DNA of 58,753 bases, the filler included, from Bipalium vagum (taxonomy: Eukaryota): the NCBI GenBank assembly GCA_037834085.1. It is 3 parts of 3 records of this genome, joined end to end, with 100 filler letters (N's around TTAATTAATTAA, not from the genome) between each part and the next. Parts side by side here need not be neighbours in the genome. Positions count along the whole stretch, not along the records: positions 19,907 to 40,080 come from JBBMKC010258756.1; 2 more parts are not named here. The stretch is one strand, 5' to 3'. The notes beneath the pieces were generated by a model, which saw only the letters and a program-made list of their open reading frames with translations, was not told the DNA's origin and searched no databases. The translations under genes and the position numbers were made by a program. This document shows positions 1-58,753 of the stretch, one piece after another; position 1 is the first letter of the stretch; the number at the start of each line of letters is the position of its first letter.

Positions 1-479
1 TTAATGACAAAATTAAAATAACATTGTATTTAACGTTCAAATTTATTCCGAAAATATCGCACGCACCCTGTATATATATATATTGTTTTGCTGAAGAAGT
101 ATTTTGATGGACGCAAAAATAATAATATCTGTGTTGTTTTAATGATTATAGTTTGATTTATTTATTTACAAAATTACCGTTAAAACAGAAAGAATAAATG
201 CATCCTTATTAAATTGGAATTAAACTATAAAATACATTAATCAAAGTGAAAAAGTTGTATTCATAATAAAAATATTTATTTCATCATAATATATATTTCA
301 TAATAATATTTTATAATAATATTTATTAATAAGGAATAATTATTTTATTCATAATAATTAAATTTATTATTTTCAGATAATTAAGCGGTCTTAAAAATTA
401 AAATAATTATTAAATAAATAAAGATTTTTATTTATTTATAATTTACGAACAAAAGGTGTAAGAAAAATATTAAGGGAAA

Positions 480-690
480 TAATATATATTTCGAAGATAG
501 ACTAAGAACAGTTTCGACATCGAATATGATAAGGTGAATAAATTGTTTTGAAAACCGATGATTCCACAGCTGATATAACTTCCTCATTTGATAACTGCAC
601 CATCCAATGAAGAATGATTTCAGGTTTTAGAAGAAAGAGTTCATTGCAGGCCAAATAAAGTAAAGCCGTGTTTGTCCAAGGAATTCATAC
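480..690 (-). mobile_element. mariner transposase C-terminal fragment, decayed
   Basis: Frameshifted YEFLGQ..LACNELFL..LSNEEVISAVE resembles the mariner YELLxHPPYSPDLAPSDFFLF..FSSNEEVIAAVE segment. Confidence 0.45.
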
Positions 691-1133
691 TTTAATATAT
701 TTAATTTTGTCATTATTAAAACAATTTTGAGAAAACCTTGTTTTAATTAAAGGTTTTTTTGTTAAAACAATTTTTATGGGAATTTTTAAACCAAACTAAT
801 GAAAAAGAATCGTGTAATACTGACAGATGGATTTTTTGGTTTTTTAATAATGGCGAGAAAGAAATTTTGTAAAAATGAAAGTATTTTTATATATTATATA
901 CCCAATTTTATATATTAAAATTTATAAAAGAACCTACAATGTTCTTTTATAGAAACTCTCTTCTGGCCATTTTATTAATTTATTACTTCACTGAATATAA
1001 GATAAATACATTTCCTGACCTCATTTATTATCATTAAATATTAAATATAAAGTTATTAATAATTAAATAATTAAAATATATTTATTAATTTTTTTATCGA
1101 AATCGATTCAATCCAACGAGAATTTCAAAAATG

Positions 1134-2724
1134 CAGTCTTTCAACTACTTCGCCATCGATAATTTCACAATTTTTCTACAACAAATGTGGTTCCTAAGAA
1201 TTTATTTAAAAAGAATTTATAACTTCACAATTATAGTGATTTTAAAATTCACACATTTTTAAATGCACTTTAAAATATTATTTGTTTAAATAATAAGTAA
1301 GTTTTGCAATATTTTAGAATTAAATAAATACCTACCCTAACAATATGTAAAAAATTAAATTAATCAATTTTGTGAAACAGTCGAAGAAAACCCAACAAGA
1401 TTTTGTCAAGGCCGTGTCTAAGAAATTCAAAAAATCAGTTGACAAAACAAAAATTTTGAAATGTGCAAAAAATTTATTGGAAAATGCTAAGAAATCGTGG
1501 ATACAAAAGAAAAAATGCAGAAATATAACATTCCTGTCAGTTGATTCAAAATTATATGACTGGGTTGCTGAAAATGAAACAAAGATAATAATTAACGAGG
1601 CTAAATTTATGGAACAAGCAACAAAGATTTGCAAATACTGAGAAGCTACTGTCCGAATCAGAAAATGTGACAAGAGGATGGATACTTTCATTAAAATAAC
1701 GTGATCGTATTAAGCCACGAGCTATATCAGGAGAATCTGTACTGTTAATCAGAACATCATTGACACAAATTCGTCACTTTTACCACAAATATTATTTTTT
1801 ATTATTATATTATATTTTTAATTTTGATGAAACCTGTATTTTTTAACCACTTGGAACCAAGTAAGACTCTAGCTACAAAATAGATTTATGGAAGAAAAAA
1901 AGACTTAAAAAGAATAACGATCGGTTTAGCTTCAAATGCAAGTGGATCGGAAAAGTTAAAATTACCTATGATTGAAAGCTTGGGTGTCGAGCTCACTATT
2001 TACAGAGTAGATTATTGGAGATGATAAAAAGATATTTTTATAATCACCCGAACCACAAATTTTAATGGTAATGGATAATATGAAATGTCATACATTTAAT
2101 GGTTTGGGTTTTACGTGTATTACAATTCTATTTTCCACCGAATACAACATCAAGATTTCAACCATTAGATGCTAGAATAATAAAGTATACTAAAGGTAAA
2201 GTATATATATTTTATGTTAACTTTTTGTTAGATCAATTAGATAGATCGATACTCAAACCAGAAAAGGTTACTTTATTAGATCCAATCAGATTTATAACAA
2301 GATCTTAGAATGAAGTGATCTCGTTAACGATTTATAATTGCTGGCTGCATTGTAAACTAATTAATCCACCAAATAATCAATCACTGAATAAAGAAGACTA
2401 TACCTGAAATGGACAATGAAACCAATAGAATGCAAAAATTAATAAATACATTACATGTTGATAAACAGATTGAGGTAAGTAAATATGTCTTCATAGAAAA
2501 AATATCAACTGAAGGTGAAGATTAAGATGATGATCTTGAGGATATAAAATAAATGAAAGTGTTTGATAACATATTTGGAAAACATGATTGATCATTGCTT
2601 TTGTAAAAAAATTATCGATTGTTATATAACATTGATTTTATAATTTCACGATTTTTAATTTCACAACTCGGAAAATTTCTTTTTTCTCCGGTTCCGAAAG
2701 TGTAAAATTATAGATGAAAGACTG
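1134..2724 (+). mobile_element. pogo/Tigger-family DNA transposon, decayed
   Basis: Termini CAGTCTTTCA..TGAAAGACTG|TA; CENP-B-type HTH region (ORF 1372-1641); DDE_1 motifs IFNFDET, RITIGLASNASGSEKL, VMDNMKCH, FPPNTTSRFQPLD; stops and frameshifts. Confidence 0.85.
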
Positions 2725-3559
2725 TATATGGAAGCTAATAATGCTTATGTTTTGGTTAGGTTTCTTTTTTGAAATGAGAAATATTTTAATATCGGGTTCC
2801 ATCCTTTTCCTTTGACATGAAGTTGAATATTGTCTTGTTGGCTCTTTCCTTTATTAAAATAAAAATAATTACAATATAATTTCTTCTTTCACTTTCTTAG
2901 ATTTTAAAGTTTCTGTTTTGAAACGCTTCACCACAAAAGTAAGACAGCCAATATTGATATGGTTGATTTAACTTAAAATAACTAAATATTTCTAAAAATT
3001 AACAAGAGAAAAAAATTTTCTCAGAAAAACTATTTTTTGTAATATTTCTAGTAGTTAAACAAAGAATAATAATTTCATTCGAGTTTTCAGTTATTTAGTA
3101 AAAGAAAATGTAAAATTAAAAAACTCCAAATTTTACATGTTGTACTAACCCTTGAAAGGTGGAGCTAGGATTTTTATAACTGATAACATTTAATCAAACA
3201 TTGCACTTGAATTCTTAATTCTTATAATTCTAATATCATGTTGTAGAATTCACAATCCTTTTTCCATGGTTACCATGGCTTTGTCAAACAATTTGTATGT
3301 ACAGCGTGTTTTGAGAAAAATAATGGCATAATATTCCTGATAGATTTTAAGTATTTCATTTAATTGAATATTTCGTTTCACACAAAGTATTTGACAAGTT
3401 CTATTAAAATAAATTTGCTCAGTTATCTTCTTATATTAATATTATTGGATTGACAAAAAGTATCTACCGATTTTACATAAAGACATTTAACTGTAATAAC
3501 TTTTCTATTATCAGAAAGTAAAAATACATCACTAACTTGCAAAAAAAACCTGTAATGTA

Positions 3560-5692
3560 CAGCGGGGATTCATTAAAAGAACGTCAATGTCATACTTCGT
3601 TTTGAAAGGGTGATTTTCACTCATCGATAATCAACAATCTGTCCGTCCACTAAATGTCAATGGCGACAAGATCAAAGACTTAATCAATGAGGATCGTTAG
3701 ACAAAAACGCGAAACAATATATGGCAGCTCAGCGTATAACATGCAGCCATCGAAAACCATATCAAGTGTACTCGATTTATGGAATCCTTTCGAACTTAAG
3801 GAAAGTCAATTTTTGATTTGATTATCAAGAGCAAAAAAATATCCATTTTTTAAAAAAATGATACTGGACGAAGAATAATGGATTTGCTACAATAATGTTT
3901 ATCAGAATAGAAAATATTCAGAGGTAGCAACACAGATGTAGATCAAGACTAATAATCATCAATTGAGAGTTTTTTCATGCTTTTGGTGGATTATCAAGGC
4001 ATTATATTATTTATATTAATTCTGATATTTATTGATTGCTTAACAAAATTCAACAAAATACAAAACGCCAAAAATTGGACAACTATAATGTCATTTTTTC
4101 AGCTGGAAAATGTATTCAGTGTACAACTATGACTCTGGCTTTTTTTTTCATATGATAATAAAAATTTTGTTTGCATATGTATATCTCAATCATATTGAAT
4201 TGATTTATAAACAAAAATATCATATAATTAGTAATATCACGAGACAGTTGTTTTAATATTCCTTGTTTAAATATTATAGCGATTCAAAATTTTGATATTC
4301 ATCCCAAATAAATGAAATTTGCGGGAAGTAATTCTATATTACTTTATTTCCAAGAAAACTGCAGCGGAAACGTACTGCTTGCTTCGAGATACCTTTGGAA
4401 AACATGCTCCTTCGATGACCACATGTAAAGATTGATTTTGCCGTTTAAGAAATGGACAATATGATACGAACGACAAGGAGCATGGGAAGCCACAAAAACA
4501 ATGTGAAGATAGAGATTTGAGAAGGCTATTGGAAGAAGACCCATGCGAAACACAATCTGATCTGGCTGTCGCATTAAATGTGACTCAACAATGCATTTCA
4601 AAACATCTAGTAGCTTTAGGAATTATTTGAAAATTGGGAATTTGGATCCTACATGAAATGACAATAAGATGCATTGAACGGCGAAAAAAAATTTGTGATA
4701 TCCTTCTTCAGAGACAAAAAAGAAAAAGTTTTTTGCATTGAATTATCACAGGAGACGAAAAATGGATGGCAGCTTGGGTGATGCAAAGAGAACCCGGTCC
4801 ATCAACACCGAAACAAAATGTCCACGGTTTGAAAGTTATGTTGTGTATCTGGTGGGATCAGAAAGGAGTGATCTATTATGAATTTTTAAAATCTTCTCAA
4901 ACACTAACTGGTGAACTTTATCGATCACAATTAATTCGTTTGAAGCAAGCTTTGAATGAAAAACAACCGGAATGGGTGACTAGACACGAAAAGATAATTT
5001 TACAACATGATAACGCAAGACCACACGTTAGTTCAGTTGTAAATAATTACTTCGAAGGTACCAAGTGGGAAGTCTTACCTCATCCGCCCTATTCACCAGA
5101 CATCGCTCCTTCGGATTACCATTTGTTACGCTCTTTGCAATCAGCACTTTCCGGAAAGCGGTTCAGTTCCCTTGAAGACCTCAAAAATTGGATTGGCAGC
5201 TGGATCTCATTAAAAGAGCCAGAGATTTTCTTTCATGGAATTCATTCGTTACCTGAAAGGTGGGCAAAGGTTGTAGCTTCCAATGGAACATATTTTCAAT
5301 AAATGTTTTAAAATAAAATTTGTAATAAATGTCTTTGTTTTCTTATTTTAAAAAGCTGGAGTCATAGTGTACACCTAATAAAATCACATTTTTTGGTCAC
5401 TCGGCAAAAATTATTGAATTTTGGTTGGAACGTATTATCACATCCACCATATAGCTCAGACTTGCTCATTCTGATTACCATATGTTTTGGTCTATGAAAG
5501 ATATCTTGAATGGTAAAACTTTTAGTGTCACTGATGACGTCCAATCCGATTTTAAAAAGAGGTTTTATGAAGATTTTTTTACCTCTTTGAAGGTAAAAAC
5601 AGGTTCTTGATAAAAGGGATAATTCATAAGTTATATTGTTTCATGTCTTTTGATTCTTCAAAAAAGCGCCATTTAATTTCTTTCCAAACAAT
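3560..5692 (+). mobile_element. Older decayed mariner (two halves ~3560-4112 and 5381-5692) interrupted by a younger mariner
   Basis: DEE*WICYNN and WWDYQGII upstream; QLENV|KSHFLVTRQKLLNFGWNVLSHPPYSSDL reads in frame across the insertion site. Left end approximate. Confidence 0.75.
4115..5378 (+). mobile_element. mariner element (Mos1/mauritiana-like), full length, inactivated
   Basis: Imperfect TIRs (TTCAGTGTACAACTATGACTCTGGCTTTT / AAAAGCTGGAGTCATAGTGTACACCTAA) with TA flanks; LREVILYYFISKKTAAET, IITGDEKW, LQHDNARPH, YSPDIAPSDY; ORF 4766-5302 is the intact C-terminal half. Confidence 0.92.
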
Positions 5693-7942
5693 ACTTACAA
5701 TTGTGTTTTATTTTACATATTTTTGATAATGCTGTAGTCCAGTCCAGATTTGCGATACATAATTTTTATTTAATAAAAAATTTTTAATTAATAATTTTAA
5801 AAAGAATTAAAAGAAAATAGTAAGCCATATATGACAATATACATGATTCACATGGTTTTTGGTTTACATGACTACTGTCAAATAAAAAATTGCCGATTGT
5901 TAAAATTATAATAAAAAAAAGGACATAAAACATCCTTTCATAGCATTCAATAAAATAATTTTAAGCAAATACGTTTTCATTGACTTCTAAAGAAAAACTT
6001 CATTCATTGAGAATTATAAATTTTGCTTACTGGGAAACTCTGTTTAAATTCAAAGTTCCAGAAATCACTTTTAACGTTTCAGAAGACCACAATTGAAATA
6101 ACTGTACATTTTTAAGAATCTTACCATGAAGTCAATCGAATATTTGTTGAGGATCAATTCACCAAGATGTATTCAAGTATATTCGCTCAAAATGATAAAA
6201 GTATCAAAGCCTGATTATCGAAAACCCGAAATTAATATAATCAATAATAAATGCCAAACGGTTACTATATATATTCCCCTGTTTAGATGTTAATATTAAA
6301 TCTTCGATTTAAGCAAATAATCAATTAAATATCAGCCTAATAATTAGATCTAATTTTATTTATAGCAACCAATTTAATATCAAATATGTTCGATAAAAAT
6401 GGTACTTACAAAATCGCAAGGTTTCCTCGGAGCACCAAATAGAAATTAATAAATTATCTTTTTTTATATTAAGGAAAATATTAATTAGCTAAAAACTCTG
6501 ACTTCTTCTGTTGCTATTTGTGTGTTCGATTTTTGAATAAGAGTTTTTACGCGTTATTTTAAATTTTAACAGTTTTTACAGAACTTTAACTTAACAATTC
6601 AGATGATTACATTCATACCCGCAAAACCATTTATATAGTTTTTTCTTGTTTAATTTTAAGATAGCTCTATCGATGCACATAAATTTCTTCTACTTAACTA
6701 GACTGGCCAAAAGAACTTGCGGAAAGTGCTGAATTTGATGTGAAAGATAATGAACATTGAAACCACCATCATATTATGATGATAAGTGATAAGAGTTATA
6801 AATTGAATGTTACTCAAGAACAATTTCAAACTTCTTATGTGATAGAAAAAAGACTGAGAAGAAAATGGTTGGTATCTTATAAATTGACAGAAAGAAACAA
6901 ACCCCAAAGAAAAACAAGTTTTTAAAATTTAGACTAAAAAAATTTTAAAAATGTATTACTTACTCACCATATTCATCACACATTACATATTATTGCTTTT
7001 CCGATCAATGATAGCTGATCTGTAGACGGGGAGCTTCAAAATTATGAAGAAATCAGAAATTCATTAGAAATTCTCCAAATCGACAAATTTTCCGAAAGGT
7101 GAGATATTGTTATGAAATTATTATTATTGATAACAATTTATTTTGACCTTTCTCAATGATTTAAATTAATAAACCCTAACAAAACGTATTCAAACTTTTA
7201 TTCTTAATATTTTCTGAAGAATAAACAAAATCACAATAAAATATTATACTAATTTTTATCCAACCATTAATTAATAAAATTCTTATTATTTTTCCAAAAA
7301 AATTAAACTATTATGTTAAATAATAAAATCATTGAATAATCATTATTATTCCAGCTAAAGATAACGTCGTCTAACGCTACTTCAAATAAATTTTACTTCA
7401 TTTCCATTTCTCTCTAGAATTATATATCTTTAAGCTTTGAAAAGGAAACCCCGTATTTGTTGTTTATTATTGTATAATATTCTTGTTTCATTTAATCAAT
7501 TCAAACAAACTGACGGACGAATTCATCTTCAAAATTATATTGTAAATCTGGAAAAGCCTATCAATATCTATTATAATAGAAAATATGACCAAAATCTTTA
7601 CTTTGACTAACTTGAGCTCTATACACTTCCATTTGTACTTTGGTCAGACAACTTTAGAAACATGGAACAATGGTACTTGATTAATAAGGAATAGTATCAC
7701 CACATTAAATTTCTGTTAGTAAAACTATAACTGACTTAAAACTTTTGAGTTTGCATGAAAATGTTTTACAGAATTTCCTTTAATTTTTGTCGTAAAAATA
7801 TTTAGTCTAACCTTTGCAATAATAATTCCTTTGGTATTCATATCTTTAAAAATTATTCCTCCATTTCCCTCATCAATTTATGAGTCTAATATCCTTTTTT
7901 CAAAACTTAATTTGATGATATATTTTATTTTTGAGTTATTCG

Positions 7943-8440
7943 TACAACGGATGTCCGCCAAAAATTTCAGAATTTTTTGTAATACAAAAAATGTTTAACT
8001 AATTATATGAATCAGCAATGAATGTTTTATTTCGTACAAAAAATTTCTTCAATTTTCTAAGCTAATATTTACTACGATTAATAAATTTGTCAGTTGTGTA
8101 CCTTTCTAACATATTTCTGGACGGTAGCAGGATAATCTTTCTTTTCTACAAAATTGCTTTAAGCAATCGAGCACTATTTTTGAGTAACGTAAGTTGACCA
8201 AGTCTAATTAATGGAGTATTGGGACCTTTGTTCAAATTTTGATTTTCGCCGACATTACACAGCAACAAGAACACTTGAAATTTTACTGGTATAATATCCA
8301 TCATTTTCTGACATGGTTGCATTGGAAAAATTGAAATAAGACTCGTCATCAAGAATAAACTTTTTTTGGGGAAATTTTTCTATATGATCGACCACATTTC
8401 CACTTTGGTTTCAATTCATTTAGGTATCTTTTATTTCTTA
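7943..8440 (-). mobile_element. IS630-Tc1-mariner superfamily transposase remnant, internally deleted
   Basis: FILDDESYF..NDGYYT..KSKFEQ then DL..RYSK..NFVEKKDYPA; TA-CAACGG-type terminus at 7943. Confidence 0.55.
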
Positions 8441-8490
8441 TGATTTTTAATGGATATCTTATTTTTCATTTTTTATTCAAAAATATTTTA

Positions 8491-9812
8491 TGTTTAACAG
8501 TAATAAAAATTAATAATATTATTATTATCAGATACGTAATAAAAATATGCCAGTAATTATCCTGGCTATATTAATTCTGGAAATAGTAACTTTAATATAT
8601 TAACCTGTTCTATAAGTAATCTACCATTTTAATCTTATAAGAAAATAAATTAAAAAAGTCAATTATAAAGCAGAAAACGCAAAATTTATTCAGGAATATA
8701 TTAAAATTAATAAGTAAAAAGAAGTTATTTTGCAAGTGAGCTGAAGGACATGGTGACTAAAAGTGCTTTAGAATTTTTCAATGGAAAGTAAGGTTATTTC
8801 CTCATGACAGCATAAGTTTCATTTGAGACTAGTATAAAAAAAATTATGATTTTGATTGGATGTTCTAAGTCACCCTTCAAAAATATCATTTTGAAACGTT
8901 AAATTTCCTAGTCGCACAACCTATTGAAACACCAAAACTACCATCAAATTGGGATATGATCTGATTTAGTTTTTAAAGCAAGACTTTTTAGGCTTTACGT
9001 CCAATTAATGAATTTCTTTTACCAATTTATTGTCGTATCTTTGTAGAAGGAAATAAATTGTTTGCTTGGGCCATTTTCTTGTGAAAAAAAAACAGTCTAC
9101 TTTTTACTACCTATATGATTACTCGTTTTAAATTTGTATGCATGTTTTGTCGTTATCATAAACTTTTGATTAATATCTAAAAATAAAATATAAATCAATT
9201 AAATCTATAAAAAGTATTGCTTAAAATGGCCACGACATCTATCACAACTTTTCAAACTATTACTTTGCATTACATTATGAAATTTTAGTGGGCCCCCGTT
9301 ATATTAAATTCTACAAAAAATGCTTTAGGTTTTTTGAAGAAATTTAAAGAAAATTTTAGAATTTTATTTAAAAATATATCGAGAATTATGTTTGATAAAT
9401 TGCTTCCATTGAGTACGTAATTTCATTAATTAGTTTTGTCACTGATTTTCTATATCTTCAAAGCACTGAAATTATTTGATCGGAAAGACTGAATAGCAAA
9501 CCATCAAATATCATGAGAATTTTCAGGGTGACAGAACATCAAACCAGAATTCTAATTTTTTGCTCTATTCTCAATCTTAAATGGAACTTTTGCTGTCATA
9601 ATGAAATACCCTTACTTTCCATTGAAAAATTCTAAAGTACTAACTGTATTCTTCAGCTCGTCTTACAAAACGCCTTACGCCCTTTTATTTATTAACTTTA
9701 ATGTATATTAAAGTTACGTTTTTCAGAATTAATATAGCCAGGATAATTACTGGCATATTTTTATTACGTATCTGATAATATTATTATTGTTAATTTTTAT
9801 TACTCTTAAAGA
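8491..9812. mobile_element. Decayed Tc1-like element with long imperfect terminal inverted repeats (~8491-8830 vs ~9570-9812)
   Basis: ATCAGATACGTAATAAAAATATGCCAGTAATTATCCTGGCTATATTAATTCTG recurs as reverse complement near 9723-9776; a second block TTTAGAATTTTTCAATGGAAAGTAAGG is also inverted; interior has faint Tc1-like residues (LMVVL..LGNLTF) on the - strand. Confidence 0.7.
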
Positions 9813-10925
9813 TATATAATAGTTTCTAGTCATAAACCTTAGTGATCAGGAATATTACAAATAAATTTAGCTCAAAATAATAAAATAATATTTTATTTAA
9901 ATCAAAAATTTTGCTTTCCTTCTTTATTTTTAAAATGTAGAAAATATTAATCTTAATTTTTATTTTCAGTTCATTTTATTTTTATAATAAAAAGGTGAGA
10001 CTCACTTTCTTTTATTATAAAAATTTATTATCATTAGAATGACATTTTCTTAGTGTAATAAAATAAATAAATAATTATATTTTAATTTTAAACATTTTAA
10101 ATTCCTTTACACTGTTTTTCATAATTTATTTTCTAAATTTAACTTTTTAATTTTCTAAATTTAATTATCTTTATTAAACTTATAAATGCACCGTCATTCT
10201 CATTTCAGTTTTTATCTAAATATGAATTTACCTTGAGTAATTTATTAAGAAAACAACATTCTCATTCTATTAATATTACTTATTATTAATAGAATTATTA
10301 TTATTATTTATTAACAATATTTGCTCTTTTTGATTCGATGTAAATAATTTTATCACTTTATCATAGGTGTCGGAAACATTTTTTGATCCCCAGATCTATC
10401 GTTCGGCTCGGTTAGATTTGTTTTAATGATAATCACACTGAATTTCAAGTGTTCATAGGTTCTCCAAAAGGTTAGGCGGAAGTTCTCTTAATTATCAACC
10501 AGGCTTAATTAAATATCAATATATAGATATAATCGGATTTAGATATATCCTGTTATTAATATTGATAAACAGATCAATTTGATATACAAAATTAATTTAA
10601 TCACTAATTTAGAAACAGCGGATGAAAATTGTATGAAGTATCAGATCATTTAATGTATACTAAAGCATTTTAATAATGAATATCAAAATTAAAACAATTA
10701 TCGGATAAAACAAATATATAAAATACTTAAAAGTTCAATTTTTATATGAACGTAACATTCATGATCTACTATGTTATAAGTCTTTCCAAATCCTCTCTAT
10801 AGTAATTCTTTTTACGATTGGAAATCTTTTACTCTGATTATGAAACGAAAATTTTGTCAAATTTGCATATTTAACCGATTTTAAGTCGGGTTTCATATAT
10901 AGACAGTAATTAACATTTTATATTA

Positions 10926-12168
10926 TTGGGATGATTCATAAGTTCGTGCGTTTTTAATGAAAATATTATGCATGTTTTAGAGATAAGAATCCAGCAAGCA
11001 AACACATTTTATTCAGAAAAATAAAGACCATTATGTTCAACTGTCTTAATCCAACGATGGGCAAGTTGTTTGATGCCACTCCGGTACCATGCTTTATCTT
11101 TTAATTCACGACATCCATTTTCAACCTGTTCTATATTCTCAAACTGTCGTCCTCTAAGGAAATGAGCCATTGATCTGTGAAGGTGGTAATCGCTGTGTGC
11201 TAGATCTGGACTGCACGCAGGATGTGGTAAAATTTCAATTTCTAATTTGTTAATTTTATTTTGCGTTACTCGCGCAGTATTCGGACGAGCATTATCCTGT
11301 TGTAGAAGCACCCGCTTTCTGTTGACTAAAGCAGGATATTTTATGGCTAATTGTTGGTACATCCGATCGAGTTGAGCAGAATATAACTCAGCAGTAATGG
11401 TTTGGCCATCTGGAAGTACTTCGAAGTGTATAATCCCCTCAAAGTTCCACCACGCGCACAACATGATCTTTTTTCCGAACCTATCTTGTTTTGGAACAGC
11501 CTTGGGCTTCTGGCCTGGTTCCAACCATTGATTTCTCCTGTTCGGATTATAAAAATATATCCATTTTCGTCGCACGTGACTAAGCGACGTATAAAGCGTT
11601 CATCATTTGCATTATTTAATAATTGACTTGGCGTCAAATCATGCGGTTCTTCATAACCGCGCTTGTAATGTTGATGTAGATGACAAACCACGGATGGCTG
11701 CGATGTTCCGGTCTCAGCCGAAAATCTACGCATACTATTTCATGGATTTATTTCTACGGCTTTGAGAATAGTTTCCGAATATAGAGTGTTGGGACGTCCA
11801 CTGAGAGAATAATCATTGAGGTCCATGTCACCCTTGTTGAATTTTTTGAATCACTTTTGAGCAGTTCCTATGGAAACTGATTTGTCGCCTTCAACTTCAC
11901 ATATTTTCTTTGCAGCATCTATGGCTCTGAAATTCTGCTTCCAGTAATGTTTCAGAAGTATACGGATTGCTAATTTATCCATGCTTTTTTCTGAATAAAT
12001 ATATATACACAAACTTCGTATAACGTAATATAATTTAAAGAATCTTGCGCAACTCTTTCTCAGCTTTCAGATGATGTGCAACTTGTTAATATTTAAACAA
12101 ATAATATATTTAAAATTTTCTTTTAAGGTTTATATAGAAAAAACACACCAACTTATGAATCAACCCAA
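10926..12168 (-). mobile_element. mariner element, full length, frameshifted (transposase ~11982-11009)
   Basis: TIRs TTGGGATGATTCATAAGTT / AACTTATGAATCAACCCAA with TA flanks; LVTCDEKW region, WWNFEGII, QQDNARP, SPDLAHSDYHL. Confidence 0.92.
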
Positions 12169-15100
12169 TATATAACAGTTTTATTATTATTTTAATAATA
12201 TTTTATCTCTTATTATTCTCTAATTTATATGACATGCTCAGATAAGCTGTAATAATTTAATATAATAATTAGATTGATTATTTTAGAAATCTTAATAATT
12301 AATATAATAATAATATAATAAAATATAATAGTTAATATAAATAAAACAATCCAATTATTAATACCTTCTTTATTCTATTTTAATACTTCTATTAATTATA
12401 TGATTTTGAGGAAAACTCATAATATTAAGTCGACACATAAATAATATTGGTTTTTATTAATTCATATTCAGTAAATTAATAAATTGTTTAAATATATCAA
12501 TTTCATTTGTTTTTGGCAATTTTATGAAGTAATTTGAATGCTCAAATGTTTTACGAGTAATTTGATGAATTTATTAAACCTGTAGAAATGACAGACGATG
12601 AATGAACATTACGCACAACATTTCATAATTTACGAATTTCATTATGAGCAATTAACTAAATCGATTCTATTGATGTCTGAAAATGTCAGAAATTGTTTTC
12701 CCGATTGAAAACTGGAAATTTTGATTTAGCAAACAGTAATAGATCTGGTAAGAAGGTTTTGAGTACTGACTTAATACAGACATTGATTTTTAAAAATGTG
12801 TCAAACACTGATTAAAATGAGTTCACAGGAATCAGTAGGGAAAAAATCACTAACATTTAAAAAAAAGTTGGTAAAGAAACCAAGGTAGAAATTTATTACA
12901 GACAATGCAACATTTCTTGGTTGGAAAATTTTCTTTTCTTATGAAACTGTAAATATTGCCATTCATGAATTGTTCAATTATAAGTCAGTAAATTTTTGTA
13001 AACATGTCATCATAAAATTAGTTTGTAAATCTAGTATTATTAAAAAAACAATGATGCCTACGTATTTAATTAATATATCTGTCCTGTGTCATTTATTTTG
13101 TTTTAAATTATCCGTAAAAAACGAAACTCTTTATGCGTCTATCTAATACATAAACTCTTTTATGTTCCGCTATGTAGATAACACATTTTCTCAAGCGAGT
13201 TTTACCTTTGAACTAGTTGTCGGTACTTAAATTTGTTTATTTTATGAGGCTTGCATTAACATAAAAGTACCAATTTTAATCTTTCGAATATCCAATTGGT
13301 TTTTTGAGAAACTTCGTAGAAATATATAATCTCTCTTTCATGTTACGTTAATGACAGTAATTCACACTCTCGGAAACATGCTTCTTAGAGATTCACAAAT
13401 TGTCTATGGTGACCCGTTGAATTAAGTTTGGCACTTTTATTGAAGGTTTGATTTGATTTGAAATACACTGAAGATGAACCATATGAGCAATTAACGTTTT
13501 CATACGTGGTATGAGAATATCAAGAATTTTAAAACAGTGCTGAAATACAATTTTGCTTACAGCAGCTTTACAAAGTATAATATAAATATTTTGTTTATTT
13601 CTTCTAAAATTTTATCTTTAAATATATAAAACCGCATTGAACACAAAAATATTTCTGTTTCTTGTACTATCTAGTTAAAGTTATTATAAGAGAACTGTTG
13701 ACTCGCTCTTAGCAAAAGATTCTGATCTTTAAATCAACTCTGTGTTAAGCCAATGAATTCTTAATATTTTGTTTAATTAACATTTAACGGAACAAGTACA
13801 AAAAGACTTAATACTTATCCTGGCTCTTACGTTTTCGCATGTTATTGGAAAATAGTCAGGAACTCTTAATAATATCATTGTATTGTTATAAAAAATATTA
13901 AATTTTATATTTTGTTTCTACTTTCCGTACTTCTAAGCTGGACAAATAAGGAACAGATTCTGAAACTGTTAGCAGTTGCCAAGCAAAGAGAGAGGAGGTG
14001 AACTTTTTATTGTTCGCCTCCATAAAACAGAACTTTTCAATATATTTGTTATTTTTCTTTGATTTTTATCGATATACATTATTTTATATTTGGAAATGTT
14101 TTCTCAGCTTGTTGAAGTAAAATTAATCTCATACATTCATATAGTGTCTTAGGGTTTCTTATTCTACAAAAGCTAGAATTGGAAAGGTGGTGTGTTACCT
14201 GAAACATAAAAGGAAAAATTTGTTACTTAGTAATAAAATCGAATTAATAATTAACATGAATGTCATTAAAGAAATAATATTTATTAATAAAGTAGTTTAG
14301 GACCAATTAAAAATCGAAGAAGTGGTCAAATTTTATTTATTTACAGTTGAATTAAAAGAAGGAATGTTAATTTATATTAAGTTATGTGCAGTTCTACGTA
14401 GAACGTTATCGTAATAGGAAGACTTGTTTCCTGTTATTTACATTGACTTAATAAAATATTTTATTTATTATTTATTTTATTTTTATTTTATCAAATTCTT
14501 TAAATCATAATTTAATTAATAATATTATATATTAAATTTATAATCATATGTAAGAAAAGATTTTGGTTCAATTAGAACTTAACAATATATTAAAAATATA
14601 CCATGCAATATATAATATAATATAATATAATATAATATAATATTTAAAACATTTTTAAGAAAGGAAATATTACTTTTGGTATGTTGTTGTAAACATGTTT
14701 GGAATAGTAAATGATCAATGATCTATCATTGATTATTGTCATTAGTAGACTTTCAAAAACGGGAGACAAATGGATCAGCACAAATAATGATGAGGCATTG
14801 TCATCTTGGAAATGGAAATTGTCCAAAATTCCCATGGTATCTTCATAGAAAAATGTAATGTTACGAAAAGGGAAAAAATTTTCCTGTCTGAGGAAATTGC
14901 GGATTGACTGATCTTCCGATGAATGTCGAGCAATGACGAAGACATTCTCGATGGCAATGGAGGAATTGAGACGAAATTCCTGGAAACAGGTTAATAAAAA
15001 TAAAAAAACTATTTTCATTGACTTGAAGTTAATTAAGAGGCTGTATTGATTTTATGCCAGCGTTAATTTTATTGGATAATATCAAAGCTAATGGGAAAGC

Positions 15101-15709
15101 ATTGTTCGTCCAGACCGAATGAGGTTTTTCGCCATTTTCCACAATAACAAAAGCCAGCTTCAGCTTTCAGATTCTGTCAAACAATATCCTATGCTTTTCA
15201 TGACATAACTGGTGTGCGCTGTTTTGTACAGAGATACTACTAGACAATGAAGATTAGTTGTTTTTTTTAAAAATAAAAATTACTGATTTGCCATTGCTCA
15301 CTTTGAGGTCTTCTTACTGCCCTCCGATTTGATGGAAAGCAGTCTTTGAATTCAATAAACTTATAGACTTTTCGCAATTGAGGCTATGAGCATTATTACA
15401 GAAATAAGAAATCTAATATTTTGATATTTGTTTTAAATTTTTTCAAATATAATATACTGTAAAATTCAGAGTATACACTGCAGCATGTATTAACTGCAGC
15501 GAGGTAATTTTCTAAGACCTGCTTTTTAATCGTATAATAAATAATGTTGTCTTTTAATTAAATTGTATTAATTTTCAAGTATTAATTATTTTTGGACGTC
15601 TGCTTTTTAATCGTATAACTTCGTAAACGTATAACTTCGTATTAACTGCAACTGAAAAAATTTCAATTTCTGGTGTATAAGCCGCAGATTTCACTGTAGT
15701 ACCAGTTTA

Positions 15710-15870
15710 ACTGTTTCAGTCACCAGAAGATGCAGTAGATGCAGTAGATGCGTTCCAAATGAAAATTTCGACCGTCACAGCTGATGAGAGAAATAACTGT
15801 GTTAACAGTTGGTTTGAATTCTTTCAAAATTTTATTAATTTTAGTAGAGAGTATTTTGATGAACAATAAA
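15710..15870 (+). mobile_element. mariner C-terminal fragment
   Basis: FQSPEDAVDA..CVNSWFE..REYFDEQ* matches the mariner C-terminus. Confidence 0.55.
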
Positions 15871-16755
15871 ACTTTTTAAGTCTTTTTTAGTCATTTTTTA
15901 TAACTATATAATAGATGCAGAACTTAACGTATAAATTATGTATAAGAAAAAAAAGATATCTATAAATTTTAAAAGCCATCTAGGTTTATGATCTTGCGTT
16001 TATCTTTAATTTTCAGATATAATTTCTAGATCTGAAATCAATCTTTTCCAGAGAGCACAGATACATGATGTTTATGAAGAAATTAGGAATTAACCTTTTA
16101 AAATTTATTCTAAACCTAAATAGTCAACGAAGGTCTTGCTTTGAAGTACCATTGTGTGTATGGAATTTGCTTTGTATTTATTTTCTTATGAATAATTTCA
16201 TTATGAATAATATCCTAAAGTCTACTTTAGCATGGAATTAAAAATAAATATTTACATTCTTACATATTTTGTAATGTTATCCTCGAAATTATAGATGAGT
16301 TTATCGACAATGGTAATAGTAATAAATACTTATATAAGTTGTTTCTGGTATTCTTCTTGGTCATTTTTGTGCTTTCCATGTAATAATTTTTAGGAATATT
16401 GTATATTGAATTATTTGTTTGTAGCTTTACTATCGAGATAAGACTTTTACAGGAATTGGGAAAGGGTGACACATAAGATATTAAAATATTATTATATTTA
16501 GTGACTTAAAAAGTTCCCGCCGTTTTCGTCATAGATTGTTTTAAGTTGAATTGCAAGCGATCTGTAAATTCTATTGCAATATTATTAATTCTAATAGAAA
16601 ATCAATTACCTAATTTGAATTATTCGAAAAAAATCCTTAATAATAATTGTTTTAAAAGACTAATTAAATGTCGCAAAAATTCAAAAAAAGAAAGAAATTT
16701 ATACGTATCCTGTATAAAAATTAGATATAAAAAACGATTAGTGTAATTTCTTCTT

Positions 16756-17127
16756 TTGTCAACTCATGTAATCTTCGCTACTATTTATTTCCATATGCGA
16801 ATAATAGTCTTTGGAATGGCAAAGATTAATTACCTGCGCACTACACCAAAGATGTTCGACAATGGCTTGATGAAGCATGTCTGGACGTTGAATTGGACGC
16901 CAAGGACCAATCGAATAGCCGATCTGACACCACCTAATTTTTTTCTATTGATAGTTCTAAAGAATGGCATTTATGTTAATAGGCTTAGGATAATTGACCA
17001 ACTAAAACAAAGTTTTCAGCACAAATGGAATCAAATTTCAGAGGAAATTTGCCAGAAATTATGTCACAGTGTTGTCAAAAGATTTGATTTTATTGAAGTT
17101 CAAGGTGGAAATTTTGAACATTTATAA
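16756..17127 (+). mobile_element. Tc1/mariner-superfamily transposase C-terminal remnant
   Basis: ADLTPPNFFL..LKNGIYV..IDQLKQ..QGGNFEHL corresponds to the SPDLTPLDFFLWGYLK..GGHFEHL type of C-terminus. Confidence 0.65.
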
Positions 17128-18099
17128 TTACTATAAATATAGCTGTTAATATCCTAAAAAGTTGTAAACATGTGAAGCTGTATGTATAGGTCTTAACTGC
17201 GAAAGTTGCTTTTAATTAAATTTACTGAGATAACAATTAGGAGGTGACAAAAATATTTTTATGAAATATTATGATTTTGTACAAAATGTGAGTATCGTTC
17301 TTGATTGATAGTTAAGTTTGATTGATTTTATTATAAGGGGTTTTTATTTATGAAAAATGCTCTCGCTCTTAGGCTCAGAGGTCCTCAGTAAGGAAAAAAC
17401 AATTTATTTCACCGCCATACTTAGCGATTGAAATAAGAACAGAAAAAAGAAAAAGTTAGGGAAATAAGAAATTAAAAAATTAATTGATCCTCAGGTCCTG
17501 ATCTGAGTATTTATTTATTTACTTATAACACACTTTGTTTTGTCTAACAAAATTTTATTATGTAATAGATTTTCTTTATATATGATAAGACTATTAGATT
17601 TATAAAAATGTTATTACTACTAAATGAGTTCTTCATAGTTAGATTACAAAATGATATCTTATAAACACGAAAAGATGTGGTATATTTTGCACTTTCTTTC
17701 ACTTGGTGAAACAAATTAAAATATCAATTATATAATAAGAAATGAACACTATTAAAAATCAAAATACTGATTAATTCTTTGTTTTAATTATTATATTATT
17801 TTATTCACATCATCAAAGGTAAATTCTTTCAGATTTTTGATCGCATGTTTTCTTGTTTTAATGCATTAATTATGACCCATTATTTGAGGTTTTGTTTTCT
17901 TAGAATGTCAAATTCTATTTTTATGGTATATACTCATTATTCGTGAGGTACTGGAAAAGTTTGAGTACTCGAGTACTTTAAGTGATATCCCCATTTTATA
18001 ACTGACATATTCGAAGAGTTCAATATTGAAGTAATCTGAATACATCTAAACTAATGAAATAATTAAACATTTGAAATAGGAGATAAATAAAATTTGAAA

Positions 18100-19270
18100 C
18101 TTCTAGGGAAAAATATCGTTCGATAATTTACTATGATTCTGAATGTGGCCTTGTATCTAGATCGACTTCATTTAGCCTTTTGAACTGGACCACCATCTCA
18201 GAGCTACAGTTAAAAATGGTTTGCAGAATTCAAACATAGATTCAGAAGTCTGGAGGACAAATTTCATGGTCGCTCAGCGTACTTTTCAGAAACTAATATT
18301 GATGCGTTTCATTTTCCGGTCATTTTCCGATAGAAAGAGATATAAATATCAAGTAGTGTGACATTTAAGCATCTATTGGTACTGTCATGAATCCAACTGA
18401 AATCCTTTAACACGACCATATGAAAGTATAGGAGATTTGCAGTCTTAGGAACTTATACAATTTGACTTCTTCTGAAAAAGAAATGATGCCAAAATATTCC
18501 AGAGATTTAACAGAGACAATTTATTTAATTTACATTTAAAGTTTCCGGAATAGAATATGTAAAAGACAAGATTGTAAATATTAAATAGATAATATTTTAC
18601 CAGTACAATATCATGCATTCTCAAACCAGTTGCCATCTGAGTCAATACATTTTGTCCAGCGCACAGGAAGATCATTAAACGAATCATGTTAAATATCTAC
18701 AGGAAGCTCATCAAATAAAGAGCAAACAGCCCCTTCTCAGTCATCTGAAGACTAAAACGTCATTCTACGAAAGTGTATTTTTAATTTTCCAAAACAACAA
18801 TAATCAGAAGGTGCCAAATCAGGACTGTACGAAGGGTAAAGTGAGAGCTTGAAATCTTCCTTATCGATTTCTTCTTGGGCGATCGGCTTGTGTGAACCGG
18901 AGCATTTCCTAAAGTTAGAGTGATCAATCGAAATCAATAAATAATTCTTTATCATCACTACATTAGCTCTCTTACGGCCTGACAATTCACCGATAAAAAT
19001 GTAGAAGAGTTAAGACACTGTCTGTATTGACCTGACTTATCACCTTTTGACTTTATTTTTTTCAAATTCATCAAAACAGATTATTTGTTGTATACTTTAA
19101 GTCGTCTGAAGTAGCTATTTCAAAATCAGAGATATTTGGTAGTCAATTTCCAACTTCATAATGGAAAACATACTTTGAAAATTATTTCTGTCCCATGGAA
19201 AAGTATGTTGACTATAAAATGCGATTATTTTGAAAAAAAGTATTTTTAGTTTGTTTTTTTACTAGCACTG
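18100..19270. mobile_element. Decayed mariner fragments (N-terminal piece on + ~18100-18440; C-terminal piece on - ~18590-18990)
   Basis: KWFAEFK..SLED on +; PSYSPDLAPSDY in ORF 18752-18985 on -. Confidence 0.6.
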
Positions 19271-19806
19271 GATTTCTAAACTTTAATAGCAGCCTACGCA
19301 TAACCAACTTTTCTCTTCCTAATAATTATCCATTATTTAATTATTTAATTAAGATTTTTGAAGTAATGTTTACATTTAACTAAGGTTAAAAAGGTAAAAT
19401 GTCAAATGTTTTATGATTTAAGCTTTAAATATGACTATAATATTTTATATAAATAATATAATATTCCTATTGAATGTCATAAAAAATAATCAGTATCTAG
19501 CATATTTTTACCCTTCATGATTATAAAAAAGACAATAGTTCCAAAACAATTTTAAATATCTATTCTCTCCATTTGAACAATTTTGCCGCTTTCATTCCAC
19601 TTTTATCATTTATTTTTATCAATTAGATCTATATAGAGGACAATAATCTTTCCTGTTGATAAATTTATCTTTTTTATAATAATAAATTATGCATTACATA
19701 ATAAGTCCAGTCAATTTATCAATATAATAATATGGTAATAAATATAATAATATTATGATTAATAATAATAATAATAGTAATAATAATACTAATAATAATA
19801 ATAATA

Positions 19807-19906
19807 NNNNNNNNNNNNNNNNNNNNNNNNNNNNNNNNNNNNNNNNNNNNTTAATTAATTAANNNNNNNNNNNNNNNNNNNNNNNNNNNNNNNNNNNNNN
19901 NNNNNN
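19807..19906. other. Assembly gap with artificial spacer
   Basis: 44 N + TTAATTAATTAA (stop in all six frames) + 44 N. Confidence 0.98.
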
Positions 19907-20248
19907 ACGTACAGATACTTAATTGATATTGACATTTAATTATTTAATTAATTATTATCATTTGATTTTCAGTGTGATAACATCTGATTTTTCTTTTGTG
20001 TAAAAACACTTGACTGCAGACATTTACTGATTATTTGAAACGTTTCGTTTGTATTGTTATTTTAGTAATCAAGTGTTGTTCATAATTGTTTTATTCATTC
20101 ATTTGCGTACACATATAGGCTAAGTGAAGGGGTCAGTAACTTTGCAAGCTGAGTGTTACGACAGGGTTCATAGTGAGTTTTAAAAATAATATATGATTCA
20201 GTACTTCTGTGCTCACAGAGTATGAACCTTTCAATTAATATAATTAAT

Positions 20249-20250
<2 letters not shown>

Positions 20251-20304
<54 letters not shown>
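20251..20304. repeat. (TAA)n microsatellite
   Basis: Perfect trinucleotide run. Confidence 0.95.
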
Positions 20305-20306
<2 letters not shown>

Positions 20307-20895
20307 TGAATTACCAGTCGATTTGCACAAATAGAGACTTTTGATTTCCTTTGTCTTATTGTTGTTTTTGTGACTGAAATGATTTCGCCTTAAATAGCTA
20401 TGCTGTGGAATGTCGAATTTGGTTATGCTTATTTTGTTCTATGATTTTTGTTCAGGAATGCTTGAAATACGATCGGGATAATGTGTCGTGTTTTTACGAT
20501 TGACAATTGGAATTGTTTATGATAACAATCTTTTCGTGATAGGTGTTTTTAAACGATTTACTCGGCTGGATAATTCTCCGTTCTATTATTTTTTCTATTT
20601 TTATTCGTCTGACGTGATATTTTTTTGTGTGTCTTATACTCTTGGGTAAGCCTTTTTATATTATTTATTTTTTATATATTTCTATTTTTAGTAATTTATA
20701 ATTTCTATCTTTAGAAATTCGTATAATTTTATTTATCTAAAATCTATTTTCAGTAATATATTTAATTTTATTTATATTATTTTCTATTTTTAGTAATTGC
20801 TAATTTCTATAATTGTTTTTTATATAAATTCTTCATTTATTCATTTTTTAATAATAATTTATAATTAACAATAATAATTATTAGTGAGAATTAAT

Positions 20896-20968
20896 CGGAG
20901 ATACCGGGATTCGAACCCGGGATCTTTACATGCGCATGCACTGCTCTGACCGCTGAGCTACATCCCCC
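20896..20968 (-). repeat. tRNA-Ala-like sequence; same family as the 48938-49146 LTR, probably not a functional tRNA
   Basis: GGGGATG TAGCTCAGCGGTCAGAGC..CCGGG TTCGAAT CCCGG TATCTCC has intact A and B boxes, D and T arms, but the anticodon arm is 1 nt short and non-canonical; the 3' flank GATTAATTCTCACTAATA is shared with the copies at 48938 and 49061. Confidence 0.75.
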
Positions 20969-21650
20969 GACTAACTTTCAATTTATCTCATAATAATAAT
21001 AATTATTATTATTATTTAAAGAGAAATTTTACTGATTATCAGCTTCAAATCTTTTACATCAACAATAAAAAGATAAAATTATAGTATTTATAAACCAATA
21101 CTAAAATAACAGTAAAATCATGATCACTAAAAGTTTCAAAATATTTGTTCAGTTATTAAAATTTTAATGTCTATTTGGGGATGCTCCACAATATTTTGAA
21201 TATTTTTCTATATAATTCTACAAAACCCTGTATAACACTTTTCTGTTGCTAACCCTTCATTAGCTGTCACTATAAAATCAATTTATAAATGTATCGATTT
21301 CTAATTGATTTTTTAATAACACGTGATTTTTTACATGTGTACTCAGATTTTTGCAAGTGTAATCATCTTAATTCTTAATTTTCGCTAACAAACAGAAATT
21401 ACTATTGTTATAATTAAAATGATATTAAATATTCACTAAATAATATGAACTATAAACAGATAATAATACACTTTAAAGTAATGTTAAAAATAACAGATAA
21501 TTCATCATATAATTTTTAATTTTTTTTAATGTTTAAAGATTTAGAACATTTATGGAATATATATTAAGACTAAAATCTTGTTTTAATACTGAAAGCCATT
21601 ACTATAAATCATTTGTAAATAATTTTATTTTTGATTATTTAATCTTTTCA

Positions 21651-24600
21651 ATGAGCCAGTAAGGTTTTATATATTTATATATTAATATTGTGTAATAATA
21701 TTCAATTTTTATACTTTTAAGACAATTTTTGATGCAGTTATAACAGTAATAGAATTGAAATCTTAAAACTCAAATTTCTAAAGCAATTTATATGAAGTTT
21801 TAAGAAATCTCATATTTATATAAAATTTGAATTTTCTGAAAAATTAAAATATAATTTTTTAATTAGTAATAAGGTACATTGTAAGTACCACCCAACTGCA
21901 ACTCTTATTGAGGATTTTAAAGCTGGCGATCTTATTTGTCCCAGGTGTGGATTAGTAGTAGCTGAGAGGTTTCGTTAATATGTCAAAGAAATTTTAATAT
22001 ATCGTGCTTCAGAGTGATTGATTTTGAATCTGAATGGCGGTCTTTTGCCAACGATACAGACTCAAAAGACGTAAGTCGTGTGGGAGAAGTGGAAAATGGT
22101 CTTAAATCAGAAACTGAAACATCGATTACAATACAGCAATCAAATAATATTCGTCATTTGGATGAAAATGGTAATCCTTTATATAAAGGACGGTCAACAC
22201 TCAGTTCATCTGATCGCACATTAAAAACCGCTCATTCTAATATCCGTGCTATGGGTGATCGAATTAATCTACCCAAAACAATAATGGTATTTCTATAGTT
22301 ATATCAAGGGCTTAATTGATGAACATTATATAAATTTACAGGATGAAGCAATGAGTTTGTTCAAACAGGTACACGAATCTAAACAGCTTAGAGGTCGAAA
22401 TAATGAAGCTGTTGCAACTTCATGTTTATTTATGGCATGTCGGAAATTGAAAGTCCCTAGGACATTTAAAGGTATTATATGTTAATATTATATTTTTCCT
22501 TTATGGAGTATATATTGTATAGAAATATGTGCTGTTTCAAATGTATCCAAGAAAGACATTGGAAAAATATTCAAGAAAATTGTTCATATTTTATCAACTA
22601 GTGTCGGTAACGCAACAGGAGAAGATTTCATGGCTCGATTCTGTTACCAGCTTGGCGTTTCGAAAGTTGAAAAGATCGCAAAAGAAATTTCGAAGAAAGC
22701 TCTGGATGACAATATGGTAGCTGGAAGAAGTCCAGTGTCCATAGCAGCTGCTTCGATTTACATGGCTCTACTGGCCATGGGCATAAAAAAAGAAAAGAAA
22801 GGTAATTGGAATCTTATATTATGGGTCCTTCATAGCAACGAGGTTAAGTAAGTTCCCTTCTAAATTCATAACCTGCTCTCATTTGATGCCAATAAAATTG
22901 CGAATCTCCTATCATCTTTCGATAATTTAGTTTTCAATTTATCCTTGAGGGCTATGGTATAATATCTCCCACGTTTTTTGATTGGAGGAGATACATGCGA
23001 TTGGTCATTAAATTGTTTGCCTTTTTTTAATTTTTACTTTGATTTTTTAATCTTAAAATTTGTCCAATTTTTTTCTCTCTCAAATTGTCTCAAAAGTTCG
23101 ATTTTAATAGTCAAATTAGAAAGTAGATTTAAGATGACTACATCAGAGTTTTCCTCAATTATAGTATGATCGAAATCAAAAATTAACAATAATTTACTTT
23201 GATCAAAATTCATTTTAAGATTTTAAATTATAAGCGTATGAACAGCAAAATATCACATAAAAATATCAATCGTGAAACTTTAATGTAATACTTTTAAAAT
23301 TAACAGTATGCAATTAAATTATGATTTATTTATTTAATACAATTAAACTATTTTTGTAAAATGAAGTTTCAAAATTATTTAATATTTAAGTTAACATTAT
23401 AAATTATAATGATTTTATTTTTAGAACTATAAATTAATTTTTTTAATTGTCTTGAAATCTAAAACAAAATTAAAATTAGAAAATTAAAAATTTAAATTAC
23501 CATGGTAATGACCAATCACAGGTATAGTATAGCCTGCTTAGAATTTATTCGTCATTAACTGGAATCTTAATTAAACTTCTTGGTGTTGATGAAAGTTTTA
23601 TCGATAGAACTTATTTAAGAAAACTCGGTTTTTCTGAACAATCGAGAAAAATGATTTTTTCATGTACCAAAACTAATATAAAGGTTAACATAATTTTTAA
23701 TCTGGGTGTACGATAAAACCATTCAAGAAGTTTTTTTATGATGTTACATTTTTAACATGTTTAATTTATATTTATATATTGAAATAATAGGATTATTATT
23801 ATATTTCGTTAAAGAAATCACAAATAATAAGTAAATTTCAATTTTATTTCGGAAAAAAACAAAACCCGGCCAATTCTGTTACTCAATAACATGGTTGGTT
23901 GAATTCTGTAATACTTTGGTGAATAAAATAACTCATAAAAAAATTCATAATCTTTTGTACTTAATTACCATCCAAGTCTCAGCTCTTTTTGTATGTGTTT
24001 CTAAGTTTGTAAAAGTCTGTTTACCGGTAATTAACCAATTCCGAGATACATGATCGCTATCGCCAAAAGATTCTCAATGAGCTCATAATTTTTTTAATTT
24101 TGGAGCTTTCCGTACTCTTGTTGATTTTTCTATGTATTTTCTTTTAAAGTCTGTCTTCCGCTGATTATTATTCTTTGTGTTCTTTTTTTCGTTTTCAACC
24201 TGTAATCTTTTTACGAACCGTTATCAGTGTAAAATTGAATTTAGGGCGCTTTAGAAAATTGGAAACAATGAAGTCGCTTTGTTAAAATTCCTGCCAAGAG
24301 ATATAGTAAGCAACATAATTGCAAGAGAAAAATTCTATTGGAGAGACTGCGATTTTTAAAATGAAACATGTTTGAATCTTCACCATTGTCAGAATTAGTG
24401 ATACTTAACAAAATAAAAAGATTTTGAGTTAGTGAATAGAACTAAAATAAGTTGTATGATACCCATAAAGTAAATGGTATCGTATGTTTTGAAGAAAGAG
24501 GGCTTTTGTAATTGAGAAAATTTTTTTGAATTTATTAAAGAAAAACTGTTTAGTCAATTTATAAAATCTTCACGATATTCCAGTAACAAATAACCGCTGA

Positions 24601-27042
24601 TTTAACCATACAAGACGTGTTATTACTTTGATTTAAAAATAAGCTAGTGATTTATTCCTCCTTCCCTTTTCTTCAGGATTAAATCCTATTGAAGACTATT
24701 TTACCTCTTGTATATCGAAATTATCCAGTATTTCTTTGGAAACCAGCAAAAATGATTTATAAAACTAAAATTATGTGGTTTTACATATGGAATTTTTTGA
24801 TTTTTCAGGCCTGGTTCAGAAATATGAAAAAGCGTCGATATATCTTAAGTTTTTTCTTGATTTCTTAAGGAGTTATTTTTAAATGTATTTATGTATAAGC
24901 CGGAAGCTGTTTTAATGTTATCTTTTTATTTTTCAATGTGCGTTTGTTAATTAAACTGGATGTAACCATTTCTTGTGAAAATATTTTAGTTGTTAAGTCT
25001 GAAAACAATTTCATTATTGATTAATTGTAAAGGTCATTTGACCCAATACGTATGTATTAGGTTGGTACATAAGTTTCCGCTTTTTTAAAATTTTTCATTC
25101 TTGCTATTTTTAGCTTTGTTTTGCTGAGCAAAAATAATTATTTTGAAAGCGCTTTTTTAAAGCTACAAGCATGTAATCATTACTCATTCAATAACTTAAT
25201 TATACGATATATTTTTTAGCTCTACAAGTGAATATTCCAAGCAGCGAAAAATTTCATTTTCGGTATTTATTATATTTTGCCTTTTGCCGTGGTCAGAAAG
25301 CTACAGAAGCAGTTCGAGACATTTTTGCTGTCTATGGAGCTAATGCAATAGGTGCGAGAACCGCTCAAGAATGGTACAACAAATTCAAAAAGGGTAATTT
25401 TGATCTCGAAGATAAATTTCGCTTTGGTCGACTATCCGAATTCGACGAAGAACGTCTTCAGAAGCTTTTAAAGGAGAATGGTTGTCAAACATCCAGAGAA
25501 CTTGCTGAAAAAAATTGCTGCACTCATCAGATAATCCTCATTTGCTTAAAGCCGATCGAGCTTGGATACCTCATAAAATCAGCGACCAAGACAAAGAAAA
25601 TCGTCTCCAAATCGCAGCAGAGAATCGTCATGGGAGACGAGAAATGGTGTCTCTACGTCAATATGAGACAGAGAAAGGAGTGGATAGCTAAAGAAGTCAC
25701 GCCTAAGCCAAGAGTAAAAAAAGAACTTCATACCAAGAAAACAATGATATTTGTATGGTGGATTGGGAGGGTTTAGTGCACTGGGAAATACTTGAGAAAA
25801 ATAGGACTATTAACAAAGAACGAAGCTATCCAACTGAAAAGTTCAGATCGTCGCAGCCATGTTATTTTGATTCAACAACAGCCACACACAGCGAATATAG
25901 TCAAAATAGCTCTCCAAGAGCTCAAATGGGAGATTTTTCAACGTCCGCCGTACTCTCTTGACCTTGCGCAACCTGGCTTTCACCTCTACCGCTCATTGTC
26001 TAATCAAATGAGGGGTGTGACGTTCAAGAACGAGGAGGATCTCAAAAACTGGCTCAACAAATTCTGGGGATTTCTGGAGAAATGGTATCAACAACTTGAT
26101 CGAGAGGTGAGAGAAGGTCGTGAACAATAACGGAGACTATATTACTGATTGATTTATTACTTGTAATATTAATAAAATAATAGTTGGTTTTCACAAAAAA
26201 AATTTCAATAAAAAAACACGGGAACTTATGTACCAACCTAATATATGTTTGTAGTCGGAAGTTGCAACCACCCTTCAAGCGATGCAAGAACGTGAGTTAA
26301 AGTGGCCGTAAATAATCTTCAGTTGCTTAACCATTTTACAATGATTTTATTCTGATTTTCAAAATCTCGATTTCTTTCCCTATTAGAAACAAATTTAGAG
26401 ATTCTATAATAATAAATGAAATCGACCAATGGAATTGAACCATTGATCATTATAATTTTATAATGAATTGAAGCGGTTATTTTGAATTCGAAAATAAGTT
26501 TCTCTTATGTAATTATAAACTAATCTCAACTCCGTCTCAATTTTATTCCAGAGACAGAAATTTGTCTATGTTAAATAAAATATTGATTAAACATAGAAAA
26601 TATTATTGAAATCTGTAAAAATTGATTTAGAAATAATTTAGACATGATTTCAATTTTTAATTGTGAAAGAAAAATTTAATTTTTTAACTTAATTTTTTAT
26701 TTCCAAACATTGGGAATTATTTTCGCGCCCAGTCCACATCGCAATATTAAATATAAATTCAGTCTGGTAATGGTTTCGAATTTGGTACGCTGTTTTTTTG
26801 TATTTCAAATGTGTAAAATCCCGTTGACTCTGAGATAGGAACCAATCGATTTTATTTAGATTTAATTTGTTGAAATTAATTTTGTCAATATTTCTTTCTA
26901 TATAAAAGATATTGGAGAAGTGGCTGGAGTTGCTGAAGGGACTTTGAATGTTGTGTACAAACTGATGCGTCCTCACGCAGAGAAGCTATTCCCATCCAAC
27001 ATAACACCGGTCGTTCCGCTGAACCAGCTTCCATTATTTTAG
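21651..27042 (+). CDS. GTF2B: General transcription initiation factor IIB, copy 1 (6 exons: 21651-21658, 21867-21968, 22013-22286, 22342-22471, 22523-22801, 26909-27042; 308 aa)
   Basis: Spliced at GT-AG sites the exons total 927 nt with an open frame ending in TAG. Motifs: Zn ribbon [21 protein letters not shown]-reader [15 protein letters not shown], repeat 1 [31 protein letters not shown], repeat 2 [16 protein letters not shown]-terminal GVAEGTL..YKLM..LFP..LP. The 8-nt first exon (ATGAGCCA|gtaagg) is inferred from phase. Confidence 0.95.
24200..24850 (+). mobile_element. Highly decayed IS630/Tc1-like transposase remnant inside TFIIB-1 intron 5
   Basis: [13 protein letters not shown] near 24650-24705 resembles the xLPPYSPxLNPIExxF motif. 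Confidence 0.45.
25057..26241 (+). mobile_element. mariner element with TIRs, internally deleted, inside TFIIB-1 intron 5
   Basis: TA|TTAGGTTGGTACATAAGTT .. AACTTATGTACCAACCTAA|TA; [17 protein letters not shown]; three overlapping frameshifted ORFs. Confidence 0.92.
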
Positions 27043-30000
27043 AATTGATATTAATTAGTTACATTTCTCGGATTTTTTATAAATTTCTTAATAAAAAATT
27101 GTTTCATTGGTACTCTGACCGATGGATAGGCGCGGGCTTTAGTCATGTGTGATGAAATTAATTTACTTCGGTTTTCAGAAAGATGTTCTATATATGTGTG
27201 TGCTTAGAATGAGTGATGTGCTGCTACGCTTTGTTGAATTCATGTAATACATTAATTGTAAAATACATTTTGTCATTTTATTCCCATTTGTGTGTTTTTG
27301 TGAAATTTGAACTAGCTTTTCTAATTTATTATGATTTTTTCTAGTTATTGCTCCACCTGTTTGAAAAGTTGAATAAATAAAATTTTATTTATCCATTACC
27401 TGTGATATATAAAAACAAAATTAAATTTACTATACAAGGTTCCAAGAATCTTAATTTTTTATGACCAATTTATTAAATTTAAATTCTGTATTTGCCTCTA
27501 ATGCTGTAAAATATTAAATTACATTGTTTAGAGGTATTAAAATGTTAATTAATCTCAAATTCTCTGATATAAAGGTATTAGAAATTTGATATACACAATA
27601 GAAGATGTTATTGCATATAATTGGAATATTTGAAAGTCTTAAACTTGAGTTAAATTTTTTAAGGAATAATAAACGATAAAAAATGCTTAAATGAATATCA
27701 CAGCAGTAAATCGAATAAAGATTTATCAGTTAAAACGTCAGCCTCAAATTGTAAGTTTTAATCAAAATAATAAAATCGATCAATATAACAAAGAAATCTT
27801 AAACCAAAGAAAGATAAAATAATTATCAGTACAACAGTAAACTGATCAATGAATCGTTCTAAAAAAAACAGTTTATTGTATTAACAATAAACTATTCGTT
27901 TTTATTTTTCTAACAAACATTTTAGCAATATGATCCTCATTAATTAAATAAAAAGTTATCTGATAAGTAACAAGAATCTGTCGTCAGTAATATTCTACGA
28001 AACGTTTTCTCAATCACCCTGAAATACATATTAATACTTTCAAGTTACAACCCCAAGATCCCATCAAGACTGATCGTTGCCTTGAAATAACGTGTTCAAG
28101 ACAACTACGTCTTTAGTATACACCTTCGTAAAGTCAGTGCATTCGGTATCCGCGGCAGTAAAGAGTAATCATCAAAAGGTTTTAATGAAAAAAAACGCTG
28201 AGCGTGTGTAGAGAATCATGCTTATTATTTTAAGTTATTGTAGCCATTAGTTTTTGATACATTCAATCTTTCCGAATTCTTCATTACCTAAATCGAACTC
28301 ATGATTGATGACGTTTTTACATCAATGTTCGTTTATTGCTAAAACCTTGACTGGAATAATTACTTAAGTTTACTTTCAAAATAGCTTCTAAATAATCGTC
28401 GGTTTTCAGTGGACTGGTTAAGTAAACTTCTCCACTACGTAAACGTCTAAACCATTATTTAACAAACTTTATTTTACTCAATTACTTTTAAATAAAAATG
28501 ATAATTAATAATATAACTTGTGAGTTCGCTAAGGACACGACCCGGGAGATCACAAAAGGAGGTTCAAAATCCAGCGGACAATCCAGGAAACCATTGTCGT
28601 TCAGAGTGAGCATATTTTTTTTGTTACCTTAAAAATTGGCTTGTTTCAATAGTTTTGATTATTGCTTAGAATTTTTTATAATTAAATTGACATTTAATAA
28701 AGATATATTAATTATTTTAGTATAATTCTCCTTTGATTGGACCTATTGATTGAACTGATAGATTCCTAGTGTATTTCTGATTGATTTTATTATAATAAAG
28801 CTTTCTGTGATTATTTTGATTCATTTGCGTGGATAGACGATAATGTTTTCTAGATATTTTGATTTATCTGAGGATAGACTCTCATGGTTCTTCAGATTTA
28901 ACTGACTTGTTATCAACAAAATATAAAATTATTAAACTTCGAGCTTAAAGTTACATATTCGATTTAGTTAAATGTTGACAGAACTGAGGAGATTCCCAGA
29001 CTGAGCCTCCAAATAAAAATTTTCTCAAAATAACCTTTGAACATTTATTGTGTGCATGAATAATAGAAAATTATTTTTATTCATTATAAAACATTTTATT
29101 TTTATGAAAAATTATATGTAGATCTTCTTTCATATTAATTATAAAAATAATTTATTCAAACCAAAGTCTTATATAATCTCTAACTTTCCTTTGCTGAATA
29201 TTGTTGCGATTTCTTTAGCCATTCAGTTGTTTTTGTTCCGTCTAGACCCTTCAATTCGATTTGATATGGAGATGAAAATTTCTGATTTCGTAGGGACCCT
29301 CATACTGGAAATCATTCTTCTTTCGATTCTGATGTTCTTTCCTGACTAATACTTGTTTTATCTTTTATTTCTATTGAATATTCTAAAACCAGTCCATAAG
29401 CAAAACCTGGATTAATTTTAATTTTAATTTCATTAATATTCTCATTAAATATATTTTTCACAATTTACCATTTCATTTCTCCTGTTGGTAAATCTTGAAT
29501 ATATAAGCTATTTTCAACATAATATAATAAATAATTCTGTTCTCTTTTTATTATATGAAATAAATGTCATTTCGAAATTTTCATTTTTAAACTTGTTTTA
29601 CGTTTTCAATAATACATCCAAATTTTCTATTTCCTAAAACTGAACTTATTCCAAATCTAATTCCTTAATCAAAAATAATAGTTTATCATAACTTTCATCT
29701 TTGTAATATTTTAGTTTTACTTTTGTATATTTTCTAAATGCTAACCATGCTAATCCTGATAATCAATAACAATAATAAGAATCAAATCCAAAATCTTTAA
29801 AATTTAATCTTAATAAAATAATTCTTCTAAAATTAAAAAATATTTTTAAATGTCATAGTATAATCTAACATTTTTATATTTTAATTCATTCCAATTTCTA
29901 ATAGCTTTTATATACTTTTTAATTCCTATGTTTGATTGTCTTAAAGTTAAATAAAAATTTTGATAAGATGGAATATTTTCTTCATTAATTATTTCTATAA

Positions 30001-30469
30001 TATCATTAAATTTTCTGTTTTTGAATATATTCATAAGGAAAGATTCATTTTAAATTTCTAAATCAATATTCTTTTAAAATTTTACATCATTCAAAGTTGA
30101 ACTAATAAATTCTAAACTACATATGGTTTGAAAATCTTAAATGCATCTAAAATTCTTATACAACCAATTTTTTTTCTATATACCACCTAGGTGCTGTATA
30201 ATTGTGAACTGGGTTTTTTTATTAAAAAGATTTTAAGATTTTAAAAGTAATTCTCCTGAATATTTTCCTGTTGCAAATTAATTTAAAAATTTATTATTTT
30301 TAATAGCTGATTGATGTCACCGCCTCTATGAGGCGTCGTGAACTCTGTCCAATTACATGCTGTTTTAATAAAAAGATTGGATATTTTTCTTTTAATTTTT
30401 AATAGAACTTTTATTAGTTTTTTTTCATTAGTACTTTTATTAGTAATTTTTCTAAAATGAATGTTTGTA

Positions 30470-31720
30470 TCAGGCAACGAACTAAGCTTTTTTGTTTTTT
30501 CAGTTGTTAAAAGTTGTTAGTCCCTGGGATTCTCATTTATCTACCGATTTAAATTTTCTTTGTTTTATATTGCTACTCTTAAACGTGTGAGTTTAAAATT
30601 TACTTTATAATTAATGTTTTTAACCATTATCCTCTGAAAACGTGCTCCAAAAGTTCACTGGACAAATCACAAATTCGAGCAATTATTTATTACAAATGGA
30701 AAAATAACACAGGCACAAATGAAGGAACAATGCAACTGCGAACAGTGCAAAATTGGTTCAAAAAATTCAATAGTGGAAATTTTTTATTGAAAGACAAAGA
30801 GAGGTCTGGAATGCCAAAAGAGTTGGAGGATTATAAAATTATAAACCTTCTTGAACTAAACAGATTAATTATTGCTAAAAATCGTTTCTGAGTCATCGAT
30901 ACAGTCATAAGAAACCGACTGAAATCGTTAGGATTCATTTGTAAACTCGAAAAATGGGTTCCACATCAACTAGCTGAAAAAAAGTTGGATCGCATTAAAA
31001 TATGTTCAAGACTACTCGAAAGAAACTGAAATGATCCTTTTATCGACCGGATAGTCAATTGCGATGAAAAGTGGATCTATCATAACAACATAATGAGACA
31101 AAGATTGTGGTCGTTGAAAGAAAAGCCTCCGCAAATAATTGAAAAACGTAACCTTACACGAAACAAGGTTCATTTATGCATTTAATGAGATTCTCGTGGA
31201 ATTATTTATCAAGAGTTTCTCAAATGCGGGGAAACCATTAATTTTGATGTATATTGTGAAATGTTAAAAAGAGTTCATGCCATTATGAAGGAAGATCGGA
31301 GCAGTTTGATAAACCGAAAACAAGTGATTTTCCACGAAGATAATGCCAAGCGTCACAAATCAATAGGACATTGAAGGAATTGAACTGGATTCTAATAGAA
31401 CATCCGCCATATAGTCCCAATATCGCCTCATCCGGTTTTATTTGTTCCGGGTATTACAGAATCACTTGATGGGTAAAAATTGTAAGAGTTCCGATGCTAT
31501 AAAGAATGAAGTTCTTTCTTTCTTTCATTCAAAAGATCGAGATTTCTTTAACACTGGGATCAATAAAATTCTAAATAGATGGGAAGCAGTAACATAAAAA
31601 GATGTGGGATATTTGGATGATTAATTGTTTAATAATGTATTATGATTAATAAATTAAATTTAACTTAAGTCTTTGTTTATTTTTTAATTAAAAAACGAAA
31701 AAACTTAGTTAGTTACCTGA
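30470..31720 (+). mobile_element. mariner element with TIRs inserted into the polB remnant
   Basis: TA|TCAGGCAACGAACTAAG .. CTTAGTTAGTTACCTGA|TA; WVPHQL, IVNCDEKW, FHEDNAK, HPPYSPNIA. Confidence 0.9.
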
Positions 31721-31939
31721 TATTTAAATGTTTATTCTTATTATATTTTGAAATACTTTTATTACAAATTTCACAAAAATATGATTCAGTCATTTATTTA
31801 AAATAGAAAATAAAGATGTATTTTGTTAAATCAAAAATGTTATTGTTAATGTATTAAAATCAGTAATACTAATCAGTAATATTATTATCAGTAATAATAA
31901 TTTTCAGTAATACTACAAGCGGTATAGGACGCGTGTACC

Positions 31940-33842
31940 AAAATAGTTCCACGGAGTGAAACTCTTAAAATCAATATATTTATTAAATTAATTAAAAATA
32001 GTCGTGTAAGACTTTAACATTATAATTTTATACACACACACAAATTCATACAACACACATACACATACATACATGGTTGACTTTGAAATGTACTTTTATG
32101 ATATATGTGATCTTGATAAAATTTGAATAGAAATATTAATTAACTTTATATATATTTTCTACATTATTTTCGATATAAATGTTCTGTATGCATTTATTTT
32201 ATTTTCTTAAAATTAATAACTTCAAAACATTTAATTATACTTTAGAATATTTTTATTAAATTTTTTAATATCGTGTAAATTTAATGGAAAACTAATATTT
32301 TCTAAATTTATATATTTTAAATAATTATAATAGTTATGTAGAAATTCAGCTTTATTTACAACAGGAGTAGTGGAAAAACAATTTGGAAACCCAACACCCA
32401 AGATAAAGTATATTTCATGGTCAAACGTGTATGTGTGACTCATGTAAATTTAAAATATTTGAAAGAAGTTAGAAAAGATTTATTAAATGAAATTAGTGTA
32501 AATAGAATAGTAATTAGAAAAATTAATTCTCTTTTATTTAATATTCAGAGTGAAGTAAAATCATGTGAAGAAGAAAAAATTTTTAAAAAACTAAAATAGA
32601 AAAAATTTAAATAGAAATTTTACAATTTAATAGAAGGTCCAAAAAATTTGAAAGAATTCGAAAGCAATCTAGAATTTATTTTATATCATTGGTTGAAACA
32701 CTCACACAATGGCAAATTGAATTAACAAATTCAAATTCAAAAGATTTTAAGATAGTTGAAAATAATAACAAAATGTTAAATGATTTTATCACAAAAATAA
32801 CAAATGATAATAATAACCTTCATGAACTAATAAGTAAAATGAGAATAAAATTAAAGTTTATTTGCAGTTGATGATTATAAAAACATGTGTGAAAAAATTA
32901 CACTTATAGTTTGTTGGTAATCTTATTGAAAATCTTCAACAATAGATATTATAAATTCTTAAAACTCAGAAATCAATTTAACCAAGTTAGGAAGTTGAAC
33001 ATGCAAAAATAATAATTACTGAATGTAAAGAAAATATTTTAAAAATTAAAAACGGAAATGTTATTGAAAATGTAAACATAGAAGTTAAAAAAACTGAAAT
33101 AAGAGCTTACAAAGAATATAAAGAGAAGTTGCAAGCTTCATTCTTGAAATGAAAAGATATAGAAAAAATGAAAAAAGTGAAATCTTCCTGATTTAAAATG
33201 GCTGTGAATGAAGTTCAAAAAAGAATTGAAGATTTTTAAAAATTAATAGAAACAAAAATTAAATGTGAAACTATTCAATTAAATCAATGGAAAGCAGAAA
33301 GAGGATTAGCTATAGATTTATATACATTTTATAAACCAGTTACTAATGCTCTAAGCACATAGGTGTTGTCTGATAAATTTGAGAATCAAATACTTTTAGA
33401 AGATAAAAATCAAAAAACTATAGAAACTAAAAAAAATCCTAATCAAATTTAAGATGAGGTTTAAGTAAAGGCTAATAAAAAGTTAAATACTCTACTTGAT
33501 GAAAAAGTTGAAGAAGAAAACCCTCCTAAATATGTTGATGATTATTATAAAAAAATATTTGATACTGGAGATAGAAGAATTGCTGCTAAAATAAATCCAT
33601 CTGTTTGAGGAAATCTTTTATTAATAAATAAAAAAAATATTCCAAATAATCAATAATAAATATAATCTTACAAATAATTATATATATCCATTTTCATCCG
33701 TCTATAAACTAAGGATTTAAAAAATTAATTTATTTAATTGTAAAATATAAAATTATTAAGTTAAAGTCTTACCCCGTTAGACTAATTTTAATTAATTTAA
33801 TAAATACATTGATATTTATTGTTAACAGCGTGGAACTATTTT
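31940..33842. repeat. ~90-bp imperfect inverted repeat pair (31940-32030 / ~33748-33842)
   Basis: AAAATAGTTCCACG..TATTTATTAAATTAATTAAAA..TAGTC..GTAAGACTTTAAC is present in reverse complement ending CGTGGAACTATTTT at 33842. Confidence 0.8.
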
Positions 33843-34414
33843 AAACTAATTTGATTTTATTTCTCTAATCAAAATCATGGTTATTTAAAGGTCGAATTCA
33901 TCTTCATCTGAAGATATATAGTCATCGTAGGTGCCTCTTCGAGGGTCAGTAGAAATTATACAATCAACATTAAAGTCAGAAGATTTCTAAAATTCAACAT
34001 TTTTCTCACTAACTTTTTAAATTATATTTACAATAATGTAGTTAAATATATAGTAATCTAAATCTTGAATATTGATAAGCTAGTTGTTAAATGTTTATTC
34101 AAAAATAGAAATCTGATTTACTAATATGTATATTCTAATTAGATAAATAAGTTTTTATTTTATTAAATGATTTAATTGTTTGAGATAAATGATAATAAAT
34201 ACTACCAATATTTATTTTATTAAGAAAAGTATTATTTATTAAATGATTTTGATTGAGTAAATATTCTTTAAGGATTTCTATAACTTTTGTACCTCTTGCT
34301 AGACTTGAATCAATGTGCAATATTCTTTTAGATATTTCCACATTATACCAGTACACAAAAGACAGGGATCCACTAGTTGGAGAGTTAGTGGGACTCATAT
34401 ATTAAACGATATCA

Positions 34415-34800
34415 GTGATTATTCCCAAGGAGGGGCCCCGAACGATTTACAGAAGGAAAGACGAGGATGTGGAAATTCCTGGTATTGAAGTGGGGGCAAT
34501 TGCGGAAGAAGACAATTTTCTTATTACAGAGAGAGTGATGAATGGGAGACCAATTATCACTTTGGAAATACAAGGACAAAGTTTAGATTGCTTATTGGAT
34601 ACGGCAGCTGGGGTAAGCGTGATGAGCAGAAAAATTATGAGTAAACTGAAAAAAGTGGAAGTAGTGAAGACCAATGACAGGTTACGATGCGTAAACAATA
34701 GCCAATTGGAAATAGTCGGAAAATGCTCGGTTTGTGTGGCAGTGGGTTAGGAATCGAAACTAGTGAACTTTACAGTAGTAGAGGATGTCAAAGGATGAGA
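34415..34800 (+). mobile_element. Gypsy-type LTR retrotransposon aspartic protease remnant
   Basis: RPIITLEIQGQSLDCLLDTAAGVSVMS..LRCVNNSQLEIVG is a retropepsin signature (DTG changed to DTA). Confidence 0.8.
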
Positions 34801-35983
34801 GCGTTTCAGACGGATAATAGAACTATTAAGAGCAGCGAACAACGGACGACTAGTGCAGGTAATCAAAGAGAGCGAGGATGTTTTTATGGCCAACAAGTGG
34901 GATATCGGTTGTACTCACCTATCAAAACATCACATTCGGAAAACAGGAGAACCGACCAATCTAGATTTTTCTAGATAAGTAGTGGGAAAACAATGATGAA
35001 ACTCAAGACCTAAGATTTTTATTTTATTTTAATATTCCTAAAGTCTTTGAATGAGCAATAGTAAGCGATGTTGTGCTCCTTTTATTATTGTAGGTACAAA
35101 AAGTTAAATACCAATTTGAATCAAAAACCACACAATAAAACTTTATCCGCTCTCTAATTGAATAAAAGACAATCACAATAAAACTTTATTGATACGCAAA
35201 ACTGCACCTTTACACAGAAATATTAATCACTCACAGAATCAGTATCAGTCAAATGTCTAATAAGCACAATTTCAAAATTTTCCACTTTTCGCAAAATATC
35301 AAGGAATAAAATTAAAACATGTAATCGAATAAAATTTAAAAATTATTATATTAATTATAACCAATCGAAATAATAACCAAAGACAATTTTCAGTTAAAGA
35401 AAAATATTACAACTACCAATTAATTATTGCAAAAGAAAATGACAAAAAGAAATCAATAAATAAATAGCCTCACCAGAAGCGACAAGGGGTCCCCAGGCGT
35501 CCACTAGGTCCTTTTCAGGTCACCTAGGGATTCCCAAACTCGCTGGGTCCCCTTGATAAATCCTTTTGGGTATCTGACATAACTAGAAAAAAAATGAAAT
35601 TTACTGAATCAGATAATCTTTTGAATTTCGTTGACTTTTCCAAATGAATAATCTTCTTGAATACCTTTTGACTTTTCAAAACGAATAATGATAATAAAAA
35701 AAACTTGTGTCGCTTTATATTTTTGAGCAAATTTCTGATTGATCTGCGAGCACCAATCCCTTCACTCGAAACGGCTATTTCATTCAATATCCCATAAATC
35801 CTAACTTTGTCTCCACGCCAAAATAGAGTTAATGAAAACAAAATTCTAATTATTTATTATCCCCACAACCGAATATATCTCATAATTTTAACTTTAAATT
35901 ACCATAATTTACGATTTTGATATATTGTTTTTGGTAATTTCTTTAAAAATTAAAAATATTATTCTTTTTTAAAATTAAAATTG

Positions 35984-35984
<1 letters not shown>

Positions 35985-36065
<81 letters not shown>
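35985..36065. repeat. (ATT)n microsatellite
   Basis: Near-perfect trinucleotide run. Confidence 0.95.
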
Positions 36066-37259
36066 CACGGTTTATGCCTTTGGCACACCAAACAAAATGC
36101 TTAATATTAGCGATAATATATTTTTATTTTTTAGTTTCTTAAAAGTATCATTCAATAATTATAAAATTTTTAGAATCTTCGACTATAATTCGAATTCTAA
36201 AATATGGAAACTTGATGATTACAGAGATATTAGGACTTATGATCACAAGATTAGTATTAAGATAGAGTAGTAGAATATAATATAACTTGATATGGTTCAA
36301 TTTCAGAATTGGAGACGATAGTGCTATCTGAATTTAAGGAAATTGTAGATCCGTTACGGAGGAAAACATGAATCTTAATACTCAAACCTCGTCTGCTTAT
36401 ATTTTCTGATGACTGATTGCAAACACTGATATCAAGTGCACTCTGACTTTAAGTGGATGTAAAGTAAAGAGGGGTTTGCCTTAGCACTTTTCCCAAAGCG
36501 ACCACTAACTTTGAAAAGGCACACTATGATCCAGACTCCAGAAGCCAACTTAGAGTAACTGACTCAACCGGCATCATCCATCTGTGGAATTATATGGTTT
36601 GTGTGTCTACAAATTAATTTTTAAAATTCATTTCATGATAATCAATATAACTTAAGTTCCCACCCATTACCAAAGATTGGATAATGATCGATAATTGTGA
36701 CAGCGAAACGCATCCTTGGAGTTCGGTAATTTTGCATTGGAGACTGAAGAGGCACTGAACTTAAAAGTCACATTTATAATTAATACTATGTTGTTTATGG
36801 AATTATTATAAGATATATCGTATAGAAGAGGTACTTAAAATCATAAGCTTATGATTATGCTTTAAACTTATGCTTTTCAATTATTATATTTAACTTGAAT
36901 TCTTAATATTTTTACTATGAATTCCATTCAATTTATCCATTAGAGTATATATGAAATAGGAAAATTTCTGGTTATTTTAAACTATATAATGTTAAAATTA
37001 ACTTTAAAAAGAAAATTAAATTAAGACATAAATTTATGAATTAATTATTCTTTATTATTGTTTTTTAAATTTAATTCATATTGATAAAATAATTTATTAT
37101 TAAAAATCATTAAATTTCAAACTTTTTATATTTTTTCTATTTGCAATTAAATTTTTTTGAAATTTAATCACTTTAAAGAATAAAATATTATTTTTGTTTA
37201 TTAATAAAAGCTTTTGTTTAAAACGAATAATAATTAATTCCCTGTGATTACCTCATTTC

Positions 37260-38804
37260 ATGCGTTTTGAGTTAGTGAATTTAGTTTTAAAATAATTTGT
37301 AATTTATTGAAGCTTCGTCCTATTTTGCATGTTATATTAAAAATCCATACTTTTAGTAAAATATTCTGTAAATACCATCCAACAGCTATTCTAATTGAAG
37401 ATTTCACTGCTGGAGATTTAGTATGCCCAGTTTGTGGTCTTGTAGTTGGAGATAGGTAACAATAAATAAATCAAGCTATCCCTAATATCATTAGTTAGAG
37501 TCATAGATTTTAATTCCGAGTGGCGATCATTTGCCAATGATGGTACAGGAGAAGACAGTTCCAGAGTCGGAGTAACTGAAAATAATTTAAATTCCGAGGC
37601 AACAACATCAATTACTATACAATCGTCTCACGACGCTCGATATCTAGATGAAAACGGCAATCAAAAATATAAAGGTAGGACAGCAATGTCCTCTGCGGAA
37701 AGAATGATCGCACAATGTCGAAATCATATCAATACAATAGGAGGTCGTTTAAATGCAGACTTAAATACAAAGGTAAATTTTATATCTGAAATTCAGTATT
37801 TACAAAGATTTTAAGAACCACGCAATGGCGATAGTAAAGAAATTGACTACTATTACGGAGTTTAGTAGAAAAAATAAAGAAGATATTGCTTGTGCTTGTC
37901 TGTTTTTTGCATTCCGAGAACAAAAGGTTGAAAGAAGCTTCAAGGGTATGTTTTATTTAGTTTCATTAAAAATCATTTATCAAGTAATCAATACTTCATA
38001 AAAATATTAATTGGTTCCACTTGGAATATTTAAAATTATAACTAAATTTAGGAGTTTTAAAGTTTGTACAATTTATGGGGCCTAAATTTTGAAACAGACT
38101 TTACAAAAAAACGACCATATTTTTGAATCAATTTTTAAAATCTAACTTTTTAGATAAATCAAGTTATAATTATACATATTGAGATTTATTTTTTCATTAT
38201 ACAAAGACATTAGAGTGACTAAAGTTGATTTTACTAATAATTTCAAAATTCACATCCTAAAAAAAGTTTCATTGAGTCTGGTTTCCATTTTTTTACCTCA
38301 TAAAATCAAAATATTGAGTTTCATTTTGTTTTAAATTATTTTTTTAGAAATTTGTACAGTCTCGAAGTCCTCGGTCAAAGATATCGGTAAGACATTCAAG
38401 AAAATTATGGCTGCCCTGGGAGTTGAGACCCAAACTTCTAACTTAACCGACCAAATGTCTCGGTTCTGCTGCAATTTGAATTTGAAGAATAAATTCATTC
38501 CTAAACTTGCTCTGGAAATTGTGAATGAAGCTAAAAAGTTCATTTTTAAAAAGCCTTCCACAATGATCGCCACATCGATCTATGTAGCAAGTTTTCTGAT
38601 GAATGAAGAGATCACCAAGAAAAGTATGTATCTGTATGTACGTTTGCTATCTCAACACGTTTAGGGATTTTTGAAATTGTGGACGTAACGGAAAACACAA
38701 TCTCTTCGGCATACAAGCTGTTTTATAAACATCGACATACTTTGGTTCCTTCATCTATCCTTCCGAAATTGTTGAGGTCTTTAAACGAACTACCTGAATC
38801 TTAA
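37260..38804 (+). CDS. GTF2B: TFIIB paralog, copy 2, divergent core (6 exons: 37260-37270, 37357-37455, 37499-37772, 37816-37945, 38348-38623, 38665-38804; 309 aa)
   Basis: 930 nt spliced open frame ending in TAA. Same five intron positions and phases as copy 1, exons 3 and 4 identical in size (274, 130 nt). [41 protein letters not shown] retained. First exon (ATGCGTTTTGA|gttagt) inferred from phase. Confidence 0.92.
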
Positions 38805-39849
38805 TATTTATTCATCATGGGACAGTGTGATGTTATTCCTATAAATATTTGGATTTTTTGTTTTTTTGAATCTAGAAAATGTTTTTTATTTTTGTGTAAG
38901 TCTTTTTAACAATTTTTACATTGACTGACTTTTTTATTCACCCTAAAGTTATTCAATTGCTTTTGCTGCTTTTTTCTAATTATAGATGAAGTTTTTATAA
39001 AAAATAACGTTTTTTTGATAATAGTCAGTGTCAAGAAAAAATAACTTTTCCAATCTCGTTATTTTTTGCTTTATGTATCAATTAATGTTACATTTCATAT
39101 CTCTGCAACTAGCAAAAATTGGATTGAGATAAAATTTAGGGAACATTGTTAAAGCAAATACTTGTTAAAATATTATAGGTACCCAGAAGTACGTGGTACA
39201 TCAGGTCAACTTTAAATTTCCGAGAAGGGAAGTCTTTTTTGAATACAATTTTAGCAATTGAAGAGATAAACAATGTATAAAATTATAATATAATAATGAA
39301 AATAAAAATATAGAAAGTTGATTGAAAACAATTTGCAAGAATTTTCTGTAAAGATAATCTAATGTGACATTGATTTAATTTTTTCGTATATTTATTTTTT
39401 TAATTTGAAATCTATTTTCACCAAGTCTTGATTTAATTGATGTCAATATGATTTATCCATTCACCTGATCTTTCCAACTTTAACTGCAAAACAAGCTTAT
39501 ATTTTAGAAATAAATACTAATCTATTAAGATCACAAAAAATTGATTTCTGTATAATATTCGGTTCATTCAAAGATAAAATAGTAGGTGGCAAAATTAAAA
39601 AAATAATATTTATACAGGATGTTTGAGATAAATCGGGAATTTTTTCAAACTAATATATTAATATTTTTTATAAAATCCATCTGACATTTTCTAGAGACCT
39701 AATATATTCATAGATCAAAAATAGATTTTAAAGTTATAGATGTCTTTGAAATACGAAAGAAGAGCAGGAATACTGGAATCGCTTCGAGTCGGAAAAACAC
39801 CCCCAACAAATTATCGATTGGTCTGACTGCAGAAGACAACAGTATAAAG

Positions 39850-40080
39850 CAGGGGTGGGCAAAAGCCGGCCCTTTTGCTAATTTTATCCGACCCGTGGAA
39901 AAATTCCGCACGCAAAATTTTTAAAACTCTTATGAGATTTTGTTGACATCAACATTATTAGTGTGCGTACTGTATATAAATAATAGGCGTAATAAAATGG
40001 GCAAGTGTAAATATTAGTTTGCAAATATAAAATTGAAAAAGTGGACTTTTTGTAAGTAAAATTTTAAAACATTGGTTTTA
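39850..40080 (+). mobile_element. hAT (Charlie-type) left end, truncated by the gap
   Basis: CAGGGGTGGGCAAA..GGCCC terminus typical of Charlie-type hAT elements. Confidence 0.55.
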
Positions 40081-40180
40081 NNNNNNNNNNNNNNNNNNNN
40101 NNNNNNNNNNNNNNNNNNNNNNNNTTAATTAATTAANNNNNNNNNNNNNNNNNNNNNNNNNNNNNNNNNNNNNNNNNNNN
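40081..40180. other. Assembly gap with artificial spacer
   Basis: 44 N + TTAATTAATTAA + 44 N. Confidence 0.98.

Positions 40181-40228
<48 letters not shown>
40181..40228. repeat. (TAA)n microsatellite at contig edge
   Basis: Perfect run directly after the gap; a similar run precedes the first gap. Confidence 0.95.
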
Positions 40229-40249
<21 letters not shown>

Positions 40250-40339
40250 AAATTAAGGGTCAAAACGAACAATCTTTTTTATTAAAATTAATTTTTTTAT
40301 TGTTTATTTAAATATCGTGAAACTAAATCAAATTAACCT

Positions 40340-41130
40340 ACTATTGTAAGTCAATGCTCAAAAAAATAGTCTTGTATTCCTTGTTTGAAAAATTCCTAAT
40401 CTTTTGATGAAAATAATTCCTCGAGTGAAAAAATGTCATTTTCAGATGAGATTCTGCAGGTACTGCTCGATAAAGTTTGAAAGAAATGAAAATCCGTGCG
40501 GGCTAGATGATGCAAATATGCCGGATTATGTAGAATCACCCATCCGGGTTTTTGAATGACTGATTTTTTCAGTTTAACAGAATGTGGTTGAGCATTGTCA
40601 TGTTGCAGTATTATTTGATGTGAAGTTTCAGGATTTTAACTGACACAACGGTTAGCACTAATTTTCGGGGGTTTTATTTGGTTTCTCTCAATCAATTCAT
40701 AATGATTTTTCGGGGATTGATATCTAGTTTTACCCGAGATATTGGGTGCTCATAAACTATTCTTTTATATACTAAAGGTTAATGTATAAGTACCATTTTT
40801 CATCACCTGTTATGATGGTTGATAAGAAAGATTTATGCTGTTGTAGAGAAGACCAATTACAGGTAAGCAGGGAATTGCTAATGGCAACCCTATGATATTT
40901 ATCAAAGCTCATTCAGTACATGAAGTTTTTCAAAAGTTTTTCTATTTTATGAAAATTCCGGACAATGATCGCCTCATCGACATCAGAAATGTGCTCTTTA
41001 AGTCGGAAAGCATCTTTCCTATAAACTGAACATATAATTTTGACAGCATCTGTAGCTTTTGCTCCTCGATTATACTCGAAGAATAACATATTTCAGAAAT
41101 TCTCATTCTATCAACCGACACTTCATTTTC
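40340..41130 (-). mobile_element. Decayed mariner transposase
   Basis: FFEYNRGAKATDA, IITGDEKW, LQHDNAQPH on the - strand. Confidence 0.75.
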
Positions 41131-41604
41131 ATGAACAAAAAGACACTGTCCTCATTGAGTAATTAGTCATCGTCTGAGAATTTAGGAACTAAATGAAAAA
41201 TATCCAATTCAGTTATTTCGATATTTTAAGGGATGGATGATAGTATTTGTTTAACTGAATTTAGTGAGTGCAGAAACTAAAGACTTGAAAATCACTGGAC
41301 AATACATAGTTCGGCTTTTCAACATTTGAATAAATACAATTTACACAATATTTTATTAAGATGACTTCAAGATGATCTTGACTCTGGAAGATTTTATCCA
41401 GTAGATGATTTAAGAAATACTTGAACTCCTTGTTATTACCTATAGATTTTACAAATAGAATTAATTTGAGAATTAAATATTGTACCAGAAAGTGATTGAG
41501 GTTAAAGTCTTTTTCAAAATAATAAGATTTATTTATTCTTAAATTAATTTTAGAGGAACTGTGAGGATACTGTTTGGTTGAGTACATTATCGTTTTTATT
41601 TCAG

Positions 41605-42422
41605 ATAGATGAGAACGAGTCTAAAAAAGAAAAACTCTTCTGTCGACTGGCACTTAATTTCGGCTTGCTTATCCTAAGTATTTCCGATGAAATAGTCAAT
41701 CAGTTCTTATCGGTATTAATCTTTTTTTGCATCTTCACTTTTTATTTTATTTTAGCCATATCCGGAAATATTGGCCATGACTCTTTACACCATTTTCTAT
41801 CAATCCTTTCCTGTATCAAGAAATCAGTTCGGTCCCGATTTCAAGCAGAAATTGATCAATACGTGCCACGTCTTTATAACAGGACTGCAGCCTTTACCAA
41901 ACTCTTTTAATACCTGGCCAATTCATAAGCTCCAAAAGTCACCAGAAATATCAGGAGAACCAGTAATGATACCAAAGATGAATTCTGATCTCCTGGAGCT
42001 CAGTTTCAAAGTGTCAAGGGTCTTATTTGATCCAAAAGCCTGTTCGCCTTTGATTCACAAATTTCTGCAGCTTCATGATATCGTTAGAAAATGATATATT
42101 GTCTCCTCCCAGGATTGACAACTTTAATTTTTAGGATGCCAAATTTTCCAGCACGTTTAAATGTATTCCCAGAATAGAACTCAACAGAACTGAAGACCAG
42201 GTTCCATCAATACCTAACATGATGAAAGTACACAATACCAATAAACTGGAAATTCTATCTCAACACAAACGGGCTGAGATTGAGAATGACAAGCAAATGG
42301 AGAAATTATCTAAGCAACGGCGGGAATTGGAACGTCGCTTTCATAATTTGCAGAAGGAAATCGACAGTTGTAGTGGACTTTTAGACATGCGAAAGCTTCT
42401 ACACGGTTTTTCGCTTTCATAA
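41605..42422 (+). CDS. FAM227B: FAM227-like (FWWh-domain) protein, 3' exons 41605-41712, 41756-42082, 42135-42422; 5' exons not located
   Basis: Phase-0 GT-AG splicing (43- and 52-nt introns) gives KLFCRLALNFGLL..YPEILAMTLYTIFYQSFPVSRNQFGPDFKQKL..ITGLQP..TWPIHKL..RVLFDPKACSPLIHKFL then a coiled-coil tail, matching the FAM227 pattern LFxRIxxNY..YPxxLAxAxYxxFxxxFPxSxxxFxxxFK..GxxP..W..SPLI as I recall it. AATAAA shortly after the stop. Confidence 0.75.
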
Positions 42423-42679
42423 AACTTATTGTCATTAATAAACAAACAATTTAGAGTCTGGTTTTCCGTTAAATATAGTCTACAGAATATTTTGATGACT
42501 TTCATAACAGTTTAATTGAAAGAGAATTATTTAAATTATAGTTTTATGAACTGAACATAAAATATTTATACTATATTTAATATAAAGAAAAATATAATCT
42601 CGTGTAAAGGAAAACAACATTATCAGCATCAAATAAAACCTTTCTTCTGGTTGCTTGTTGCTAGGATGATGCATTTAGA

Positions 42680-43590
42680 TCATGGATGTCCAACCTACGG
42701 GTCGCATTGTGGCTCACTCAATGTTTAAATCCGGAGCTATTTACGCACCTAAGCCTGTATGGATTTATTTGTGCTTGACTTTAACTGACGACAATTGTAC
42801 GTTATCTTGAATTGATCTCTTCTGACAGCCATTCAAAGTCGTTTCTGCGCATGCGCTGCAAAGCGAATTGAACTACTTATGAGCAAAAAGCGACGTTTAG
42901 CTGACAGTAAACATAAACATAAATTATCATAGCATCACATATCATTACAATCGTATACGATCCTACAATCCACCGATTAAATTTCAATATTATTGATATA
43001 AATCAATAATATGTAATTAAAATTTACTGAAATTTTGTTGCTAGCATTAAATGATCCATTTTCATTTGAATATAATAAAGCACCAGTGGGGTACCAACTT
43101 TAACTGATTGAGCTGCAAAGTCAGAATCCACTTCCTTTTTTTTTAAGAAATTGCATTCTCTTAAAAATGAATTCAATCTATTTCTAAATTTATCTGGAAA
43201 ATTATTATGCATGTGGGGAAGTACATACTCTTGTTAGCAGTATTTTCAAGCATGAAAAACATTAAAACTCCAGAAAGAAATAGGTTGATTGACATACATT
43301 TAGCAAGCATTGTTAGAATTAAGAATGTATCTTTCGTTGCAATTATTGAAAATGACTGGAAGGCAAAGTCAAAAGTCAAATTGAATAAATATTAGTTAAT
43401 TAAATTAAATTTTTTTATATATAACATAAATAAACTGTATTCACATGATTTTGTTTTATATTGTAATTTTTCAATTAGATTTAAAGAGATGGTATGAAAA
43501 AAAATCGACGTTTTTAAAGAACTCACACTGCTGCAAGTGACCCATTTTTGTGGCCCACTTAAAAATTTAGATTCGCAATCCGCTCCATTA
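42680..43590 (+). mobile_element. Decayed hAT (Charlie-type) element
   Basis: CATGGATGTCCAACCTACGG-like left end, MSKKRRLADS start, GGCCC subterminal motif near the right end. Confidence 0.4.
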
Positions 43591-44569
43591 AATCACATTC
43601 ATGATTTAGATAAAAGAAAAAAGTTTTCGCCAGAATATTGCCATTGCTTAATGTACAAGAAAAACCATTATTTTTTTGAAAAGAAGAAAACGAATTCATA
43701 TTCTGAGAGAAGAAAAAAAAGACCTATTCGGAAGGAAACATATTATAACTATTTAAAGAAGATTCAATGGCTCAAATATTTTAATTTTTTCCTCCTACTT
43801 GGGATTATGTTTAAATTCCACATCAGACGGCTATCTGTGAGCAATCGTAAGCTCTCAGCTGATAGTGCGAGAATTTAGACCGAAGACGAACTGTAAGATT
43901 GTTTTTCATTATCAAATTGTAATGTCGTGTCGCAATTTGTGTAAAATTTATTTTTATAAGTTTGGACTCGATACAAAATCACTGAAACTGCTCGAAAAGT
44001 TAATGAGGCTTGGATACATTGTATTGTAAATCAGTCAACAGTAGACGTTGATAGCAGAAGTTCTGTAATGAAGATTTATCCCTTGATTTCAAAACGAAGA
44101 GGTGCTAAAAAGAAAATTTGAAAAGTTCATTGTCTCCAGGTCTACCGAATTCTATCGTATAAGATTGGAAAATCTATCAATTCCTTGATAAAAATGTGTA
44201 AACTCTATGGTTTTTAATTTAATCAATAAACCTTTTGTCTCGGCAGATTTATGTTGTTTTAAATTAATGTACGAAAAGCGTTCTAAACTTTCTGAAAAAT
44301 CTAATATTTTGATTTGTAATTTTCTCTGAAAAACGAGTTTCATTATATTTACATTTTTAGAATACTTAAATTTGACAACCTCAATGTTGTCAGATTAAAT
44401 TGATTATATAAGAGGGTTGTCAAATTTAATTTATTCTATAATGAGATTGTTAAGATAAAAAATTTTTTCATATGGTATAAATAGTGATTTATTTTATTAT
44501 ACATGAAAACCTATATATACCGCCCATTGATATAAGGACACCTCGATTATCAATCATTTTTATTGATTT

Positions 44570-45300
44570 TTTATGCAGGGTCTTCCAAAAAGAATGTCGA
44601 GTCTTTTTGAAATTCTTCGAAATTTCGCAATCTGTTGGGATCACAGGAGATGGTCTCAACTGGTCAATTCAGATCGGATTATTACAAAGCCAAAAATTCT
44701 GCAAAACCAAGAGCCACGATTCTATGAAGTTGGAAACAAAAGGAAATGGCAGATTCAGATGCCGAAAAGGACCACTTCGTTTAAGGATACCAAACTGCCA
44801 TTACATTTGATTTGAGTCCAAAATTTGGTAAAAGGAAATACCAAAACGGAAATAAGCCAGGCTGAAGGTCACTGGATATTAGGAATGATTGCAAGCGGGG
44901 GCACAGACCTTTGCCTTGTTGCTTTACTTAAGAACAAGCGAGATTCTGACCATTTGATTCCCATTATCCAGGAACATGTTGCTCCATGATTTTTAATACA
45001 TATAGATTTCTGGAAGGAATATGATTTCCTGACCGATTTTGGATTTCAGCACAAAAAGGTTTATCACAGCAGTGAGATTAACCCATTCGTATATAAAATT
45101 TGAAAAAAAAAATCATTTATTTTCTAAGCCGAGGATGGTACTCATACAAATCTGATTGGAGTCCAATGAAGGATTGGATGAGGACCAGAAGCCCATCACA
45201 AGAAAACCTCGAGGCTTCATTATGCGAATATTTAGTTCGAAGGAACGGGAGAACAAATAGAATTGTTCGATTTGGAGAACTATTAAAATTGATCAAAAAT
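44570..45300 (+). mobile_element. Merlin (ISXO2/IS1595-like) transposase remnant
   Basis: WILGMI..NKRDSDHLIPIIQEHVAP..IHIDFWKEYDFL..GFQHKKVYHS..GTHTN. Confidence 0.8.
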
Positions 45301-47021
45301 AAATGTACTGTAATTATTATTATAAAATAAAAATCTTAGTGTTATTTAATTTTCTATTAATTATTAATCTTTTTAAAATAATAAAGAACAAGAATAATTG
45401 TTTTATTTTATAAATAAAAAAAAACAATCTTTACACAGACTTATCACAATTAATGTATTTTTTTTGCAGTAAAAATAAGTCGAAATGGAAAACCTTGTGG
45501 AAACTGTTTCTCCTGTAAGATTCCGTGACACACACATGCTTGGAATATTTTATCATTGAAGTGAGAATAATAAATAAATTACTAGGCTGAAAATAAGTTT
45601 TAAAAATTAATAAGTTAAAAATTACCAAATATTCCCAAAATAAAATATCTAATGATCAACTATTTCTTCCATTTATTCATAATAATAATATTTTTAAAGT
45701 TAAAAATTACTAAACTGAATTACCTTAAAACGGCTAATAAGAGGTTTAGTATCTCCTTCAATGATAAAAAACGGGGGAGAAACTATACCATAGCCAAATT
45801 TTCTTCGACAAACTACCATAATTAGTGAAAGACAAATAGGATAATAATTTTCAACCGAGACCAACTTCCTGAAACAAATTTAAAGAGAAACGTGGAAAAA
45901 TCCGCTATAATTATAATCCATCGTAAAATGTTAAATCCTGATCATCATGGATACAAAGAATATTGTGCGTAACAAAGCAACAGTCATTTCGTTTATAAAA
46001 AAATTTATTTCTTTAAGTCACAAAATAACGAATGTGTTAGAATAGTTAAACCCATTAGTTATAATCAATTCTTTTTAACAGGCGTCTGCTTGTGTCAATT
46101 TAACAGAAATTTATGTCTTGTTAGAGATTAAATAAACAAAACCTAAATTTTAATTTTGTCTCGGAATTCATCTTTCTCAAACAGTAGAAATTCTAAAGAC
46201 ACCTCTTTTATTAATGTACCTTTTACGGTTTATATTTAGATAGACAAAATTGGAAGAATTTAATATCAAGATGTAAAAGTAATAATTAGGTTGCAATTTT
46301 GTTAAATTTTTCAAATATTTTTATGGCTATTTCACTTAATTAAATAAAAAGATGAATTAAAAAATTGAACTATTTTTTTATTATTGTGATGGAAAATAAA
46401 ATGAAAGGCATTTTAAAATAGATTAATAATAATAAATGATTATTATAACCACAAATAGACCCAAAAACCGAACGCAAAAATAAGTGAAAACATAAAACTA
46501 TCACAACAACAGCAAAGAACGCAACAGATCACAAAATGTCACTTAGTTTTGTGGAATGATTAAAACTGGAATATCATATTCAAAAACAAAAAATAAGCCG
46601 AATATCGGCACACACACATACACTCAAGCAGACAGACAGCTGGAATATCAACGAACGACATTGAGGCGTCATTTCCTGTCACTCAAGTATCCGTTATCTG
46701 ACCCTCTTTTTTGCACAAAATATCTGGATTCGCCAAAGGATCGAGATCTGCAAACATGGAGATCCAAGCAGAATTAGAATTCTGAAATAAAACGGTAGTA
46801 ATTGGTTCATTAATTCATTCTAAGATTATTACATTTTTTGAAAAAGTTTATTGTTTAATAAAAAATATTTTATCATATTTTAAATTCAGAAAAAACTTGA
46901 ATCATCTTTTTAAAATATCTTTGCGACATAATACTCATGTATATAAATGGTATATCTAAACCAAACTGGATCAAAAAAGATTATCTATATACAATATTTA
47001 TTTAATGCATTACATTAATAA

Positions 47022-48046
47022 TTAATATCCTTCAAAATATTCTCCTTTGGCAGACACATATTGAAGAATTCTTATTTTCCATTGGTCGAAGATGTGTTGA
47101 AGTTCATTTTCTGACAACTGTTTTAATAATTTTTCTGTTTTCTGTTTCCCAGCTTTTAAAGACTCAAAACTATTTCCTTTTAGGACAGGTTTTATTTGGG
47201 AAAAGAAAAAAATCAGAGGGTAATAAATCAGCGAAATATGGAGAATGTTCCAGTGTTGTAATTCTTTTTTCAACCAAAAACTGTTTTACAGAGTGCTGTG
47301 TGTGAAGGAGCATTGTCTTAATGTAAAATGAAACAATGTTGCAGGAATTCTGGGCGTAATCGTTACAACTTTGTCTAAATTTTTATCAATATTTATTTTG
47401 TATTATTGCTGGTTCACAGTCTTACCTTCTGGTAACCACTCAGTCAAAATGATACCCCTGGTATAAAAAAATGCAATAAACATTGCTTTAAATTTTGATT
47501 TGCCATGACGTGCATTTTTGATTCTTGGAAAAGAGGGCGTTTTCCAATGCACGGGTTGCCTTCTTTTCTCGGGATCGTATTGAAAGATCCAGGTTTCGTC
47601 ACAAGTAATGATTTTTTTTAGAAAACCAGGATCTTTTTCAATATGCTCCAGCGTATTGGCACAAATTTCCACGCGTCGTTCTTTTTGTTCTGTTTTGAGA
47701 ATTCTAGGAACCATCTTAACACAAACTTTTGTCATATGGAGATCTCGCAAAAATTTCCAGTGTCTTTATCAATGTTAGTAATCTCAGAAATCACACTCAG
47801 TCGACGGTCTTCTCTAACAATGTATATTTTCGTTGGTTCTGATGTTGCCCGTCTTCCAGGTCGTTCGTCATCTTCCACTTTTTGAACACATTTAGTGAAT
47901 CTTTTGTGCCAATCGAACACTCTGGCGCGAGAGATTCAGTCCTCTTCATAAGCCTGTGTGAACAGGTGCAAACACTTATTTGGTGTTTTGTTTAGTTTCA
48001 CCAAGAATTTCAAGTTAAAAAGCTGTTCAATTTTAGAACTCAGCAT
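47022..48046 (-). mobile_element. mariner transposase pseudogene (irritans-like)
   Basis: EQLFNLKFLVKLNKT..RVFDWHKRF, KMVPRIL, IITCDETWIFQYDPE, GEYFEG; frameshifts. Confidence 0.88.
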
Positions 48047-48339
48047 TCTAAAATAAATTAATATATTTTCAAAAAAATAACAAATATTTTTATGAATTTA
48101 ATTCAAATAAACAAAATACAATATTTTACCGTTTTCTGTAAATAAATATTATAAATGATTACTGTATATTAAAAAAAATCAACACTTTATTTAATATACA
48201 CTTTGATTCCGTCTTAATTTTCGATTTTTAAATTCCAACAGTGTTTAATATTTTCTTTCCACAAAATCTTGACGTTCGATTCATTTAAAAGAAAAAAATT
48301 GAGTATTTTTCTATCAGAAGAAATAATATATTCTTAGGA

Positions 48340-48560
48340 AGATGGTTCAAATAGATGAATCAATATTTAAATTTAAGCCTAAATACATTGTGGGAAACCA
48401 CGAATTATGGGTTTTCAGCATTGTTGATTCTCAGATCTAGGTCAAATGTACATACAACTAGTCGAAAACCGATCTGCTGTAACATTGCTGTTTATTATTT
48501 AAGAAAGAATCAAACATGGGTTATGAGCGATGAATAAAGAAGCTACTGTAGTATAGTAAA
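48340..48560 (+). mobile_element. Second Merlin transposase fragment
   Basis: VQIDESIFKFKPKY..LWVFSIVD..LVENRSAVTLL. Confidence 0.7.
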
Positions 48561-48564
48561 GATT

Positions 48565-48797
48565 AAAAGAACAGTGGCAGCAAATTCCACAACATAATTT
48601 TCAAAATTTGATTGCAAGCATGAGAAAAAGATTACATGAATGTAGTAGCAAACGGGGAGGTCATACCAGTTACTAATTGTTAAATGATGTTTTTATTAAT
48701 TGTCAAATGGATATTTTCACTTGTGTAATGATTAATTAAATTATTTTACAGAAATCTTATTTTTTATGTTTGTAGTACTTTTTTTGTGGAGGAGTAT
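48565..48797 (+). mobile_element. Tc1-like 3' end
   Basis: WQQIPQHNFQNLIASMRKRLHECSSKRGGHTSY* followed by a terminus ending in TA. Confidence 0.65.
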
Positions 48798-48937
48798 ATT
48801 TGGTTTATTTTCATTAATGGTAGATAGGTAATTTTTAAGTTTTAATTTCAAATATATTTTTCTTCAAAGTTCACTGGCGTGTCCCATGGAAAGAGTGATT
48901 AATGTAAAAAAGACAACTTTTCAAATATAAACATGTT

Positions 48938-49146
48938 TATTAGTTGAAAATTAATCGGAGATATCGTGATTCGAAACCAGGACCTTCCATTTCTTTTCCT
49001 TTACTTTACGTTTCACTTTCGACACCTCATCCGTTGGTTGGTGTCCTGGCGTGGTCGCCATGTTAGTTGAAATTTAATGTAAGATGCCGGGATTCAAAAC
49101 CCGGACTTTTCACATGTCCAAGACTGCTCTAACCGCTGAGCTACAT
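48938..49146 (-). mobile_element. Miniature non-autonomous LTR retroelement (TRIM) with tRNA-Ala-like LTRs
   Basis: On - strand: 85-bp 5' LTR 49145-49061 (TGTAG..CTAACA) made of a tRNA-like body, 18-nt PBS TGGCGACCACGCCAGGAC (49060-49043), ~50-nt spacer ending in purine tract AAAGTAAAGGAAAAGAA, 5'-truncated 3' LTR (~48990-48938), flanked by ATGTT direct repeats. Confidence 0.8.
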
Positions 49147-49591
49147 ATGTTATTCAGTGTTTGTTAGTTTAAATAAATGTTTATCATTTAACTTTATTTA
49201 TTTTTAAAACTGAATTTATTTTGCTTTTCCTTATATAAATATCATAAAGAATGAACAAGACATTAGCATCTTTAAATTTATAATTATAATTATTCAGATA
49301 ATAACTACGCAAACTTAGTAATATTTCTCATTAAAAATTGTACAACTATCCGCTTACCAACTTTTTTACACTTGACACCAACCGCTTTTTCCATGGTAAA
49401 AAACGTTCATAATTGGTCAATTTGTTAAAATTTAGTTTTAATTATTAAATAAAATGCTCAAATTTGTATAAAATAATTTCATTTTATAATATAATTTATT
49501 ATTTCAAAAGACATACCATATTATTTTCAACAACTTTTTCTTTCATAATTCCTCTTTTATGTTATAAATTTAATTTTAGTTCTTTTTTCAG

Positions 49592-49744
49592 GATTACGAT
49601 GATGAAGATTTGCAATTTCTAAAGAAGACTCTTCTTAATCAGTGGAATAAGAGTGCACAGGCCAGTATAACCAAGGATGATTTGCAACTGATATTAACAC
49701 AGCAAATTAGATTATATCAGTCAGAGCTCAATTTAAGAAGATAA
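49592..49744 (+). CDS. Orphan terminal exon resembling the last EF-hand region of calbindin/calretinin-family proteins
   Basis: Strong acceptor (tcttttttcag) followed by 50 open codons DYDDEDLQFLKKTLLNQWNKSAQASITKDDLQLILTQQ..; resembles the invertebrate calbindin-32 C-terminus (DYDxxDL..GKISRKELxMIL). Upstream exons not found. Confidence 0.45.
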   Translation, partial: DYDDEDLQFLKKTLLNQWNKSAQASITKDDLQLILTQQIRLYQSELNLRR

Positions 49745-51586
49745 TGAAATTATACTTTCTTTCCCTCCTCTTTAAAATAAAATTTATAATTTAATTTTAT
49801 AAGCTTAGAACTTGTAAAATGTATCTCTGAATATTTTATTTACTATTTAAAAAAGTGTTTGATTTTTTTAATATAACCTGGTCACTTAGAAAGAGAAATT
49901 TAATTAATATAATTTATTAAACTATTTACATAAAATTTTGAATTATGATAACATTCCTAAATGTGATAAAACTTTTTCTTAAAACAAACTGGAAAGAAGT
50001 AGTTTTTTGTAAATTTTTATTGAAAATTACTCATTCTTTTAATGCATTATTTTCTATTTATTAATTAAATAAATAATTCAAAAAATGTCATTATTTAAAA
50101 AGGTAAATACAGTTTTTAAATCAAACTTAAATTTTTATTAGAATGATAAATTGGCTAAAATTTTCAAAAAAATTATTTATTCATTTATGTTTTTGTGATT
50201 TAGACCATTTTTTTAAAAATTTCTAAATTAAAAAATATCAACCAGTTTTGTATAATGCATGATTAGCATGATGACCATAAAATATTAAATATACTTAATA
50301 TTAAAATACTGAATCATGTATGAAAAGACAAAACATAAAGGAAAAAGAGAAAACCTTGGATTTTTATTTAAAGTATCAGAATTAATCAAAGATTTCTTAG
50401 GTTTCACTTTTTTAATTCTGATTTGAACATATTTAGGTTATTCTATGAACTTTATTGTAAAAATTAATTAAATATGTTAATAAATGAATTTTCGTTATTA
50501 TCTTGTTCAGTTATATTTTTAAAATATTCTTTATTGATTTATAAATTTGCTTTTTCCTTCTTTTTCTGTTGAATAAATTTAAATTTTGTTAATGTTTGAT
50601 ATTAACCAAATGACTATGATCTGAGTCCTTTACTTTGAATACAATTAGGTTCAATAATAATCCACTGATAAATAAGTCGTACAAGACAATACAATATTTT
50701 ATTATCCAATGCATAACACTAATAACATTAAAAACGTCAATACGATTTCAACTGCCAAAAATCTGCAAAAGCTTCCCAAATCGTGTCCTACTTACCTCAT
50801 TAGATATAACGTCAAAAGATTTCTACCCACAAGTTACGCTCATCTTCACATGAGACCCTCAATTATAAAAGAATCCTTTTGGGATCAATTTAGTCGAAAT
50901 CAAGAATACAATATTGTTACGATATTAATTCACTATGAACCCTGTCGTAACCTTAGCTCGAAACGTTACTGACCCCTTCACTTGTTCCTATACGTGTACG
51001 CAATTGAATGAATCAAACAACTATAAACAACACTTTATTGTAAAAATAACAATACAACAAATATTTCAAATAATCAGTGAAATGTCTTTAGAGAAAAATC
51101 AAATTTATTACACTGAAAAATCAAATAGTAATAATCAATAATTAAATGTTAAGATCAAATGTATTAAAAAGAACATAAAAAAATGAATAAAAATTTATAT
51201 ATGCTCACCACTTGTGAAAACAGGTCCAAAGGGTGCTTAGCTGAGATCAATCCGGTCCGCTCAGAAACCCCTTAACCGCACATGACCAGTCGTGTGCTCC
51301 TGTCGCATAGAGGGCATTAATACTGATAATAATAATAACAACTCTTGATCCTTCTTCCGGTAATATCACTCTTCTGAAAATAATGATAGCACTTCCGACA
51401 CAAATGATAGCAACTATGTATTCTCTTCTGAAAATAACAAAAGCAGCTCTTGATCTCACGTCTGTGGCAATCCAATGCAGATTCCAACTCCTTATATACT
51501 ATTCTGATCAGACGATCAATCAATCGTAGACCAGCTTCATCATTGGGGAATGTCAATTCCCTTTTTAGACCGATTCTTCTAAATAG

Positions 51587-51723
51587 GTCCCTCCTTGCGG
51601 ACCTTGATCTAATCTTGGCAATTTAGGTTCGCCATTGTCAAGATCAGATCCCTTAAAAATAATAAGTAATTACTAAATCGGTCCCTCCTTGCGGACCCTG
51701 ATCTAATCTTGGCAATTTGGGTC
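51587..51723. repeat. ~44-bp direct repeat in a GC-richer island
   Basis: GGTCCCTCCTTGCGGACC(T/C)TGATCTAATCTTGGCAATTT(A/G)GGT at ~51587 and ~51680. Confidence 0.85.
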
Positions 51724-53739
51724 TTCATAATTAATTGATAATTATCAATTTAAACCCTATTGCGGTTTATACCCTATACTTTACAAGGGTTGTCAAGGAT
51801 GTGTCCTTGGCTAACCCAACATAACTAACACAATGATGTTTTCATAAAACAATGAAATTATATGGTCCCAAAGAAAACATAATAAATTTTTCAAATAAAT
51901 ATTCAAAAATTATTTATTATTATTTATTTTACTTAATATATTTAAACAAATCTATGACCTCCAACATTTCTATCAATTTTTAACCGTTGTATCAAATCAT
52001 AATATTTTATGTAAAATGACACTACTTATCTTATTTGGTACTGAATTAATTCTGTTTAATTTTTTAGTTAAACTTTCGCATGTTGTACATTGATATTTAA
52101 CTTTAGAACTTAATATTTTTATTACTTGATCCAAACATTTTTAAAGATTTTAAAAGTTTAAAACATGGTTCTAAGGATGTTTAGAAAAATGTTTGTTTAC
52201 TTTAATGAATTATATAAAAAAATTACATATAAAAGGGATAAATAAGATTAAAATAACTTTAAAAAACACTCACAATTTGATTGGACAAGCATATTTCACA
52301 GAACCCATGCGTAAACAGAAAACTCAAATGTTGACCTACAAAGAGAACTAATTTGATCTTTCGTTACACGTTAAATATTTGAGTGACAGCTGACATTGAG
52401 TTTCATTGTATTTAATTTTAGTTTTAATTTAAATATTACCAAAAATTTCTTCTGAACACTGACCAATGAAATTACGGTACGAGATTTTTTCTGGATTTGA
52501 GGAACATTATTAGAAAACTTTATAATTTATAATATTTTTCATTTGAAATGAAATAAAAAGAAAAGATGAAGAATACCTCATTTCCATTTGAAAGGCATTA
52601 TGGAAAACAAAAGCAATATGATTTCTTTTCCATTTAAAGTTGAGTGTCCTGTAAGAAAAGGAAATGAATAAAAGTTTTCACCTCAACAAATCTTTGTTTT
52701 GCACTTACCTCTTTAGTTTCTGACTGCTATTATTGCTTATGGTACCAGTAGTGGTACTTAATAAATAAATAGATCACAAGAAAGCATGCAACATATTATT
52801 ATTATTATTATTATTATTATTAAAATGAGAACAGTTCTTTAATTTCTTTAATTTCATTAGTCAACGGGCTTCTCAAATATATTCATAGAGAGGAATTGGT
52901 GGCGTTCTCACTTTGGAAAAGACAATGATTAGGAGAATCTTCGGGAAAGATGGAATATTATAAATTCTTCGTTAGTAATGTGGAAACGTTCCGGATTATC
53001 TTCAAAGAGAAATTTTAAAAACAGATCTACGAAAAGGTTTTCCTTGAAAATGAAAAAACTATTTTATGTCTAAAGTTGAAAGACTTTCACTTTTTCGATC
53101 CATAAAATGAAAGATTAGCAGGAAGAAACTTAGCTTATTTTATTTCTTCGGACTTGAGAGATTCTGTAAAACATCATACAATTTAGAACTAAATAAAGAA
53201 TCATTTTCTAGTGATATCATAATAAAATATTTTTATTAATGATTGTTTAAAGGATAAATGTTTTGAGACATTTCTACTAGTTAACTTTAGTAGAGATAAA
53301 GTCTTTTGCTCTGAACCGATTATATGATTTTATAATGACATAATATTTGTTTTAAATAATCAATTGGTTAAATAAATGAAAATTAAATTAAATCTTTAAA
53401 AATAATTTTACTAATAAAAATGAATCAAATTTATGAATAGCCAAAAAGAGTATGATATTCAATTTCAAAGATATTAAAGATATTAGAGTAATAGTGGGTT
53501 ATTGATTTGAAAAAACTATGTCTGCAATAGACACCATCAATGATATTAATAATACCTTGGGGGATATATATAATGGGTTAAATATTCTATTTTTAGGAAT
53601 TGGCTTCCTTAATTTCGGATGGGTAGGACTGTGTTTGATAATTGATAGCTCAAAAGATGTGATGACGGATAAAATTGTGACTGCATGAGACTGCATAATA
53701 ATGTAAAAGCTTTTTTGAGCTCACTTAGATAATCAGATG

Positions 53740-54900
53740 GAAATGTAAAAGAGATAAGCAAAGCACAACAACTGAGACAAAATTGACAAATTTTTCAAAA
53801 AATCATTTCACTTTCTGTAAAGAGATTTGCTGGAGATTTATATAAATAAATGAAAATAAAATAAATGAAATATAAATAAGCTGGTGAAAAAATTGGCAAG
53901 AAACAACAATATAAAAGACAAAGGTCTAATAAAGCTTTAATTAGTCAAGGAGCACAACCGGCAAAATTATACGGATTACCGAAGTTTCATAAAGAAAATC
54001 AGCCGTTAAGACCGGTACTTTCGATGATAAATTGTGCCTAATATAAAACGGCAAGAGTGTTGGATAAATTATGAAAACCATTGAAGAACACCCAATATGA
54101 AGTAAAAGATATATTTGAATTTTAGCGATTTATAAATAACTATGAAATGAAATCAGATAATGAATGTTTTATATCATTTGATGTGTGCAGCCTTTTTACT
54201 ATTGTGCCGATTTAAGAAACATTTGATCTTTGCGTTGATCTGTGGAATAAATGTGGAGATAAACAAATCATGGATGGTAAAGCACTACTAAAGTTACTGG
54301 AATTCAATACAAAGGATATATCTTTCATGTTTAATAATAAACCAATGATAGACCAACACTATCATCAAATTTTATTTTATTAAGGAAACAAACCGCTGGT
54401 CTATAAAAGATATGTCGATGATATATTTTTAATATTTGGCGAAGAAAATAACACCGATTCCTTTCTCACATTTATGAAAAATTTACAACCAAATAACAAA
54501 TTCACGATTGAAAAAGAAAAAGATCATAAATTACCATTCTTAGACGTGATTATTAGAAAAAAGAAAGAAATAAATAAATTGAAAACAAGTATATATCGAA
54601 AACAAATAGACTTTGGATTATAATTTTTAAAAATTAGTTTTTGTGAGGAGAAATATACAAATGGCAACACTAAAGTATTGATCCACAGAGTGTGGTCATT
54701 AACATCTGATTACAAACAGATAGATAAAGAGCTGGACATGATCAAAGAAAGATTACTTAGAAACGGGTATCCAGAAAGAAAAATAGAAAAGACAATTAAT
54801 GATACTGTTTTAAATTTAATTACGCGAAAAAATATTGAAAAAGATCACCAAAAACTAATGGAAAATAAAAAATAAAATTTAAAAAAACTCTTTAAAGTTC
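53740..54900 (+). mobile_element. Penelope-like retroelement reverse transcriptase remnant
   Basis: PAKLYGLPKFHKENQPLRPVLS, SFDVCSLFT, YKRYVDDIF, FTIEKE..LPFLDV, NGYP with many stops. Confidence 0.88.
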
Positions 54901-55854
54901 AATTTTCAAAAGGATTTAAATCTTTCAAAAACATACCCCTTGTTTATCTGTTCTAAATTATTTATTATGTATCTATGTAAGTCTTTAAATTTTAGTATTT
55001 TAATTTTTATCTACCTAACTATTTAAATAAATTAAATACGATAATCTCGGTTAAAATTATGTTAATAATTAAAAAATTTACGATAAAATCTATAATTTTT
55101 TGTAATTCGGATCGATTTCAAAACAGTTGTGTTCATTAAAGAATTATAATTACGATTATAATTATAATTATACTTCGTGTCTTAATGTGACTATTTTTAT
55201 CAATAATCGATATAATGGTATGGTTTGTGTTATCTTGTATTTTTTAATATACAGATAAATTCACAGGTCCATTCTGATGTTACCGATGTGATATATAAAT
55301 TACTGAACAAGGTTTACGGACTTTCCTTTTCAAATATTAGTTTAATTACTTTAAAAAGTGTGTATGAAAGTCAGTGTTCCCATGTTATTAGGTAACAATG
55401 GTTTTCGCGACTCCAGATAGCATGCCTGAAAAAAAGTAATAAATTTCAAGGTTTATATCAGAGACAATAGTTCCAATTATCATTTTTAATCGAAATATAG
55501 ACACAATAAGTCGGAATTATCAATAGAAGAAAATATTATGTTAATTTTGAACAACGGAGCTCTTGATTTTGATTATTTGAAGAAAAAGATTGAGAGCAAC
55601 CATTGGAATATCATGATTGATACGCTGAGCATAGTGGAAAATCCAGCGCCAACAAATAAGTTATTAAACCTGTTTGGAATGTGTGTAACGGCAAAAATGG
55701 AGAGAAAAGAAAGAATTGAGGAAAACATTTGTAAAAATATCACCAATATAAAAGTGGCAAAAAAGCAAAGGAAATAAAGAAGATGAAGGAAATACTGAAA
55801 AAGGGACTGGACATTAAATTTATTTATTTATATTTTATTTCAATGTTTGTTTAA

Positions 55855-55859
<5 letters not shown>

Positions 55860-55920
<61 letters not shown>
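55860..55920. repeat. (AAT)n microsatellite
   Basis: Perfect run; explains the poly-Ile ORF 55847-56047. Confidence 0.95.
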
Positions 55921-56149
55921 TTATTTGTCATTTGATATTTTGCTGTTGCATGAACATGTTCCCGTCTTCAAGTTTAAAGATTTTTATAATAAATTTATTT
56001 TAAATATATATTCTTTCAATTATATAAACGTAAAAAGAAAAGAGTGAACAAAAATAAACAAGAATGGTGATTTTCTGTCCTCATTCGATATAGTAAATTT
56101 TGCTGAGATTTTAAACGTATGACCTAAAAGGTGCAGATGAAGATGACAT

Positions 56150-56440
56150 TAAGCTTGTGACCCATATGATCGTCGTCATAGAAAACAGTTGTTATGATAT
56201 GATCTGTTCAAGAGGAAACCTTAAGACTCCAGATATCTTTTTTCAGAAAACATTTGGAACATTTTTTATTTAGTCTTTCATCATCAAACTGGGTTAATTA
56301 AAGATGTAGGCCTATGAATAAGCACAGAAAAGAGTAGCTTTTTGAGAGAAGATATCAGATTTCTTGGTCATAGTATTAACAAAAAGGAGTGAATACTGAC
56401 CCAATGAAATAAATGCTATCGCAACATACCAGTCAAAGTT
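56150..56440 (+). mobile_element. Gypsy reverse transcriptase fragment
   Basis: GL*ISTEKSSFLREDIRFLGHSINKKGVNTDP (with one frameshift) matches the GLxLNxxKCxF..FLGHxIxxxGIxTDP motif. Confidence 0.65.
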
Positions 56441-58753
56441 TATACAGTTTTGTCTATTTTCTTCTTATCAACTATTGTTGTTCCTTCTGGCTTTGTCAAT
56501 TTGATATTCTTCATTTGATGTGTAAAGCCCCGACTCTGATAATCTATTCATGGATACAGTCGTTAGAGTCAGTGACCCAAGACTGAAGAAGAGCTTATAA
56601 GAGCTCTATCCGTCAGTTTTATTTTCTAATAACTATACAGACACTCAAATTCATTTTTTCAGTCGATTTTAAGCAGTGTATTTCTCTTAGTAAATCTCAT
56701 TCTGAAGGTGACAAATTATCGAAAATAAATTTCCCTAAAAAACGAAAGGTAATCTTCAATATATTTGATTAAATGAAGATCGATTATAGAAAATAAAGAA
56801 ACAATAGAACTCATTCTGATAATGTAAAATCCTGTAGATATTTTAGGATTGATCCGCAGTTGCGGTCATTAGAATTTCTGAAGAAATAATTCATATTTTG
56901 TTTGATTTACAAGGTCAACCAGATAAAAATAGAAATCTGCTTTCAAATTCAATTTATTGCCCGTTATTCCACTGAAAATCAAAAGCTGGACCATCGATTT
57001 CTAGAGAATCACAATCTGCTGATATACGAATGCTCCGGGTAGCAGTGGATTGTTTAATTACTTTGTAAATATTTATTTTAACCTTATTTTTTATAACTTA
57101 CCATCATGAGAGAATGAGGTTTATAATCAAATCTTCAATCTTGTCGAAAAAGTCAGTTTAGTCAATAATCGATATAATGGGATGGTTTACGCATTTTTAA
57201 ATATGATTGATAATAATTTTATACTTTCAGTTCTTTGGTCATGTAACCAGTTTTCGTTATGGAACTCTGAATTCAGTTAAGCCTAAGTGTCGAAGTGCAT
57301 CAATTTCGTCTTATAAAATTTTTCATAAAAACATGAAGGACAAAAATTTTCCTATTATTATAGTGAAGGTTAATTACCGGAATTCTAAGTTATACACTTT
57401 TATCACTTGTGGAATATGAGTGAATGCTGTGCAATTTTGAACGGATCCAACTTCAAAAACAAAATAAAACTTCGTCTTACGCTGTGATTGAAGAAAATTT
57501 AGATTTTGAAATTCTGAAAAGTAAAATAGGACGTAACCTCTAGAAAATTTGAATACTTTACGAATCAAATATTATAATGAAATATAATTAAATTAAATTA
57601 CCTTTAAAACTATTTTCCGTGTAATAAAAGACATCCGAGTCAGGAGTTTTATATCCTGTGAAATGTTTCTTCGTTACCCTTTAACAACTTAAGGAAGGAA
57701 CTCCCTTATTTTATTATGAAAAACATATCCTCTGTACCAACGCTTACTTTTTATCAAGTTCAAAGAAGGAGTACGTCTACTTTGTCTTTCGTTTTCAAAG
57801 AAAATATCATTTTCACAAACAATAATTGTCCGATAGGTCGATGCATATATGAAGTTGTCTGGAAAGCACTTTCGGCTTTTTCTGTGAAATAAAAAGGCAA
57901 AATTTTAACACTCCAAAACACTATATTCTATAAAATATTTTTCATTATTATTGACAATTTTTGCCATCTTTTAGGCAATAACATGATTCTTTTTTCATGA
58001 AGCCTCTGAGATTGTTGATCAAAAAACAATTTGACATCTTCGTCTGAGATTACATCGTTTCAAGCCAAAGCTTATTTTAAAACAACGAAATAAATAATAG
58101 AGAGTCTAAAGATATCATCTCACGACTTTATGGTAGATATGATAGCAAATGCTATCCAAGTTCTACTATTTTTTTTTACTCTTCAAAGAACTGTGAGGTT
58201 TTTGTGTTATCGTGGTGGATCACACCTGCCTTGCACCATGATCTTTCGCGCCAAAAAAGATTTTTTTTCAGACATATACACTTCGATGTTTAAACTGTGG
58301 TGATGATGTCTAATTCTACATCTTTTAAAATCTCTGCTTAATTCGTTACTACCCTTATTTCAGCCAACCATTAATAAAATCACAAATTACCCAGAATATT
58401 TGTATTTGGTCGTTTGTATTGTAATCCTGGATTGTAAACATAAATTTTAATTTGTGCACCAAACCGTTCTGAATGTAATGTTTTCTGATATCCTCCTAAC
58501 AGTAAATATTCTTCTCACTAGTCTCTTATAAATATAAAAAAATTGTATGTACAAGTTGGTTTTTAATAATTTTATTTATTGTAATAAAGTTAATAATTTT
58601 ATTATCAATGAAATATTTAATATTATTTTTTTATTTTGATTAAAACTTTTAAAATTTAATTTAAATATTTTTAAACTTATTTTTCGAATATACGCCTTTT
58701 ATTAAATGAATACAAAATTTATTCAAATATATATTTTCATGAAACATGTTTCG

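What the first reader, a model, noticed from the sequence alone, without database searches (positions are those of the whole stretch)
37260..38804. Intact second TFIIB with conserved polymerase-facing half but remodelled TBP/DNA-binding core: candidate alternative pre-initiation factor
Seen: a tandem duplicate ~10 kb downstream of TFIIB-1 on the same contig, with all five introns kept and a full 309-aa open frame, while nearly every transposon around it is riddled with stops. Divergence is asymmetric: Zn ribbon 24/30 identical and EWRSF/SRVG kept, but exon 4 only 16/43 identical. LRGR becomes FSRK, VPRT becomes VERS, AGRSPVS becomes FKKPST, GVAEGT becomes DVTENT. Established: TFIIB is usually single-copy in animals; the Zn ribbon/B-reader dock on Pol II, and the two GR dipeptides (human G153/R154, G247/R248) lie on the TBP-DNA binding surface. 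Inference: a selected paralog that still recruits Pol II but works with a different TBP-family partner or promoter class (e.g. germline or stage-specific), or acts as a competitor.
Basis: partly seen in the sequence, partly recalled or inferred. Interest (0 to 1): 0.82.

Follow-up and report, generated by a model that had tools for sequence, protein, structure and literature searches.

The report
Conserved divergent second TFIIB gene
Next to its ordinary TFIIB gene, this AT-rich invertebrate genome carries a second intact TFIIB gene from an old, selectively maintained and so far unnamed paralog family that keeps the polymerase-docking half but has rebuilt the promoter-DNA-contacting core, so it may be an alternative RNA polymerase II initiation factor in an animal.

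Summary
Two TFIIB genes lie on the + strand: copy 1 at 21651-27042 (308 aa) and copy 2 at 37260-38804 (309 aa). Each has six exons. The five GT-AG introns sit at identical positions and phases.

- **Age:** the copies are 47% identical and synonymous sites are saturated, so the duplication is ancient.
- **Family:** copy 2 has relatives in a monophyletic clade (100/99 support): P0049 (63% identical), P0003, P0004, P0006, P0008, P0011 and fragments. This clade is sister to the copy-1 clade.
- **Replaced:** the BREd loop G153-R154 becomes R-K (G153R in 7/7), and G247-R248 becomes x-K.
- **Rate:** acceleration is confined to the cyclin core. Against a mammal outgroup, the N-terminal halves of both copies are equally distant.
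- **Selection:** within the paralog clade pN is 0.35 at pS 0.77, so purifying selection acts in every domain.

My best reading is a functional variant Pol II initiation factor that still binds a TBP-type partner but reads flanking promoter DNA differently. No RNA data could be found, so expression and role are inferred. The organism is unidentified; a free-living flatworm is my guess. No characterised animal TFIIB paralog turned up in the papers searched.

The parts
37260..37270 (+). Copy 2 exon 1: ATG plus 8 nt, donor GT at 37271 (model only)
   Evidence: It is analogous to copy 1's 8-nt first coding exon, which mRNA L005 confirms. The frame upstream of exon 2 has no in-frame ATG.
37357..37455 (+). 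Copy 2 exon 2: zinc ribbon (C-x2-H ... C-x2-C)
   Evidence: Pfam Zn_Ribbon_TF 33.1 bits against a cut-off of 29. It is 24/33 identical to copy 1. All four zinc ligands are kept.
37499..37772 (+). Copy 2 exon 3: B-reader, B-linker and the start of cyclin repeat 1
   Evidence: It is 48/91 identical to copy 1. E51, W52, R53 and R66 equivalents are kept. It was the query that recovered the paralog family.
37816..37945 (+). Copy 2 exon 4: cyclin repeat 1 core. It holds the remodelled BREd loop (F-S-R-K-N-K), the retained R169 equivalent, and VERS in place of VPRT
   Evidence: It is 16/43 identical to copy 1. Pfam TFIIB repeat scores 16.1 bits on this partial domain. Site table.
38348..38623 (+). 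Copy 2 exon 5: the end of repeat 1 and most of repeat 2. It holds the K-N-K insertion and F-K-K-P-S in place of A-G-R-S-P
   Evidence: Pfam TFIIB repeat 31 bits against a cut-off of 23.6. It is 35/89 identical to copy 1. Alignment.
38665..38804 (+). Copy 2 exon 6: last helices of repeat 2 (the HTH region) and the TAA stop
   Evidence: It is 18/43 identical to copy 1.
21651..27042 (+). Copy 1, the canonical TFIIB. Exons: 21651-21658, 21867-21968, 22013-22286, 22342-22471, 22523-22801, 26909-27042. Intron 5 is 4.1 kb
   Evidence: It is 94% identical over all 308 aa to P0163, which is encoded by a poly(A) mRNA contig L005. pN is 0.038 at pS 0.75.
25228..26130 (+). Degenerate Mos1-type mariner inside intron 5 of copy 1 (context, not part of the gene)
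   Evidence: Pfam HTH_48 at 1.8e-15 and Transposase_1 at 1e-8. The frame is broken into several ORFs.
27043..37259 (.). 10.2-kb spacer between the two genes. It holds mariner fragments (about 30730-31597), a retroelement protease fragment (34415-34750) and an (ATT)n tract (35966-36068)
   Evidence: Outside exon 5 there is no DNA-level similarity between the flanks or introns of the two copies.

Best explanation
Copy 2 is a functional member of an old, lineage-specific TFIIB paralog family. The family arose by DNA-level duplication of the canonical gene, because all introns are shared, and copy 2 has stayed beside that gene.

The protein keeps the module that docks on and works inside Pol II: the zinc ribbon, the B-reader and the B-linker. 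This module has evolved no faster than in the canonical copy. The protein also keeps the arginine needed to bind the TBP stirrup.

The cyclin-fold core has evolved much faster. The DNA-recognition loop of repeat 1 (G153-R154, BREd contact) has been fixed as a new basic motif, R-K-N-K. The matching G-R loop of repeat 2 has become x-K.

The most likely mechanism is that it assembles with a TBP-type protein and Pol II into a pre-initiation complex whose preference for DNA flanking the TBP site, and probably for regulators that touch the core, differs from canonical TFIIB. It would therefore serve a subset of promoters or cell types.

Shown here: gene structure, family membership, site-by-site conservation, purifying selection and the TFIIB fold of the closest relative. 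Inferred: Pol II and TBP binding, altered DNA preference, and any tissue or stage restriction.
For: **Structure and age**
- Frame intact, with ten canonical splice sites and identical intron positions.
- Ancient duplication: pS 0.77, saturated. Neutral drift of 10% would close the frame in 99.7% of trials.

**The family exists elsewhere**
- P0049 (63% identical), P0003, P0004, P0006, P0008, P0011, P0001 and P0002.
- The careful ML tree gives the paralog clade 100/99, the copy-1 clade 98/97 and the two together 100/99.
- The profile search separates the family (346-465 bits) from every canonical TFIIB (248 bits or less).

**Site table**
- Zinc ligands are kept, with one C15Y exception in P0006; E51, W52, R53 and R66 are kept in 7/7.
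- R169 is R in 6/7 and K in 1/7. K189 is kept in 6/7.
- G153 becomes R in 7/7. R154 becomes K in 5/7. N156 becomes K. R248 becomes K in 6/7.
- Conserved columns in paralogs against canonical: Zn 21 v 18 of 42, reader/linker 39 v 30 of 70, cyclin 1 34 v 50 of 95, cyclin 2 20 v 44 of 109.

**Outgroup test**
- The N-terminal halves of copy 1 and copy 2 are equally distant from a mammal (51% and 49% identity each).
- The core is 56/43% identical for copy 1 and 33/32% for copy 2.

**Selection inside the paralog clade**
- Copy 2 against P0006 gives pN 0.35 at pS 0.77. By domain, pN is 0.29, 0.37 and 0.40.

**Fold**
- The AF2 model of P0049 has pLDDT 81. Its best matches are TFIIB in Pol II PICs, and its core matches 1c9b with TM 0.78.

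**Literature**
- G153Q:R154A loses BREd contact (PMC4529316).
- R169E, and R169E/K188E, lose TBP binding (PMC6004067).
- A conserved Arg and Thr of TFIIB/TFB contact the TBP glutamates (PMC7221094).
Against: - There is no expression evidence for copy 2. No RNA run holds the locus, and the only run laid was DNA.
- Transcript-like evidence for the family is indirect. P0008 lies on two Logan contigs of about 1.13 kb, from two runs, with nearly the same ends. Their DNA could not be read.
- Constraint on the paralog is about ten times weaker than on copy 1 (pN 0.35 against 0.038 at the same saturation). Much of the core change could therefore be relaxation rather than new function.
- K188 is not kept.
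- The BREu-reading residues V283 and R286 are already lost in copy 1, so promoter reading in this lineage may differ from the human model used for the inference.
- Binding to Pol II, TBP and DNA is untested.
- Copy 2 itself could not be folded or searched as a joined protein.
Confidence: 0.6

Rival explanations
1. Subfunctionalised duplicate. Copy 2 does the same biochemical job as canonical TFIIB but is expressed in other cells or stages. The core changes are mostly relaxed constraint plus compensatory drift, with no new promoter or partner specificity.
For: Many core sites conserved in canonical TFIIB are simply variable in the paralogs: 26 in cyclin 1 and 29 in cyclin 2. R169, K189 and all Pol II-facing residues are kept. 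The basic character of both changed loops is kept (K-G-R to R-K-x-K, and G-R to x-K).
Against: The BREd-loop replacement is fixed across the family (G153R 7/7, with neighbouring K residues), and a K-N-K insertion in repeat 2 recurs. This looks like a selected new motif rather than drift. Type-II sites cluster at human positions 142-156.
Confidence: 0.22
2. Competitor or negative regulator. Copy 2 occupies the Pol II dock and/or TBP but forms unproductive complexes, which damps transcription.
For: The Pol II-docking half is fully conserved while the promoter-facing half is degraded relative to canonical TFIIB.
Against: The B-reader and B-linker act in start-site selection and opening, and they are as conserved as in canonical TFIIB (39 of 70 columns). 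The TBP-contact Arg is kept. A pure decoy would not need these. Both cyclin folds are predicted to be intact in P0049.
Confidence: 0.1
3. Pseudogene in waiting. Copy 2 has recently lost function and has not yet acquired a disabling mutation.
For: No RNA evidence. It lies in a transposon-rich stretch. It has the weakest Pfam scores of the two copies.
Against: The frame is open and all ten splice sites are intact at 46% nucleotide divergence. The codon-position pattern is 0.45/0.32/0.62, and only 3 of 1000 frames survive 10% neutral drift. Family-specific motifs are still intact in copy 2. pN is well below pS against other family members.
Confidence: 0.04
4. A TFIIB-like factor that has moved to another polymerase system, in a BRF- or Rrn7/TAF1B-like role.
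For: TFIIB-like factors have been recruited to Pol I and Pol III several times, and in plants to other roles (PMC7865254, PMC10671200).
Against: It has no C-terminal extension. Its length (309 aa) and domain order match TFIIB. It nests inside TFIIB next to copy 1. The Pol II-specific reader and linker residues are conserved. Foldseek ranks Brf2 and Pol III complexes far below TFIIB.
Confidence: 0.04

Closest known systems
Canonical animal TFIIB (GTF2B), including copy 1 of this window
   Same: Length, zinc ribbon, B-reader, B-linker and two cyclin repeats. It shares all five intron positions with copy 1. R169 and K189 are kept. The closest family member aligns to human TFIIB end to end (E 1.7e-61) and folds like it.
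   Different: Only 47% identical to copy 1 and 38% to mammalian TFIIB. The core is 33/32% identical to mammal, against 56/43% for copy 1. The BREd loop G153-R154 is replaced by R-K, G247-R248 by x-K, VPRT by VERS, and repeat 2 has a K-N-K insertion.
[quoted passage not shown]
   Same: A divergent TFIIB paralog beside a canonical TFIIB in one genome, proposed to recruit Pol II to a special class of sites.
   Different: Emit3 is far more diverged (24% to its canonical partner) and, according to that paper, lacks the B-reader element. The origin is independent (ciliate against animal). No functional data exist for copy 2.
Plant TFIIB-related proteins (pBRP2, BRP4, BRP5/PTF2 and others; PMC7865254, PMC10671200, PMC4036515, PMC3044737)
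   Same: A lineage-specific expansion of TFIIB-like factors. Several act in gametogenesis or reproductive tissue.
   Different: An independent expansion in plants. The family here is in an animal, is small, and lies beside the canonical gene.
Animal germline variants of other general factors (TBPL2/TFIIA in oocytes, PMC7755920; TBP-related factors, PMC3142196)
   Same: The concept of a paralogous core initiation factor that changes promoter usage in particular cells.
   Different: Those are TBP or TFIIA paralogs. No TFIIB counterpart in animals turned up in the papers I searched.
BRF1, BRF2 and TAF1B/Rrn7 (TFIIB-like factors of Pol III and Pol I)
   Same: Zinc ribbon plus two cyclin repeats, with a conserved TBP-contact Arg in Brf1 and Brf2 (PMC7221094).
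   Different: They have long C-terminal extensions and ancient separate origins. Copy 2 nests within TFIIB, and Brf2 is a far weaker structural match.

Membership tests
TFIIB (Pol II general transcription factor) | N-terminal zinc ribbon with C-x2-H/C ... C-x2-C ligands | tested here: met
   Pfam Zn_Ribbon_TF scores 33.1 bits against a cut-off of 29 on exon 2. C15, H18, C34 and C37 equivalents are present in copy 2.
TFIIB (Pol II general transcription factor) | B-reader and B-linker with the conserved E-W-R and S-R-V-G motifs | tested here: met
   E51, W52, R53 and R66 equivalents are kept in copy 2 and in 7/7 paralogs. 39 of 70 reader/linker columns are conserved in the family.
TFIIB (Pol II general transcription factor) | Two cyclin-like repeats (Pfam PF00382 twice) with the TFIIB core fold | tested here: met
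   Exon 5 scores 31 bits against a cut-off of 23.6. Exon 4, a partial repeat, scores 16.1 bits. The fold was tested only on the closest relative, P0049: pLDDT 81, core against 1c9b TM 0.78. Copy 2 itself was not folded.
TFIIB (Pol II general transcription factor) | TBP-stirrup contact residues (R169, plus K188 and the conserved Thr) | tested here: inconclusive
   R169 is kept. K188 becomes V, and K189 is kept. The position I take for the Thr (T176) is Ser in copy 2. The role of R169 and K188 comes from PMC6004067. The Thr numbering is my inference. Binding was not tested.
TFIIB (Pol II general transcription factor) | BREd recognition loop G153-R154 | tested here: not met
   It is replaced by R-K in copy 2, and G153R holds in 7/7 family members. 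The loop's function comes from PMC4529316. This is a feature of canonical animal TFIIB, not of the wider superfamily.
TFIIB (Pol II general transcription factor) | Phylogenetic placement within the TFIIB clade | tested here: met
   Copy 2 and its relatives are sister to the copy-1 clade (100/99), inside animal TFIIBs. No non-animal or BRF outgroup was included.
BRF1/BRF2 (Pol III TFIIB-related factors) | C-terminal extension beyond the cyclin repeats that binds TBP/Bdp1 | tested here: not met
   The protein ends about 25 residues after repeat 2, as TFIIB does. Brf2 chains rank 30th or lower with 12% identity.
Processed or decaying pseudogene | Loss of introns, frame disruptions, or non-synonymous divergence equal to synonymous | tested here: not met
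   All five introns are kept with GT-AG ends and there is no internal stop. pN is 0.35-0.43 against pS 0.77 versus other family members.

The most novel reading that the evidence does not exclude
An animal lineage (possibly flatworms) has evolved a dedicated second TFIIB. Together with a TBP-family paralog, it forms an orthogonal Pol II pre-initiation system for a special promoter class, for example germline or stem-cell genes or transposon-derived small-RNA precursors. This would be the TFIIB counterpart of TBPL2/TFIIA in oocytes, or of Tetrahymena Emit3.
Probability: 0.15. Interest if true: 0.85.

Novelty: new variant of a known kind. Interest (0 to 1): 0.62.

Why it matters
In animals, cell-type-specific versions of the core Pol II machinery are known for TBP, TAFs and TFIIA. 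TFIIB is usually treated as a single invariant bridge between TBP-DNA and Pol II.

The family found here is conserved and unnamed, and it has three features:
- It keeps the Pol II-facing module at canonical rates.
- It keeps the TBP-contact arginine.
- It has fixed a new basic motif in the BREd-reading loop.

That makes it a natural experiment in re-targeting the pre-initiation complex through TFIIB. If it is expressed in a restricted way, it would show that TFIIB can also be a point of promoter-class selection in animals. It would also give a defined set of substitutions (human positions 142-156 and 247-248) to test for core-promoter specificity.

Tried and rejected
- **RNA evidence.** The look-up of sequencing runs found only one DNA holder and no RNA run. 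Read laying on it shows one DNA contig identical to the window, which says nothing about expression.
- **Word search with copy 2 exon 5.** No hit. This is expected from the length filter, and I take nothing from it.
- **Organism identity.** Names are coded. No hit in the copy-1 or paralog clades carries an organism name. Sample accessions were not found in any paper. Rfam found only a tRNA-like hit. My flatworm guess rests on four things:
  - Macrostomum is the best canonical hit to the paralog profile and the next named branch in the tree.
  - Several gene models exist only in UniParc.
  - The genome is AT-rich with 41-53-nt introns.
  - Mariners are present.

  This guess is not established.
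- The joined (spliced) copy 2 protein was not sent to any search, family-scan, fold or complex tool. Searches were run exon by exon by reference, and the fold was made on the database relative P0049. The joined coding sequences were used only inside local scripts, for pairwise alignment, substitution counts and trees.
- **Recent tandem duplication or gene conversion.** Rejected. Synonymous sites are saturated, and outside a 67-nt stretch of exon 5 the two loci share no DNA similarity.
- **A third TFIIB copy or fragments in the piece.** None found by tblastn.
Full report
**1. What is in the sequence**

The piece 19907-40080 is AT-rich, 21-35% G+C. Reading the DNA and checking frames and splice sites by script gives two six-exon genes on the + strand.

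- Copy 1 has exons 21651-21658, 21867-21968, 22013-22286, 22342-22471, 22523-22801 and 26909-27042, and encodes 308 aa.
- Copy 2 has exons 37260-37270, 37357-37455, 37499-37772, 37816-37945, 38348-38623 and 38665-38804, and encodes 309 aa.

All ten introns are GT-AG. The five intron positions and phases are the same in the two genes. Copy 1's introns are 208, 44, 53, 51 and 4108 nt; copy 2's are 86, 43, 43, 402 and 41 nt. Copy 1's long last intron carries a degenerate Mos1-type mariner.

Per-exon Pfam scans identify the TFIIB zinc ribbon and TFIIB repeats in both genes. Scores are clearly lower for the repeats of copy 2: 16.1 and 31 bits, against 41.5 and 59.2 in copy 1. The zinc ribbon scores are nearly equal, 33.1 against 36.1. 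tblastn finds no third copy in the piece.

**2. Are the gene models right?**

Copy 1 is 94% identical over its whole length to P0163. P0163 is encoded without interruption on a 1173-nt contig (L005) that ends in AATAAA plus a poly(A) run, so it is an mRNA of a related species. This confirms every copy 1 junction, including the 8-nt first coding exon.

A genomic contig of another relative (L004) has exons 2-5 with introns at the same places.

For copy 2 the support is homology only. The model aligns without breaks at four of the five junctions to the database protein P0049, with a 2-residue gap near the last junction. The 11-nt first exon is a model built by analogy with copy 1. The frame upstream of exon 2 has no in-frame ATG.

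**3. Age and selection**

The copies are 47% identical in protein and 54% in nucleotides. Differences by codon position are 0.45, 0.32 and 0.62. pS is 0.77, which is saturated, and pN is 0.37. Apart from 67 nt of exon 5, the two loci share no DNA similarity. The duplication is therefore ancient, not a recent tandem event.

In simulations with this base composition, 5% neutral divergence leaves 49 of 1000 frames open and 10% leaves 3 of 1000. Copy 2 has thus been kept open by selection for essentially all of its history.

**4. It belongs to a family**

An exhaustive HMMER search with exon 3, followed by a profile word search, recovered relatives that share copy 2's peculiarities.

| Protein | Length | Source |
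|---|---|---|
| P0049 | 310 aa, 63% identical to copy 2 | UniParc-only gene model |
| P0003 | 364 aa | UniParc-only gene model |
| P0004 | 323 aa | UniParc-only gene model |
| P0001 | fragment | UniParc-only gene model |
| P0006 | 287 aa | intron-less on a JGI contig, L001 |
| P0011 | 298 aa | intron-less on two ENA contigs, L002 and L003 |
| P0008 | 297 aa | two Logan contigs of about 1.13 kb, from two runs, with nearly the same ends, as transcripts would have |
| P0002 | fragment | reads into an intron at the position of copy 2's intron 3 |

Against the family profile these proteins score 346-465 bits. The best canonical TFIIB scores 248 bits.

In a careful ML tree (LG+C20):
- the family is one clade (100/99);
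- copy 1, P0163 and P0164 form another (98/97);
- the two together are separated from all other animal TFIIBs (100/99);
- next out are the unnamed P0165/P0020 and then Macrostomum.

P0008 and P0011 are long branches and their exact place is unsure.

Copy 1 and the paralogs also share lineage-specific motifs, for example SEWRSFAND and TSITI in the linker. This argues against a long-branch artefact.

Over the N-terminal 126-127 residues, copy 1 against P0164 and copy 2 against P0049 both give 96/126 identities. That is what one would see if these are the two genes of one other species and the N-terminal halves evolve at the same rate. Whether they come from one species is not known.

**5. Where the change is**

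The cyclin repeats are 56% and 43% identical for copy 1 but 33% and 32% for copy 2.

| Region | Conserved columns, paralogs | Conserved columns, canonical set |
|---|---|---|
| Zn ribbon (42) | 21 | 18 |
| Reader/linker (70) | 39 | 30 |
| Cyclin 1 (95) | 34 | 50 |
| Cyclin 2 (109) | 20 | 44 |

Sites that are conserved but different cluster at human positions 142-156: F142V, Q144K, V145L, L151F, G153R (7/7), R154K (5/7) and N156K. R248K (6/7) adds to these, G247 is lost, and repeat 2 has a recurrent K-N-K insertion.

Kept are the zinc ligands, E51/W52/R53/R66, R169 (R in 6/7, K in 1/7) and K189 (6/7). K188 is not kept. V283 and R286, the BREu-reading residues in human TFIIB by my own knowledge, are already different in copy 1.

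Inside the paralog clade, copy 2 against P0006 gives pS 0.77 and pN 0.35. By domain, pN is 0.29 (N half), 0.37 (cyclin 1) and 0.40 (cyclin 2). Copy 1 against P0163 gives pN 0.038 at the same saturation. The paralog is therefore under purifying selection everywhere, but roughly ten times weaker than on the canonical gene.

**6. Fold**

P0049, modelled with a 35-row alignment that included copy 2's exons as rows, gives mean pLDDT 81. It has two five-helix repeats and a low-confidence reader/linker, as expected for free TFIIB.

Foldseek's best matches are TFIIB chains of human Pol II pre-initiation complexes. The core matches 1c9b with TM 0.78 and rmsd 3.5 Å. Brf2 and cyclins rank far lower. P0049 also aligns to human TFIIB residues 13-314 by sequence (E 1.7e-61).

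**7. What the changed and kept residues mean**

From the literature:
- The G153-R154 loop of repeat 1 makes the sequence-specific contact with the element downstream of TATA (BREd), and G153Q:R154A loses it (PMC4529316).
- R169E abolishes binding to the TBP-TATA complex, and R169E/K188E is worse (PMC6004067, citing Tansey and Herr 1997).
- A conserved Arg and Thr of TFIIB/TFB contact the two conserved glutamates of the TBP C-terminal stirrup, and Brf1 and Brf2 keep the Arg (PMC7221094).

In copy 2 the Arg is kept. The position I take to be that Thr (T176) is Ser; this numbering is my inference.

The sequence therefore points to a protein that still docks on Pol II and still uses the classical TBP-stirrup contact, but reads or grips the DNA flanking the TBP site differently and presents a different core surface to regulators.

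**8. Comparison with what is known**

TFIIB-like expansions with specialised, often reproductive, roles are known in two groups:
- plants (PMC7865254, PMC10671200, PMC4036515, PMC3044737);
- Tetrahymena, where the stage-specific Emit3 drives transposon-related ncRNA transcription and has lost the B-reader (PMC12082453).

In animals, paralogous core factors are known for TBP and TFIIA (PMC3142196, PMC7755920). My literature searches found no characterised animal TFIIB paralog.

The hit list does show sporadic extra TFIIB genes in a few other animals: Parthenolecanium, Aphidius and Bradybaena. Duplication as such is therefore not unique.

What is new here is a conserved, multi-source family with a coherent pattern of retained and replaced functional sites, still sitting next to the parent gene. 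I rate it a new variant of a known kind.

**9. Limits**

- There are no expression data for copy 2.
- The organism is unidentified. A free-living flatworm is a guess based on tree neighbours and the nature of the database records.
- It is unknown whether the UniParc proteins come from one genome or several.
- As the operators required, the joined copy 2 protein was not submitted to any search, fold or complex tool. It was used only in local scripts.
- No complex prediction was possible, because no TBP of this organism was available.

Noticed in passing
window 25228-26130 (+): A degenerate Mos1-type mariner transposase (HTH_48 and partial DDE), split over several frames, sits inside the 4.1-kb last intron of canonical TFIIB. 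This intron is 41 nt in copy 2.
   Followed up: partly
window 23037-23213 (-): A 59-aa ORF matches the N-terminus of the PHOSPHO-type 'Put_Phosphatase' family (PF06888, 32 bits). It lies antisense inside intron 5 of copy 1. Any further exons would have to lie beyond the TFIIB exons, so it is either a fragment or a gene that nests TFIIB exons 1-5 in its intron.
   Followed up: no
window 20896-20967 (-): A tRNA-like gene about 700 nt upstream of copy 1. Rfam tRNA scores 48.4 bits, but ARAGORN cannot assign an amino acid and reports an odd two-base anticodon call.
   Followed up: no
window 34415-34978 (+): A retroelement fragment with a weak aspartyl-protease match (gag-asp_proteas/RVP, below cut-off) lies in the spacer between the two TFIIB genes. 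Mariner fragments lie at about 30730-31597.
   Followed up: partly
window 20236-20305 and 35966-36068: Long (AAT)n and (ATT)n microsatellites form a 15.6-kb-spaced inverted pair around copy 1 and the spacer. This is probably coincidental simple sequence.
   Followed up: no
L001 680-1543; L002 2283-3179; L003 2023-2919: The family members P0006 and P0011 are intron-less on genomic-looking contigs, whereas the window's copy 2 keeps all five introns. Either those lineages lost the introns or a retrocopy replaced the gene.
   Followed up: partly
L002 3441-4438: The AT-rich contig that carries P0011 switches, after a mariner N-terminal fragment, to a GC-rich stretch with bacterial-looking ORFs. This could be a metagenome mis-join or a foreign insertion.
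   Followed up: no
one search hit list: A few other animals have two distinct TFIIB proteins on record: Parthenolecanium corni, Aphidius gifuensis, and adjacent genes in Bradybaena similaris. One of the Parthenolecanium proteins sits on a longish branch in the tree.
   Followed up: no
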